The notes under the pieces were generated by a model, which saw only the letters and a list, made by a program, of their open reading frames with translations, ran no database searches and was not told where the DNA came from. From the UHGV virus genome UHGV-0317772: 39,687 nt of DNA. The stretch is one strand, 5' to 3'. How positions within the stretch are numbered: position 1 is the stretch's first letter; each line of letters begins with the position of its first letter. The translations under genes and the position numbers were made by a program. This document shows, in pieces, positions 1 to 39,687 of the stretch. This stretch comes from a virus.

Positions 1-1
1 C

Positions 2-931
2 GCATGGACATTAGATGGCGGATTCAATGCCTCGTTTATTACGGCTGGTGAAATAGTAGGAATTACTATTAGAGGTACTACATTAATTAGTGATGGCACT
101 GATTATAGAACAAGTATTGCTAATGGCAAAATGACTTGGTACTCAAAAAAAGTTAACAAAGATATTATGGAGCTAGAAGCACGTGATTATGTAAGTGCTG
201 ATGCCGGTATTGTATCATACACCATGAAAACTGGTGGTGGTTTCATGATTAGAAATCCACAGGGTAACTTGGTTTTTAGTACGTGGGATAATGGTAATAA
301 CAGACCGTTTCTATCTTTTGGTGCGCCCAATTTCAGGTATAGCAATGCTAGTTATGTAACTTCTGGCGACGGTAGTTCTTTAAGCATTAATGGTAGTGCG
401 GGTAACTCATGGGAATTTAAGGTAGCTGGTAGGACTATGAAATTTACTAGTGATGGTATGCTAACGTTACCAGGTTGTTTTTTTGGTTCATGGGAAGATG
501 GGAAACTTGCTAGGTTTGAACAATCAACGGTACAAGTATATAAAGATTTTACTGTTAGAGGTACTAAAAACTCAACTGTACCAACAGAACATTATGGACA
601 ACGACTATTGAACGCTTATGAAACTCCAGAATATTATTTCGCTGATTATGGGGAAGCCGTTACAGGTGACGATGGTAAAGTTCGTGTTGATATTGACCCC
701 ATGTTTGCTGAGACAGTAAATCTAAGTCGGTATATGACACATGTGACACCTACAGAACTAGTTTTGTGTGCTGTTACTCATGAAGATATTGACCATTTCA
801 TCATTGAAACTAGTAAGCCAAACGTATTAGTTAGATGGAATTTAGTGGCACACCGTCTAGGGTATGAAGATATTAGATTAAAAGAGGATACAGCATATGA
901 TAGCACAGTGCTTGACCAAAAACGTTTTTAA
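2..931 (+). CDS. Phage tail-tip protein, C-terminal fragment (5' end outside the window; Tal/tail-endopeptidase-like)
   Basis: The frame is open from base 2 with no start codon inside the window. Beta-rich composition and its position directly upstream of the tail fibre gene suggest a tail-tip protein. The codon phase matches the truncated ORF at the window's 3' end. Confidence 0.5.
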   Translation, partial: AWTLDGGFNASFITAGEIVGITIRGTTLISDGTDYRTSIANGKMTWYSKKVNKDIMELEARDYVSADAGIVSYTMKTGGGFMIRNPQGNLVFSTWDNGNNRPFLSFGAPNFRYSNASYVTSGDGSSLSINGSAGNSWEFKVAGRTMKFTSDGMLTLPGCFFGSWEDGKLARFEQSTVQVYKDFTVRGTKNSTVPTEHYGQRLLNAYETPEYYFADYGEAVTGDDGKVRVDIDPMFAETVNLSRYMTHVTPTELVLCAVTHEDIDHFIIETSKPNVLVRWNLVAHRLGYEDIRLKEDTAYDSTVLDQKRF

Positions 932-954
932 AACGAAGACAAGGAGGTATATAA

Positions 955-3036
955 ATGGCTAGCAGTTTATATAATTTGGCTTTAGATTTCAGCAAAGAAT
1001 TAAACTACACCAAAGCTATTATGGCTCGTCAGGGTGATAAAGGGATTACGGTGACGGTTAAACCATATTTAAATGGCTTGCAGATGGATACGAGTGGCGG
1101 AACATTTACTTTAAAAGGAACAACACCATCTAACCGTTACGTAGATAGTGTTGCAACTAGCGTAACTAGTGAAGAAGTCACGTTTTCTCTTGATGGCACA
1201 TTTATGAGTGAAGCAGGATATTATAAACACTGCTACGTAGAATATAGAAAAGACAATCAAATTCTAACAACGCAAGATATCATTTTTTTCTCACTAGGAG
1301 TGTCTGACATTTCGCAAGGTCAAGCCGATGAATATGTTTCGCAATTAGAAGAGTTGATTCGAAAGTATAATGAAACTTTTGATGCTTTTATGGCTGAAAC
1401 TAAAGGTAGAGTGGATAGCTTAAATCAACAGATTACTGATTTAACTGGTCAAACTAAAACGCTACAAGACAAGTTAGATGCTCTGAAAGAAGAAATTTCT
1501 AAGTTAGGTAACTTACAAGTGATGTACAGTAACAGCATCAACTTTGGTGACTATGATTATAGTGGAAATCCTAATTTGTTAAGTAAGCTATCATACGACT
1601 TAATTGAAAATCAAAATACTTCAGCTGGAACACTTTCTAAAGGTGAAAACTCGTTTAAATATAATAAGATATCAGCTGAAGTGGAAGGTGGAGTAGAGCT
1701 ATATTATAAACGAAGAGGTATAGCTAACTGGCTACCATCTAATAAAACGCTTGTAATGACTGTTAAGCTTAGAGCTGGAGCGGACTATAGTCCAGTTGAC
1801 GGAAAAAAAATACTGATTAGATATAGGTTTGTTGACAATGGAACTGGCAAGATTGTTTTAGACTTACCTATTAACAGTAATTCGATAACTCAGGAATGGA
1901 AAGAGTTTAGTATTACTGGAACTACTCCAACATTTGGCCCGCAAGCATACCATCCTTGGATACAATTTAGGGCTCAAGATGGGATACTTGGGGAAATAGA
2001 AATGAGCTATGACATCAAAATCGAAGAAGGTCCAACAGCCACACCATACCAGCCTAACTTATTGGTAGAACCTTACAACATGTGTCGCGAATATCCTAAC
2101 GAAAATATTGCCGATCCTAAAGTTAAGTTCCCAATCAAATCTGGCGACCACCAAATATATCAAGGTTACACAGAAGAAGAGCTTATGATAGGTCAAACGT
2201 ATACTATCACGCTTAAAGGAACAAAACCCGCAAGTCAAACCTTTGTAGCGTATAATCATTGGACTGCTCGTTTAGGAGAACTAAAGCCGGTTGATGGGTT
2301 GACAGACGTATGGTCTCTAACATTCACACCAACGAATGTTGTGGCGATGCCTAAACTTTTCCGTGTTTATCAGTATCCACGATCAACAGTAGGCGCATGC
2401 CAAATTGACTGGCTCAAGATTGAAAAAGGCAACACCCGAACGCCCAATATTAGTCAGTTTAAATACTTCGGTGAAGGCTTGAAAGATAGTAACAATCCGA
2501 ACGACTACAGCTGGGATATCACACCTGAATATGCTGAAAAAGGCTTGAATAATACGGTTAGTCTAACTGAACCCGAAACCGTTTTAGGACTTAAAAATTT
2601 CAAAGATGGGGTCCAGATCGACGGAGTAGATGTGGCAACAGTTAAAAACTTAGGTAGTGTGTTACAGAGTGGATCTGGTTTGACTACTATTCAATCAGAT
2701 AAGCAAAGCGCATTTGTTGAATTTTCATACGAATTCGAACGTATTGGTGATAGGGTATTCTTTCACGCACGAGTAAAAACAAACTCGACAACAGCCGTAG
2801 CTTCACATGTGAATCTACTAGAAATTCCTTTAGGATTTCAGTTTCCTATTGGATGGACAATTATAGGGGTTCCGTTGTCGGTTGTACAGTGGACTACGCC
2901 ACAAGGAGAAATCAGCGCTTTGGTAATCACTGATTCAACTGGTAAACAAGTAGTTAAATTTGCAACTAATCGAGTAGGAAATCATTATATTTCAGGAGAA
3001 TGGCGAACAGCTGATAGTTATCCAGAAACAAAGTAG
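955..3036 (+). CDS. Phage tail fibre / receptor-binding protein
   Basis: 693 aa with strong RBS AAGGAGG. It has a central coiled-coil segment (QQITDLTGQTKTLQDKLDALKEEISKL) and lies between the tail tip and the lysis cassette. Confidence 0.6.
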   Translation: MASSLYNLALDFSKELNYTKAIMARQGDKGITVTVKPYLNGLQMDTSGGTFTLKGTTPSNRYVDSVATSVTSEEVTFSLDGTFMSEAGYYKHCYVEYRKDNQILTTQDIIFFSLGVSDISQGQADEYVSQLEELIRKYNETFDAFMAETKGRVDSLNQQITDLTGQTKTLQDKLDALKEEISKLGNLQVMYSNSINFGDYDYSGNPNLLSKLSYDLIENQNTSAGTLSKGENSFKYNKISAEVEGGVELYYKRRGIANWLPSNKTLVMTVKLRAGADYSPVDGKKILIRYRFVDNGTGKIVLDLPINSNSITQEWKEFSITGTTPTFGPQAYHPWIQFRAQDGILGEIEMSYDIKIEEGPTATPYQPNLLVEPYNMCREYPNENIADPKVKFPIKSGDHQIYQGYTEEELMIGQTYTITLKGTKPASQTFVAYNHWTARLGELKPVDGLTDVWSLTFTPTNVVAMPKLFRVYQYPRSTVGACQIDWLKIEKGNTRTPNISQFKYFGEGLKDSNNPNDYSWDITPEYAEKGLNNTVSLTEPETVLGLKNFKDGVQIDGVDVATVKNLGSVLQSGSGLTTIQSDKQSAFVEFSYEFERIGDRVFFHARVKTNSTTAVASHVNLLEIPLGFQFPIGWTIIGVPLSVVQWTTPQGEISALVITDSTGKQVVKFATNRVGNHYISGEWRTADSYPETK

Positions 3037-3047
3037 GAGGGAAATAA

Positions 3048-3494
3048 ATGAAAAACATTTGGAAATACGGACGTACTGGCGGAGAGTATGCAGGAAAAGT
3101 ATTGGACGATATGCTTGTATCCGTTCCTTACACGGATCAGCCACCGCTCGAAGGATTACGTGCTGATGGCGAACCGCTAACGATTGCTGATCAGATGTTT
3201 GATCCTAAACTGAACCAATGGATTGTTTTAGCGAACGCACTAGATCACAACGATTTAAACAATCTCAAAGCGATGTACGAGGCTCTGGAACATGAAAACG
3301 ACAACCTAAAACAGCTAAATGCTAAACTCATGCTAAGCGATGTAGCAATTAAACAGGAAAATACTGCATTGAAAGAAAAAGCGGATAGTTTAGCACAAAT
3401 CAATTCAAAAATGATGCTTGCTTCGTTACAAAATAGCAAAGACATTTCAGAAATTAAAGAGCAACTAAATCCAGCTTTAAAGGGAGGTGAGTAG
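3048..3494 (+). CDS. Phage protein with C-terminal coiled coil (tail-fibre-associated, function unknown)
   Basis: 148 aa, RBS GGAGGGAAATAAATG, and a heptad-like C-terminal half. Confidence 0.45.
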   Translation: MKNIWKYGRTGGEYAGKVLDDMLVSVPYTDQPPLEGLRADGEPLTIADQMFDPKLNQWIVLANALDHNDLNNLKAMYEALEHENDNLKQLNAKLMLSDVAIKQENTALKEKADSLAQINSKMMLASLQNSKDISEIKEQLNPALKGGE

Positions 3495-3495
3495 T

Positions 3496-3633
3496 ATGTT
3501 TAGTTTTAGCGATGTGAAAATGATGTATGATTGGGGCTGTTTTACTGACGATCAAGTTCGACTATTCGTTCCACTATGCATTACAGACGAAGAAGCAGAT
3601 AAAATCATTAGCAAAGAAGAGAGCGCATCTTAA
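3496..3633 (+). CDS. XkdX-like small phage protein
   Basis: 45 aa ORF (MFSFSDVKMMYDWGCFTDDQVRLFVPLCITDEEADKII...) with RBS GGAGGTGA. It has the size and position typical of XkdX-family proteins between fibre and holin genes in Firmicutes prophages. Confidence 0.4.
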   Translation: MFSFSDVKMMYDWGCFTDDQVRLFVPLCITDEEADKIISKEESAS

Positions 3634-3646
3634 GTGATGCGTTTTT

Positions 3647-3910
3647 TTGTTGGAAAGTTGGTGGAACATGAAAGAAGAAGCGCTCCAAGACGTTGTGGAG
3701 AGATTAGTAAGAATTGAAACAAAATTAGACAACTACGAATCACTTAGAGAAAAGGCTGATAGTGCAAAAGATTTGGCAGATAAAGCCTATTCAGTAGCAC
3801 TAAACAATGCAGAAGACATCAAGGAAATGAAGAACAATAATAAATGGGCTTGGGGCTATATGATTGGCTTAGGCATTACGATCATTGGCTATTTCTTGAC
3901 TAAATTGTAA
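3647..3910 (+). CDS. XhlA-like holin-associated membrane protein
   Basis: N-terminal coiled coil plus a single C-terminal transmembrane segment (WAWGYMIGLGITIIGYFL), sitting immediately upstream of the holin. Confidence 0.5.
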   Translation: MLESWWNMKEEALQDVVERLVRIETKLDNYESLREKADSAKDLADKAYSVALNNAEDIKEMKNNNKWAWGYMIGLGITIIGYFLTKL

Positions 3911-3925
3911 AGGAGGTGAGAAGAA

Positions 3926-4123
3926 ATGATTTTACCAGATAAGTATTATCAAGTCATTAAATGGACAGTTTTAACAGTATTGCCAGCTGCATCTGCTTTA
4001 GTAGCCATGTTAGGGAAAGCGTATGGATGGAATGGAACAGATATGATAGTGTTGACTATCAATGCAGTAGCAACATTTTTAGGCGTTATCACTGGTGTGT
4101 CGGCTTATAATTTGAAAAAATAG
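3926..4123 (+). CDS. Holin
   Basis: 65 aa with two hydrophobic transmembrane segments and a charged C-terminus (NLKK). RBS AAGGAGGTGA. It directly precedes the endolysin. Confidence 0.6.
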   Translation: MILPDKYYQVIKWTVLTVLPAASALVAMLGKAYGWNGTDMIVLTINAVATFLGVITGVSAYNLKK

Positions 4124-4133
4124 GAGGAAACAA

Positions 4134-5153
4134 ATGAAAAAGAAAATTACTATTACTGCGATGAGCCTATTAACGGCTCTTTTTTTATTGCCAATTAATG
4201 GGTTTGCCTATACTATCAACAATGAATTTAATTTGGGCGCAAATGAAGGTAGCTCACAAATAGCAAATAATCAGTACATTTTACTGCATGAAACGGCTAA
4301 TGAAACAGCAACAGGACGCAATGAAGCGCAGTATATGCAACGTTCATGGACTAGTGCTTACACTGCTTACATTGTGGGTGATGGCGGAATTGTTTACCAA
4401 GTTGGACAACCTGGTTATGTACAGTACGGTGCTGGTTCGTATGCTAATGCCAACAGTCCTGTGCAGATTGAGTTACAACACACACATAATAAAGCAACTT
4501 TTGAAAAGAACTATAAAGCATACGTTGAATTGGCGAGAGATTCCGCTAAGAAATACGGTATTCCGCTTACATTGGACACGCCTTATAACCAACCAGGAAT
4601 CAAATCACATTTATGGGTAACACAAAACATCTGGGGCGATCATACAGATCCTTATGGTTATCTTTCTGAAATGGGCGTAAGTAAAGAAAAATTAGCATAT
4701 GATTTAGCTCATGGATTTACCGATGAAAATCCAACAACTTCTGAAAACAAGCCTGTCATTGATCCAACACGAGCTGGTGCAGCTAATCCTACACTGACAG
4801 ATGGAACAAACTACGCTCATATTGATCAGTTTGGGGAAATTGAAAATGCAAACTTGCATGTAGCTGGATGGCATATTGCTAACTATAAATACGAGTATAT
4901 TTTCATTATGGATTACAATACTGGGAAAGAATTAGCTAGAGTAAAAGCTGATGGAATTTATAGACCGGATGTAAATCAAGCGTATGGGACATCTGGAAAT
5001 GTTGGCTATCATGTATCTTTCAATATGCGTAATTTTCCTAGTAAGAAAGTCTATGTAATGATGCGGGCAACGAATGATCCAGAGGGAAACACTAAAGGCG
5101 GTGCGCAAGATTTCCATGACAAACGTTGGTATTTAAATATTCCTAAACGATAA
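4134..5153 (+). CDS. Endolysin (N-acetylmuramoyl-L-alanine amidase-like) with N-terminal signal peptide
   Basis: 339 aa with RBS AGGAGGAAACAAATG. The N-terminus MKKKITITAMSLLTALFLLPINGFA is signal-peptide-like. A catalytic N-terminal half is followed by a putative cell-wall-binding C-terminal half, and this is the last gene of the lysis cassette. Confidence 0.55.
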   Translation: MKKKITITAMSLLTALFLLPINGFAYTINNEFNLGANEGSSQIANNQYILLHETANETATGRNEAQYMQRSWTSAYTAYIVGDGGIVYQVGQPGYVQYGAGSYANANSPVQIELQHTHNKATFEKNYKAYVELARDSAKKYGIPLTLDTPYNQPGIKSHLWVTQNIWGDHTDPYGYLSEMGVSKEKLAYDLAHGFTDENPTTSENKPVIDPTRAGAANPTLTDGTNYAHIDQFGEIENANLHVAGWHIANYKYEYIFIMDYNTGKELARVKADGIYRPDVNQAYGTSGNVGYHVSFNMRNFPSKKVYVMMRATNDPEGNTKGGAQDFHDKRWYLNIPKR

Positions 5154-5157
5154 AAAT

Positions 5158-5176
5158 AGCTCCTCGTTGAGGAGCA
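5158..5176 (+). terminator. Weak hairpin after the endolysin stop
   Basis: GCTCCTC-gttg-GAGGAGC stem-loop with no clear downstream T tract. Confidence 0.3.
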
Positions 5177-5342
5177 GTACATAACTATATTGACAACTAT
5201 AAAAATTATTCGATAAAATAGTGATGTTATCGCATATCTTCACTATCACCCATAAATAGTCACACTCCAAGCTATGCGATAACAGGTTTGTTGCCACACA
5301 TTCTACTGGTTGATTGTTTATGGCTTTATGTGGCAACAACCA

Positions 5343-5416
5343 GTACCCTTAGCTCAGTTGGTCAGAGCAGACGGCTCATAACCGTCCGGTCGTAGGTTCG
5401 AGTCCTACAGGGTACA
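5343..5416 (+). tRNA. tRNA-Met (anticodon CAT; elongator type, possibly tRNA-Ile2 if lysidinylated)
   Basis: Hand-folded cloverleaf. Acceptor GTACCCT/AGGGTAC, D-arm GCTC-AGTTGGTCA-GAGC, anticodon stem GACGG/CCGTC with loop CTCATAA, variable loop CGGTC, T-arm GTAGG-TTCGAGT-CCTAC. No CCA is encoded. Confidence 0.85.
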
Positions 5417-5492
5417 TTAACGTAGCCATTTGAATCGTTCTGTGTTAGAATTTTTTTGAAGAGTATTATACAAGCTAAAGCTTTTCTTCATT

Positions 5493-5516
5493 GCCACTCA
5501 AATGAGTGGCTTTTTT
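5493..5516 (+). terminator. Rho-independent terminator
   Basis: GCCACTC-aaat-GAGTGGC followed by TTTTTT. Confidence 0.6.
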
Positions 5517-5927
5517 ATGTATCCTTTTATGGATTAATGAAAGGATGTTTCACATAGTTATACTTCTGTATATTTGAAAAGTTTTACTTTGATTTTTAAA
5601 TAGAAAGACATTTGGGTTAAATTGTGAGATAATAATAAAGAAGAGTTTAAAGCGCACCCCAAACCACTTCCCCATAAGTGTGTTACGCTTTAAACTCTTT
5701 TATATTTGAAGCCATTAAAAAGCATACCATATTTTTGAAAAAAAGTGAGAAAAAAGGCTTACAATTGGAGTGGTAGTTAATTAGTGACTTATTTTTGATT
5801 TTATAGCACTGATACTATAAAATATAGATATCATCATATTACACAATCTTAATACTAACTTAAAAAATATCTCCTTTCACAAGTATGGTGATAAAATTCG
5901 TTCCGGGCTACCTTTTTAGGTAGCCTA

Positions 5928-6018
5928 CTTTAATCTTTATACCTTTCTGGATCAACGAAAGTATACTTTATATAGTCATAACGCCGATGATCGCTACGTG
6001 CGTCCGGCACGTCAGTCA
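5928..6018. repeat. Direct repeat copy 1 (76 bp perfect core 5943-6018 plus about 15 bp imperfect extension)
   Basis: Identical to 9422-9497, with a sharp boundary at 6018. On the minus strand it encodes the last 29 codons of the gene at 9409-9714. Confidence 0.8.
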
Positions 6019-6092
6019 TGAATCGGCTACACTAGACTAGACAGAAAAAATAAGGTGTGTAGAATAATAAAAAACACACTGGAGGATTTTTC

Positions 6093-6383
6093 ATGTCAAG
6101 ACGTCAACGAAGAACCTATTCAAAAGAATTCAAACAACAAATCGTCGATCTCTATCTCGCTGGTAAGCCTCGCGCAGAAATTATTCGAGAGTATGAGCTT
6201 ACGCCTTCTTCTTTCGATAAATGGATGAAGCAAGCACAATCAACGGGCTCATTCAAAGAAAGAGACAACTTAACACCAGAACAAGCAGAATTGATCGCAC
6301 TAAGAAAGAAAAATAAGCAACTCGAAATGGAGAATGATATTTTAAAGCAAGCGGCGCTGATATTCGGACGAAAAGACAAGTAA
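6093..6383 (+). CDS. IS3-family transposase OrfA (HTH with leucine zipper)
   Basis: 96 aa with a C-terminal heptad (LIALRKKNKQLEMENDILKQ). The slippery heptamer T_TTA_AAG at 6341-6347 lies near the 3' end. Confidence 0.75.
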   Translation: MSRRQRRTYSKEFKQQIVDLYLAGKPRAEIIREYELTPSSFDKWMKQAQSTGSFKERDNLTPEQAELIALRKKNKQLEMENDILKQAALIFGRKDK

Positions 6384-6418
6384 TTGATGCCAACAAGCAT
6401 AAATATTCCATATCAGCG

Positions 6419-7255
6419 ATGTGCAAAATTCTAAATATTTCTCGTCAAACCTACTATTATCAAGCGAAACCGATCGAAAATGAGTCCGACTTAGAAGAGA
6501 TCGTTCAGGAAGAGTTTATTCGAAACCGAAAGGCTTACGGTACCCGAAAATTGAAGAAGTGTTTAGCAAAGCGTGGGCTTCAACTCAGTCGGCGCCGAAT
6601 CGGTCGAATCATGAAACGCCGCGGATTGACATCTACCTATACGATCGCTCATTTTAAAGGGCAACGAACAGCTTGTAATGAAGCGAAAACAGCGAATGTA
6701 TTAGATCGGACCTTTACACAAGAACAGCCATTGGAAGCCATCGTTACGGATCTTACTTATGTTCGCGTGGGGAAAAAGTGGCATTATATCTGCTTAATAC
6801 TTGATTTGTTTAATCGAGAAATTATTGGTTATTCCTGTGGTGAGAAGAAAGATGCCTCATTGGTAAAAGAAGCCTTTGGACGGATACCGTATTCTTTAAC
6901 AGACGTCAAGCTTTTTCATACAGACCGGGGAAAGGAATTTGATAACCAAACCATTCATGAGATTCTGAATGGTTTTGGAATTACTCGTTCATTGAGTAGG
7001 AAGGGTTGTCCGTATGATAATGCCGTTGTGGAATCAACCTATAAATCTGTCAAAGTAGAATTCGTGCATCAATACCAATTTGAGACACTGGCACAGCTAC
7101 GTCTAGAATTGTTTGATTATGTGCATTGGTGGAACTATCTACGCTTACATGGCACGTTGGCGTATGAAACACCGATCCAAATTCGACAACAGAGATTGGC
7201 GAAGCGAATCCTTGATAATGAGCGCGGATCTGATACCTCTGGAGAGGCAGCGTAA
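6419..7255 (+). CDS. IS3-family transposase OrfB (DDE integrase core), expressed as OrfAB by -1 frameshift
   Basis: DDE/rve-type core (HTDRGKEF, YDNAVVES). The -1 frame is open from the slippery site at 6347 through 6419 with no stop. Confidence 0.75.
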   Translation: MCKILNISRQTYYYQAKPIENESDLEEIVQEEFIRNRKAYGTRKLKKCLAKRGLQLSRRRIGRIMKRRGLTSTYTIAHFKGQRTACNEAKTANVLDRTFTQEQPLEAIVTDLTYVRVGKKWHYICLILDLFNREIIGYSCGEKKDASLVKEAFGRIPYSLTDVKLFHTDRGKEFDNQTIHEILNGFGITRSLSRKGCPYDNAVVESTYKSVKVEFVHQYQFETLAQLRLELFDYVHWWNYLRLHGTLAYETPIQIRQQRLAKRILDNERGSDTSGEAA

Positions 7256-7339
7256 TTGAATGATTGTGCTTCTGCCGGAGAAAATCAGATCCGAGGATGC
7301 TCATTGTCAAGGGCAATCGTAGCCATAACACCGCAGCAT

Positions 7340-7843
7340 TCACAACACCTTATAATTTTTGTCAAAAAAAGTGTTGCCATTCCACTTTTTTAAATATGCG
7401 TTCTCTGCTCTTAAACGAATAACTTCTTCTTCAAGAGACTCATCTTTAAGTTTTTTAGGAATGTTTAGCTTGGAATTCATACTAATTTTTCTGCCCCTTT
7501 TTTGGCTCTCAAGTGAAGAAGCACCGCCTTCTTCATATTGCTCTATCCATTTACTTAGAGTTCTATTTGAACCGATATTAAATTTTTTAGCAGTTTCTTG
7601 GATAGAAAGACCATTTGTTTCCATATATTCTATAACATCAAGTTTAAATTTTGTAGTGTAGCTTTTGCCACCTCCAACCAAGCCTTCCCAACCATGATAG
7701 TTATAAATCCTTACCCAATGTCTAACCAGTGTACGATTTATTTGATATTTATGTGCAAGATATTTGTAGCCGCCTTCGTTATTTAAATAGTCTGAAACTA
7801 CTTTTTTCTTAAAAACAAATGTATATTTCCGCAAAAAAAGCAC
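7340..7843 (-). CDS. IS3-family OrfA (HTH transposase N-terminal protein) of the truncated IS
   Basis: 167 aa with HTH motifs and a C-terminal zipper (EEEVIRLRAENAYLKK). Confidence 0.65.
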   Translation of the reverse strand: MLFLRKYTFVFKKKVVSDYLNNEGGYKYLAHKYQINRTLVRHWVRIYNYHGWEGLVGGGKSYTTKFKLDVIEYMETNGLSIQETAKKFNIGSNRTLSKWIEQYEEGGASSLESQKRGRKISMNSKLNIPKKLKDESLEEEVIRLRAENAYLKKWNGNTFFDKNYKVL

Positions 7844-7895
7844 CCCTTTTAATTAGATTTCTAGTCTAACTTTTGGGGTGCACATCATTTTTGAG
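7352..7895 (-). mobile_element. Truncated IS3-family (IS150-group-like) element: left end and OrfA only
   Basis: Read on the minus strand, the left-end IR TGATGTGCACCCCAAAAG at about 7876-7893 resembles the IS150 IRL. OrfB and the right end are missing, and the complete IS3 element abuts its OrfA stop. Confidence 0.55.
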
Positions 7896-7904
7896 GGGAA
7901 GTAC

Positions 7905-7956
7905 ATATAGTTGTTGATATAGTTGCTAATATTGTTAGCTAATTTGTTAGTAAAAC
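7905..7956 (+). promoter_or_regulatory. Array of four imperfect 12-13 bp direct repeats (ATAGTTGNTAAT-like)
   Basis: The repeats are atagttgttgat, atagttgctaat, attgttagctaat and ttgttagtaaaac in tandem. A second pair, ATATGCTTACAAA, lies at 8032 and 8056. Confidence 0.4.
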
Positions 7957-8085
7957 TGTATACGAATTTAGATAGTAAAAAAACAGTTTGTTCCTTATAT
8001 AGAGGCACTTTTACTACTGATTAAATGTCAGATATGCTTACAAATATACTTATAAATATGCTTACAAAATTAGCTAATATTTCCG

Positions 8086-8115
8086 TTGACAAAGCTTTGT
8101 TACTATTGTTAAACT
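8086..8115 (+). promoter_or_regulatory. Putative sigma-A promoter for the cargo operon
   Basis: TTGACA (8086-8091), an 18 bp spacer, then extended -10 TGtTAAACT. Confidence 0.4.
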
Positions 8116-8177
8116 AAATTGACTAGCAAAAGTGAAACATAAATTTATTAAATAAATGTAAAAATTAGGAGAAATCA

Positions 8178-8585
8178 ATGTCTTATAGAGTACAATTAAT
8201 AATTTCAGAAGATGTAGAAAGTCAGCAATTTGGCACTAATGTTATTAATAAAGTAATTAATCCAGCTCTTTCTATTAATGCGCCTTTAATTCCTACTGCT
8301 TTATCATTTTCTGTAACAGCTGTGGTGTCTGAGATAGAGGATACAGAAAAGATAAAAATAGTAGAAATTGAAGTTTTAAACAAGAATGAAAAACAAATTT
8401 TTTCTACGGGTGAAGTATCGGTAAGCTTGCCTCCTCAAGTTAACGATATAAACTTTAATATAAACGCCAGAAATGTCTTGGTTGAAGAAGCAGGAGAGCA
8501 TTATGCTGTTGTTAAATTTAATGGAACTGAGATTGGAAGGCAAATCTTTGATATCAAGGTCAACAAACCAGTGGAAAAAAATTAA
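8178..8585 (+). CDS. Hypothetical protein (cargo gene A, 135 aa, beta-rich)
   Basis: Strong RBS AGGAGAAATCAATG. It is the first gene of a three-gene operon and I recognise no family. Confidence 0.55.
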   Translation: MSYRVQLIISEDVESQQFGTNVINKVINPALSINAPLIPTALSFSVTAVVSEIEDTEKIKIVEIEVLNKNEKQIFSTGEVSVSLPPQVNDINFNINARNVLVEEAGEHYAVVKFNGTEIGRQIFDIKVNKPVEKN

Positions 8586-8598
8586 GGAGACGATACGG

Positions 8599-9000
8599 AT
8601 GCTTGATATAGTACCATCAAATACACATCGGAGTGGTAGCTTAATAAATTTTGCTGCGATTTTTGCTTGCGCATCGGTAATTCTAGCATCTCCAGTTGTT
8701 GTGGATGCAAGTTCTACTCCGAAAACTAAAAATGATAATCAACTTGTAATTACTACAAAAAATGAGATTAACACAATTTCAAGTAATGATGGCAAAATTT
8801 TTGATGTGATAAATACGGTTTTAAAAAGAAAAGCTGAAATCAATATAAAATATGATGAAGATTTAAACTTGTATTTCTTTGTTATCAAAACAACATCTGA
8901 ATTGTTTTCCTCAGATTACGATGTTTTGGATACTCTCGATAATGTATTATCTGACTATAAATATATGGGGAAATCTGTAGTAGCAACTTTGGGGGAATAA
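8599..9000 (+). CDS. Hypothetical secreted/membrane-anchored protein (cargo gene B, 133 aa)
   Basis: RBS AAGGAGACGATACGGATG. The N-terminal hydrophobic segment SLINFAAIFACASVILASPVVVDA is signal-peptide-like. The start is chosen inside the longer listed ORF. Confidence 0.5.
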   Translation: MLDIVPSNTHRSGSLINFAAIFACASVILASPVVVDASSTPKTKNDNQLVITTKNEINTISSNDGKIFDVINTVLKRKAEINIKYDEDLNLYFFVIKTTSELFSSDYDVLDTLDNVLSDYKYMGKSVVATLGE

Positions 9001-9001
9001 A

Positions 9002-9373
9002 ATGTTTGACTTTAATGAATATTTATCTATTTCCAAACAAATTGAATCAGATGATAAATATAATTCTAAAGAATCTTATAGAAGAACTGCTGTTTCAAGA
9101 GCATACTACAGTGCTTTTAAAAAATCTGATGAGTATTTGAAAGAAAATTATGATATTATTTATAATGGAAGTAGCGGAAAAGGAAGCCACCAAACCGTTT
9201 GGAATTTGTTTTCAACAGTTAAGGAATTGAATACCTTAGGAATACATAATAGTGGGTATAGAATGTTAGAGAAAAGAAAATGTGCTGACTATATTCCTAA
9301 TGAAACCATTACGAAAACAGATATGGCGCTGATGAATCGAGAAGCAGAAAAAATAATAAACAAACTCACCTAA
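9002..9373 (+). CDS. Hypothetical protein (cargo gene C, 123 aa), weakly HEPN-like
   Basis: Translationally coupled, with TAAAATG overlapping the gene B stop. The motifs SRAYYSAF and RMLEKRKCADY are reminiscent of HEPN helices, but the canonical Rx4-6H motif is not clear. Confidence 0.5.
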   Translation: MFDFNEYLSISKQIESDDKYNSKESYRRTAVSRAYYSAFKKSDEYLKENYDIIYNGSSGKGSHQTVWNLFSTVKELNTLGIHNSGYRMLEKRKCADYIPNETITKTDMALMNREAEKIINKLT

Positions 9374-9406
9374 TGAATTTCAAGCGAGTTTGTTTGTTAT
9401 TTTTTT

Positions 9407-9497
9407 ATTTAATCTTTGTATCTTTCTGGATCAACGAAAGTATACTTTATATAGTCATAACGCCGATGATCGCTACGTGCGTCCGGCACGTCAGTCA
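9407..9497. repeat. Direct repeat copy 2
   Basis: 76/76 identity with 5943-6018, plus an imperfect upstream extension. Confidence 0.8.
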
Positions 9498-9714
9498 CGA
9501 TATCAAACAAAAAGTATACACCCTTCTTCATTCTAGTTTTCGCAGCAGGAATTTTGAAATAGTTCTTATTAGAATAGTAGAGATTGATTAATAAGCTATC
9601 TTCGATTGCTAAAAAGAAAACTTCTGAATTCCATACTTTATAAAAGTCTTTGATAAATCTATTTGAAGGATCGAATTTAAACCATAATTGTGTCTCATTA
9701 AAAAGCATAACCAT
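9409..9714 (-). CDS. Hypothetical protein; its C-terminal 29 aa are encoded by the direct repeat
   Basis: 101 aa ORF, second gene of a minus-strand two-gene unit. Confidence 0.4.
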   Translation of the reverse strand: MVMLFNETQLWFKFDPSNRFIKDFYKVWNSEVFFLAIEDSLLINLYYSNKNYFKIPAAKTRMKKGVYFLFDIVTDVPDARSDHRRYDYIKYTFVDPERYKD

Positions 9715-9722
9715 TACTCCAA

Positions 9723-9944
9723 TCAGTTTTTAAACTTAGTTTCTACCTCTAATATATATCGAGTTTTTATTTTGCCTTCAGAGAATACCGTTTCTTTTTT
9801 TGCAGTTACAGGTTGTTTATTTTCGGAAAAAGCTAATATAGCTAAAATTGAAACATCCATCTGGAATTTATCTTTTTCGTTGCTTTGTTCATAAAAATCT
9901 GCATATTCATCACTGATATTTTTTCTAATAAATTCTTCCATCAT
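9723..9944 (-). CDS. Hypothetical small acidic protein
   Basis: RBS GAGGTGA lies 5 nt before the ATG at 9944. The listed ORF would start at GTG 9953, inside the RBS. Confidence 0.4.
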   Translation of the reverse strand: MMEEFIRKNISDEYADFYEQSNEKDKFQMDVSILAILAFSENKQPVTAKKETVFSEGKIKTRYILEVETKFKN

Positions 9945-9962
9945 AAAAATCACCTCAAAACG

Positions 9963-9991
9963 ATTATACGAACTTATGTTCTGACTGTAAA
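9963..9991 (-). promoter_or_regulatory. Sigma-A promoter (TTTACA-17-TATAAT) for the minus-strand genes 9944 to 9409
   Basis: Read directly on the minus strand: the -35 is at 9986-9991 and the -10 at 9963-9968. Confidence 0.55.
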
Positions 9992-10156
9992 GCGATATTT
10001 GAGGGGCAAAAAAGGGGCAAAAAACTCTTACTAGTCCGTTCTAGCCTAATAATTTTAAGTATTATCAACGTTGTTTTTTCTTGATATAATGGGATTTTTG
10101 TCCAGTACGTACAAGCTAAAAACGTTTGTCTTGATGGGCGGTATGATGTAGTAATT

Positions 10157-10199
10157 AAGAAAGAACCCTATTTTAACAGGGTTCTTTCTTCTTTTTTTG
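10157..10199 (+). terminator. Rho-independent terminator (13 bp stem plus T tract), partly bidirectional
   Basis: AAGAAAGAACCCT-attttaac-AGGGTTCTTTCTT followed by CTTTTTTTG, with an A tract on the other side. Confidence 0.6.
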
Positions 10200-10239
10200 T
10201 TTTATTTTAAGCAAAAGGGGCAAAGAAGGGGCAAAAATA

Positions 10240-11388
10240 TCAAAGGCTATTTAGTTTATCAATTACTTGTTGTTTGGCTCTTTTTGTTACATGGTTATAA
10301 ATAGACAGAGTTGTGTTTGCATCAGAATGCCCTACACGCTCCATAATGGCTTTAAGAGGTACGCCTAATTCAGATAATAGTGAAACGTGGCTATGTCTGA
10401 ATATATGTGAGGATAGACTTTTTTCTAATTCCAACTCTTCCTCTACTTTATGGAGTATAGCGTTAAATGAGTGCAGCGCAAGCGGAGTGCCACTTGTAGA
10501 TATAAATATATATTGATCGGGATCTGTGGGTCTACCTGCAAGAATATTGTCAGCTATCACACTTTCAATCAATTCTTTTGCACGATTGGGTAATTGCACT
10601 TCACGTTGCGAATAAGTATTTTTTGGAGTTGTTTTTATAGCATTATCCATTTTCACAGATGTGTAATCTAAGGTCCCATTAATGGAAATTTTCCCATCCT
10701 CATAGTCCTTCATTTGCAAAGCTAGCAATTCCCCATATCTCAAACCAGTTAAATATAGAAACTCAGCTATTATGCCGTGTAGTTTTCTGCGAGGATTGGA
10801 GTATAGCTGTTTCAGTATTTGATCAATTTCTTCTTTCTCCAGATATTTTTTATTCATAGAAAGCCTTCTTTTTTCTTCTTCCACTTTTTTAGGATGGATT
10901 TTAACTGCTAGCGCAGGGTTTCTTTGAATGTATTTTCTATCGATTGCATAGTTTAGCATAACAGATAGAGTTGTTTTTGTTTGTTTTGTGTAGTTCAGTG
11001 AGAGGTCACCAAACGTATACATATCTTCAATTATCTTATTAATGAGTGTCTCATCAATGTTTCTAACGATCGTATCATCGCTTATGTGCTTAGAAACATG
11101 TTTCATCATCATTGGAACCTTCAAATAGCTAGTACGTTTAACATGCTGCTTATAATATTCATACCATTCTTTATACAGCTCACCAAAAGTGATATCTGAT
11201 TTATTGTAATCTTCGAGTGCTTCTTTAATTTTTTTATCTAGAATTTTCTGAGCTTTTTTCCACGCTTGTGGTGAATTACTTGTAAGTGTTGTAGATTTTT
11301 TCCGTGTTTTTTCTGTATAAGGATCTACATATCTTTCAATAAACTTGAATTGGCCATCTTTGGTTTGTTCAACCCACACTTTTAACAT
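10240..11388 (-). CDS. int: Tyrosine recombinase / phage integrase
   Basis: 382 aa. The C-terminal catalytic signature is HIFRHSHVSLL...VGHSDANTTLSIYNHV (R..HxxR..Y), with an N-terminal SAM-like domain. Confidence 0.9.
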   Translation of the reverse strand: MLKVWVEQTKDGQFKFIERYVDPYTEKTRKKSTTLTSNSPQAWKKAQKILDKKIKEALEDYNKSDITFGELYKEWYEYYKQHVKRTSYLKVPMMMKHVSKHISDDTIVRNIDETLINKIIEDMYTFGDLSLNYTKQTKTTLSVMLNYAIDRKYIQRNPALAVKIHPKKVEEEKRRLSMNKKYLEKEEIDQILKQLYSNPRRKLHGIIAEFLYLTGLRYGELLALQMKDYEDGKISINGTLDYTSVKMDNAIKTTPKNTYSQREVQLPNRAKELIESVIADNILAGRPTDPDQYIFISTSGTPLALHSFNAILHKVEEELELEKSLSSHIFRHSHVSLLSELGVPLKAIMERVGHSDANTTLSIYNHVTKRAKQQVIDKLNSL

Positions 11389-11489
11389 CTCCTATCATTT
11401 GCTATAATAGGCATAACAAATAGACCTATATAGGTTTGTTTTCTAAAAGCACGCTCTTACTCTGGACGGTGGGGCGTGTTTTTTATTTA

Positions 11490-12074
11490 TTATACAGTTG
11501 CTTTAAAAATAGCTGCTTTTTCAAATGATACTAAAGGAGAGAAGTGGATTTCTATTTCTCCCTTTTGGTTTAACGTGAAATGAGCAGTTACATCCATTTG
11601 TTTTCCTGGAGCAACAGATCCCATTGTATTTTCGTTGGCATATGTCTCTGATTTTTTGTCATCTGGTCCATATACTTCCACATCTGTACCTACAGGGATA
11701 TCTGAATCGCCATCATTTTTTACGGTATAAGTAATTTTTACTACTTGTGCAGGTTGGTTTTCTTCAAATTGATTTCTTTCATCAGTTAGTTCTACACTAT
11801 TTAGTGTATATTCAGCATCACCAACTTTTACAGTGTCACCAATCTTATAGAAGGTATCGCTTTTTTCTTCTTTAGAAGATGAAGCAGAGGTTGAAGATTT
11901 AGTTACTTTTTCGCCACCATTATCACTTGCTTTATTACTATCTGATCCACCATTTAAAGCAGAACCAATAATTATAATTAAAATTACTGCTAATACCCAA
12001 AACCATACTTTTTTGTAAAAAGGTTTACTAACTTTATACATTTTTCCGTCTTGACCCATAACTTTTTTTGCCAT
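11490..12074 (-). CDS. Membrane-anchored DUF4352-like protein (lysogeny-module accessory, possible superinfection exclusion)
   Basis: N-terminal transmembrane segment WFWVLAVILIIIIGSAL, a Ser/Thr-rich linker and a beta-rich C-terminal domain. It sits between int and the repressor pair. Confidence 0.5.
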   Translation of the reverse strand: MAKKVMGQDGKMYKVSKPFYKKVWFWVLAVILIIIIGSALNGGSDSNKASDNGGEKVTKSSTSASSSKEEKSDTFYKIGDTVKVGDAEYTLNSVELTDERNQFEENQPAQVVKITYTVKNDGDSDIPVGTDVEVYGPDDKKSETYANENTMGSVAPGKQMDVTAHFTLNQKGEIEIHFSPLVSFEKAAIFKATV

Positions 12075-12156
12075 TTAAATATTCCTCACTTCTTGTTATA
12101 ATATATTTGCGATCTCAGAAATGAGGTATGAGTCCGTGTTGCAGCACGGGCTTTTT

Positions 12157-12591
12157 TTACTGTGCATAAGAGTATTTTTTCTTGAAATATGACTGGCAAA
12201 CATTAAAACATTCTGTTCTTAACTTATTATTGATAGCATAGAATTCCATAAAATTTTCCAATTTGAACTGAGATTCATCTGTTAATTCATTCTCAATAAA
12301 GATATTAAGTAGAATCATAATTGCAATTTTATCAGCTTCAGTTTCGAATTTTGAATGAAAAGTTGTAGAGTTATCGTACAGTACTGAATATTCAAAATGT
12401 GAAGCAATGAAATGACCGAGCTCGTGGGCTAAATGAAAAGCTTCAGAACTATCTTCGTGTAGTTTTTCGTTTAAAAATACTATTCTTGGTTTTGGATAAT
12501 AAAAACCTGGTTCTTCCATTTCCATATAGATTAACTTTAAATTATACTCACTCAGCATTTCTTTCAACTTTAAATACATACAACCCATCAC
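12157..12591 (-). CDS. ImmA/IrrE-family metallopeptidase
   Basis: HEXXH motif (FHLAHELGHFIASH), located directly downstream of the XRE repressor. Confidence 0.75.
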   Translation of the reverse strand: MMGCMYLKLKEMLSEYNLKLIYMEMEEPGFYYPKPRIVFLNEKLHEDSSEAFHLAHELGHFIASHFEYSVLYDNSTTFHSKFETEADKIAIMILLNIFIENELTDESQFKLENFMEFYAINNKLRTECFNVCQSYFKKKYSYAQ

Positions 12592-12596
12592 TCCAA

Positions 12597-12917
12597 CTAT
12601 TCATTTTCCTCTAAAGCTTTAGCAATTGCAATCGCTTTACGCATTGTCTCCTTAGATATTTCTTTTCCATCAAAAGAAAAAACAGTATCGTCTTCTGATA
12701 AATCCACATGTTTAGGGGTTTCTCTTTCTTCTCTACCTAGAAGGTAGTCTACAGAGACTCCAAAGTAATCAGCTAACCGAGCTAACTCAATAGAATTAGG
12801 AGTTTGTCTTTTCCAACTTCCTAAATATCCATTCGAATACCCGAAATTCATTTCGAGCTGTCTAATGGATAATCCTTTTTCTTTTGCTAACTCCTTTATT
12901 ATTTCGTAAGTATTCAT
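12597..12917 (-). CDS. XRE-family HTH repressor (CI-like)
   Basis: 106 aa with an HTH (LSIRQLEMNFGYSNGYLGSWKR), divergent from the early genes. Confidence 0.8.
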   Translation of the reverse strand: MNTYEIIKELAKEKGLSIRQLEMNFGYSNGYLGSWKRQTPNSIELARLADYFGVSVDYLLGREERETPKHVDLSEDDTVFSFDGKEISKETMRKAIAIAKALEENE

Positions 12918-12966
12918 TGATAAATCAACCTTTCTGAATGCTTACAAAAAAAGTTTAGATAAATAA

Positions 12967-12995
12967 TGTAAAAATAGTTGACTTATATACATTAT
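12967..12995 (+). promoter_or_regulatory. Rightward early promoter TTGACT-17-TATACT with embedded operator half-site TAATCTA
   Basis: Perfect spacing. It is part of a 33 bp imperfect inverted repeat whose partner is at 13124-13157. Confidence 0.6.
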
Positions 12996-13127
12996 TAATC
13001 TATACTATGTTTTGTAAACAAGTTTAACAACTAAAAAGACAACAAAAAATACTATTGATTAATAAATGCCAACCGCCAAGAAAGCTTTTTAAATCAAAGT
13101 TTAGATGTCTTATTTAACTATGCATTT

Positions 13128-13156
13128 AGTATAGATTATTAATCTAATAAAGTCAA
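13128..13156 (-). promoter_or_regulatory. Leftward promoter TTGACT-17-TATACT (mirror copy) overlapping the near-palindrome TAGATTATTAATCTA
   Basis: The -35 is at 13151-13156 and the -10 at 13128-13133 on the minus strand. The near-palindrome spans 13132-13146. Confidence 0.55.
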
Positions 13157-13216
13157 CGCAGTTTTTTAAAAAGTTGTTAAATTTGTTTACGAATATAAAA
13201 GAAAGGAGAGAAGAAT

Positions 13217-13357
13217 ATGGAAAAAACAGTCTCGGCAAAAATCGAAGATTTGAAATTAGACATACTGAAACAAGCAAAAGTGGCGATGGAACACGCGGTA
13301 GATAAAGAAGACTCTGCCATGGTTGCAGCCATAGCAGAGATTTTAGCTCACGTTTAG
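13217..13357 (+). CDS. Small helical protein (46 aa), first rightward early gene
   Basis: Strong RBS GAAAGGAGAGAAGAATATG. It is absent from the ORF track because it is under 60 aa. Confidence 0.45.
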   Translation: MEKTVSAKIEDLKLDILKQAKVAMEHAVDKEDSAMVAAIAEILAHV

Positions 13358-13654
13358 TCATCGTTTTTACGGTCTTCTGGAAGCTGACCATAGATAACAG
13401 CATAATGAATATCTAAATAAGCTTGAGCAATTTCTTTTGGCGAAATTGATTCGCCTTTAGTAGATACTTGTGATTCGTGATTTAGCCATGCAACAACTAA
13501 ATCCGCAGCGATTTCAAACGGCGTTACACTTTGTGTCAGTTGCCATAAAGAATTTCACAATATGTATGGTCGTGGTAATAATACCAAAGAGCAATTTGAG
13601 GAATTTATGGAAATTAAAAAATACAAAAAATCATTTATTAAAGGAGGCTAAACA

Positions 13655-13912
13655 ATGAACAAGGAAATGAGCCAAACAATCAAGGTACAAAAAATGATAG
13701 ATGATCTAACACATGGAATTGATAGCCAAGCCGATAAAATCATCAAGGAATTGCAAGGACAAAAAGTTAAGGATGCAAAAATGCTTCTCAAGACTATCAA
13801 CTTTGAAATGAATCCAACAAAAAGAAAGCTCGCCGATGTGTTGGAAGAAAAGTTGGCTTCCGCTATCAACGAGCAAGAATTACTATTTGAAACCGATACT
13901 TTTAACAGCTGA
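13655..13912 (+). CDS. Hypothetical early protein (85 aa)
   Basis: RBS AAAGGAGGCTAAACAATG. Confidence 0.5.
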   Translation: MNKEMSQTIKVQKMIDDLTHGIDSQADKIIKELQGQKVKDAKMLLKTINFEMNPTKRKLADVLEEKLASAINEQELLFETDTFNS

Positions 13913-14191
13913 TGTTTTATAGATGACAGTTTCATCCGAATCTATATCATCGCCGAGAGAAAAGAATGTTGCTTTTGACAAAAAGCCGATAAGACCTACA
14001 AGCGGTCTTGATGTTGCAAGAGTAGATACCCCAATATCACCTTGCAAGGTATTCACGTAAATTTGAGAAGAATAGAACATTCCATCTTTTTCTTCGATAT
14101 TTGACGCATCATCGTATCCAACGACCAAAGTATCGGCAAATATTTTGATTTTTTCTCCATCAAGCATAGTAATTACAAATTCTGGTTTCAT
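13883..14191 (-). CDS. Hypothetical protein on the opposite strand within the early region (moron)
   Basis: 102 aa with a strong RBS (AAGGAGGTGAAAATTTATG). It overlaps the preceding plus-strand gene convergently. Confidence 0.5.
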   Translation of the reverse strand: MKPEFVITMLDGEKIKIFADTLVVGYDDASNIEEKDGMFYSSQIYVNTLQGDIGVSTLATSRPLVGLIGFLSKATFFSLGDDIDSDETVIYKTSAVKSIGFK

Positions 14192-14259
14192 AAATTTTCA
14201 CCTCCTTAACAATTATTTCAGCCTGTCACACTGATAAGGAAATTATACCAAAGAAAGGA

Positions 14260-14931
14260 ATGAGAAATATGAATACACCACAAATTTTTAATTTCGAGCA
14301 AAACGAAGTTCGAACTATTTTAGTAAATGATGAACCATATTTTGTAGGAAAAGATGTAGCAGACGTTCTAGGATATTCGAATCCGCAAAAAGCTATTCGA
14401 GATCATGTGGACTTGGAGGATAAGACGCAGAACGATTCGTTCACCGTCAATGGAACAGCAGTTGTTTTGATTAACGAGTCAGGCCTTTACAGTTTAATCT
14501 TAAAATCAAAACTTCCCTCTGCCAAAAAATTTAAACGTTGGGTAACGAGTGAAGTCCTTCCAACAATTAGAAAAACAGGTAGCTATTCAAACGTACCTCA
14601 AAGTTTTGCACAAGCATTGCGTTTAGCAGCGGATTTAGAAGAAAAGAACCAATTACTCGAACAACAAATTGCCGAGTACGAACCAAAGATTAGCTACTTA
14701 GATACGATTCTTTCATCGACAGATACGGTAGCTACTTCTCAAATTGCAGCTGATTACGGAATGTCGGCAATTGCTCTAAACAAATTGCTAAACGAGTTAG
14801 GTGTTCAGCATAAAGTTAGCGGACAATGGATACTTTACCGAAAACATATGAACCAAGGATACACAAAATCGCACACAAGTGAGATACCGAAAGCCGATGG
14901 CGGCACTAAAGTTGTAATGAATACCAAATAG
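14260..14931 (+). CDS. Phage antirepressor (Bro-N/KilA-N N-terminal domain plus ANT/KilAC-like C-terminal domain)
   Basis: The N-terminus QIFNFEQNEVRTILVNDEPYFVGKDVADVLGY is characteristic of Bro-N. Confidence 0.7.
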   Translation: MRNMNTPQIFNFEQNEVRTILVNDEPYFVGKDVADVLGYSNPQKAIRDHVDLEDKTQNDSFTVNGTAVVLINESGLYSLILKSKLPSAKKFKRWVTSEVLPTIRKTGSYSNVPQSFAQALRLAADLEEKNQLLEQQIAEYEPKISYLDTILSSTDTVATSQIAADYGMSAIALNKLLNELGVQHKVSGQWILYRKHMNQGYTKSHTSEIPKADGGTKVVMNTK

Positions 14932-15029
14932 ACACAGAAAGGGCGAGTGTTTATTTACAACTTATTAATCGCAGAGGGCTATTACCCTCAAATGGATTTA
15001 GAGGAAATTGGTTAGAAAGGAGTTTTAGT

Positions 15030-15233
15030 ATGACTGACATTGCAGAAATCACTCAACGAGATAGAGAAAAAATCAAAGAATATGTCGAAAGTTCAAAGTT
15101 CTTAACTTACACCATGCTTGCTGAAAGATTTGGAATTAGCAAAAGCTACTTATCTTTAATTTTAAACGGTAAAAAGACTTCTGCAGAAGCAAACAGAATT
15201 ATAGATTCGATTATCACTATGTACGAATTGTAG
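15030..15233 (+). CDS. Small HTH DNA-binding protein
   Basis: 67 aa with the HTH LAERFGISKSYLSLILNGKK. Confidence 0.55.
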   Translation: MTDIAEITQRDREKIKEYVESSKFLTYTMLAERFGISKSYLSLILNGKKTSAEANRIIDSIITMYEL

Positions 15234-15337
15234 AGGGAGGTAAAGTCGTTGGAAGATAAAATCATTCTTACAAAATCAGAGCTTCAAGAAATGTTAAACA
15301 TCGAGTATGGAACGATAATTTTTAGGAGGGATAATAA

Positions 15338-15637
15338 GTGAAAAAACCAACACTTTCAGAGCTGATAGAAGCTGCTGAGAAGGCAGTAAAACCAGACGAC
15401 TGGTACCGACAAAGTTTAATCTTGGAGAAGTTCCACGGCATGTCAAAAACTACTTTAGTTGAATACTGCAAGGAAATGGAAACAATTCCTGAATTTGCAG
15501 AAGGAATACTTCGTCCAGGTCACTCAACCACATTTATTCATTACCATACTTTTATTTGGTTTTTAAAGTGGAAAGACGCAAACAAATATCGTGTAAAAAG
15601 TTTATCGCCTTCAGATATTTTGAAGGAGGCAAGCTAA
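15338..15637 (+). CDS. Hypothetical phage protein
   Basis: 99 aa with RBS AGGAGGGATAATAAGTG/ATG. Confidence 0.45.
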   Translation: MKKPTLSELIEAAEKAVKPDDWYRQSLILEKFHGMSKTTLVEYCKEMETIPEFAEGILRPGHSTTFIHYHTFIWFLKWKDANKYRVKSLSPSDILKEAS

Positions 15638-15816
15638 TGGGCAAATTCAACAGAGCACTAGTATTCAGCGCACCGCTAATCGTCTATGCTTTAGGGCTTT
15701 GGGGAAGTAGACAAGCGTTGATAGGAACGATTGTGTACATGGTTTGGATTTTTATAGGGCTTGATGAAGCTGAGTACAGAGCAAAAAAAGCCAGTCGGGA
15801 GGGACTGACTAGATGA
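15637..15816 (+). CDS. Small membrane protein (59 aa)
   Basis: RBS GAAGGAGGCAAGCTAATG and two hydrophobic segments. The start is chosen inside the listed ORF. Confidence 0.45.
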   Translation: MGKFNRALVFSAPLIVYALGLWGSRQALIGTIVYMVWIFIGLDEAEYRAKKASREGLTR

Positions 15817-15977
15817 GAAACAAAAAAATATCTCTAACGCTATTAACTATCATCACGATTGTTGTATCGCAACTATTCTTTTTAACTATATTAAACGACA
15901 TATCGATGTCGGACCGATTGTTGGTTCAATCAGCTTTATTTCTGACCTTTGAAAAAATGGGTAATTACGAAAGATAG
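15813..15977 (+). CDS. Small membrane protein (54 aa)
   Basis: RBS GGGAGGGACTGACTAGATG and a hydrophobic core. It is not in the ORF track. Confidence 0.35.
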   Translation: MRNKKISLTLLTIITIVVSQLFFLTILNDISMSDRLLVQSALFLTFEKMGNYER

Positions 15978-16514
15978 AATTTGAGAAATTGTTTCTTGGG
16001 CAAATAACGATGTTACCCAAATTACAAGACTAAAAATTCTTCCTGGAAAAGTTGATAGATTAATGCCGAACCAACTAAGTATTTCGCTGGGTAAGAGAAA
16101 AAATTTCTTAAGAGCAATCAACGGATTTAAAAACCAGAATTTTCGATAATGAATTTCGTTGTTTTTGTCAAAAATTTGAGAAGCGATAATTCTAAAATTT
16201 TCTTCAAGAATATCATCTGATTGATTCAAGGAAAGCGTTACAAGGCTATAAGGCAGAACTTTGTTAATTCTGGGCATTTCCTTAACCATTATTTCTCTAA
16301 TAGGCGTCACATTATTTTGAAAGTAAGGATCAGATTTATAGCTACCACTATGGTCATTTAATCGTTTGAGGTCATTTATCACTTTCTCAATTGTAGTAAG
16401 TAAATAGTTAATCGTTGTTATTTCAGACACTGCATTAACAATTTGCTTAATATAAATTATTGCATAAACAACTAGAAGCACATACAAAATGTAGTTCATT
16501 GAAAACACCACCAT
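15936..16514 (-). CDS. Membrane protein on the opposite strand (moron; possibly Abi or superinfection exclusion)
   Basis: 192 aa with N- and C-terminal transmembrane segments. It is on the minus strand inside an otherwise rightward early region. Confidence 0.45.
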   Translation of the reverse strand: MVVFSMNYILYVLLVVYAIIYIKQIVNAVSEITTINYLLTTIEKVINDLKRLNDHSGSYKSDPYFQNNVTPIREIMVKEMPRINKVLPYSLVTLSLNQSDDILEENFRIIASQIFDKNNEIHYRKFWFLNPLIALKKFFLLPSEILSWFGINLSTFPGRIFSLVIWVTSLFAQETISQILSFVITHFFKGQK

Positions 16515-16552
16515 TTTTTTACCTAAATTATACCAAAAGGAGAGAAGAAAAA

Positions 16553-17251
16553 ATGCAAGAATTAGTAATTTTGAAAAATAAAGAAGCTGTGACTACGAGT
16601 TTGCAAGTCGCAGATAGTTTTGAAAAAGAACACAAAAATGTTTTGAGAGATATTGAAAAGTTAAAAGAAGATGTGCTCAATTTTGAGCAGATGTTTGTGG
16701 AAGGTAATGAACCAGATTCATACGGCAGAAATCGACGAGTTTTCTTCATTAGTAGAGATGGTTTTTTCTTGTTGGCTATGGGTTTTACAGGAAAGAAAGC
16801 TATTTACTTCAAACAAAAATACATTGAAGCATTCAACGAAATGGAAGATGTTATTCGCAAGAATACTGTTCCTCAAACAATTGAAGATATGATGATCTAC
16901 CAACTAGAAGAAATGAAAGATGTTAAAAAAGATGTCTCCATGCTTAAAGATACTATGCGAATTAGCGGACAACAAGAGTTTGAAATTAAGCAAAAAGGAA
17001 ATATGAAAGTTATGGAAGTTTTAGGAGGTAAAGAAAGCCGAGCTTATGAAGAAATCAGCAAAAAAGTATTCTCGAAATTTTGGTCTGAATTTAAACGTAC
17101 CTTTTCAATCCCAAGATATGGCGAGTTACCTCGTAAGAGATTCGATGATGCTGTTTCATTTATTGAAATGTGGTTACCAGAAACTGCGATCCGCATGGAA
17201 ATCGATCAACTGAACAGACAACAAAGACTTTTCGGTGATGAAAATGAATAG
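16553..17251 (+). CDS. Rha-family phage regulatory protein (ORF6N domain)
   Basis: The N-terminus MQELVILKNKEAVTTSLQVADSFEKEHKNVLRDIEKL is characteristic. RBS AAAGGAGAGAAG. Confidence 0.7.
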   Translation: MQELVILKNKEAVTTSLQVADSFEKEHKNVLRDIEKLKEDVLNFEQMFVEGNEPDSYGRNRRVFFISRDGFFLLAMGFTGKKAIYFKQKYIEAFNEMEDVIRKNTVPQTIEDMMIYQLEEMKDVKKDVSMLKDTMRISGQQEFEIKQKGNMKVMEVLGGKESRAYEEISKKVFSKFWSEFKRTFSIPRYGELPRKRFDDAVSFIEMWLPETAIRMEIDQLNRQQRLFGDENE

Positions 17252-17546
17252 AGCTGAAGCGCTAAGAATAGGGACGGTAATTGCTAATCGCTGGTGGAGA
17301 CACAATAAACCAAGCATCCTAAGCCAACAACATATTGATAAGCAAAAAGCTATTCTTGGATGCTTTACAACTGGTTGCTAATAAGTACGAAAAATCGATT
17401 GATGAAGCAATTGTTGCATTGACTGATGCGGCTTCTATAACCGCTGATGACAGTAAATGGACCAAGAGAGACTTGGGCATTCTAAAACGAGGCGTTAACT
17501 GGATTGAAGATCAGTACAGAGAAGAAACAAAAGAGAAGTGATATGA

Positions 17547-18233
17547 GTGTTTAAACCATTAATCGATTCATATTCAGCGGTTCTGAAAAAGTTCAAAGGA
17601 AACGACATAGGTGCAACGATCAATGAAGAAGTGAACATTGATCGACTAAAGACGATGTATGACGGCTACGATGGCGATCGAGTCATTGAAATTCGTTTTA
17701 TTGATCCTAGACGTTTCACTGTACAGCAACGAAACTTCATCTATGCACTCATAGGCGATATTTTCATCGATACAGGCATGCCAACGGACTTCTGGAAGGA
17801 ATTCTTCTACTTCCGTTTTGAAGGTGTCACAGGGCGCGAAATAAGCCTCAAAGACGAATCGAGCACAACCGTGAGTGATGCCAATATCTTAGCGAATATC
17901 ATCCTAGATTTTATCTTTGAACATCATATTCCTTTCAAAGAAGGTTATGAGATTTTACCAGCTAATCAAGAATATTACTTCTACAAATGCATCACAAAAA
18001 GAGTCTGCTGCATCTGTGGCAAAACAGGAGCTGACATCGATCACTTTGACAAAGCGCTAGGAAGACGAAAGCGCAAAGAAGTTGATCATGCAGAGTACAC
18101 ATTTGCAGCACTCTGCAGAATCCATCACACAGAGAAGCACAAAATAGGTGTGATTAATTTCAAAAATAAATATCAAATCAAAGGGATCAAATTAAACCAG
18201 AAAACAATCAAAAAGTTAAATATTGGAGGGTAA
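17547..18233 (+). CDS. Phage protein with C-terminal HNH-like zinc-binding motif
   Basis: 228 aa with the motif CCICGKTGADIDHFDKALGRRKRKEVDHAEYTFAALCRIHHTEKH. Confidence 0.45.
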   Translation: MFKPLIDSYSAVLKKFKGNDIGATINEEVNIDRLKTMYDGYDGDRVIEIRFIDPRRFTVQQRNFIYALIGDIFIDTGMPTDFWKEFFYFRFEGVTGREISLKDESSTTVSDANILANIILDFIFEHHIPFKEGYEILPANQEYYFYKCITKRVCCICGKTGADIDHFDKALGRRKRKEVDHAEYTFAALCRIHHTEKHKIGVINFKNKYQIKGIKLNQKTIKKLNIGG

Positions 18234-18235
18234 AA

Positions 18236-18985
18236 ATGACAGAACATCGAAGTTATTATGCGATTATACCAGCCAACGTAAGGTACGACAAAAGACTTAA
18301 ACCAAATACTAAGTTGTTATACGGAGAGATAACGGCCTTGTGTAATGAAAGAGGCTTTTGTTGGGCAGGCAATGAGTACTTTGCAGATTTATATGGTGTG
18401 AATAAAGAGACCATATCGCGATGGGTAAGTGATTTGATTAAGTTTGGATACTTGAATCGGGAAATCATTTACAAAGAGGGTACCAATCAAATAATCAATA
18501 GGTACCTACGAATTAATCAATACCCTATTGACGAAAAACGCAATACCCCTATTGACGAAAAAGTCAAAGATAATAATACATCTATTAATAATACATTTAA
18601 TAATACAAAAGAATATATAAGAGAGTTACCGCCTTCGAAAAAATCGAAGGCTAAGCCCGTCCGTCATAAATACGGAGAGTATAAAAATGTTCTTTTGTCA
18701 GATGAGCAGATGGAGAAACTCAAAACAGAATTCCCTAATGATTACCAAGAGCGAATCGAACGACTGTCAGAGTATTGTGAATCATCTGGTAAGACTTATA
18801 AAAACTATTTGGCAACTATTCGAAGTTGGGCAAGGAAAGAAAAAAGTGAACCTAAGAACGCAAGCAGTGGATACAAGCGCACAGGAAGACGAGAGAAGCT
18901 TCCTGAATGGGCAATCGACCAAGAAGCCTATCTCAAGAAAAAAGCGCTAGAACGAGCTAATAGACAATCAAAAGCACCATTCTAA
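18236..18985 (+). CDS. Replisome organiser / replication initiation protein (DnaD-like N-terminal domain)
   Basis: The N-terminus YYAIIPANVRYDKRLKPNTKLLYGEITALCNERGFCWAGNEYFADLYGV matches the phage replisome-organiser N-terminal family. An internal 19-20 bp direct repeat lies at 18523-18565. Confidence 0.65.
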   Translation: MTEHRSYYAIIPANVRYDKRLKPNTKLLYGEITALCNERGFCWAGNEYFADLYGVNKETISRWVSDLIKFGYLNREIIYKEGTNQIINRYLRINQYPIDEKRNTPIDEKVKDNNTSINNTFNNTKEYIRELPPSKKSKAKPVRHKYGEYKNVLLSDEQMEKLKTEFPNDYQERIERLSEYCESSGKTYKNYLATIRSWARKEKSEPKNASSGYKRTGRREKLPEWAIDQEAYLKKKALERANRQSKAPF

Positions 18986-18996
18986 GAGGTGGAAAA

Positions 18997-19266
18997 ATGA
19001 AGATCGATTATCTAGAACTAATTAATGAAATAGCGAATTATAAAAAGGGCGAGGAATTAGACGTCCTGAGAGACGTATATGATCAACTCGAAGAAGCTGG
19101 AATTGAAGGAATTAAGAATGATCGTTCGAGTTGGAGTAAGCTCAGATACTATTTCGCACTTTATATCGATACAACACAATTAAGAAATTTAGCATATACC
19201 AAATTACTATTTGTTGATTGTGTTAAAGGCTTGCAAAAACATCTTAATGAACTTGAGCAGGTGTAA
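18997..19266 (+). CDS. Hypothetical protein
   Basis: 89 aa with RBS AGAGGTGGAAAAATG. Confidence 0.4.
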   Translation: MKIDYLELINEIANYKKGEELDVLRDVYDQLEEAGIEGIKNDRSSWSKLRYYFALYIDTTQLRNLAYTKLLFVDCVKGLQKHLNELEQV

Positions 19267-19270
19267 TCAG

Positions 19271-19435
19271 ATGGACCTAAAGACATTTACAGCACAGATT
19301 GAACTAATGCATCAAGAAGCTTTAAGACAAAGTGTATCGTACGAAGACAAGTGGCTCAACACGTTCCATGGCGGACGTGAGAGCGCACTTGATCAAGTAC
19401 TCAAATTACTGAAAGGAGAATGTCGGGATGGATAA
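19271..19435 (+). CDS. Hypothetical small protein
   Basis: 54 aa. The start ATG was chosen inside the listed ORF. Confidence 0.35.
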   Translation: MDLKTFTAQIELMHQEALRQSVSYEDKWLNTFHGGRESALDQVLKLLKGECRDG

Positions 19436-19730
19436 GAAAGCGGCAATGCAGCGAATTATCGAATTGACTTATTCAGAAGATTGGCAAAATGACAAAGAAG
19501 CTGCTTCAGAAGTGATGAGGCTTGGAAGAGCGATGTGGGCAGACAAGAGCAACAAGCCAAGACCACGAAAAATCGCAATTTGGCACGGTGACAAACTTCT
19601 AGTGATAGGGACAGCTGAACAGTTAGCAAGTCTCACAGGCTTGCACGAGAAAATCGTGAGGAAAAGAGCAAGGTGTGGCTACACAGACGCTAAGAAGAGA
19701 ACGTTTAGATACGTGGAGGAATCATCATGA
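19428..19730 (+). CDS. Hypothetical protein, paralogue 1
   Basis: 100 aa, about 55-60% identical to the 19885-20190 product. Confidence 0.5.
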   Translation: MDKKAAMQRIIELTYSEDWQNDKEAASEVMRLGRAMWADKSNKPRPRKIAIWHGDKLLVIGTAEQLASLTGLHEKIVRKRARCGYTDAKKRTFRYVEESS

Positions 19731-19888
19731 CAACAGAAGAAGTGATTCAAATGCGTATTCGAAGCCTTCAGCGTGAGATTGACGATCTGGAACGAACAAA
19801 GGCAGTGATGGTCAATGAAACGGCGAGAAAGGCAATCGATTTGCACATAGAGAATTTAAGAAGGGAAATCCATCGATTGGAGGAATGA
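19727..19888 (+). CDS. Small coiled-coil protein (53 aa)
   Basis: ATGA overlaps at both ends. It is not in the ORF track. Confidence 0.35.
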   Translation: MTTEEVIQMRIRSLQREIDDLERTKAVMVNETARKAIDLHIENLRREIHRLEE

Positions 19889-20190
19889 GCGTGGATAAGA
19901 AAGCAGCAATGAAAAGAATTGCTGAATTAACCAAGTCAGAATCTTGGCAAGAAGACAAAGAAATAGTTGCAGAAGTCCAAAAGCTCGGTAAATCAATGTG
20001 GACTGAAAAGCCCAAACGGAGAACGCCGAGAAAAATTGCAATCTGGCATGATGACCGAATTTTAGTAACAGGTACTGCTGAACAGTTATCTGAAATTACT
20101 GGATTAAGCAAAAACATTATCTGGGATAGAGCTAGGAGCTTATGGATTGATTCAAAAGGACGACAGTTTAGGTATGTGGAGGAGAGATAA
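19885..20190 (+). CDS. Hypothetical protein, paralogue 2
   Basis: 101 aa, with the block PRKIAIWH.D..L...GTAEQL shared with paralogue 1. Confidence 0.5.
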   Translation: MSVDKKAAMKRIAELTKSESWQEDKEIVAEVQKLGKSMWTEKPKRRTPRKIAIWHDDRILVTGTAEQLSEITGLSKNIIWDRARSLWIDSKGRQFRYVEER

Positions 20191-20510
20191 TGGATCTCAT
20201 TACACAATACAGTGACATCATCCTCAAGAAAATCATGATGAAGATTCAGAAAGATAAAAAATCAAAAGAACGAGCTGAATTAGTTAAGTTAGAAATGGCT
20301 GAAACAGGAGCAGGAGTGCGAAGTAGCAGGCATTGGAAAGCAACAGCAAACATTGAATTTTATTACAACGAAATTCAAAAAGGCTTTGAGCAGATGCGCG
20401 AGCTTGATAAACAAACGAATTGGAGGAAGAAACTTCATCAAGATCGTTTCAAATTTGTAGAGAAATATAAAGAGATATTAGACGAATACTTGGAGGACAG
20501 CAATGAATAA
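20190..20510 (+). CDS. Hypothetical protein
   Basis: 106 aa, translationally coupled. Confidence 0.4.
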   Translation: MDLITQYSDIILKKIMMKIQKDKKSKERAELVKLEMAETGAGVRSSRHWKATANIEFYYNEIQKGFEQMRELDKQTNWRKKLHQDRFKFVEKYKEILDEYLEDSNE

Positions 20511-20700
20511 AAATAAACAGGAATTGATTAATGAACTAAAGAGAATTTCACTAGAAAAACAGCACAAAGCCCTGACGCATCCAGAAAGCAAAAATTACTA
20601 TGAGGGCATGGTGATGGCTTATTCTCAAGTCGTTCATATGGTTAATACGGTGTTAAAACTAGACGAATCGCAGAAACCAGTTATGCCTAAGTTTTTTTGA
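20503..20700 (+). CDS. Hypothetical protein
   Basis: 65 aa. Confidence 0.35.
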   Translation: MNKNKQELINELKRISLEKQHKALTHPESKNYYEGMVMAYSQVVHMVNTVLKLDESQKPVMPKFF

Positions 20701-20782
20701 TGATTGGGCAAAAAGAGTTATAGCAGAACGTGACAAGTTTTATGCCATTTCTCTTATTGCACGTGCAGGTTGGGGTTATGGC

Positions 20783-21130
20783 GTGGACTATGAACTTGGT
20801 AAAAGCGAAAATTCTTCCACAACAAGAGAGTTACTAGATTGGCTTGTTGAAGATAGCCTTTATCTTAATAAAGAAAAAGCAATAAATGCGTTGCTGTATG
20901 GTTACGAGGTTGAGAAAGAACCGTTGTATTATGTGAAGTTACCAGTTGTGTATTTTAATCATTTGGATTTAGAGACGTATCTAATGAAAGATGATCGAGG
21001 AAATATAACAATTGCAGACAACAATGATTTTGATGATATGAAATTTACGGAATCAGAAATAAAAGCAATTGATGAAAGATATTGGCCATTTGCTGTGCCA
21101 GTGATAGAAGGATTAGAACAAGAGGAATAG
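20783..21130 (+). CDS. Hypothetical protein (GTG start)
   Basis: 115 aa. The frame is open from 20663 with no ATG, and the only plausible start is GTG 20783 after a G-rich stretch. Confidence 0.35.
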   Translation: MDYELGKSENSSTTRELLDWLVEDSLYLNKEKAINALLYGYEVEKEPLYYVKLPVVYFNHLDLETYLMKDDRGNITIADNNDFDDMKFTESEIKAIDERYWPFAVPVIEGLEQEE

Positions 21131-21132
21131 AA

Positions 21133-21330
21133 ATGAAAGCATACACAATCAAGTTTTATGGAAATAAAACCTTTGTATACATCCTAAGCGGTCTCAGACT
21201 TGATTTTAGAGGCTATTCAAAAGAAGACCTTTTAGAATCCTTATATGGTTACGGATATTTAAATGAAGATGAACTAATAAGCTTAGAGAAATTTACAAAT
21301 GCTTGGACGATTGAGGAGGAAGCGGAATGA
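21133..21330 (+). CDS. Hypothetical protein
   Basis: 65 aa with RBS AGAGGAATAGAAATG. Confidence 0.4.
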   Translation: MKAYTIKFYGNKTFVYILSGLRLDFRGYSKEDLLESLYGYGYLNEDELISLEKFTNAWTIEEEAE

Positions 21331-21632
21331 ATGTTCAAGTTTATTTAAAAAGAGATTTGGCCAGGTTTCCTCGAAGCTGGGATGAATATTCCTGCCCATT
21401 CGAGGCAGAAGAAGAGAGCTATCTAATGTCTGCTAACATGATAGAAATTACAAGAGATGATGCGGATGAGGTTGATAAAAAAAGATCATGGTACTCGGTT
21501 TCGAATCCAATGTATACGGCTGTAATAGAAGATTATCATATATCCGACAGATTTATTCTGGTTGATCTAGAAAGACCTAAGAAACGAATTAAACAGTATA
21601 GACGTTGCGGGTTTTCAACAAAGAAATGGTGA
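21327..21632 (+). CDS. Hypothetical protein
   Basis: 101 aa with ATGA overlap. Confidence 0.4.
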   Translation: MNVQVYLKRDLARFPRSWDEYSCPFEAEEESYLMSANMIEITRDDADEVDKKRSWYSVSNPMYTAVIEDYHISDRFILVDLERPKKRIKQYRRCGFSTKKW

Positions 21633-21654
21633 AAATAAAACAGGAGGAAGCAGA

Positions 21655-21885
21655 ATGAAATACGAAATAGCACTAAGCGAAGCAGACGTTCAGTCAATTA
21701 TTAATGGTCGCAAAGTTAAATTCAAACTTTCTGATGGTACTGAAATAGTTATCAGACAAAGTTATTTGAAAGATATGGCAGCTCCTGTATTAATTGATCG
21801 TTTTAACGTGACTGATTCTGTGGTAGAGAACCACTTGAAAGAATTTCGATCAAGTATAAACGACACTTTCAGATTAGGGAGTTGA
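21655..21885 (+). CDS. Hypothetical protein
   Basis: 76 aa with RBS CAGGAGGAAGCAGAATG. Confidence 0.45.
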   Translation: MKYEIALSEADVQSIINGRKVKFKLSDGTEIVIRQSYLKDMAAPVLIDRFNVTDSVVENHLKEFRSSINDTFRLGS

Positions 21886-21891
21886 TTGACA

Positions 21892-22089
21892 ATGAACAAC
21901 AGACACCGCAGAGTAACAAAACTAAGAAAACAAGAACTTAATGCACTGAAGGCGAAGTTTGAAAAAGAATACGGAATTTCTATAGAAGAAGCATACAAAG
22001 TGGCAAGTCAGTGTGTTGCTGATGCGAGTGAGGCTATTCGTAAGTTTGGAATTTCGATACTAGATATTAAATGGGAGGATACAGAATGA
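21892..22089 (+). CDS. Hypothetical protein
   Basis: 65 aa with RBS GGGAG. Confidence 0.4.
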   Translation: MNNRHRRVTKLRKQELNALKAKFEKEYGISIEEAYKVASQCVADASEAIRKFGISILDIKWEDTE

Positions 22090-22292
22090 AGATTTATGTA
22101 GTAAAGTTTGGAAATCAATTTTACAGAAGTGATGAACGTTCTATAGGGGCTAACACATTATCCATTGTAGACATACTCCAAAGTGCAAGATGGTTTGATA
22201 ATCTCGAAGAAGCTAACCAAGTTTCACGACGACTTGGTGGATTAGCGCAAGTATATGAACTGGTCACTATCGATCACGAGGAGGTAGAGTAA
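22086..22292 (+). CDS. Hypothetical protein
   Basis: 68 aa with RBS GGGAGGATACAGAATG. Confidence 0.4.
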   Translation: MKIYVVKFGNQFYRSDERSIGANTLSIVDILQSARWFDNLEEANQVSRRLGGLAQVYELVTIDHEEVE

Positions 22293-22588
22293 TGAAACTA
22301 AAAGACGGATTCTACTCTAGCAGTCACGGTATCGGAGGTTTAATGCTAGATATGCCGACAAAGAACCCTAAAACACGTAAGAAACCAAAATTCAAAGTCG
22401 GTGACATGGTTCGCTGCGAAGCAGAAGGGTTCATCTATCCGTTTCGTGGATATGTAGAGCATCTCTATAATCACTCAGCGATCATTCGCATTGAAAACAC
22501 GATGGAATGCGACAAGTGGTTAGCGAAAAGCAAAGATAATTTAGCAGTGGTGAGATTGGTGGATATTGAACTAATCAATGACAAATAA
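22292..22588 (+). CDS. Hypothetical protein
   Basis: 98 aa. Confidence 0.4.
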   Translation: MKLKDGFYSSSHGIGGLMLDMPTKNPKTRKKPKFKVGDMVRCEAEGFIYPFRGYVEHLYNHSAIIRIENTMECDKWLAKSKDNLAVVRLVDIELINDK

Positions 22589-22660
22589 AAAAGCCGGATC
22601 GCTCCGACTGATCTAATAAATTCCACAAGTTTATTATATCACATAAAGGAGCGGTTTGAC

Positions 22661-23077
22661 TTGATGCAATTGTTACGAGAGGTAGATTTCAAACAGACAA
22701 GATGTAATGCGAGAGATGTGCTGAAGAACTTTCGGCGCTTGGAGCGGATGGCAGGTCGCTCTTTGATAGATATTAAGTCGCCGATTATTACGGATATGCC
22801 GAAGGCACCAAAGCACGGCAATAAGGCAGAAGACGCGATCATTCAGATGATGGATATAGAAACGGAGAGAGATGCGATTCTAGCGGCTTTGATGGCTCTT
22901 AGTCTGATTAGTCGTCAGATACTCTACTACAGCTTCTGTGTGCCAGATAGCTTCTCAAACTACAGAATTAGCCGTGAAGTGGGTTATTCAGAAAGAAGTA
23001 TACAACGGATGAAGTCGGAAGCTCTAATAGAGTTTGCAGAAGCATATAAACACGGAAAAATAATTGCTTATAAATAA
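22661..23077 (+). CDS. ArpU-family late-gene transcriptional regulator
   Basis: 138 aa. Size, position (last gene before the packaging module) and the sigma-region-4-like C-terminal half (RISREVGYSERSIQRMKSEALIEFAEAY) fit the ArpU family. Confidence 0.6.
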   Translation: MMQLLREVDFKQTRCNARDVLKNFRRLERMAGRSLIDIKSPIITDMPKAPKHGNKAEDAIIQMMDIETERDAILAALMALSLISRQILYYSFCVPDSFSNYRISREVGYSERSIQRMKSEALIEFAEAYKHGKIIAYK

Positions 23078-23079
23078 TT

Positions 23080-23112
23080 TGGCGGTTTTTTGGCGGAATG
23101 ATGGCGGTTTTT
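23080..23112 (+). repeat. Three TGGCGG motifs phased exactly 11 bp apart
   Basis: TGGCGGttttt, TGGCGGaatga and TGGCGGttttt start immediately after the ArpU stop. Confidence 0.6.
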
Positions 23113-23217
23113 AGACATTTACCAGTGTTATTATGGTAGTGTCGAAAGATTAGGAAACAGGATCGACAAAATAAACGAAGGGAGGCAATCTCCCTCATCG
23201 TTTTAAACTTCTTCTTA

Positions 23218-23358
23218 GATAGACAGCAACTAATTATGAAGAAAAGGATGTGAATTCAACTCCTCCTAAATTCTTCATCGGTTGCTGTTTATTTTGATTA
23301 GACAGCAGCACTCACAAAACTAAACATGTTCTTGTCGTCTTTCAACTGCTGCTGTCTA
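23218..23358 (+). repeat. Four copies of T(A/T)GACAGCA(A/G)C in alternating orientation, forming two long-loop hairpins
   Basis: The first hairpin has arms ACAGCAAC..TGAAGAA at 23223-23243 and 23271-23288. The second has a perfect 11 bp stem TAGACAGCAGC/GCTGCTGTCTA at 23299-23309 and 23348-23358. Confidence 0.55.
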
Positions 23359-23385
23359 TTAATTTATGTATTGGAGGGAAGAAAA

Positions 23386-23538
23386 ATGAAATTATCAGTA
23401 GAAGGCACTCCAGAAGAAATACAAGAATTGCTCCAAGCTATTGGTAGTAGCAAGGAGCAAAAGGTAAGTGTTTCTAATTCAGATATTGACGGTATTTGCA
23501 ATTGTTTAAACAGAGAAAAAATATCTAATCCTTACTAA
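23386..23538 (+). CDS. Hypothetical small protein (50 aa)
   Basis: RBS GGAGGGAAGAAAAATG. Confidence 0.35.
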   Translation: MKLSVEGTPEEIQELLQAIGSSKEQKVSVSNSDIDGICNCLNREKISNPY

Positions 23539-23822
23539 GAGAAAATATGTTCGTTAATGAATTTCCAATTTTCCTCTGTAGCTCTACCTTGATAATTTTT
23601 TTGCAGTTCACAGATGAATAAGGAATCGTTATTATCAAGTACTGTATTTAATTTTTCACACATTTGATTTGGATTCAAATTAGTTTTAACTAACCAAAAA
23701 GATTTTTGTAGCTTTATATATGCCCCAAATTCTTTTATTATTTCAAATACTTTATCATACTTTTGCCCTGGGTTATTAAGATCATAACTAATCATGTAGG
23801 GTTTATACATGTTGTCTTGCAC
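23535..23822 (-). CDS. Lone Cas2-fold-like small protein (moron)
   Basis: 95 aa, on the opposite strand, with its own promoter. The pattern YMISYDL..KYDKVFEIIKEFGAYIKLQKSFWLV..NPNQMCEKLNTVLDNNDSLFICEL parallels the Cas2/VapD beta1-alpha1-beta2...DS.R.Y.L layout. Confidence 0.35.
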   Translation of the reverse strand: MQDNMYKPYMISYDLNNPGQKYDKVFEIIKEFGAYIKLQKSFWLVKTNLNPNQMCEKLNTVLDNNDSLFICELQKNYQGRATEENWKFINEHIFS

Positions 23823-23865
23823 ATCCTTGTTTTATATTTCAGCGGACCACTCGCTGATAAATAAA

Positions 23866-23893
23866 ATTATACGCTTAGTATTTATTTTCACAA
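23866..23893 (-). promoter_or_regulatory. Promoter TTGTGA-16-TATAAT for the minus-strand moron
   Basis: Read on the minus strand. It lies about 40 nt upstream of the ATG at 23822. Confidence 0.5.
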
Positions 23894-23930
23894 TATTAAT
23901 TTATCGTAATAACTTTTGAGTAAATAGAAC

Positions 23931-23962
23931 AAAAAACCTGCACTAGTTTCCGCTAGTACAGG
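23931..23962 (-). terminator. Minus-strand rho-independent terminator upstream of the moron promoter (insulator)
   Basis: CCTGCACTAG-tttccg-CTAGTACAGG (9/10 bp) followed, on the minus strand, by TTTTTTGTT. Confidence 0.45.
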
Positions 23963-24119
23963 CAGTGACTATATCGGTTGATAATCTAGCATATATTAAA
24001 AATAATTGCAAGAAAAGAAATTTATAGTGGTTTATACCAAATTATCAAAGCAATGTTATTTTGTTGCTGTCTATTGTTTTTTAATTATTCACACGATAAC
24101 TAAAGGTGGGTGAAGAGAA

Positions 24120-24203
24120 ATGATTCCATTAATAATTTCAATTTTTGCGCTCTGTCTTAATGTCTATATGATTGGATTTAAAAATGGGCAAAATAAAAAA
24201 TAG
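24120..24203 (+). CDS. Small hydrophobic peptide (27 aa)
   Basis: RBS AAAGGTGGGTGAAGAGAAATG and sequence MIPLIISIFALCLNVYMIGFKNGQNKK. Confidence 0.3.
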   Translation: MIPLIISIFALCLNVYMIGFKNGQNKK

Positions 24204-24228
24204 TAGCAGCCAAGAATAATTTTATAGT

Positions 24229-24524
24229 GTCACTGTGGCGGAAAGGGTAGACGCTAAGCATGTGTGCTAGGTCAATGCTTCGGCAACCATGCAAGGTTCG
24301 ATTCCTTGCCAGCGACATTAAATGCCTATGACGGTTACGACTACCGAAAAAAGATCGTTAAGAAGCTATACGGTGCTACGTACGGCAATGTAGTAAGTGT
24401 GCTATCTGTACACCACCAAGCTTCGGTCACTGTGGCGGAAGTAGAAGACGCAGCGGTAAATGGCGAGTAGCCTCGTGAGAGCCTGGTAAGTTCTCGTGAG
24501 TGGTGCAATCCCACTCCAGCGACT
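24229..24524 (+). ncRNA. Tandem pair of tRNA-like structured RNA elements (unit A 24229-24317; unit B 24426-24524)
   Basis: Both units start GTCACTG-TG-GCGG..AGACGC and end with a 6 bp stem, 7 nt loop, then CAGCGAC. The terminal stems covary (GCAAGG-TTCGATT-CCTTGC versus GAGTGG-TGCAATC-CCACTC). The ends pair 6/7 like an acceptor stem. Unit B carries an anticodon-arm-like AGAGC-CTGGTAA-GTTCT. GC content is locally raised and protein coding is implausible. Confidence 0.4.
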
Positions 24525-24665
24525 TTAAGCAACCGAGGCATCGGCGGTTTAAAAATATAGGGGTGCGCAATTTCGTACGCGTTTTGTGCATCGTGCAAGT
24601 TACTATTACATATTAGATCACTCTTTGAGTGGTCTTTTTATTTTTGCACAAAGGAGGAAACAACA

Positions 24666-24833
24666 ATGTATAGACCACAATACTTAGAACAGAAGTATGA
24701 AGTAATCACTGTTCATAAAGGTAATGGCGAAAAAGTATATGAGTATAGAAGACCAATAAAGAGCGATACATATAAACGAAAGGAAAACAATGAAGTTATT
24801 CCATTGTATGGCAAAAGAATAGCTAAGCATTAA
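24666..24833 (+). CDS. Hypothetical small basic protein (55 aa)
   Basis: RBS AAAGGAGGAAACAACAATG. Confidence 0.4.
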   Translation: MYRPQYLEQKYEVITVHKGNGEKVYEYRRPIKSDTYKRKENNEVIPLYGKRIAKH

Positions 24834-24858
24834 ATAAGATTGCGAAAGGAGACGGAAC

Positions 24859-25203
24859 ATGACCGAGGAATTCTATAGATGGCTATTACAGTTGACAAGA
24901 GAAGATCGTTTGGTTAAGTTCTATCAGTCTCCTAAATGGCGCAGGCTTAGAGAGAAAGCGATGAAACGAGATCACTATGAATGCCAAGAGTGTAGAAGAC
25001 TAGGTAAGTATCATAGAGTAGAGAACGTTCATCATATAAAGGAAGTCAAGGATAGACCTGACTTAGCTTTAGATTTAGATAATCTTATTTGTTTATGTGT
25101 TGAACATCATAATGAAGTTCATGGCAGATATCTTACAGCATTAGATAAACAAGAGAAGAAGATAGAAAGCTTTGCTAACTTCGATGCAAGTGAAAGGTGG
25201 TAA
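24859..25203 (+). CDS. HNH endonuclease (packaging-associated)
   Basis: The motif CQECRRLGKYHRVENVHHIKEVKDRPDLALDLDNLICLCVEHHNEVH is the HNH signature, and the gene sits upstream of terS. Confidence 0.8.
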   Translation: MTEEFYRWLLQLTREDRLVKFYQSPKWRRLREKAMKRDHYECQECRRLGKYHRVENVHHIKEVKDRPDLALDLDNLICLCVEHHNEVHGRYLTALDKQEKKIESFANFDASERW

Positions 25204-25207
25204 GTGC

Positions 25208-25489
25208 ATGATCATCAATGATAATGGCAGAGAGTATGATACAGAAAAGATTGAAGAGTATTCATCTTATACTCAGGGATTAATTAAACGTTTGATATAC
25301 GTTCGCTATGTAGGTATTAGGGATCTGTTATCAGATAACTGTTGTAGTAAATACAAAGTGAATCAAGTAAGAGAAGCGTTGAATAAAGATAATAACGTCG
25401 AAAGAATAAAAAATGTTTTTGGATATAGTATTGAAGAGATTAATTATTACATTGACTTCGCTGAAGCTTTCATTCCGATGGTGAGATAA
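25208..25489 (+). CDS. Hypothetical protein
   Basis: 93 aa. The start ATG was chosen inside the listed ORF. Confidence 0.35.
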   Translation: MIINDNGREYDTEKIEEYSSYTQGLIKRLIYVRYVGIRDLLSDNCCSKYKVNQVREALNKDNNVERIKNVFGYSIEEINYYIDFAEAFIPMVR

Positions 25490-25591
25490 CCCCCCCTTAA
25501 AATAAATCGCAAATTTTTTGGGGGTGATGAAACGGAGGGGGCTGTCAGGAAAAGAGATTTTTTCGAACTTTATCATGAAAGGAGGGCTAAA

Positions 25592-25906
25592 ATGTTTAAA
25601 AACGAATTGTCTCAAAATCGCTACAGAGAAAAATTACGCCGCTCTTTAATAAGCCAATTGGAAAGTCAGAAAACAAATATTGAGCCATTCTTAGATAATG
25701 TTGATCGTTATATCAGTTTATGGGAAACGGCGATATCACTGGAAGAAGATATATCCGAGAACGGCATTAGACTGGAGAATGGTAAAAAGAATGAATCAGT
25801 AGCGTTGCTTGTTTCTGTCAACAAACAAATGGGATTGATGTTGGATAAACTTGCCATTACTCCTGAATTGGTAGGTGAAGCAAATGAATCAATTCCTGAG
25901 TTATAA
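25592..25906 (+). CDS. terS: Terminase small subunit (P27 family-like)
   Basis: 104 aa with RBS GAAAGGAGGGCTAAAATG. It is directly upstream of and overlapping terL, and the size and position are typical for cos phages that encode an HNH. Confidence 0.6.
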   Translation: MFKNELSQNRYREKLRRSLISQLESQKTNIEPFLDNVDRYISLWETAISLEEDISENGIRLENGKKNESVALLVSVNKQMGLMLDKLAITPELVGEANESIPEL

Positions 25907-27578
25907 GCATATTGAAAATTGGTTCAAAGCTATAGAAGAAGGCACTATCAAGGTATGCAAAGAGCAATTATTGCTAAAAAATTATCTAGAAGAAAGAGTC
26001 TTTACTAGAGAAGATATTTACTTCGATAAGCAGATGGTAGAGGATTCAATCAATATACCAGCACAATACTTTCCATTCGAATTAATTCCGTGGGAAAAAT
26101 TTCTACAATGTTTTATTTATGGTGTTCGATGGAAAAAAGATAAAACACTAGTGTTCAATAGATATCTTTCATTAATGGGACGTGGTAATGGTAAAACTGG
26201 TTTTGCTTCTTGGAACAACTTCTTTCTACTAACCGCTAAACACGGTATTAAAAATTATGATATTGATATCTATGCCAATAATGAAAGCCAAGCAAAGACT
26301 AGTTTTGATGATGTATTTAAAGTAATTAAAGATCATCCTGATTTAGATAAAAAAGTATTTAAAGCTACGAAGGAAGTTATTCAAAATATCGCTACAAACA
26401 GCAAACTTCGTTATAACACGGCAAATGCTAGAACAAAAGATGGGAAGCGACCAGGTGCAAACCGCTTTGATGAAATTCACGAAAATGAAGATTATTCAAT
26501 GATAAATGTGGCTACTTCTGGTGGTGGTAAAATTCGAGATTATAGAGAATTTTATGATACAACTAATGGTCATGTTCGTGGTGGTCCGCTTGATGACATT
26601 ATAGAAGAATCAAAAATGATTCTTTCTGGAGAACTTGGAATTGACAAGGATGGAGCAGAATTTTCTAGTTTGTTTCCATTTATTTGTCGCTTGGATAACG
26701 ATAATGAAGTTGATGATCCCGACATGTGGGAAAAAGCTTGTCCAACTATTAATTACAATGCAGATTTAAAACGGAAAATGTTTCAAGAATACTCTCAAAT
26801 GCAACGTAATGCTGGTTTAAGACTTACGTTCATGACCAAACGAATGAACAGACCTATGGAAGATACACGATTTGCTGTTGCTTCATATGATGATGTTCTG
26901 CATACGAAAGAAAAAGAATTTCCTGAAAAAATGGATGAAGTGATAGGAACAGTCGATTTTGCTGATAGACGAGATTTTGCCAGCGTTGGGTTGCTAGGAA
27001 AATACGATAAAGATGTTTATTTTACACAACATACTTTTATCCACGAATCAGCCCTTCGATTACAAAACATCAAACGAGAGGTTATAGATATTTCTATAGA
27101 TCAAGGAAAATCACAGATCGTTCATGGAAAAAATATAGAAGCTGATTATATTGTAGGTTGGTTTCTTGAAATGAGTAATAAATATTATATTAAAAAAATC
27201 GCTATGGATATGTACCGTGCAAAAATATTGAAGCCCGCTTTAGAAGAAGCAGGTTTTACTGTGGAAATTGTTCGAAGCGGATCTGTTACACATGGTATGT
27301 TAAAAGATCTGGTTGATGACCTTTTTATTAATCAACGTTTATTTTTTGGTGACGATGCGATTATGCGTTGGTATTGCATGAATGTATATGAAGAGCATAT
27401 TTCTAATGGAAATATACGCTATGAAAAAATAGAACCTGAAACTAGAAAAACGGATGGCTTTTTTTCATTCCTTCATGGTTTGAATTTTTTAGATGATATT
27501 TATGATTCTGCTCCTGTAACAGTCACAAATAGCTCAGTAGAAAATACAGGAACTGGATTTACTCCTCTAGTATTCTAA
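25875..27578 (+). CDS. terL: Terminase large subunit
   Basis: 567 aa with Walker A-like GRGNGKTG, an ATPase N-terminal domain and a nuclease C-terminal domain. Confidence 0.85.
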   Translation: MKQMNQFLSYKHIENWFKAIEEGTIKVCKEQLLLKNYLEERVFTREDIYFDKQMVEDSINIPAQYFPFELIPWEKFLQCFIYGVRWKKDKTLVFNRYLSLMGRGNGKTGFASWNNFFLLTAKHGIKNYDIDIYANNESQAKTSFDDVFKVIKDHPDLDKKVFKATKEVIQNIATNSKLRYNTANARTKDGKRPGANRFDEIHENEDYSMINVATSGGGKIRDYREFYDTTNGHVRGGPLDDIIEESKMILSGELGIDKDGAEFSSLFPFICRLDNDNEVDDPDMWEKACPTINYNADLKRKMFQEYSQMQRNAGLRLTFMTKRMNRPMEDTRFAVASYDDVLHTKEKEFPEKMDEVIGTVDFADRRDFASVGLLGKYDKDVYFTQHTFIHESALRLQNIKREVIDISIDQGKSQIVHGKNIEADYIVGWFLEMSNKYYIKKIAMDMYRAKILKPALEEAGFTVEIVRSGSVTHGMLKDLVDDLFINQRLFFGDDAIMRWYCMNVYEEHISNGNIRYEKIEPETRKTDGFFSFLHGLNFLDDIYDSAPVTVTNSSVENTGTGFTPLVF

Positions 27579-27597
27579 CTTGAAAGGAGGTGAGAAA

Positions 27598-28776
27598 GTG
27601 GGGATTTTTCAAAAGGCGGTAGGATACTTCACAAAAAAAGCAACGGTTCCTTTAGAAGAATACTTTTGTAAATTGCAAGTTGATTTTGTGTATCGAAAAT
27701 TTGCGATTGAAACTTGTATTGATTTGATTGCAAATGCGATGAGTAAAGCGGAATTCAAGTCATATGAAGATGGAAAAAATAAAAAGAATGATCTTTACTA
27801 TAGGCTGAATGTAGCTCCTAATAAGAAAAATAATGCAACAGAATTTAGAAAAAAACTGATCAGGAGATTAATATTCTACAATGAAGTATTGATCGTTTCT
27901 CCGTCTAATAATTCTAGCGAAATATTTATTGCGGATAGTTGGGATGTCACAGAATATGCATTGAAAGATGATGTGTTTTCTCAAGTGCAAATTAACAACA
28001 TAGTCCTTGATAGAGAATTTCTAGAAAGTGATGTTATCTATATAAAATACGCAGATCAACAAATTAGGCAACTAGTCGATGCGTATTATCAAGCGTATGG
28101 GAAACTCATTTCTAGTGCCATGAATGTTTACAAGCGCTCTAACGCTCGTAGATACGTACTGAAAGGGAATTTATTCCGACCGCAAGACAATACAACACAA
28201 GATCAAATCAATAAAATGATGACATCACAATTTAAGGCTTTTATGGAAGCTGATAATGCAGGTGCGGTATTTCAATTACAAAATGAGTACACATTAGAAG
28301 ATTTCAGCGGAAACTTCCAAAGCAATTCAAGAGATATAAAAAACTTAATAGACGACATCTTTGAGATGACAGCAGCAGCGTTTCACGTTCCGAAAAACCT
28401 ACTAAAGGGAGACATGAGTGGGTTATCGGATCAAGTGGACGCTTTTTTAATGTTCGAAATCATACCGATTGCTGAACTTATTCAGGATGCGTTTAACGCT
28501 AGTCTCTATGAAGTAGAAGAATACTTGTCAGGGAATTTTGTACGTGTGGATACAACTATGATCAAGATTACTAGCTTCAAAGATTTGGTTGACGCTATTG
28601 ATGTAGGCATTAGAAATGGAGTATTTACAATCAACGAAGGAAGAGAACGCGTTGGAAATGATCGCTCTGATAAGGCGATGGCAGATGAAATATTTATAAC
28701 TAAAAACAATCAACAAGTATCGAAAGGAGGTGAGGCGAATGACGACAATGAAAACATTTCTAGCAGTAAAGAATGA
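27598..28776 (+). CDS. Portal protein (HK97-family-like)
   Basis: GTG start after GAAAGGAGGTGAGAAA. About 392 aa, located after terL. Confidence 0.7.
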   Translation: MGIFQKAVGYFTKKATVPLEEYFCKLQVDFVYRKFAIETCIDLIANAMSKAEFKSYEDGKNKKNDLYYRLNVAPNKKNNATEFRKKLIRRLIFYNEVLIVSPSNNSSEIFIADSWDVTEYALKDDVFSQVQINNIVLDREFLESDVIYIKYADQQIRQLVDAYYQAYGKLISSAMNVYKRSNARRYVLKGNLFRPQDNTTQDQINKMMTSQFKAFMEADNAGAVFQLQNEYTLEDFSGNFQSNSRDIKNLIDDIFEMTAAAFHVPKNLLKGDMSGLSDQVDAFLMFEIIPIAELIQDAFNASLYEVEEYLSGNFVRVDTTMIKITSFKDLVDAIDVGIRNGVFTINEGRERVGNDRSDKAMADEIFITKNNQQVSKGGEANDDNENISSSKE

Positions 28777-29425
28777 AGGCGCAGTACCGCAAATTTTTAT
28801 TCAGGGATTTATTGGTTCTAGTTGGTTCTTTGAAGGGAATACTGACAAGGGAATCAAAAATATTTTGGATAGTCTAGGTGATCAAGAAGAAATTGAAGTA
28901 GTAATTAATTCAAACGGTGGAGACGTATTTCAAGGGATTGCTATTGGGAACTTACTTAAGTCAAATAAAGCAAAAGTTAACGTTGTGATTAACGGCTTAG
29001 CCGCTAGTGCTGCTTCAATTATCGCAATGGCTGGCGATACTATAAAAATCTACAACAATGCACAATTGATGATTCACCGCGCTTCCACATACGGAGAAGG
29101 AAATGTCGATGACTTCCGTACGATTGCTGACCAACTGGAATCAATTGATAAATCGGTAAAGGCTTCATATAAAACACGATTCAATGGCACAGATGAAGCA
29201 TTGCAAGAACTTCTTGAAAAAGAATCGTTTATGGATGCAGAAACAGCTTTGAGTTATGGATTGGTCGATGAAATTATCGATGCAGAAAATAGCTCAGGTA
29301 CTGAAGCTAAAAAAGAACAAAGCGTTGAAGAAATTTTGAATGACGTTAAAGAAAAAAGAGCAGAAAAAATTGCTGCATTTACAGCAGCATTAAATAAAAC
29401 ATTTGGACAAGGAGATGTAAAATAA
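28739..29425 (+). CDS. Prohead protease, ClpP-like (S14)
   Basis: GGDVFQG...LAASAASIIAMAGD...MIHRAS supplies a Ser/His catalytic pair in ClpP-like context. The start ATG follows AAAGGAGGTGAG. Confidence 0.75.
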   Translation: MTTMKTFLAVKNEGAVPQIFIQGFIGSSWFFEGNTDKGIKNILDSLGDQEEIEVVINSNGGDVFQGIAIGNLLKSNKAKVNVVINGLAASAASIIAMAGDTIKIYNNAQLMIHRASTYGEGNVDDFRTIADQLESIDKSVKASYKTRFNGTDEALQELLEKESFMDAETALSYGLVDEIIDAENSSGTEAKKEQSVEEILNDVKEKRAEKIAAFTAALNKTFGQGDVK

Positions 29426-30585
29426 TGACAGTTAAAAATTTAAAAGGTGTAACAGCTGCAAGCGACCAATTGATGAAAGCTTTTAAAGATGGTAACGAAG
29501 AATCTTTTAGCGCAGCTATGGTAAGCTTATCTAAGGAAATTCAGGATAAAATTTTAGAAGAAGCAACAGCAAAAAATCAAGATCAATTAGTATTAATGAA
29601 CCGTGGTCAGCGTGTATTAACTACACAAGAAACAAAATTCTATAACGAAGTAGTGAAAAACGAAGGTTTTGCAGGGGTCGAAGAATTAGTGCCAGCTACT
29701 GTATTTGAACGTGTATTTGAAGATTTAGAACAATCTCATCCACTATTGCAAAAAATTACTTTTGTTAACACAACTGGTGTAACAGAATGGATTGTGTCAC
29801 GTGGAGTCAATCCAGCATGGTGGGGTAAACTTTGCGAAGCTGTTAAAAAAGTTTTAGATAATGGCTTTGATGTAATTAACATGAAGCAGTTCAAGCTATC
29901 AGGTTATATTCCTGTATGTAAGGCAATGCTTGATTTAGGTCCAGTATGGTTAGATCGTTATGTCCGTACTGTTTTAGTAGAATCATTGAGAATTGCATTA
30001 GAACAAGCAATTGTTGATGGTACTGGTAAAGATATGCCAGTCGGAATGATGCGTGACATGAGCAAACAAACTAGCGGAGAATATGCTGCAAAAGAAGCAG
30101 AACCTATTACAGCTTTAGATGCTGTAACTATGGGCGGTTTGATGGCGCGACTATCAAAATTCAATATCGAAGGTGTGAATGATCCGATTTATCGTAATGT
30201 GAATCCTTCTGATGTGGTCCTAATTGTGAATCCAACTGATTACTGGTCTAAAGTATTCCCAGCTAAGACTGTACTAACTGCTAATGGAGAATACGTACAA
30301 GTATTGCCAGTACCAGTTTCAGATTTGCAGTCAACGGCTGTGCCAGAAGGAAAAGCAGTTATTGGGGTAGCCTCAGATTACTTCATGGGTGTAGGATCTA
30401 CACTAAAAATTGAAGCTTCAGATGAATACCATTTTGTTGAAGACGAACGCATTTATCTAGCTAAACAATATGCAAACGGTCAACCTAAACGTAACGATAG
30501 TTTCATTGTATTAGATATTAGCGCTTTGGGAACTACTACTACAACTACAAAACCAACAACCACAACAACTACAACACAAGCGTAG
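29425..30585 (+). CDS. Major capsid protein (HK97-fold) with C-terminal Thr-rich tail
   Basis: 386 aa, after the protease. It ends ...LGTTTTTTKPTTTTTTTQA. Confidence 0.75.
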   Translation: MTVKNLKGVTAASDQLMKAFKDGNEESFSAAMVSLSKEIQDKILEEATAKNQDQLVLMNRGQRVLTTQETKFYNEVVKNEGFAGVEELVPATVFERVFEDLEQSHPLLQKITFVNTTGVTEWIVSRGVNPAWWGKLCEAVKKVLDNGFDVINMKQFKLSGYIPVCKAMLDLGPVWLDRYVRTVLVESLRIALEQAIVDGTGKDMPVGMMRDMSKQTSGEYAAKEAEPITALDAVTMGGLMARLSKFNIEGVNDPIYRNVNPSDVVLIVNPTDYWSKVFPAKTVLTANGEYVQVLPVPVSDLQSTAVPEGKAVIGVASDYFMGVGSTLKIEASDEYHFVEDERIYLAKQYANGQPKRNDSFIVLDISALGTTTTTTKPTTTTTTTQA

Positions 30586-30594
30586 GTGATCAGA

Positions 30595-31470
30595 ATGAAG
30601 TATATTCTTTGTCAGCCGGCAATCAATCGGTTTAAATGGGAGCTTGAAGTTTGTTTAACTAATCTGAAGAAACTAGGAATCAAAGATATCGTATTGCTTT
30701 TCAGCAGACACGATGATCAGATTCCTATTTTTTTTGAGAAGGAATATGGTGTTGAAGTTCATGTGTACGATGATCTGCGGGACGACAAAGAGTATATTCC
30801 TTCGATTAAACCATATTTATGGTGGAAATATTTAGAAGAAGATCATTCGCGTGAGGACGACCGATATTTCTATATCGATTCGGATGTCATTTTCAATAAA
30901 AGAATTAATTTGCGCAAATTGCCTTCTAAAGATGATGTTTGGTATTGTAGCGACTGCTGTAGTTATCTAAGTCTTGATTATATTAGAAGCTGTGAAAACG
31001 GAGAAAATATTCTAAAAGATATGGCAAACATTGTAAATGTTACAGTAGAATCTTTGGAAACTATAAACACTAATTCAGGAGGCGCACAGTGGGTTATTAA
31101 CCGTCCTAAAGCGAATTATTGGAAAAAGGTTTATCTGGATTCTAATCGGCTATATCGCTACCTTAGAGGGCAAAAAACAAATATACAAATCTGGACAGCC
31201 AAGATGTGGGCACAGCTTTGGAACATGATGTATTTCAATATTGGTCCTAAAGTTCACGAGGAATTAGACTTTTGTTTTGCTACTGATCCAATAGAAAAAG
31301 TTAAAGAAGTAAAAATCTTACACAATGCTGGAGTAACAACAAACGATGAAGATTTATTTTTCAAAGGGAGATACGTGACTTCTACGCCTTTTGATGAAGA
31401 TTTATCATTTGTAAACAAGAAAAAATGCTCTTACGCATATGTTAAAGCAATTAAGGCGGTGGTTAGATGA
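30595..31470 (+). CDS. Putative GT-A-type glycosyltransferase-like protein (moron between capsid and connector genes)
   Basis: 291 aa with RBS GGTGA. It has an N-terminal alternating beta/alpha pattern and an acidic DxD-like motif (YFYIDSDVIF) about 100 residues in. No transmembrane segment. Confidence 0.35.
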   Translation: MKYILCQPAINRFKWELEVCLTNLKKLGIKDIVLLFSRHDDQIPIFFEKEYGVEVHVYDDLRDDKEYIPSIKPYLWWKYLEEDHSREDDRYFYIDSDVIFNKRINLRKLPSKDDVWYCSDCCSYLSLDYIRSCENGENILKDMANIVNVTVESLETINTNSGGAQWVINRPKANYWKKVYLDSNRLYRYLRGQKTNIQIWTAKMWAQLWNMMYFNIGPKVHEELDFCFATDPIEKVKEVKILHNAGVTTNDEDLFFKGRYVTSTPFDEDLSFVNKKKCSYAYVKAIKAVVR

Positions 31471-31778
31471 CGCCTGAACAAGTGACTGAAGAATTGCTAA
31501 TAGCTGTGAAGGATAATATTTACGTTACCTGGAACGAAGAAGATGAGTCAATTAAAAAGATGATAGCTAAAAATGCTGTTTATCTTCAAAGTAAAGTGAG
31601 TACAACACTTTCTTTTTCTCCTGAAAGCTTAGAATACGGATTGCTAATCGAAAGATGTAGATACGACTGGAATCGTGCTTTAGATGAGTTTGAACAAAAT
31701 TTCGCTAGTGAGTTATTAGGTTTCATTCAACATTATGCGCTACAAGAATATATTGCAGGTGATGTGAATGGCGAATAA
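31467..31778 (+). CDS. Head-tail connector / DNA-packaging protein (gp6-like)
   Basis: 103 aa, placed after the capsid module. Confidence 0.5.
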   Translation: MTPEQVTEELLIAVKDNIYVTWNEEDESIKKMIAKNAVYLQSKVSTTLSFSPESLEYGLLIERCRYDWNRALDEFEQNFASELLGFIQHYALQEYIAGDVNGE

Positions 31779-32121
31779 TCGTAGACTCGAAGAAACATTC
31801 AACGATGGTTGGTTAAAGATTTTGACGCAAACTACCAAAAGAAATGAACTAGGAAAAAAGATTGGTGTAGAAGATACAGAAATCACTTCTTTAAAATTTA
31901 GAAATCTTTCCATGAGAGATAGTGATATAACAGCTATGGATGCGATGGGATCGAAATTAACTAAGAAAGTAAAGACTCCATTTCATCCAATCGCCAAGAA
32001 ATTTAATAAAGATCAATATTTTATCGTAATCGATAGTATGCGTTACAACGTTATCTATGCCGATTACGATAATTTTTATATCTATTTTTATCTTGAAAGT
32101 GTGGGTGAATATGGTGATTGA
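31768..32121 (+). CDS. Head-tail adaptor / head closure protein
   Basis: 117 aa, assigned by position. Confidence 0.4.
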   Translation: MANNRRLEETFNDGWLKILTQTTKRNELGKKIGVEDTEITSLKFRNLSMRDSDITAMDAMGSKLTKKVKTPFHPIAKKFNKDQYFIVIDSMRYNVIYADYDNFYIYFYLESVGEYGD

Positions 32122-32512
32122 TAATTCTAAAGAAAAAGAACGTTTAAATAAGCAAATTTCTGCTATCAAAACTTCCTTAGAAGAGCATTTTGGCCTCAAA
32201 CTCTTTCAAGACTCCGTAGGCGAGGATGAGCTACCTGATGATTTTAATTACTTCATTCTCGAAACAGGAGAAATAGAAATGATCACTGAGCCAAAATATA
32301 GCGTGGGTCAAAATCTATATCTAACTTTCTATTCAGAAAATAGAGAAGATTTAACAGGAGATTCACTAGATATTATTTCATTGATTCAAAATCGTTCGAT
32401 TCGTTTTCAGAGAATGGATCCCAATCATTTAAAACTAGAGAACCAAGATCGCTATATCGATCAATTGGTATTTACGTTTAGACGATTATTGAAGAGTGAT
32501 TGTCATGGCTAA
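32111..32512 (+). CDS. Tail completion / HK97 gp10-like protein
   Basis: 133 aa. The start ATG was chosen inside the listed ORF. Confidence 0.4.
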   Translation: MVIDNSKEKERLNKQISAIKTSLEEHFGLKLFQDSVGEDELPDDFNYFILETGEIEMITEPKYSVGQNLYLTFYSENREDLTGDSLDIISLIQNRSIRFQRMDPNHLKLENQDRYIDQLVFTFRRLLKSDCHG

Positions 32513-32909
32513 AAATAGTTGGGAGCTAAAAATAAATGGACATGATGAACTTCTTGTGCGGATGGAACGCTATTCAAGCGAGAGCGAACGACTGATTAAC
32601 GAAGCATTGAAATCAAAAGGTTCGGCTATTGCAGTGGATAGGATTACAGAAAAAATTCCTGTTTCTGAAGCAGATTTAAGAAGAGGGCACCAACACGCAA
32701 AAAATAGTCGTCCACTTAAGACTCAATACATTAATTTGGGTTTCATCATTAGACCTACAAGAAAATTTGAGTATTTAAAATATCCTGATTTGGGGATAGG
32801 TACTTCTAAAAGAAATCAGCCGGACGAATTTATGAGAAGAGGATTAGGTCTTGCACTTGATCCAATTACAGAACTTCTGATTCGTCAATTCGATAAATTA
32901 AATAAATAG
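32505..32909 (+). CDS. Tail-component protein
   Basis: 134 aa, assigned by position. Confidence 0.4.
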   Translation: MAKNSWELKINGHDELLVRMERYSSESERLINEALKSKGSAIAVDRITEKIPVSEADLRRGHQHAKNSRPLKTQYINLGFIIRPTRKFEYLKYPDLGIGTSKRNQPDEFMRRGLGLALDPITELLIRQFDKLNK

Positions 32910-32920
32910 GAGGAACAACA

Positions 32921-33526
32921 ATGGCTAAAACAACAACAGTAACAACTTTTGACAATATAAGTATTAAAAGAATTTCTTTTAATTTTAAGAATGCAACAAA
33001 TGCAATTTCAACTGATTGTAATGGACAATTAGATGGCGAAACAGAAATGCAGAGAATTGTAAAAAAATGCGGTTCAACAGAAGTAAAATCGAAATCTAAA
33101 CCAATCAATATGACGGTAACAATTACTGCACATGTACCGATGGAAGTTTATCGACGCTTCAATGGGTTGAAACAAGATGAACGTATTAAATCGGGAATTT
33201 ACTCTTATGGTCCTGATTCCGTAGGGGAAGATTTCTCTCTTGCTGCAGAGATCGTGGATGATTTCGAAGAAAAAAATAAGCTGATTGGTATGTTAGCATG
33301 CACTTCGAATACAGGATTAACATTCTCTATTGAAAATGGTGCGGATGAAGTAGCTGCGTTAGAACTAGAAACAAAAGTTATGCAAGATGAATTTGGTAAA
33401 TTTTATCATGAAGCAATTGTTGCAGAACTTGAAGAAGACTTAACAGATCAATGGATGACGAATCTATCTGCTGATGTGATTAAAAAAACTTCAGTTGTGA
33501 CAACTACGGCCACTCAATCACAGTAA
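32921..33526 (+). CDS. Major tail protein
   Basis: 201 aa with strong RBS AGGAGGAACAACAATG. It is upstream of the chaperone and tape-measure pair. Confidence 0.6.
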   Translation: MAKTTTVTTFDNISIKRISFNFKNATNAISTDCNGQLDGETEMQRIVKKCGSTEVKSKSKPINMTVTITAHVPMEVYRRFNGLKQDERIKSGIYSYGPDSVGEDFSLAAEIVDDFEEKNKLIGMLACTSNTGLTFSIENGADEVAALELETKVMQDEFGKFYHEAIVAELEEDLTDQWMTNLSADVIKKTSVVTTTATQSQ

Positions 33527-33545
33527 AAAAAACGGAGGTAGCGAA

Positions 33546-33908
33546 ATGAACGAAGATTACTCAAAAATTGAACTAAACGATGGAACAATTTTGAATTTAG
33601 AACCTAAACTGAATATCAAGAAATTATTGATGATCAATAGAGATTTTAACACAGACGAGTTTGCAAAAATGACTGTGGGAAAAGGATCCATGGATATTTC
33701 TGTTATTCAAGGTGCAAAGGCTGTGTATATTGCTTACCGCCAAGCGAACATGACTGATTATATTTCATTCGATGAATTTATCGATAAATGGGATTTTGAT
33801 ATGGCTACTGCCAGCTATATTTATCAATTGATGATGTTCAAACAAGCACGCGATGCTTATCAAAAAGAATTTGAAAAAGCAAATAAGGAAAAAAAGCTTC
33901 AAAAGTAA
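33546..33908 (+). CDS. Tail assembly chaperone (G-like)
   Basis: 120 aa, with the slippery site A_AAA_AAG at 33890-33896 near its 3' end. Confidence 0.65.
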   Translation: MNEDYSKIELNDGTILNLEPKLNIKKLLMINRDFNTDEFAKMTVGKGSMDISVIQGAKAVYIAYRQANMTDYISFDEFIDKWDFDMATASYIYQLMMFKQARDAYQKEFEKANKEKKLQK

Positions 33909-34093
33909 AAATGCCAAAGCTCTTAGTTGAAACGTGGGTCGATGTCTATTCGATGTTGACCGACGTTTTTTCTATGCCTTCAGATTTGGTTTTAAGCGAT
34001 ATCTGTTTAGATGACATTTTGCAAATGGCTTACAACAAGAGTGCTTATGAAGGATGGAAAAACTATGCAATAAACCAATCTCAGAAAAACTAA
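33546..34093 (+). CDS. Tail assembly chaperone, -1 frameshift extension product (GT-like)
   Basis: The -1 frame is open from 33890 into the downstream ORF 33911-34093, the classic arrangement upstream of the tape-measure gene. Confidence 0.55.
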
Positions 34094-34109
34094 AGAAAGG
34101 AGGTAAAAA

Positions 34110-37100
34110 ATGGCTAAAAAGAGAACAGAAGCAGAAGTAACTTTCATAGCTAACGATGACGGATTGAAATCTACGTTAAAAGAAATCAGTGCTGAATTAA
34201 CTAAAAATAGAGCAGAATTAAAACTAGAACAAGCTCAATTACAACAGACTGGTTCTGAATCAGACAAGTTAGGAAGTAAATTATCTTCTTTAGAAAAGCA
34301 GTATGAATTACAAAGCCAAAAAGTTGAAGTAACTAGCCAACGTTTAGCCAATGCCAAAAAATATTATGGAGAAAATTCCACCGAAGTTCAGAAACTTGAG
34401 AGAGAACTGATTAACCAACAAACAGCGCAACAACGTTTGTCAAACGAAATTGATAAAACGAGTAATACACTAGCTCAAGCAAAAGGCGAAATACAGACGT
34501 ACGAGTCTACAATGCAACAGTTGGATAGTGAACAAAAAAATGTTCAAGCTAGTGCTTCTCTGATTGAATCCGAATACAAAAAATGGCAAGTAACTGCTGG
34601 TCAATCAGCTTCTGAATCCGAGAAATTAGCGAAAGCCCAAGAATATGTTTCTCAACAATCTGAAAATGCAGAGAAAACGATAGATATCCTGAGACGACAG
34701 TTAGAAGCTACACAGTCTGAGTTTGGCGCTACATCCACAGAAGCAATGCAGATGGAGGCGAAGCTTAATGATGCTGAACGTGAATTTGAAGAGTTAGGAC
34801 AAGCTGCTAAAAATGTAGATACAACTAACTTGGACGATATCGGAAGCAAAATAGATATGAATAATTTAATGGAAGCTTCTGACGTTTTAAGCGACATTGG
34901 CGATAAGCTTACAGAATTAGGGAAACAAGCAGTGGACTCTGCTAACAGTGTAGGTAGTTCCCAGAGTAAAATACAAGCTAATTTTGGTTTGACTAAACAA
35001 GAGGCTGAAGAATTAACGAATGTAGCCAGAGACATTTATTATAAAGGTTTTGGAGAATCGTTAGATCAGTCCACAGATGCATTGATTTTGGTAAAGCGTA
35101 ATTTAGGCGATTTAAATAATCAAGATTTACAAAATATTACGGAACAAGCTATGGTCCTAGAAAACACCATGGGCGCTGATATGGATGAAACGTTACGTGG
35201 TGTAAATGGCTTAATGGTCAACTTCGGATTGAGCGCTCAAGATGCAATGGATTTAATGGTTTCGGGTACTCAAAACGGTTTAGATAAAACGCACGAATTA
35301 GGCGACAATATGGCAGAATATAGCCAATTATGGAGTCAAATGGGATATTCAGCTGATGAAACGTTCGGAATGCTTCAAAATGGTTTAGATGCGGGTGCTT
35401 ATAACCTTGATAAAGTCAATGACTTAGTTAAGGAAATGGGAATATCGTTAACAGATGGTCGATTTGAGCAAAACATGGATATGTTTAGTGAAAGTACTAG
35501 AAAAGCTTTTGAAGAGTGGAAAAATGGTGGAGGAACACAAAAAGACGTTATTAATTCCATGATTCAAGATTTTAGCAATATGGATGGTCAATACGACCAA
35601 TTAAATAAAGCTTCTACAATTTGGTCTGCACTTGGCGAAGATAACGCGATGAAAGTTGTCCAATCTTTGACTGATGTTAACCATACATTTGATGATGTTA
35701 GTGGATCTGCACAAAAAATGAATGAAGATTCTACTACTCCGTTACAAGAATTAAACGGAAAAATAGCTGAATTAAAGGATTCATTAGCTCCTATAGGCAA
35801 CACAATCATAGATGCACTCGAACCAGTAATTGATTTTCTAGGAAAGATGGCTGATGCGTTTAATAATCTTCCACAACCAGTACAGGATTATGCCGTAGCG
35901 ATTGGCGGATTGACTGCTGCATTTACTTTATTAATGCCAATAATAGTTGGCTTCATGGCTCTAGGTGGTCCTACTACATTAATAATAGGAGCAGTTATTA
36001 CTGCTATTGCTGGAGTTATAGCAATTATAAAAAACTGGGGCGCAATTACTGACTGGTTTAAGGGAATATGGAGTAAATTCACTGATTGGTTGGGTGGTAC
36101 TTGGGAAAGCATAAAAGAAGGTGCCTCATCAGTTTGGGATGGAGTCAAAGAAACCTGGTCTGGATTTGTAGATTGGGTTCAAGAAATTTGGCAAGGAGTT
36201 TCTGATTGGTTTGGAGAGTTATGGAGCGGATTAGTTGAAGGAGCTTCCAACATCTGGCAAGGAGTCCAAGAGACTTGGCAAGCATTCGTTGATTGGGTTT
36301 CAAATATTTGGAACGGAGTCAAAGAAGTATGGTCGATTATTTGGGCAGACATTGTAGGAATTGTTCAAATACCATGGACATTAATAACGTCATTGATTCA
36401 AGCTGGTATTAATATTATCGTGGGTATCTTTGATGTAGCTGGACAGTTATTAGGCGCAGCTTGGCAAGCTGTTTGGACACCTATTTCTGATTTCCTTAAA
36501 AATACTTGGGATACTATGACACAATGGATAAGCATCGCTTGGAATGGAATTGTAACTACATTCCATACTATATTTGATCCAGTAGTGGCATGGTGGAATG
36601 GTATATGGACATCTATTAGTACTACGGCTTCAAATATTTGGAACTCAATTAGTGCAACAGCTTCTAGTATTTGGAATAGTATCAAGAATACAATCACTAG
36701 CTTGGTACAAGCAGCTGCTACAGTAATTCAAAATATTTGGTCAACTGTATCTAGTTGGTTAGGTGGAATTTGGAATTCAATCAGCTCTACAGCATCAAAT
36801 ATCTGGAGTAGCGTGACTAGTAGTATAAGCAATGCTATAAACGCAGCTAAAAGTGCCATTCAAAGTGTTTGGAATAGTATATCTTCGTGGATCAGCGGAA
36901 TTTGGAACGGTATCAAAAACACTGCTTTGAATCTTTGGAATGGAATTACAAGCACTATTAGCTCTAAAGTAAACGATGGAAAAAATGCAATTTCAAGCGG
37001 TTGGTCCAATCTAACAGGTATTGTTTCCGACATATTCAATAATGTTAAAAGCACGATAGCTAATATATGGGAAGGTATCAAAAAGACTGTTAGCGCTCCG

Positions 37101-37529
37101 ATTGATTGGATTAGAGATAAAATCAGTAGTGTCTTTGATAATTTGAATATTTCTATACCACATATTCCGTTACCACATTTTAAATTGAGCGGAGAATTCA
37201 ATCCATTGAAGGGGAAAATCCCAACATTGGGTGTTGATTGGTATGCGAAAGGTAGTGTGTTTAATTCTCCAAATATTATCGGTGTAGGTGAATCAGGACC
37301 TGAAGCAGTTTTACCTTTGAAAAGATCTGTGCTGCAAGAAATTGGTGATCGTATCTTGAGTAGCACCTCAGTTTCATCTAGGACACAAGCGGTTCAACCT
37401 GTGAACAATTACGAATTCAATTTCACAATTGATGGTAACGCAGATGAAGTCACTATGAAGCAAACAACTCAACAAATCATTGATAGCATTACAAAAGTTC
37501 AAAATGATAATGCTTCGGCATGGCGTTAA
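34110..37529 (+). CDS. Tail tape measure protein
   Basis: 1139 aa with an N-terminal coiled coil, a transmembrane/Gly-rich core and a C-terminal array of about 11-residue W/I-periodic repeats. Confidence 0.85.
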   Translation: MAKKRTEAEVTFIANDDGLKSTLKEISAELTKNRAELKLEQAQLQQTGSESDKLGSKLSSLEKQYELQSQKVEVTSQRLANAKKYYGENSTEVQKLERELINQQTAQQRLSNEIDKTSNTLAQAKGEIQTYESTMQQLDSEQKNVQASASLIESEYKKWQVTAGQSASESEKLAKAQEYVSQQSENAEKTIDILRRQLEATQSEFGATSTEAMQMEAKLNDAEREFEELGQAAKNVDTTNLDDIGSKIDMNNLMEASDVLSDIGDKLTELGKQAVDSANSVGSSQSKIQANFGLTKQEAEELTNVARDIYYKGFGESLDQSTDALILVKRNLGDLNNQDLQNITEQAMVLENTMGADMDETLRGVNGLMVNFGLSAQDAMDLMVSGTQNGLDKTHELGDNMAEYSQLWSQMGYSADETFGMLQNGLDAGAYNLDKVNDLVKEMGISLTDGRFEQNMDMFSESTRKAFEEWKNGGGTQKDVINSMIQDFSNMDGQYDQLNKASTIWSALGEDNAMKVVQSLTDVNHTFDDVSGSAQKMNEDSTTPLQELNGKIAELKDSLAPIGNTIIDALEPVIDFLGKMADAFNNLPQPVQDYAVAIGGLTAAFTLLMPIIVGFMALGGPTTLIIGAVITAIAGVIAIIKNWGAITDWFKGIWSKFTDWLGGTWESIKEGASSVWDGVKETWSGFVDWVQEIWQGVSDWFGELWSGLVEGASNIWQGVQETWQAFVDWVSNIWNGVKEVWSIIWADIVGIVQIPWTLITSLIQAGINIIVGIFDVAGQLLGAAWQAVWTPISDFLKNTWDTMTQWISIAWNGIVTTFHTIFDPVVAWWNGIWTSISTTASNIWNSISATASSIWNSIKNTITSLVQAAATVIQNIWSTVSSWLGGIWNSISSTASNIWSSVTSSISNAINAAKSAIQSVWNSISSWISGIWNGIKNTALNLWNGITSTISSKVNDGKNAISSGWSNLTGIVSDIFNNVKSTIANIWEGIKKTVSAPIDWIRDKISSVFDNLNISIPHIPLPHFKLSGEFNPLKGKIPTLGVDWYAKGSVFNSPNIIGVGESGPEAVLPLKRSVLQEIGDRILSSTSVSSRTQAVQPVNNYEFNFTIDGNADEVTMKQTTQQIIDSITKVQNDNASAWR

Positions 37530-37579
37530 ACAGGAGAGTATTTCTCCTGTTTTTTTAGTATTAAAAAGGATGTGAAAAA

Positions 37580-38317
37580 ATGACTGATTGTATACATTCT
37601 ATAATCGATGGATTTCCTGATTATTTGCATAAATTGGCTTTAGCTGAAAGACCAACCATACCTTCTCCAAAAAGACAGAGAGTTGAAACTTCTGTTTTAG
37701 GAAGGTTAGGTGGCTTAGTGCAAGATTACTCGTTTGAAGACATGTCGTTTACATTGCACTATAACTATTTAGAGGATGTGGAAGACCATCAAGCGTTCAA
37801 GCAATCGTTTTATATCATGCGTCATTGGTTAAACTATGCAAAGAAATTAGAATTCTCTGACGATCCCAACGTCTATTACGTTATCCAGACTATCGATATT
37901 GGGGATGCAGAAAACGATATTGTTGAATGGGGAGAGTTCGATGTAAATATTACTGCGAAACCATTCGCAAGAGTTCAAGAAGATGTACCTATAACCGTAG
38001 ATAAACCACAGTCATTTAACTTGCTGAATAATAGTTTAGAAGAAAGTTTTCCAAAGATTATCATCACTCCTTCAGCTACTTCATGCCAGTTCATCTTAAA
38101 TGATTATGTGTTTAGTTTCGAAGGCTTAGTAGCAGGAACTGATGTAGTCATTGATAGTGATTTGATGCTTTGCTACGAAGAGCAATCGGACGGAGATATT
38201 TTAGATCGGTCCAACAAAATGAAGACCATGCAATATCCGACATTGCAAGTGGATATCAATCATTTTAATTGCACTGGTTTGAGCAAAATACAAATTTATC
38301 GTAACGGGTTAAGGTAG
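37580..38317 (+). CDS. Distal tail protein (Dit)
   Basis: 245 aa, immediately after the tape-measure gene. Confidence 0.6.
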   Translation: MTDCIHSIIDGFPDYLHKLALAERPTIPSPKRQRVETSVLGRLGGLVQDYSFEDMSFTLHYNYLEDVEDHQAFKQSFYIMRHWLNYAKKLEFSDDPNVYYVIQTIDIGDAENDIVEWGEFDVNITAKPFARVQEDVPITVDKPQSFNLLNNSLEESFPKIIITPSATSCQFILNDYVFSFEGLVAGTDVVIDSDLMLCYEEQSDGDILDRSNKMKTMQYPTLQVDINHFNCTGLSKIQIYRNGLR

Positions 38318-38326
38318 GTGAAATAG

Positions 38327-39687
38327 ATGATCGATAATTTAATAACTATTTACGATAAAAATGACGCGAATAATTTAGCTGAACATTTATATGATACGCA
38401 AGGTTTAGGCGCTTTGTCAGACTGGTTAACAGCTACTGTTAGCAATAAACTAAACGGAGCCGAGATATTTCAGGGTACTTATCCAATAAGCGGAACTAAT
38501 GCAGATTTGATTGTAGAAGGACGTATTATTCAGTGTTATGTAGATGAAAATCGAGCAAAACAGCGTCTACGGATTTATTATGCAAAAACTTCTGTAATAG
38601 GCAATACGATAGAAGTAAAAGCTGAACCTATTTTCAATGATATAAGAAAATCGGTGTTGAATAAATATGACAGCGGAACAGAAAAAATCACTGCTACTCA
38701 GGCATGGCAAAACGCAAAAGCTTTAGCGAAACCAGCTATCCCTTCGCAGTTTTCTTTCTCGTCATTAGTAGATACGCTTGCTAATGTGAAGATAGAAAAA
38801 GCGAATTTTTTAGAATTCTTTGGTGGAAAAGAGGGATCTATTCTAGATCGATTTCATGGGGAATTTCTTAAAGATAATAACACATTACATCATGAAAAAA
38901 GGCTAGGTACGGATCATAAAATCAAAGCGATTTATACTAAAAATTTAACTGGTCTTGACTTAGAGATAGATGCTCAAAGCGTTTTAGTTGGAGTTTATCC
39001 ATTCATTAGCAGTTCTTCAGAAGGAGAAGACGAGATCACTCTACCAGAAGAAGTCATTTTCACGGATTACGTGGATGATTATCCTGCTGGATATGTTTCT
39101 TTTGTTGATTTTAAAGACAAAGCGACTGATGTAGCCACATTAAGGGAAGCTGCTAAAGACTGGTTGAAAACAAACATAGATAAACAAAAACCACAAGTGA
39201 GTGGTTCGATTGAATTAGTACCATTGAGGCATCAAAGAGGCTATGAAAAATTTGTTGATCTAGAAAAAGTTTCGATGGGTGACGGAGTAGATGTGTATCA
39301 TCCACAGTTAAAAGTGAATATGTCAGCGAGAATTGTGGAATATACGTTTAATGTTCTAACCAATTCATACGATAAATTAGTTGTAGGAAACGTCAAAACA
39401 AACTTCTTAGAAAACACAGAGAATAATGTAAGCAATTTGATTAATGATGCCATTGATCAATTGAAAAATGGTGGCGAAATCAGTGATTTAATCAATGATA
39501 TTGTAGATCATCAAACTGATATGATTACTGGTCAAAATGGTGGTTATGTTTTATTAGATCCTAAAGAAGCGCCTAGTCGTATTTTGATTATGGACACACC
39601 AGATAAGAATACCGCAAGGAATGTTTTACAAATCAACAATGCTGGTATTGGTTTTTCTAAAACTGGCATTAATGGAACATATGAAAC
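38327..39687 (+). CDS. Tail-associated lysin / tail endopeptidase (Tal), 3' end outside the window
   Basis: RBS AAGGTAGGTGAAATAGATG. It runs off the window in the same codon phase in which the first ORF enters at base 2. Confidence 0.6.
   Translation, partial: MIDNLITIYDKNDANNLAEHLYDTQGLGALSDWLTATVSNKLNGAEIFQGTYPISGTNADLIVEGRIIQCYVDENRAKQRLRIYYAKTSVIGNTIEVKAEPIFNDIRKSVLNKYDSGTEKITATQAWQNAKALAKPAIPSQFSFSSLVDTLANVKIEKANFLEFFGGKEGSILDRFHGEFLKDNNTLHHEKRLGTDHKIKAIYTKNLTGLDLEIDAQSVLVGVYPFISSSSEGEDEITLPEEVIFTDYVDDYPAGYVSFVDFKDKATDVATLREAAKDWLKTNIDKQKPQVSGSIELVPLRHQRGYEKFVDLEKVSMGDGVDVYHPQLKVNMSARIVEYTFNVLTNSYDKLVVGNVKTNFLENTENNVSNLINDAIDQLKNGGEISDLINDIVDHQTDMITGQNGGYVLLDPKEAPSRILIMDTPDKNTARNVLQINNAGIGFSKTGINGTYE

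Follow-up and report, generated by a model that had tools for sequence, protein, structure and literature searches.

Insertion sequences probably joined two alleles of an accessory slot in a temperate Enterococcus faecium phage carrying a conserved operon with a HEPN-fold protein

The virus genome UHGV-0317772 exhibits, at positions 5,928 to 9,497, a long direct repeat that brackets insertion sequences (ISs) and an operon of three small genes. The window that we analysed (39,687 nucleotides) belongs to a temperate phage of Enterococcus faecium. An initial annotation read the segment as an accessory island delivered by IS activity or by recombination at the repeat, which raises the questions of how this arrangement arose and what its cargo does. 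We found that the cargo had its place in this slot beforehand and was not delivered to it. It is likely that two alleles of the slot were joined by ISs, the duplicated gene end being a scar. The proposed location, a moron slot with the endolysin on one side and attP/integrase on the other, is supported: homology to integrated prophages stops at about 10023 in several genomes, with different chromosomal flanks each time, and the G+C content of the segment is 0.26-0.35 versus 0.37-0.42 in its surroundings. According to annotations, the same slot in other phages contains toxin-antitoxin/SecB-chaperone genes.

Table 1. Features of the accessory slot and its borders (positions in the window)
Feature	Position	Strand	Evidence or remark
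tRNA, CAT anticodon	5343..5416	+	ARAGORN; Rfam RF00005, 71 bits
Repeat copy 1	5929..6018	-	the last 29 codons of a DUF5960 gene as an orphan 3' end, cut by ISEfa8
ISEfa8 (IS3 family), complete, 1366 bp, TG...CA ends	6019..7384	+	99.7-100% identity to annotated plasmid copies
ISEfa8 orfA	6093-6383	+	
ISEfa8 orfB	6419-7255	+	
ISEnfa3 5' fragment (IS3 family), 503 of 1416 bp	7385..7887	-	100% identity to plasmid ISEnfa3 copies
Type-B lysin terminator hairpin, right half (TTTTTGAGGGGAAGTACATA)	7888..7907	+	intact hairpin CCCCTCATTTTTGAGGGG in L071
Imperfect 12-bp tandem array, ~3-4 copies	7905..7950	.	TRF; repeat search
Three tandem copies of ATATGCTTACAA	8032..8068	.	TRF; repeat search
Promoter-like TTGACA-18-TAAACT, extended -10 TG	8086..8115	+	consensus match only
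Cargo gene 1, 135-aa DUF6941 protein	8178..8585	+	Pfam PF22091, 30.9 bits (cutoff 27); phrog_5881, E=2.4e-32
Cargo gene 2, 133-aa protein	8599..9000	+	
Cargo gene 3, 123-aa HEPN-fold protein, AF0298/PF05168 type	9002..9373	+	
Hairpin, 20-nt arms, 95% complementary, T-runs both sides	9348..9405	.	inverted-repeat search; terminator scan
Repeat copy 2	9408-9497	-	3' end of intact DUF5960 gene
DUF5960 gene, intact	9409..9714	-	Pfam PF19385, E=3.6e-18; phrog_16386
76-aa ORF, 5' of DUF5960	9723..9953	-	gene call in several sibling prophages

A repeat search pairs 5929-6021 with 9408-9500 (93 nt, 3 mismatches), and a separate direct comparison bears out the perfect core of 76 nt described earlier (5943-6018 and 9422-9497). 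By our estimate (~1e9 position pairs x 4^-76), chance is ruled out for two such perfect 76-mers within 40 kb. The imperfect extension to the left also exists, with a length of 14 nt and two mismatches (5939, 5942) instead of about 15 nt, and ends sharply at 5929/9408. ISEfa8 begins at base 6019 and the "GA" match past 6018 is a coincidence; the real homology is 90 nt (5929-6018), from the DUF5960 stop codon on the left to the end of ISEfa8 on the right. Consistent with the annotation, the repeat is the 3' end of a minus-strand gene, now identified by Pfam as DUF5960; a Pfam search gave no family match for the 76-aa ORF next to it. In two phages with an empty site (L002, L003), the copy 1 sequence runs unbroken into the rest of the DUF5960 gene. 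The direct repeat is a DUF5960 gene end, and neither a transposition nor an attachment product. The orphan copy does encode 29 aa starting with ATG, but not by a single base change as was supposed, since the T of this ATG is the terminal T of ISEfa8. No Shine-Dalgarno sequence was found upstream of this ORF.

The predicted complete IS3-family element is ISEfa8, the ends of which were set by comparison with independent copies. Its ORFs match Pfam HTH_Tnp_1 and rve and NCBIfam transpos_IS3 (248 bits), and the element is intact and probably active. It occurs once in the window and lacks a target-site duplication, its flanks (TCA / CTT) being unrelated: DUF5960 is on the left and the interior of ISEnfa3 on the right. 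The missing duplication and this pair of flanks suggest that the structure is a recombinant joint of two slot alleles. A second, truncated IS is also present where an IS150-like one had been annotated. It is a stub of ISEnfa3, broken by ISEfa8, that keeps the greater part of orfA together with a terminal inverted repeat; the OrfA stop is not at the junction, the ORF 7340-7843 overrunning it by 45 nt into the end of ISEfa8. Directly after the end of ISEnfa3 follows the right half of a lysin terminator.

Sibling phages exhibit the slot in several states. Type A consists of the lysin terminator, tRNA(CAT), a spacer and DUF5960, and has no cargo. Type B consists of the lysin terminator, the three-gene operon and DUF5960. 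The tRNA(CAT) of the window belongs to the type-A allele; in an alignment, the same tRNA lies directly 5' of the gene triad in a related lineage (L014-L018). The empty site with a single repeat copy, which the annotation had proposed to look for, was found in L002 and L003, where one continuous DUF5960 gene spans both repeat flanks. Type B free of ISs and of the repeat is seen in L011 and L071, the cargo and DUF5960 standing directly behind the lysin terminator, and L071 is collinear with the window on through the same integrase. Finally, L063 and L068 carry type B with a complete ISEnfa3 (1416 bp) in the terminator loop. The right flank of ISEnfa3 in both is identical to that in the window, and the terminator half at 7888..7907 is the point where ISEnfa3 entered an IS-free ancestor. 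These two copies lack a target-site duplication, and their differing left flanks next to an identical right flank indicate that exchange at IS copies recurs. A deletion derivative (L008, L009) has lost 5780-7625, which indicates that the phage can do without repeat copy 1 and the ISs.

Delivery of the cargo by ISs or at the repeat is not supported by these alleles, the cargo being free of both in L011 and L071 and accompanied only by ISEnfa3 in L063 and L068. One might still see here a discrete mobile island in a pre-existing site, its long repeat being an insertion signature (a target duplication or the trace of site-specific recombination) and its ISs having brought the cargo. The phages with an empty site and one repeat copy would fit such a history, as would the intact, probably active ISEfa8 at one edge. 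Target duplications of IS3-family elements measure 3-4 bp, not 90 bp, and ISEnfa3 in L021 is indeed flanked by a 4-bp TTTA duplication. Moreover, the single ISEfa8 has no duplication, the repeat edges are a stop codon and an IS end, the cargo of L011 and L071 occupies the slot without IS or repeat, and there is no recombinase gene inside the segment. This history is thus very improbable.

We propose instead that two slot alleles were joined in three steps, an order of events that we infer. The first would be an insertion of ISEnfa3 in a type-B allele, within the loop of its lysin terminator; this intermediate is observed in L063 and L068. One ISEfa8 would then have entered that ISEnfa3, and a second one a type-A DUF5960 gene, 90 nt before its 3' end. 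These copies of ISEfa8 would finally have undergone homologous recombination, fusing the left of A to the right of B; an equivalent IS-mediated rearrangement would have the same outcome. The direct repeat would then comprise one DUF5960 3' end from each parent allele, while repeat copy 1, the 29-aa ORF and the ISEnfa3 stub would be leftover debris. Known IS-mediated rearrangements, in which IS copies serve as portable homology and hybrid ISs lack target duplications, similarly exhibit a complete IS with non-matching flanks, one IS nested in and truncating another, and pre-insertion and single-IS states in sibling genomes. The present case differs in its by-product, a 90-nt gene-end duplication mimicking an island boundary, and in that the reciprocal or precursor junctions (ISEfa8 followed by the 5' part of DUF5960; ISEnfa3 interior followed by the left end of ISEfa8) were not found in IMG/VR, JGI metagenomes and PLSDB, which counts against recombination between two ISEfa8 copies, a model that requires both. 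In a variant, two ISEfa8 copies would flank a unit of ISEfa8, ISEnfa3 stub, cargo and DUF5960 3' end in type B, and a circle released by recombination between these copies would integrate into type A by homologous recombination within the 90-nt DUF5960 end. The exact product and the repeat boundaries would follow from it as well as from the joining of two alleles, and a plasmid with tandem ISEfa8 copies separated by a 3-bp spacer (L019) indicates that ISEfa8 is active in these genomes. Nonetheless, the circle takes as many IS insertions as the joining of two alleles plus a crossover within just 90 nt, and among about 35 loci ISEfa8 is never seen within the DUF5960 gene of a type-B allele; we consider it improbable.

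The cargo consists of three co-directional genes, as annotated. None had been assigned to a known family; this holds for gene 2, whereas gene 1 is a DUF6941 protein. Gene 1 has no hydrophobic segment and has orthologues in all triads. Gene 2 combines an N-terminal hydrophobic segment (residues ~15-36) with a C-terminal domain (62-133) confidently predicted to adopt an alpha-beta-beta-alpha-alpha-beta fold. A set of 25 partner proteins gave no Pfam, NCBIfam or PADLOC matches, and enterococcal gene 2 shows no significant sequence homology to the broad family of partners (hhalign P=0.02-0.06). The HEPN-like nature of gene 3 is upheld at the level of fold. The sequence itself is below every Pfam HEPN threshold, its relatives giving weak matches to PF05168, HEPN_IX and PDC-M05B, and R92-x3-D96-Y97 stands in place of the canonical Rx4-6H. 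Nine residues (R28, R33, Y35, Y36, H63, R92, A95, D96 and Y97) are invariant in 30 relatives down to 26% identity.

The three genes also co-occur elsewhere, a point that the annotation had left to be checked. The order DUF6941, small partner, HEPN is kept at gene 3 identities of 61-64%, 50%, 39-42% and 30%. The lysins in front of it are of four unrelated types (Amidase_2, Amidase_2+SH3, CHAP+CW_7 and a 332-aa lysin). The gap between genes 2 and 3 is 1 nt in the window, whereas elsewhere the two overlap by 4-8 nt. A protein identical to that of gene 3 occurs in 10,232 blocks of an assembly collection, with at most three copies per genome. The triad is a conserved, uncharacterised operon and a real unit; a full-text literature search gave no matches for DUF6941 or DUF5960 and no experiment or paper on these genes. 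The lack of experimentally characterised relatives, and the IS debris throughout the region, might suggest functionless, hitch-hiking fragments in decay. This is extremely unlikely, as the ORFs are intact, order and start/stop coupling are conserved from ~30% to 100% identity in many genomes, and both predicted domains (the gene 2 C-terminal domain and gene 3) fold with high confidence.

Upstream of the operon, the promoter announced by its TTGACA box is matched by a promoter-like site, by consensus only. The hairpin downstream lies where the cargo operon and DUF5960 converge and probably terminates transcription in both directions; on these consensus motifs the operon may be autonomous. The tandem arrays described as iterons are real, but are absent upstream of orthologous triads and have no replication gene adjacent; their reading as iterons is not supported. 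The one at 7905..7950 is possibly an operator. The second 13 bp direct repeat, given as a pair (8032 and 8056), exists in three copies, forming a ATATGCTTACAA array partly inverted relative to the first one.

As to function, a toxin-antitoxin or defence role is our tentative assignment. Gene 3 resembles the AF0298-type PF05168 HEPN proteins (UPF0332, PDB 2hsb), of similar size (about 125 aa), in its motif variant, which keeps R, has D in place of H and is preceded by another conserved H. For AF0298, a loss of the motif H is described together with another conserved H on its N-terminal side, as a possible alternative active site (Anantharaman et al. 2013, PMC3710099). By analogy, gene 3 is probably an RNase that would use an R92/H63 site. 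The usual partner of this type is a minimal nucleotidyltransferase (MNT), in HEPN-MNT toxin-antitoxin modules (PADLOC candidate PDC-M05), and gene 3 is likewise the downstream member of a tightly coupled pair. The present system differs by a partner with a hydrophobic N-terminus in enterococci, by the additional DUF6941 gene of Bacillota triads, and by a HEPN protein under every curated threshold. MNT was rejected for gene 2, which has no NTP_transf_2 match and in which neither a GS nor a DxD motif is conserved. Other HEPN defence systems (RnlA-RnlB, LsoA-LsoB, AbiV-type) also pair an effector with an adjacent small, unrelated, non-MNT partner on a mobile element or prophage, and AbiV has lost the motif H as gene 3 has (PMC3710099). 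They have no sequence relationship to the gene 3 system, in which a minimal single-domain HEPN follows its partner instead of preceding it and both toxicity and a phage trigger are putative.

Alternatively, the triad could act on the envelope, in superinfection exclusion or as an accessory to lysis; gene 2 would then be exported as the effector, and the HEPN protein would regulate by binding RNA or nucleotides, without catalysis. The N-terminus of enterococcal gene 2 is strongly hydrophobic (Kyte-Doolittle 19-residue maximum 2.0-2.1) and that of other Bacillota shows weaker signal-like segments; the triad repeatedly adjoins holin and lysin genes (in L022-L024 it has the lysin on one side and a second holin-like gene on the other), and gene 3 lacks the canonical catalytic H. 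Yet L027, L029 and L047 have no hydrophobic segment but keep the coupling to HEPN, the nine invariant residues include the proposed R/H pair, and the varying lysin types argue against a specific lysin partnership. Such a role is unlikely.

Compared with morons and lysogenic-conversion cassettes of Bacillota temperate phages, the cargo shares the place between lysin and attP, a promoter-like site and terminator hairpin of its own, a G+C content below that of the surrounding phage, and presence or absence among near-identical phages; it differs in being a HEPN triad, not a virulence factor or known exclusion gene. If the hydrophobic N-terminus of gene 2 were cut off as a signal peptide, the folded domain of this protein would be extracellular, apart from a cytoplasmic HEPN, which counts against the function tentatively assigned. 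In the reading that we prefer, enterococcal gene 2 would be membrane-tethered or exported and would act as the cognate partner of gene 3 (neutraliser and/or trigger), translationally coupled to it, with gene 1 as a lineage-specific accessory or sensor. Taken together, the joining of two slot alleles and this role of the cargo offer, on balance, the best explanation of the locus: an old conserved module, of prophage-borne toxin-antitoxin or abortive-infection type, that would be expressed in lysogens.

A repeat search within positions 4000-12000 of the window gave a single outstanding direct repeat of 93 nt with 3 mismatches, and direct comparison of its two copies revealed an identical block of 76 nt (coordinates are collected in the table). 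The homology goes 14 nt to the left of this block, with two mismatches, and ends abruptly at 5929/9408; the 'GA' carrying the repeat on to 6021 is a coincidental match. Copy 2 is the 3' end of an intact 101-codon gene of Pfam family DUF5960 (E = 3.6e-18), of which copy 1 covers only the last 29 codons. The initial annotation described this repeat as bracketing insertion sequences (ISs) and three genes, and rightly so: the 76 nt are perfect and the elements it listed lie between the two copies. It also ascribed the ATG of the orphan copy to a single base change at the repeat edge. This base, 6019, is the terminal base of ISEfa8; it makes an ATG, the start of a 29-aa ORF, out of what is a GTG codon in the intact gene, and therefore no point mutation is involved. 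We rejected this ORF as a functional peptide: no Shine-Dalgarno sequence was found before its ATG, the ATG itself is an artefact of the IS junction, and the ORF is deleted in the allele of L008 and L009. The edges of the repeat are the DUF5960 stop codon on the left and the IS end on the right. In the simplest reading, the left edge is the point where the contexts without cargo (type A) and with cargo (type B) cease to be homologous, and the right edge marks where the IS inserted. An island with insertion-made direct repeats is a poor description of this arrangement, given that there is only one ISEfa8 and that the cargo occurs elsewhere without the repeat.

Features of the window, alleles of the slot and loci carrying the cargo triad
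Feature	Window position (strand)	Loci	Content
tRNA(CAT)	5343-5416
Direct repeat (search)	5929-6021, 9408-9500		93 nt
Identical block	5943-6018, 9422-9497		76 nt
Copy 1	5929-6018		Orphan DUF5960 3' end
Copy 2	9408-9497		Within intact DUF5960 gene
ISEfa8	6019-7384		IS3 family, 1366 bp
ORF	7340-7843		ISEnfa3 orfA read through into ISEfa8 end
ISEnfa3 fragment	7385-7887		IS3 family, 503 of 1416 bp
Type-B terminator, right half	7888-7907
12-bp array	7905-7950
12-bp array	8032-8068		Three copies
Promoter-like site	8086-8115		Consensus match only
Gene 1	8178-8585 (+)		DUF6941
Gene 2	8599-9000 (+)		Partner
Gene 3	9002-9373 (+)		HEPN
Hairpin	9348-9405		T-runs on both sides
DUF5960 gene	9409-9714 (-)
DUF5960 gene and next ORF	9409-9953 (-)
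AGGGGCAAA(A/G)A motifs	10002-10024, 10216-10237		2 + 2 copies
Tandem-repeat cluster	18479-18607		Periods 22, 24, 15, 12 bp
Allele A		vB_ElaS_B1578 (L002); record labelled Listeria phage LM 4-11-1 (L003)	tRNA(CAT), spacer, single unbroken DUF5960 gene
Allele B	7885/7892 onward	L011, L071	Lysin terminator hairpin, leader, three genes, DUF5960
Allele B::ISEnfa3		L063, L068	Complete ISEnfa3 inside loop of type-B lysin terminator
Allele C		Window, 4995_1, most sampled prophages	A-type left to 90 nt of DUF5960, ISEfa8, ISEnfa3 stub, cargo, intact DUF5960
Allele D	5780-7625 missing	L008, L009	Otherwise type C
Triad, gene 3 identity 61-64%		L014-L018
Triad, gene 3 identity 50%		L072
Triad, gene 3 identity 39-42%		L022-L026
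Triad, gene 3 identity 30%		L047/L049 (high-G+C Bacillota MAG)	DUF6941 (Pfam E = 2e-7), partner, HEPN

The 39.7-kb window represents a temperate phage genome in circularly permuted form (tail, holin, lysin, slot, integrase, lysogeny module, replication, packaging), the slot being the accessory region between the endolysin and attP/integrase. Its nearest relative, Enterococcus faecium phage 4995_1, exhibits the identical arrangement with 96% identity. BLAST of window positions 4100-11400 against loci from phage records, E. faecium chromosomes and IMG/VR revealed the series of slot alleles in the table. Window segments 5343-6024 and 9408-9693 align to one continuous stretch of allele A, their overlap being the repeat. 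An empty site, the existence of which the initial annotation had raised, is thus at hand in L002 and L003, with one unbroken DUF5960 gene and no insert. Allele B lacks the tRNA, the ISs and copy 1; its L071 representative, in which the terminator hairpin reads CCCCTCATTTTTGAGGGG, runs through the same integrase as the window. Allele C keeps the right half of this terminator between the ISEnfa3 stub and the cargo. Relative to A, the window has gained the ISs, the cargo and the repeat; relative to B, it has gained the A-type region and the ISs. The proposed delivery of the cargo by IS activity or by recombination at the repeat is contradicted by L011 and L071, where the same cargo occupies the slot IS-free and repeat-free. 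The cargo was not delivered by the repeat-bounded structure.

Several features of the slot and its surroundings deserve mention in their own right. The DUF5960 gene is its constant right-hand neighbour, usually followed by an ORF of 73-76 aa; in L014 it is placed (2534-2833) among SRAP and Y-family polymerase genes. Loss of the 5' part of one DUF5960 copy to ISEfa8 is tolerated. Records OR846730 and OR848098 ('Listeria phage LM 4-11-1 / 4-14-1') and PQ554527 ('Acinetobacter phage D2SVT') match the slot at 90-95%, the last with match statistics equal to those of Enterococcus phage vB_ElaS_B1578; probably these host labels are wrong or the preparations were contaminated by an induced enterococcal prophage. 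In relatives (L002, PQ283533, 3940-5645; H6, PQ571301), the stretch between lysin and tRNA holds a three-gene set including a SecB-like chaperone or, in EH-TP1, a RelE/ParE toxin, XRE and SecB. These genes, lying in the same slot of relatives, fit the slot as a home of toxin-antitoxin-like cargo. The tRNA with CAT anticodon is called tRNA-Met by ARAGORN and tRNA-Ile in GenBank OP745419, and could be a tRNA-Ile2 of the lysidine type. In L014-L018 (positions 1-70), whose cargo is 61-64% identical, the same tRNA precedes the triad by about 120 bp; the two are therefore neighbours there, yet come from different parental alleles in the window. Just upstream of the integrase gene, copies of AGGGGCAAA(A/G)A flank the region where homology to integrated prophages stops (around 10023) and are possibly attP arm/core-type binding sites. 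An inverted copy of the motif inside the ISEnfa3 stub (7487-7512) is probably due to chance.

The ends of ISEfa8 were set by aligning independent copies. The element has TG...CA termini (left TGAATCGG..., right ...CCATTCCA, also written ...GCCATTCCA) and terminal inverted repeat arms of 41 nt that are 71% complementary. It is 99.7-100% identical to annotated copies, independent copies on large plasmids showing 99.7-99.9%, and positions 5990-7420 match at 100% circular E. faecium records of 38-39 kb in PLSDB that carry the entire arrangement. Its orfA and orfB lie in adjacent frames, with matches to HTH_Tnp_1 (E = 2.2e-10), to rve, rve_2 and rve_3, and to transpos_IS3 (248 bits); a programmed frameshift is annotated in a homologue. 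No target duplication was found around this copy, which is flanked by ...GTCA of DUF5960 on the left and by CTTT... of the ISEnfa3 interior on the right. Therefore it is a recombination joint and not a simple insertion, its identity as an IS being unaffected. In L019 (NZ_CP091578.1, around 1660-1680), two ISEfa8 stand head to tail with a 3-bp spacer (...TTCCA ATT TGAATCGG...), the arrangement that a tandem dimer or circle intermediate of an IS3-family element should give, which suggests that ISEfa8 is currently active.

The second IS, 100% identical to plasmid copies of ISEnfa3, retains one end and most of orfA. An element with both ends and orfB is absent from the window; a complete copy is found in L063. 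ISEnfa3 lacks a target duplication in L063 and L068, where a shared right flank goes with different left flanks (CCCCTCGA versus CCCCTCGTTG), so that IS copies act repeatedly as crossover points here. In contrast, the copy on plasmid pE1_230 (L021) has a 4-bp TTTA duplication. In the phages as well as on this plasmid, ISEnfa3 occupies hairpin loops, which suggests a preference for terminator loops. Three more insertions, each with an 8-bp target duplication, are present in sibling prophages (L060, window 7895-7902; L065, 7615-7622; L009, 9400-9407); one belongs to the IS256 family and two to the ISL3 family. Together with ISEfa8 and ISEnfa3, at least five independent IS insertions have thus occurred in the 3.5-kb slot of sibling phages.

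We consider it very probable that the repeat-bounded 'island' is an IS-generated recombination scar. As for the route, one ISEfa8 would have inserted in the DUF5960 gene of an A-type phage and another in the ISEnfa3 of a B-type phage, and the two phages would then have been joined through ISEfa8 to give the recombinant seen in the window. E. faecium genomes carry several such prophages, and the cargo is present three times in one genome. The two precursor junctions, namely the ISEfa8 right end running into the 5' part of DUF5960 (CGATATCAAAC) and the ISEnfa3 interior (...GGTTTCTAACTT) running into the ISEfa8 left end (TGAATCGG), were not found in IMG/VR or JGI metagenomes, nor was a precursor junction found in PLSDB with a chimeric 120-nt query. 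The exact route is therefore one that we infer, and we give this specific exchange between two ISEfa8 copies about an even chance. A variant of it, the integration of a circle by recombination within the 90-nt repeat, would lead to the same product. A long direct repeat around ISs and cargo mimics a mobile island, a caution for similar loci; here the repeat would be the scar left by ISs serving as portable homology, through which prophages residing together in E. faecium exchange alternative accessory cassettes.

As a lead, the cargo has more to offer. Its gene 3 protein is found in identical form in 10,232 indexed blocks of the assembly collection, and the cargo is present in thousands of E. 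faecium assemblies, with up to three copies per genome. A 100% identical gene 3 on a 509-bp contig of coverage about 1 from Stenotrophomonas sp. 278 (L030, NZ_RHPP01000334.1) is almost certainly E. faecium contamination. The order DUF6941-like gene, gene 2-like gene, HEPN gene is kept in gene 3 homologues of falling identity (table), confirming that the three genes travel together, in fixed order, from about 30% to 100% gene 3 identity. Genes 2 and 3, two small coupled genes paired across contexts as in toxin-antitoxin-like operons generally, have a 1-nt gap between them in the window; in L022, L026 and L072 the pair overlaps by 4-8 nt. The triad stands directly behind a prophage endolysin in five lineages, and the lysins concerned are unrelated (Amidase_2, Amidase_2+SH3, CHAP+CW_7, and a 332-aa lysin). 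The region is of low G+C. The initial annotation's view of a moron slot between the lysin and the attachment site/integrase is borne out: the cassette lies at a module boundary, varies in presence among closely related sibling phages and has its own signals, these being consensus matches only. A literature search on DUF6941, DUF5960, ISEfa8 in prophages and HEPN in E. faecium prophages returned nothing on this locus.

The hairpin behind gene 3 is common to the cargo operon and the convergent DUF5960 gene. The two 12-bp arrays upstream of the operon are real and partly inverted to each other; the window as a whole has only five regions with tandem arrays, these two included. Their former designation as iterons is not warranted: the orthologous triads of L014-L018, L026 and L072 lack them upstream, and no replication gene adjoins them. 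They may act as operators in this lineage. A tandem-repeat cluster in or next to the ORF 18236-18985, in the replication region, is a likelier candidate for a phage origin with iterons. An Rfam scan of the whole window found the tRNA only; the operon leader thus contains neither a riboswitch nor another known RNA.

None of the three cargo proteins had been assigned to a known family. This holds for gene 2; gene 1 is a DUF6941 protein (PF22091, 30.9 bits against a Pfam gathering cutoff of 27) which also matches phrog_5881, and orthologues in L025, L026, L047 and L072 match DUF6941 as well. Gene 3, previously called weakly HEPN-like, exhibits the HEPN fold in its predicted model (pLDDT 86.6), a four-helix up-down bundle. 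By sequence, it has no Pfam match at E<=1. Among 30 relatives, 20 weakly match PF05168 (best E = 3.1e-6) and 19 match PADLOC HEPN_IX. No defence system of PADLOC-DB v2 is significantly matched, gene 1 having no hit and gene 3 a weak one (HEPN_IX, E = 0.006), and none of the three proteins significantly matches PDB chains by sequence. An exhaustive HMMER search yielded 836 representative gene 3 relatives. Residues R28, R33, Y35, Y36, H63, R92, A95, D96 and Y97 do not vary among 30 of these sequences, whose identity goes down to 26%, so that the putative catalytic residues are under strong constraint. In place of the canonical Rx4-6H at the start of the last helix, gene 3 has R92-K-C-A-D96-Y97; the motif H is absent, R, A, D and Y are constant in the 30 relatives, and the invariant H63 lies upstream of this R-x3-D-Y motif. 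The AF0298 family has an aspartate in place of the motif histidine and a second conserved histidine N-terminal to it, possibly an alternative active site, and AbiV shares this motif variant (Anantharaman et al., PMC3710099). H63 of gene 3 fits the description of this histidine.

Neither Pfam nor NCBIfam nor PHROGs offers a family for gene 2, and its single isolated PADLOC match is weak (HamC2, DUF3223; E = 2.5e-4, 18.9 bits). Its model is confident only at residues 62-133 (pLDDT about 90; alpha-beta-beta-alpha-alpha-beta) and had no match at E<=0.001 among viral structures (Foldseek, BFVD). Distant HEPN loci were taken from representative genomes of Armatimonadota, Acidobacteriota, Planctomycetota, Deltaproteobacteria, Methanothrix and Bacillota. 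In the 29 loci examined, each of the 27 callable HEPN ORFs is closely preceded by another ORF, and 26 of these partners form one phmmer cluster with the pattern helix-FG / strand-DPE / strand / helix-FDxxWW. An MNT partner (G[SG]...DxD), as in HEPN-MNT modules, does not adjoin these HEPN genes: none of 25 partner proteins matches NTP_transf_2 or PDC-M05A, and they share no invariant G or D. Gene 2 likewise lacks a conserved G[SG] or DxD and is therefore not an active nucleotidyltransferase. The 25 partners have no Pfam, NCBIfam or PADLOC family, and the broad partner profile gave nothing significant against PDB chains. An iterative HMM linking gene 2 to the broad family recruited no further members; with hhalign the motifs of the enterococcal gene 2 family and of the broad partners are in register but not significantly so (P = 0.02-0.06), and therefore we treat their equivalence as positional and claim no homology. 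L047/L049 form a bridge, combining DUF6941 with a broad-family partner. DUF6941 is the first operon gene solely in Bacillota (3 of 21). Methanothrix MAGs (L045, L051, L053) hold archaeal HEPN relatives with the same kind of upstream partner, and in one of these loci DUF2299 (E = 9e-20) stands in place of DUF6941, so that the first operon gene is variable across lineages.

An N-terminal hydrophobic segment of gene 2 stands out strongly in enterococci (Kyte-Doolittle 2.0-2.1), is less pronounced in other Bacillota, and is missing from the partners in L027, L029 and L047. Gene 2 as a lipoprotein was rejected, the residues preceding the cysteine not fitting a lipobox. This segment bears on both readings of the cargo. 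In the main rival one, the cargo would be an envelope-acting exclusion or lysis-accessory set with gene 2 as an exported effector. In the reading that we prefer, gene 3 would cleave RNA as an RNase or at least bind it as an effector, gene 2 would be the cognate partner that neutralises or triggers it, membrane-tethered or membrane-crossing in enterococci, and DUF6941 would be an accessory or sensor, the triad acting in lysogens as a module of the toxin-antitoxin/abortive-infection type. We regard a toxin-antitoxin or defence function as possible, somewhat short of an even chance.

In sum, the cargo joins a HEPN protein to a DUF6941 accessory and to a partner that is not an MNT and has no family model, and as a module it is very common in E. 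faecium prophages. A wider proposal is more tentative, and as a whole we hold it to be rather unlikely: genes 2 and 3 would represent an undescribed, widespread class of HEPN toxin-antitoxin/abortive-infection systems, with an AF0298-type RNase using an alternative R/H site and a small alpha-beta-beta-alpha-alpha-beta controller, other than MNT, for which Pfam, NCBIfam and PADLOC hold no model. The HEPN relatives form 836 representative clusters in Bacteria and Archaea, mostly accompanied by such a partner upstream, and a large share of hospital E. faecium genomes carry the pair; Bacillota prophages would have added the DUF6941 sensor and the membrane tether for lysogen protection. What makes the cargo attractive is a strongly conserved HEPN operon whose partner lacks a family model. 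If it is indeed of the toxin-antitoxin/abortive-infection type, it would make the alternative active site proposed for HEPN domains of the AF0298 type accessible to experiment, and would bear on prophage stability and on resistance to therapeutic phages in a priority nosocomial pathogen.

Follow-up and report, generated by a model that had tools for sequence, protein, structure and literature searches.

The window (the whole stretch of 39,687 nt of virus genome UHGV-0317772 that was analysed) carries two modules, units A and B, that are probably phage-borne, non-decoding derivatives of tRNA-Leu; from their sequence, they would be excised by RNase P and RNase Z and then receive CCA. They belong to an unannotated family of phage RNAs, tRNA-like and non-coding, that is missed by tRNA finders and by Rfam. 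The same scaffold was found in more than 110 IMG/VR viral loci and in more than 90 metagenome contigs (GC 27-54%); in this family, phages have retained a tRNA body that no longer serves decoding, and have diversified it.

Two tRNA-like units in the window

The window comes from an Enterococcus faecium-type temperate phage, and it shares 95.7% identity with Enterococcus phage 4995_1 over positions 22279-29900. The features discussed here are the following.

23080..23135, plus strand: three TGGCGG(T/A) direct repeats and an extended -10 (tgTTATTAT), just 3' of the arpU stop codon
23936-23963, minus strand: terminator
23978..24006, plus strand: sigma-70-like promoter TTGATA-17-AATAAT, a consensus match in the 23906-24228 insertion
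24229-24316, plus strand: unit A, an A-type module of 88 nt by sequence, plus discriminator A73 at 24317
24318..24425, plus strand: 108-nt spacer ('core') between units A and B
24426-24523, plus strand: unit B, a B-type module of 98 nt by sequence, plus discriminator U73 (T at 24524)
24528..24604, plus strand: second leader module, whose conserved ends AGCAACCGAGG ... GTGTAGGTTGCT close a variable interior
24615..24645, plus strand: intrinsic terminator AGATCACTCTTTGAGTGGTCT with T-tract, directly before the RBS of the first late gene (24666)

An earlier note had proposed a tandem pair of tRNA-like RNA elements at this place, and both units are present as it described them, with starts 197 nt apart (about 195 bp in that account). 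Each is built of an acceptor stem of 7 bp, a D-arm and a T-arm of 6 bp, and the acceptor strands and D-stem are identical in the two. Unit A runs GTCACTG TG GCG-GAAAGGGTAGA-CGC ... GCAAGG-TTCGATT-CCTTGC CAGCGAC, and unit B runs GTCACTG TG GCG-GAAGTAGAAGA-CGC ... GAGTGG-TGCAATC-CCACTC CAGCGAC, so that the 6-bp stem and 7-nt loop leading into CAGCGAC can be seen in both, as reported. The shared 5' motif had been given as GTCACTG-TG-GCGG(N11)AGACGC; the motif is there, with a spacing of 7 nt between GCGG and AGACGC, and N11 is instead the length of the loop between GCG and CGC. In the form CTGTGGCGGA-N5-12-RACGC the motif occurs twice in the window, compared with 0.00 expected from 100 shuffles.

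The acceptor-like pairing of GTCACTG with CAGCGAC had been predicted at 6/7 positions, and it is found in both window units with an A.C mismatch at pair 4; in unit A, 24229-24235 pairs with 24310-24316 and the mismatch is A4.C69. The core of unit A consists of U8 and G9, a GCG/CGC D-arm with A14, A15, G18 G19 and A21 in its loop GAAAGGGTAGA, and U48. All elbow nucleotides that were tested (U8, A14, G18G19, A21, T54, C56, A58) are present in this unit, and the D-arm-like element with its GG and the TTCGATT T-loop (in GCAAGG-TTCGATT-CCTTGC) are as first described. The claim that unit A lacks any anticodon arm has to be given up: a 4-bp stem and tetraloop are kept as a remnant anticodon hairpin (AGCA-TGTG-TGCT), followed 3' by an extended variable-arm hairpin (GGT-caa-TGC-TTCG-GCA-ACC). 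Unit B has a D-loop, AAGTAGAAGA, without G18G19, an extra hairpin (CGAG-TAGC-CTCG) and a T-arm (GAGTGG-TGCAATC-CCACTC) with a non-canonical T-loop. Its 26-nt insert, seen before, separates the D-arm from an anticodon-arm-like hairpin, AGAGC-CTGGTAA-GTTCT, at 24478-24494.

Folds constrained to the cloverleaf lie 1-2 kcal/mol from the MFE of each unit (-27.6 vs -28.7 kcal/mol for unit A, -29.3 vs -31.2 kcal/mol for unit B). The folding energies of the single sequences are no better than those of shuffles (z -0.67 and -0.64); the structural evidence for the units is comparative, not thermodynamic. The GC enrichment that had been pointed out is real, 0.45-0.53 across 24200-24600 vs 0.26-0.31 upstream, and the minus-strand terminator exists, at 23936-23963 instead of 23931-23962. 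The overlapping reading frames had been dismissed as not credible, and indeed none of the four ORFs overlapping the units matches Pfam or PHROGs, while the neighbouring genes do match PHROG families. Just one frame stays open through the spacer, and indels interrupt it in 2 of 7 spacer variants; a coding role is rejected both for the spacer and for the overlapping ORFs.

Distribution of the family

No match to 24200-24560, i.e., the units with their spacer, was found by blastn against INPHARED. The family was reached via motif scans and later via the phiFL2A leader. A scan with the 5' scaffold gave more than 112 viral loci, mostly with one unit each, and a scan with the T-arm alone, in which the acceptor was left unconstrained, gave more than 113. 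In metagenomes, the D-arm motif had at least 120 matches; among the matches listed, 24 were callable tRNAs, 22 of these being tRNA-Leu, and among the remaining ones listed 76 close into units of 87-315 nt on contigs of 27-54% GC. In all, the family members come from hundreds of phage loci in gut, rumen, soil and water samples. In GenBank, the unit occurs in the temperate phages phiFL2A/B, phiFL3A/B, IME197 and VEsP-1 and in some 25 virulent Herelleviridae, each around 150 kb in size (for example, EFDG1, EFP01 and phiSHEF13/16), and it was unannotated in every record inspected. The family reaches far beyond the phages of Enterococcus, and it includes well-studied phages such as phiFL2A, a model of ArpU late activation, and EFDG1, a therapy candidate. 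Such elements may have been wrongly labelled as pseudo-tRNAs, or spurious ORFs may have been placed over them.

The pair is not the functional unit: loci with one unit are the usual case, and the arrangement of two units around a conserved spacer is confined to a subset of 23 loci. B-type scaffolds are present in many loci, with variant T-loops and interiors, and truncated copies exist in L085 and L086. Phage 4995_1 has the same late genes and no unit, with morons standing in place of the units, from which it follows that the module is dispensable. The phiFL2A unit is minimal and has no insert at all, so a role as a carrier of cargo cannot be general. In L173/L176, an apparent hammerhead-like CTGATGAG was seen.

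Covariation and the conserved core

Sixteen pairs were scored in two sets of scaffolds, 58 distinct viral and 51 distinct metagenome ones. The scored scaffolds are related to one another, and their extraction demanded at least 6/7 acceptor and at least 5/6 T-stem pairs, which inflates the percentages of paired cells (99.4% in the viral set, 98.3% in the metagenome set, 97.5-98.5% in the acceptor stem) and not the variety of pair types. Changes on both sides were seen at 11 of the 16 pairs in the viral set, and 0 of 500 shuffles reached either this number or the percentage paired. In the metagenome set, 9/16 pairs and 144 cells were changed on both sides; 0/500 shuffles reached the percentage paired or the cells changed, and 2/500 reached the pairs changed. 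Pairing with the partner strand slid was 30-45% (viral set) and 30-42% (metagenome set).

Acceptor pairs 1-4 show 4-6 pair types in the metagenome set. In a blind test, the 7 nt before the D-arm motif were taken as the 5' strand and set against the 7 nt after the T-arm; they were complementary in at least 11 sequence versions, among them GTCACTG/CAGTGAC, GTCGCTG/CAGCGAC, ATCGCTG/CAGCGAT, ACTGCTG/CAGCAGT, TGCACTG/CAGTGCA, GATTCTG/CAGAATC and TCATCTG/CAGATGA. The A.C at acceptor pair 4, shared by both window units, recurs in 36 of 178 units and is a common intermediate; L026 has a compensated G-C pair at this place. U8, A14, A15, G18, G19, A21, U48 and G53-C61 vary little or not at all, and these are the positions of the tRNA elbow and core. 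The earlier suggestion of a structured, tRNA-like RNA with compensatory change in its stems is therefore borne out by the homologues, in which a widespread cloverleaf-like scaffold has heavily compensated acceptor, D and T stems and double-sided changes at 9-11 of 16 pairs.

Origin from tRNA-Leu and loss of the anticodon

Positions 8-27 of unit A are identical at 17/20 to the tRNA-Leu(taa) of EFDG1, compared with 9-11/20 when the remaining tRNAs of EFDG1 are used. When the anticodon arm and variable arm of E. coli tRNA-Leu are grafted onto the scaffold of unit A, ARAGORN at default settings calls the chimera as tRNA-Leu(cag); the chimera on the B scaffold gave no ARAGORN tRNA call. The scaffold thus derives from tRNA-Leu, and unit A reads as a tRNA-Leu with its anticodon arm cut down to AGCA-UGUG-UGCU and its variable arm remodelled. 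There are two systematic departures from tRNA-Leu. The T-stem has 6 bp, which makes the helix of acceptor and T-stem 13 bp long, not 12, and the T-loop is UGCAAAU, with G55, in most members.

Where a tRNA-Leu has its anticodon and variable arms, the family has a hypervariable insert, about 8-260 nt long, structured and freely exchangeable, and some inserts have nested T-arm-like hairpins. Since this variable domain stands in place of an anticodon, the units cannot decode and are non-decoding RNAs. An anticodon arm with a 5-bp stem and 7-nt loop at the standard position is absent from units A and B. The anticodon-like hairpin of unit B is present as described, and the decoding of Thr codons that had been read from it does not hold, as the triplet drifts among close relatives (GGT, AGT, GGC, AGG).

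ARAGORN at default settings called 0 of 84 units, and on the window it found only a tRNA-Met and no tmRNA. With Rfam 15, the window and 26 related loci gave no family at the gathering threshold, GOLLD, ROOL, c4 antisense RNA and YrlA included; on the window, no family matched at E up to 10, the tmRNA model giving only a 7-bit T-loop fragment. By the criteria of anticodon arm and detection, the family matches no tRNA, nor does it match tmRNA, and literature searches found no prior description of a tRNA-Leu-like family of this kind. This is in line with the earlier note, which had allowed for degenerate or unusual tRNAs, decoys and a phage ncRNA not yet described.

Leucine identity in E. coli tRNA-Leu depends on A73 together with a tertiary frame of A15-U48 and G18G19. 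Unit A has A73, A15, U48 and G18G19, and unit B has U73; the counts for N73 across 99 contexts are 54 U, 39 A, 5 G and 1 C. With N73 not conserved, leucylation is unlikely to be general in the family.

The late-operon leader and tRNA arrays

Among 114 loci, 68 have an ArpU homologue that is encoded on the strand of the unit and upstream of it, in many cases at a distance of no more than about 240 nt, and HNH and TerL are encoded downstream of the units. The late promoter of phiFL2A is activated by ArpU, which binds to three 7-nt repeats close behind its own gene, and the repeats are needed for ArpU-dependent late transcription (PMC3753634). The layout downstream of the phiFL2A arpU is the same as that of the window at 23080-23135, where TGGCGG repeats lie at 23080-23115. 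From this analogy, we infer that 23080-23135 holds putative ArpU boxes and a late promoter that would transcribe through the units. The phiFL2A leader between arpU and terS is 790 nt long and holds a minimal unit, then a tRNA-Arg. The ArpU layout, the downstream HNH and TerL genes and the phiFL2A leader together argue that the units of temperate phages sit in the leader of an ArpU-activated late operon.

In the window, the units have been displaced 1.1 kb downstream by inserted morons. The promoter-like sequence at 23978-24006 is a possible second source of transcripts, made during lysogeny, that would run through a 27-aa ORF and the units. The second leader module was found in 90 loci with 29 interior types; the copy in the window has a variant 3' end, GTGCAAGTTACT, that leaves two C.A mismatches, and 9 loci have the same variant. 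The terminator at 24615-24645 belongs to the junction and not to the RNA module, because it is kept in 4995_1, a phage without units.

The unit also keeps company with tRNA genes. The EFDG1 unit begins 0 nt after the phage tmRNA, within a tRNA cluster, and same-strand tRNA arrays hold 20 of 97 metagenome units. In temperate relatives, a genuine tRNA-Arg, tRNA-Lys or tRNA-Ile follows 120-400 nt after the unit in the same leader. In short, by its placement the element behaves as a tRNA-type gene.

The spacer between the units

No other piece of the locus is as conserved as the spacer. A 25-mer from it matched 22 IMG/VR loci, and in 23 loci it is at least 96% identical (7 variants), while the interiors of the neighbouring units are swapped for unrelated sequences of other lengths. 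The unit ends are conserved in the spacer-carrying loci, and in L015 the unit types stand in reversed order around the spacer. A predicted spacer hairpin, CUACGU/AUGUAG, has one supporting change, from G.U to A-U; a helix predicted in the 5' part finds no support in the few substitutions. Within the window, no antisense targets were found for the spacer or the unit interiors. A self-targeting scheme like that of P4 CI or P1 C4, with the unit interior coupled to the downstream module, was dropped because the same interior combines with many different downstream modules.

Borders and proposed processing

The borders were compared in 99 distinct contexts: similarity sets in at acceptor base 1 and stops after N73, and outside these borders lie dozens of unrelated flanks. 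Position 74 is U in 92/99 contexts, position 75 is A/U in 94/99, position 76 is a purine in 95/99 and position -1 is U in 70/99; CCA is encoded in 0. The tRNA-Met of the window is also CCA-less and has the same trailer as the units (A, then TTAA). Enterococcus belongs to the same order as the Streptococcaceae. Pellegrini et al. reportedly found in 2003 that the RNase Z of B. subtilis prefers U74. In Streptococcaceae, all tRNAs are CCA-less and processed by RNase Z (PMC8549757). This enzyme cleaves on the 3' side of the discriminator, and C residues at that place suppress it (PMC7479834).

The sequence features of a CCA-less substrate of RNase P and RNase Z are thus all found in the family: a coaxial helix with an elbow, an unpaired N73 and the prevalent U74. 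The units retain the parts of a tRNA that are read by the maturation machinery, i.e., the acceptor, U8/A14, A15-U48, the stacked T-arm, N73 and U74. G18G19 is retained in A-type units only, not in B-type units. Recognition by RNase P or RNase Z could be impaired by A4.C69, by the B-type D-loop without G18G19 and its odd T-loop, by G55 and by the 13-bp helix.

In the scheme that we propose, the units would be carried on the ArpU-activated late-operon leader transcript and perhaps also on one from the moron promoter at 23978-24006. RNase P would cut at 24228/24229 and 24425/24426, and RNase Z would cut behind positions 24317 and 24524, which is how CCA-less tRNAs are treated in Lactobacillales. 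CCA addition would then yield two stable tRNA-shaped RNAs of 88 and 98 nt before CCA, and the same cuts would set the 108-nt spacer free; it would become a small RNA of its own, much as with tRNA 'punctuation' or t-elements. Our best guess is that the released RNAs would act in trans in the conflict between phage and host.

One form that such an action could take is that of phage-wide, anticodon-less mimics of tRNA-Leu, serving as decoys or inhibitors of host immune enzymes that recognise tRNA shape. We regard this as a doubtful, tentative suggestion; it was made because of the hypervariable centre, the neighbouring tRNA-Lys/tRNA-Arg and the existence of defences that cut class II variable loops. 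By analogy, targets might be, for example, nucleases of the class II variable loop or toxins that modify the acceptor end. A passage of PMC13096335 describes the Septu nuclease as cutting tRNA-Tyr, a class II tRNA, in its variable loop. If the suggestion were true, the hypervariable central domain would be the interface of an arms race, and the unit would share a counter-defence cassette with the tRNA-Lys or tRNA-Arg found behind it in related leaders.

Alternative explanations

The modules might instead be a cis-acting leader that affects only its own transcript, controlling how often the terminator at 24615-24645 is read through or how stable the late mRNA is, like put, EAR or lambda tR'-type elements. 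The position of the units would suit this: they are preceded by an ArpU-dependent promoter and followed by an intrinsic terminator, which adjoins the first late gene and leaves no space for a promoter between itself and the RBS. We consider such a role unlikely. The unit is also found in the tRNA/tmRNA arrays of virulent Herelleviridae, without ArpU or such a terminator, and in tRNA arrays of unrelated metagenomic phages; 4995_1 retains the terminator and late genes with morons instead of units; and the three parts (unit, second module and downstream gene) are each shuffled without the others. Functionless, decaying tRNA-Leu pseudogenes that have lost their anticodon arms are quite improbable. 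Decay could be read from the lack of an ARAGORN or Rfam call, the acceptor mismatches in both window units, the truncated copies in L085 and L086 and the absence of the module from close relatives. However, pseudogenes would not be expected to show 98-99% pairing with compensatory double changes over hundreds of loci in hosts of 27-54% GC, to keep the invariant tertiary nucleotides and U74, or to have the A.C compensated to G-C in L026.

Two further explanations are very improbable, to about the same degree. The conserved GTCACTGTGGCGGAA and CCAGYGAC could be repeats acting at the DNA level, as binding sites for ArpU, the terminase (cos/pac) or a recombinase, given that TGGCGG is both the core of the ArpU boxes (23080-23115) and the start of the D-arm and that the region lies just upstream of the packaging genes. 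Yet the changes that preserve the helices include G.U, a pair that only the plus strand can form, the tRNA signatures (U8, A14, GG, T-loop) are strand-specific, and TGGCGG is kept where the ArpU boxes are GTAGGG and in phages without ArpU. As for unusual but functional decoding tRNAs, unit B could be taken to read Thr codons through GGU, with its 5-bp stem and 7-nt loop C-U-GGU-A-A (24478-24494). Against this, the 'anticodon' is GGT, AGT, GGC or AGG among near-identical copies, the 26-nt insert lies between D-arm and hairpin in a unit whose D-loop lacks GG, unit A offers no more than a tetraloop, N73 varies and ARAGORN at default called 0/84.

Comparison with known systems

Among the closest known systems is class II tRNA-Leu, such as the tRNA-Leu(UAA) of EFDG1. 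It shares with the family the 7-bp acceptor, U8, the D-arm TGGCGGAA..GGTA.ACGC, A15-U48, the T-arm GGTTCGAWTCC (in A-type units), the lack of an encoded CCA and a site among tRNA genes. The differences are that tRNA-Leu has a 7-nt anticodon loop where the family has inserts of about 8-260 nt for the anticodon and variable arms, and that the family has a 6-bp T-stem, mostly a TGCAAAT T-loop and U, A, G or C at N73 rather than a conserved A; the Rfam tRNA model RF00005 does not call its members.

The species 1 and 2 RNAs of T4, RNAC and RNAD, are encoded beside the tRNA cluster of this phage; their ends are tRNA-like, and it is tRNA enzymes that mature them. They are small, non-coding and expressed late, and their function is still unexplained (PMC9697503). 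Like them, the family consists of phage genes of the stable-RNA type with an unexplained role. The RNAC probe sequence lacks the TGGCGGAA and TGCAAAT signature, no sequence relation being seen, and the family differs from RNAC/RNAD in host range, in its defined tRNA-Leu scaffold and in its hypervariable centre. It offers a concrete, testable entry into the purpose of the non-decoding, tRNA-like stable RNAs of phages. Its units also mark the late-operon leader of ArpU phages, and they may bear on the conflict between phage and host over tRNA.

In YrlA, the ends are on the opposite side of the fold. The tRNA-like domain of tmRNA and YrlA, a bacterial Y RNA that mimics tRNA (PMC4201824), are nevertheless similar to the family in that a module of acceptor, T-arm and D-loop carries other RNA in place of the anticodon arm. 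Unlike tmRNA, the family is devoid of a tag reading frame, of pseudoknots and of G3.U70, and it gave no match to the Rfam tmRNA model. The layout of unit, spacer and unit in the window also fits the scheme of t-elements, mascRNA/MALAT1 and mitochondrial tRNA punctuation, which are eukaryotic or organellar and non-homologous, whereas processing in the family is predicted only. Plant mitochondrial t-elements, in the part of PMC1920247 that concerns them, are tRNA-shaped and non-decoding, and RNase P/Z cuts at them set the ends of neighbouring RNAs.

The topology of the family has also been arrived at by design. Ponchon and Dardel reportedly engineered a 'tRNA scaffold', in which an RNA of interest replaces the anticodon arm and is processed and stabilised by the cell. 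This is a laboratory construct from a group that also published PMC3753655, and the natural family has the same topology. Since natural members such as that of phiFL2A are free of any insert, in the family the scaffold itself must matter.

Probable late promoter and upstream morons

Directly 3' of the arpU stop codon, three direct repeats of TGGCGG(T/A) are followed by an extended -10 (window 23080-23135), and the analogy to phiFL2A makes them the likely ArpU boxes and late promoter. The D-arm of both anticodon-less, tRNA-Leu-like units also starts with TGGCGG (24236-24241 in unit A, 24433-24438 in unit B). This overlap is probably a coincidence, because units retain TGGCGG in phages whose boxes are GTAGGG.

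The region upstream of the units carries a moron and a moron-like insertion. A 95-aa moron on the minus strand (23535-23822) matches phrog_1090, of unknown function, and adjoins a unit in 12 related loci. It is followed by a ~320-bp insertion at 23906-24228, missing in the homologous loci L012, L020 and L025, which contains two divergent promoter-like sites and looks like a moron of the type I toxin-antitoxin type.

Features of the moron and the insertion
23893-23866, minus strand: promoter-like site of the 95-aa moron
23936-23963, minus strand: terminator, within the insertion
23978-24006, plus strand: promoter-like site, within the insertion
24048-24019, minus strand: promoter-like site, within the insertion
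24120-24203: 27-aa hydrophobic ORF with RBS, MIPLIISIFALCLNVYMIGFKNGQNKK, within the insertion

A second modular element

A second modular element, found at window 24528-24604 and in 90 related loci, has conserved ends (AGCAACCGAGG ... GTGTAGGTTGCT) and, across all these copies, 29 different interiors. In the window copy, three transitions leave the closing helix with two C.A mismatches.

Unit architecture and neighboring tRNA and tmRNA genes

In the two scaffold alignments of the unit family, A1 and A2, T-loop position 55 is a G in most members (UGCAAAU), and the D-loop and T-loop variants are linked, AAAGGG occurring with TTCGATT and AATAGG with TGCAAAT. The T-loop of some units is interrupted by an insertion right after TG (GCAGGG TG/ACTATACGAGTAAC...; L211, L238, L248, L273), and nested T-arm-like hairpins, GGTTCGAWTCC, lie inside some unit interiors (L208, L227, L072, L158).

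Temperate relatives (L134, L040, L044, L047, L200) have genuine tRNA genes in their late-operon leader, 120-400 nt 3' of the unit: Arg-acg or Arg-tcg, Lys-ttt and Ile-aat. That of phiFL2A (L134 1230-1304) is without annotation in NC_013643.1. EFDG1 (L199, NC_029009.1) carries a phage tmRNA that is likewise unannotated, scoring 140.6 bits in Rfam and with the tag AKNEELLAVA*, and directly 3' of it a unit of 206 nt; the two span L199 1976-2529, within the tRNA cluster.

The CCA-less tRNA-Met(cat) of the window (5343-5416), with the trailer A/TTAA, shares its N73-U74-W-R pattern with the units. The coaxial acceptor and T helix is 7+6 = 13 bp family-wide in both alignments, whereas that of the genuine EFDG1 tRNA-Leu is 7+5 bp.

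Follow-up and report, generated by a model that had tools for sequence, protein, structure and literature searches.

A GT-A-fold protein encoded beside a poly-Thr-tailed capsid protein points to phage-encoded O-glycosylation of virion proteins in an Enterococcus faecium prophage

The head gene module described here resides in the viral genome UHGV-0317772, a stretch of DNA of 39,687 nucleotides (hereafter the window) that represents an Enterococcus faecium prophage and whose element contains an integrase and a lysogeny module. The features of the locus are compiled in Table 1. The assignment of the capsid gene is manifested in matches of its product to the profiles Phage_capsid (PF05065, E 9e-17), phrog_10 (major head protein, E 3e-64) and TIGR01554 and in the annotation of the gene as major capsid protein in the record OP745419. 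The protein terminates in ...ISALGTTTTTTKPTTTTTTTQA, directly followed by the stop codon. This tail shows the layout GTTTTTT-KP-TTTTTTT-QA, with six Thr codons at 30532-30549 and seven at 30556-30576 that are separated by AAA CCA (KP) and followed by CAA GCG TAG. The tag itself reads TTTTTTKPTTTTTTTQA and the C-terminal peptide of the capsid ends in ...GTTTTTTKPTTTTTTTQA. The initial annotation had described this tail as a single tract of 13 threonines, which is correct in number, with Thr accounting for 13 of the last 17 residues, but not in its organization, since the residues are distributed over two runs of six and seven. Because Thr constitutes only 5.7% of the remaining capsid protein, the probability of encountering such a tail by chance is about 3e-14.

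Table 1. Position of the features discussed in the text, with numbering referring to the window.
Feature	Position	Strand	Remarks
Major capsid protein, HK97 type, 386 aa, predicted acceptor	29425..30585	+	PF05065, phrog_10, TIGR01554
Poly-Thr C-terminal tag T6-KP-T7, then Q-A-stop; predicted O-glycosylation sites	30532..30576	+	Direct sequence reading
TAGGTGA, capsid stop codon inside Shine-Dalgarno-like site, 5 nt before transferase ATG	30583..30589	+	Sequence
Predicted protein O-glycosyltransferase, GT-A fold, GT8-like, 291 aa, phrog_4417	30595..31470	+	
D95-S-D97 codons, DxD motif, predicted Mn2+/nucleotide-sugar binding	30877..30885	+	Invariant in 39 diverse members
Q165 codon, invariant GGAQW motif	31087..31089	+	Resembles GGDQG of glycogenin-1 by sequence
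H243 codon, invariant H-N-A-G motif, predicted third metal ligand	31321..31323	+	Invariant columns
Head-tail connector-type gene (phrog_749), marks insertion point	31467..31778	+	Directly 3' of capsid gene in enzyme-lacking relatives
Major tail (tube) protein	32921..33526	+	phrog_117; degenerate tag ...KKTSVVTTTATQSQ at 33488-33523

The capsid gene is followed by an open reading frame of 291 codons, for which a GTG at 30586 offers an alternative start and whose 3' end overlaps with the connector-type gene by 4 nucleotides. The frame is annotated as hypothetical CDS in the Enterococcus phage 4995_1, whose genome is 99.8% identical, and the phrog_4417 profile, which carries the label 'unknown function', covers residues 1-289 (E 2.5e-155). 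In relatives lacking this gene, the ORFs next to the capsid are connector homologues sharing the motif ...CRY..N....EF..NF. We found no gene between capsid and connector in six phages with a homologous terminase-portal-ClpP-capsid-connector module, which, when used as controls, contain neither a poly-Thr tag nor the enzyme. The frame is thus real and, as previously proposed, wedged into a junction that is normally empty, and it is best described as an insertion. Its location in the capsid-connector interval on the same strand, with overlapping Shine-Dalgarno site and stop codon, places it among the structural genes, and this gene order predicts its expression with them. We infer that the gene is co-transcribed with the capsid gene and that its translation is coupled to it. 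The protein is devoid of transmembrane segments, in line with the initial annotation, since the highest Kyte-Doolittle hydropathy over 19 residues amounts to only 1.11.

The predicted structure of the 291-residue protein consists of a single Rossmann-like α/β/α nucleotide-sugar-binding domain of the GT-A superfamily, with closest three-dimensional similarity to GT8 structures. The proposed DxD-like motif YIDSDV, comprising residues 93-98, is found at the expected place, where D95 and D97 directly follow the central strand (E90-93), and a non-transferase fold was not encountered in the analysis. Both aspartates and the C-terminal H243 belong to a set of invariant residues (D95, D97, Q165, H243, G246 and K257) in an alignment of 39 family members whose identity to the query ranges from 51 to 79%, in which also the G258 following K257 downstream of the histidine is strictly conserved. 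By sequence, the region around H243 resembles the H-x-x-G...K signature of GT8 enzymes, as exemplified by VVHFLGRVKPW in glycogenin.

Attempts at a family assignment based on sequence failed. The profile search suggested in the initial annotation gave no match to a GT2 or GT8 sequence model, and no significant match to a CAZy GT8 or PF01501 model was obtained. Pfam, including PF01501, yielded no hit for the query or any of the 39 members even at E <= 10, NCBIfam provided no assignment and no match to sequences of the PDB was identified by phmmer or profile search. An hhalign comparison with verified glycogenin-1 aligned only 17 columns around the DxD motif at a non-significant probability of 0.4%. 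With no sequence-based link to glycosyltransferases of CAZy or Pfam, the functional classification rests on the predicted structure. One UniRef entry is automatically named 'Glycosyl transferase family 8'.

The distribution of enzyme and tag was analyzed in related phages. In all 80 enzyme-carrying IMG/VR loci retrieved, we found at least one structural ORF ending in poly-Thr, which is usually located just upstream. In a comparison of 40 dereplicated enzyme clusters, where the tag was defined as a run of at least five Thr, such an ORF is immediately adjacent to the enzyme in 30 cases, compared to 28 of 660 for other ORFs. Relatives of the bIL285 tail tube contain the tag in 13 of 13 cases if the enzyme is present and in none of 57 if it is absent (p = 2e-14, 2x2 table), and an equivalent relationship holds for relatives of the iLp84 capsid (31/31 vs 2/27, p = 2e-14, 2x2 table), which upon dereplication divide into 16 tagged and no untagged capsids with the enzyme and no tagged and 12 untagged capsids without it. 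A natural knock-out is provided by the L. paracasei prophage loci L449, which has the enzyme and three tags, and L454, whose capsids are about 99% identical, but where L454, which lacks the enzyme, has at the same time no capsid tag, no tail-tube tag and no cassette of decoration protein plus enzyme. The pairing extends over unrelated capsid and tail families, including phiFL1A, iLp84, bIL285, 1706, phiCTP1, PMBT8, Bacchae, SAC12B and LP65, and the sequence of the tag co-diverges with the enzyme, as illustrated by the TTVKPTT repeats in SAC12B and TTTETQTQ in LP65. The suffixes behind the Thr runs include QA, SHA, HHD, SK and KKA.

An additional blind scan covered 120 viral stretches selected solely for the presence of (ACN)8. 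The enzyme family was detected in seven of them (E < 1e-49), in each of which a Thr-rich ORF abuts the enzyme gene. Since most matches are internal linkers in unrelated environmental contigs, the scan is unsuitable as a background rate for C-terminal poly-Thr tails and can only be used to ask whether a tag predicts the enzyme. The co-occurrence of Thr tail and ORF in relatives, which had been named as a test of their relationship, is thus strongly positive and includes natural gain and loss variants, and the opposite outcome, carriers of the ORF devoid of the tail, was not found. A tag-type tail is present on structural proteins in every enzyme-carrying relative among the phages of Bacillota that was examined. 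There are nevertheless observations that argue against the relationship: the tail-tube tag of the window is degenerate, L493 and L496 have no enzyme yet retain a poly-Thr tail on the tail tube, 6 of 22 clusters of the environmental subfamily contain no run of at least five Thr nearby and in bIL285 the enzyme gene follows an untagged capsid gene, with the tag residing on the tail tube instead.

In relatives, tags are carried by capsid, tail-tube and small Ig-like decoration proteins. In most close relatives the tail tube ends in ...KKSSTTTTTTTQA, at the position where the tag of the window is degenerate. The predicted substrates extend beyond the capsid to the tail tube and small decoration proteins. 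The enzyme family is not restricted to temperate phages but is also found in virulent sipho- and myoviruses such as 1706, Herelleviridae and 86-kb Enterococcus phages. It comprises at least 866 clusters at 50% identity in phrog_4417 and is found in prophages on 172 E. faecium contigs. In longer members, the enzyme is joined to a GT2, Glyco_transf_7C, methyltransferase or radical-SAM/SPASM domain or to the peptide-binding element PqqD, which fits the building of glycans on peptide substrates. In phage 1706, the neighbours of the homologue orf14 are annotated as structural proteins, but orf14 itself is not, and the Thr-rich orf51 of LP65 is annotated as structural protein found by 2-D gel and mass spectrometry. 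Several carriers are already in culture (phiFL1A, iLp84, PLE3, 1706 and LP65).

The described properties invite a comparison with known systems. Freeman and colleagues in 2023 reportedly described O-glycosylation of virions for the actinobacteriophages Che8, Corndog and Myrna. As in the system proposed here, the modification is reportedly linked to phage-encoded glycosyltransferases and targets the C-termini of capsid and tail-tube proteins. Ser/Thr-rich C-termini resembling those of Che8 and Corndog are found in the capsid of the window and in capsid and tail-tube proteins of its relatives. Like the predicted transferase gene of the window, the glycosyltransferase genes of Corndog are located within the operon of the structural genes. 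Virions of Corndog do not contain the encoded enzymes (PMC4351075). Conversely, the hosts are Bacillota instead of Actinobacteria, the system of the window contains only one small enzyme, whose family is unannotated, instead of the several annotated glycosyl- and methyltransferases reported for the actinobacteriophages, and the predicted acceptor is a simple portable poly-Thr tag that is also found on small decoration proteins. No mycobacteriophage protein was found among the top 50 fold hits in BFVD. Retaining enzymes of the GT8 type (LgtC, glycogenin and GlyE) and the fold neighbours UGGT/GT24 and GT6 share no detectable sequence similarity with the protein. Compared to the GT8-type enzymes, its HxxG motif and the conserved Lys are separated by an insertion, and the predicted acceptor is a homopolymeric Thr tail. 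In the glycosylation of serine-rich repeat adhesins (SRRP) of Gram-positive bacteria, GT8 enzymes such as GlyE act after a GT-B enzyme pair, GtfA/B, which attaches the first sugar, and the substrates leave the cell via an accessory Sec system. In the present case, structural proteins of a phage would be the substrates, and there is just one GT-A enzyme. A64R of the Chlorovirus PBCV-1 is structurally more distant and stems from a giant virus of eukaryotes, whose glycans are atypical and N-linked and where no poly-Thr tag is present. Finally, the Listeria phage PSA contains a homologous head module (50% capsid identity) with decorated C-termini of capsid and tail tube, but in this case the decoration is a peptide extension on a fraction of the subunits resulting from a programmed +1 frameshift (annotated as ribosomal slippage in cps and tsh) and not a post-translationally added sugar, and its genome contains no transferase gene.

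The GT-A fold with its conserved residues of catalytic type, the order of the genes and the very close association of enzyme and tag, which occur and are lost together, lead us to a phage-encoded system for the O-glycosylation of virion proteins as best reading of the locus, to which we assign a probability of roughly 0.78. For the phage of the window, glycosylation of its virion proteins is deduced from sequence features and a structural model. The 291-residue product would be a soluble, cytoplasmic and metal-dependent GT-A glycosyltransferase of a GT8-like family without prior annotation, expressed late in infection as part of the structural operon. It would probably employ a UDP-sugar as donor and attach the sugar to the threonine hydroxyls in the C-terminal tail of the capsid protein, presumably in alpha linkage, since the fold resembles retaining enzymes, whereas the tags of tail-tube and small Ig-like decoration proteins in relatives would serve as further acceptors. 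With the C-terminus assumed to be exposed at the surface in analogy to HK97-type capsids, the assembled virion would be densely covered in a mucin-like manner by O-linked sugars, which might provide stability, shield from proteases and antibodies, promote adhesion to mucus or polysaccharides, or help to evade defences that sense capsid and tail proteins.

We have weighed this interpretation against alternatives. Phages are well known to encode glycosyltransferases that modify the surface glycans of their hosts, with prophage-encoded examples in other bacteria, and the element is a prophage with integrase and lysogeny module. The enzyme might thus modify a glycan of the host envelope, such as teichoic acid, the Epa polysaccharide or similar, for lysogenic conversion or superinfection exclusion, with the poly-Thr tails being unrelated, and the acceptor is not evident from the fold by itself. 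We have rejected this explanation as very unlikely, since the gene belongs to the late head operon, where its translation appears to be coupled to that of the capsid gene, and not to the lysogeny module, the protein has no membrane segment, the family extends to virulent phages and the near-perfect co-occurrence and co-loss with the tag would be left unexplained.

An involvement of the tails as unmodified hydrophilic spacers or brushes, with a transferase that targets phage DNA, another phage protein or a small molecule and a connection reflecting shared module history, appears unlikely. Thr/Pro-rich linkers devoid of glycosylation do exist and the (ACN)8 scan contains many internal poly-Thr linkers in loci lacking the enzyme, but shared history fails as explanation for a pairing that is seen in siphoviruses as well as myoviruses and on capsid, tail-tube and decoration proteins without homology to each other, and three separate sites change together between L449 and L454 while the tag sequence co-diverges with the enzyme. 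The phage record annotates neither hydroxymethyl-pyrimidine nor other DNA-hypermodification genes, and a role in DNA modification was rejected as well. Nothing indicated a function in defence. The fusion of some relatives to PqqD-like peptide-binding domains and the similarity to a peptide-modification chaperone noted by the annotators of phage 9183 could indicate an inactive glycosyltransferase fold acting as assembly chaperone or lectin-like binder of Thr-rich tails. This idea was discarded as highly improbable, since the invariant DxD, H, Q and K are residues expected for GT-A catalysis and for the binding of metal and nucleotide-sugar, which would be unusual for a pseudoenzyme, and since in further relatives the fusion partner is a second glycosyltransferase or a methyltransferase.

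In extension of the virion O-glycosylation proposed for the window, we consider it rather probable that phrog_4417 as a whole constitutes a large and unrecognised family of phage protein O-glycosyltransferases each paired with a portable poly-Thr 'glyco-tag', which became attached to capsid, tail-tube, decoration and giant fibre-like proteins that share no homology and was homogenised within genomes by gene conversion. Actinobacteriophages are the only phages with demonstrated natural glycosylation of the particle, and papers from as late as 2026 still refer to the one study by Freeman and colleagues. No glycostaining was observed in a survey that covered ten unrelated phages, none of which is known to carry a phrog_4417-type enzyme (PMC12894461), indicating that virion glycosylation is not general. 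Our literature searches found no description of the phrog_4417 family or of poly-Thr tails in these phages, and those on carrier phages by name returned genome or virome papers only, in agreement with the statement of the initial annotation that capsid glycosylation is essentially undescribed for temperate phages of low-GC Gram-positive bacteria. The system of the window resembles virion glycosylation in actinobacteriophages but differs in enzyme family, acceptor tag and host phylum.

[quoted passage not shown] If true, virion glycosylation would be no peculiarity of actinobacteriophages but common in enterococcal, lactobacillar, lactococcal, staphylococcal, clostridial, listerial and large environmental phages, and a widespread family of 'hypothetical' phage proteins, including those in prophages of the hospital pathogen E. 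faecium and in economically important dairy phages, would gain a function. The finding would also be relevant for phage therapy, since a glycan coat can alter antibody recognition and clearance, and the combination of a short poly-Thr tag with one small soluble enzyme would offer a two-part tool for the display of sugars on phages and other proteins.

The genes in question form part of the late operon of a prophage from Enterococcus faecium, to which Enterococcus phage 4995_1 (OP745419) is 99.8% identical. Its HK97-type major capsid protein terminates in ISALG-T6-KP-T7-QA, where threonine, encoded by ACT, ACA and ACC codons, accounts for 13 of the last 17 residues. The initial annotation had described this end as a Thr13 tract, and 13 threonines are indeed present, although distributed over two runs split by Lys-Pro instead of a single one. 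Since Thr makes up just 5.7% of the remainder of the protein, the tail is a non-chance feature. The 291-aa ORF that had been noticed as wedged between the capsid and connector genes is an insertion into the head module, its start being located 5 nt downstream of a TAGGTGA site that includes the capsid stop codon. Nothing is inserted at this position in six homologous modules with the organization terminase-portal-ClpP-capsid-connector and capsids of 37–50% identity (BMBtp13, PK5.2, AR1074-1, PSA, A40 and Spoks). Each of these modules has a short ORF (62–98 aa) directly 3' of its capsid gene, recognizable in several cases as the connector-type gene of the window, and none of them contains a poly-Thr tail or a homologue of the 291-aa ORF.

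Features of the prophage late operon and additional sites (window coordinates unless stated)
Feature	Coordinates	Remark
Terminase	25875-27578	
Portal	27580-28776	
ClpP-type protease	28730-29425	
HK97-type major capsid protein	29425-30585	
Codons of the capsid Thr tail	30532-30576	
291-aa enzyme ORF	30595-31470 (+)	between capsid and connector/neck genes
Connector and neck genes		3' of the enzyme ORF
Connector-type gene	31467-31778	
Tail-tube protein	32921-33526	
Tail-tube end	33488-33523	
Tape measure	34110-37529	
tRNA/transposase sites	5343-5416; 10240-11388	
tRNA/transposase site, OP745419	12354-16572	coordinates of the deposited record

Elsewhere in the window, the tRNA gene predicted by ARAGORN at 5343-5416 has a CAT anticodon (Met) and is probably identical with the one annotated as tRNA-Ile in the phage record. 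This record is flagged UNVERIFIED_ORG, carries IS3-type transposase genes between integrase and lysis genes and probably includes non-phage DNA.

For the 291-aa product, no match was obtained in Pfam, NCBIfam, with phmmer against the PDB or in a PDB profile search, and the anticipated relationship to glycosyltransferase family models was thus not recovered with either Pfam or NCBIfam. In PHROGs it matches phrog_4417 over its full length, a family labelled 'unknown function', and public records refer to it as 'hypothetical protein' or 'prophage pi2 protein 34', with one UniRef entry alone being auto-named 'Glycosyl transferase family 8'. The product combines a predicted GT-A fold with conserved catalytic-type residues. 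Invariant positions in the family alignment include D95 and D97 of YIDSDV, which had been singled out as a DxD-like motif, Q165 (GGAQW), H243 and G246 (HNAG) and K257-G258. They occur in the order in which a GT8 enzyme would present its DxD, Gln, HxxG and Lys elements, with FMDADT, GGDQG and VVHFLGRVKPW constituting the counterparts in human glycogenin-1, whose sequence was verified against the PDB, and we infer a residue-by-residue equivalence of these motifs. An hhalign comparison of both proteins aligned the DxD segment alone, at a non-significant level. By its predicted fold, the enzyme is likened to a GT8-type transferase, whereas by sequence it resides outside GT8. It contains no hydrophobic segment, in line with the proposed lack of transmembrane regions.

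When 1.84 billion representatives were searched in full with an HMM, 866 clusters passed E ≤ 0.001, of which 499 also reached E ≤ 1e-30, and homologues are present in 77 deposited phage genomes. Carriers comprise temperate and virulent siphoviruses and Herelleviridae myoviruses with hosts among Enterococcus, Lactobacillus and relatives, Lactococcus, Staphylococcus and Clostridium, and a divergent branch is found in large (about 100–119 kb) environmental phages. Longer family members (P0159, P0176, P0171, P0163 and P0264; 396–779 aa) are fused to GT2, Glyco_transf_7C, methyltransferase, PqqD or radical-SAM/SPASM domains. PqqD is a peptide-binding element, and the domain combinations agree with a role in building glycans on peptides. 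Those with PqqD or radical-SAM also resemble peptide-maturation (RiPP-like) enzymes. In a 90% protein clustering, the cluster of the 291-aa enzyme additionally contains 386-aa entries named 'phage major capsid protein', which may reflect a clustering artefact or a read-through or fused gene call somewhere.

The pairing of the enzyme with Thr-rich tails of virion proteins is near-obligate. The co-occurrence of both in relatives, chosen beforehand as a check, holds in 80 of 80 IMG/VR loci fetched with the enzyme, all of which encode a structural ORF with a poly-Thr end; in many, capsid and tail tube are both tagged, and the enzyme gene is usually found immediately downstream of a tagged gene. 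After dereplication, an ORF with a run of at least five Thr is directly adjacent to the enzyme in 30 of 40 clusters, compared to 28 among the 660 remaining ORFs of those loci, and in some environmental clusters no such run is found near the enzyme. The tagged proteins are mutually non-homologous. Among them are capsids of the HK97 type and of other families; in phage 1706, a protease-capsid fusion and the tail tube, both ending in T9-10-HHD; the tail-tube proteins of phiFL1A and bIL285; small proteins of decoration-like or Ig-like type in iLp84, Bacchae, SAC12B and LP65; in phiCTP1, a protein at the portal position; and Thr-rich proteins of 1,659–2,067 aa in environmental phages. The tag diverges along with the enzyme, as illustrated by TTVKPTT repeats in SAC12B and TTTETQTQ in LP65. 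In low-GC environmental contigs (L171 996-5975, L183 3114-8114 and L136 2390-8593, minus-strand coordinates), the giant ORFs, with the enzyme gene directly 3', have poly-Thr linkers in their interior and Cys residues at the C-terminal end (CPTCP, CPACGNQP), and in locus L123 small Cys-rich ORFs with poly-Thr ends flank the enzyme gene on both sides; these may be fibre or adhesin substrates.

A reverse scan of 120 viral stretches picked solely for eight consecutive ACN codons detected the enzyme family in seven (E < 1e-49), with a Thr-rich ORF abutting its gene in each. Pattern-based scans for the enzyme family gave on the order of 1,000 matches in 2.9 million contigs, and the enrichment is therefore roughly two orders of magnitude, a value that depends on the return order of scan hits. 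Among relatives of the bIL285 tail-tube protein, all 13 with the enzyme carry the tag and all 57 without it do not (Fisher p 2e-14). For the iLp84 capsid, the tag is present in 31 of 31 relatives with and 2 of 27 without the enzyme (p 2e-14), and in 16 of 16 and 0 of 12 after dereplication (p 3e-8). The loci L449 and L454 encode capsids of about 99% identity, and L454, which lacks the enzyme, is changed at three separate places together: its capsid ends in VLIPKP instead of VLVPTTTTTTTSK, its tail tube in SSSGTGA instead of GETTTTTTTSK, and a short ORF replaces the decoration-plus-enzyme cassette. The sole exceptions in that locus set are L493 and L496 (L. paracasei-type), whose tail tube (ORF 8816-9415) ends in GETTTTTTTSK with no enzyme within the 13-kb locus, and which may be recent recombinants.

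Residues past the last Thr run tend to match between different proteins of one genome (QA, QG, SHA, HHD, SK, KKA), with identical suffixes in 25 of 57 within-genome pairs versus 13.6% of between-genome pairs. In L032, the capsid and tail-tube genes show no synonymous difference over their last 33 nt (8806-8838 and 11750-11782). The same is found in L041, where both genes share an Ala-to-Val variant, and 27 nt including synonymous sites are common to both gene ends in iLp84. The synonymous identity and the shared variant indicate recent gene conversion between the two tag-coding ends in these genomes. Conversely, in other genomes, including close relatives of the window, the peptide is retained despite differences at wobble positions, which points to selection acting on the tag peptide itself. 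The window has a degenerate allele at its tail-tube end, KKTSVVTTTATQSQ, in place of KKSSTTTTTTTQA, the form that matches the capsid tag and is found in most near-identical prophages of E. faecium. Two alleles thus circulate with the same capsid and enzyme, and the capsid would be the main acceptor in the window.

Matching capsid and tail-tube ends are also observed within enzyme-lacking head-module relatives (BMBtp13, PK5.2, PSA and Spoks, among L205–L210), in the form of short peptides (PTP/PTP, PTP/ATP, STTTA/GTTSA). In PSA, ribosomal slippage extending the C-terminus is annotated on both genes, and recoding in one lineage and, as predicted, sugars in another appear to decorate these two C-termini. 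In Staphylococcus phage PMBT8 (L213, 4123-8941), three ORFs of about 245–297 aa with similar C-terminal motifs (IEIPYW, YIEVPF) are flanked by the neck genes on one side and, on the other, by a 'major tail protein' fragment of 105 aa that ends in T16-QSHIL; homing-endonuclease-bearing introns may split the tail-tube gene here.

A modification of the host envelope by lysogenic conversion, while plausible for prophage transferases in general, does not fit a gene that lies in the head operon, encodes a product free of membrane segments, occurs in virulent phages too and is lost together with the tags. If the tails were unmodified 'spacers' and the enzyme acted on an unrelated target, their linkage across non-homologous proteins would be left unexplained, and the invariance of exactly the catalytic-type residues makes a pseudoenzyme or chaperone unlikely. 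O-glycosylation of tagged virion proteins, as initially interpreted for the capsid, is supported by its agreement with every computational test available, and we assign this prediction a probability of about 0.78.

The closest system is found in actinobacteriophages, where Freeman et al. 2023 reportedly described O-glycans on capsid and tail-tube C-termini added by phage-encoded transferases and are said to have seen little evidence of virion glycosylation outside this group. The predicted common principle is a phage enzyme placing sugars on the C-termini of major virion proteins, whereas here the enzyme belongs to a different, unannotated family, the acceptor is distinctive, portable and homopolymeric, decoration proteins are additional predicted substrates and the host phylum differs. 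On natural phage glycosylation, papers up to mid-2026 still cite Freeman et al. 2023 alone, and none of ten other phages surveyed by glycostaining was positive (PMC12894461). In line with the initial annotation, which had called capsid glycosylation essentially undescribed in low-GC Gram-positive temperate phages, full-text literature searches yielded no account of this family of enzymes or of the poly-Thr tails of these phages, although such absence is not proof.

In the proposed mechanism, the enzyme, encoded in the late operon, would be made in the cytoplasm together with the structural proteins and, with a UDP-sugar as donor and the aid of a divalent metal, O-glycosylate Thr hydroxyls of the tag before or during assembly, with an alpha linkage by analogy to retaining fold neighbours. 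Since the phage record lists no additional glycosyltransferase, the product is probably one sugar per Thr or a short, processively made chain. The enzyme itself probably stays outside the virion, since its homologue in phage 1706, orf14, is missing from the annotated structural proteins, which include its neighbours. This resembles Corndog, whose structural-operon glycosyltransferases were detected in infected cells and were absent from virions (PMC4351075). The tails would project from the capsid and tail surface as a mucin-like sugar coat, which may confer stability or solubility, shield against proteases or antibodies, promote adhesion to mucus or polysaccharide, or hide capsid and tail from host sensors.
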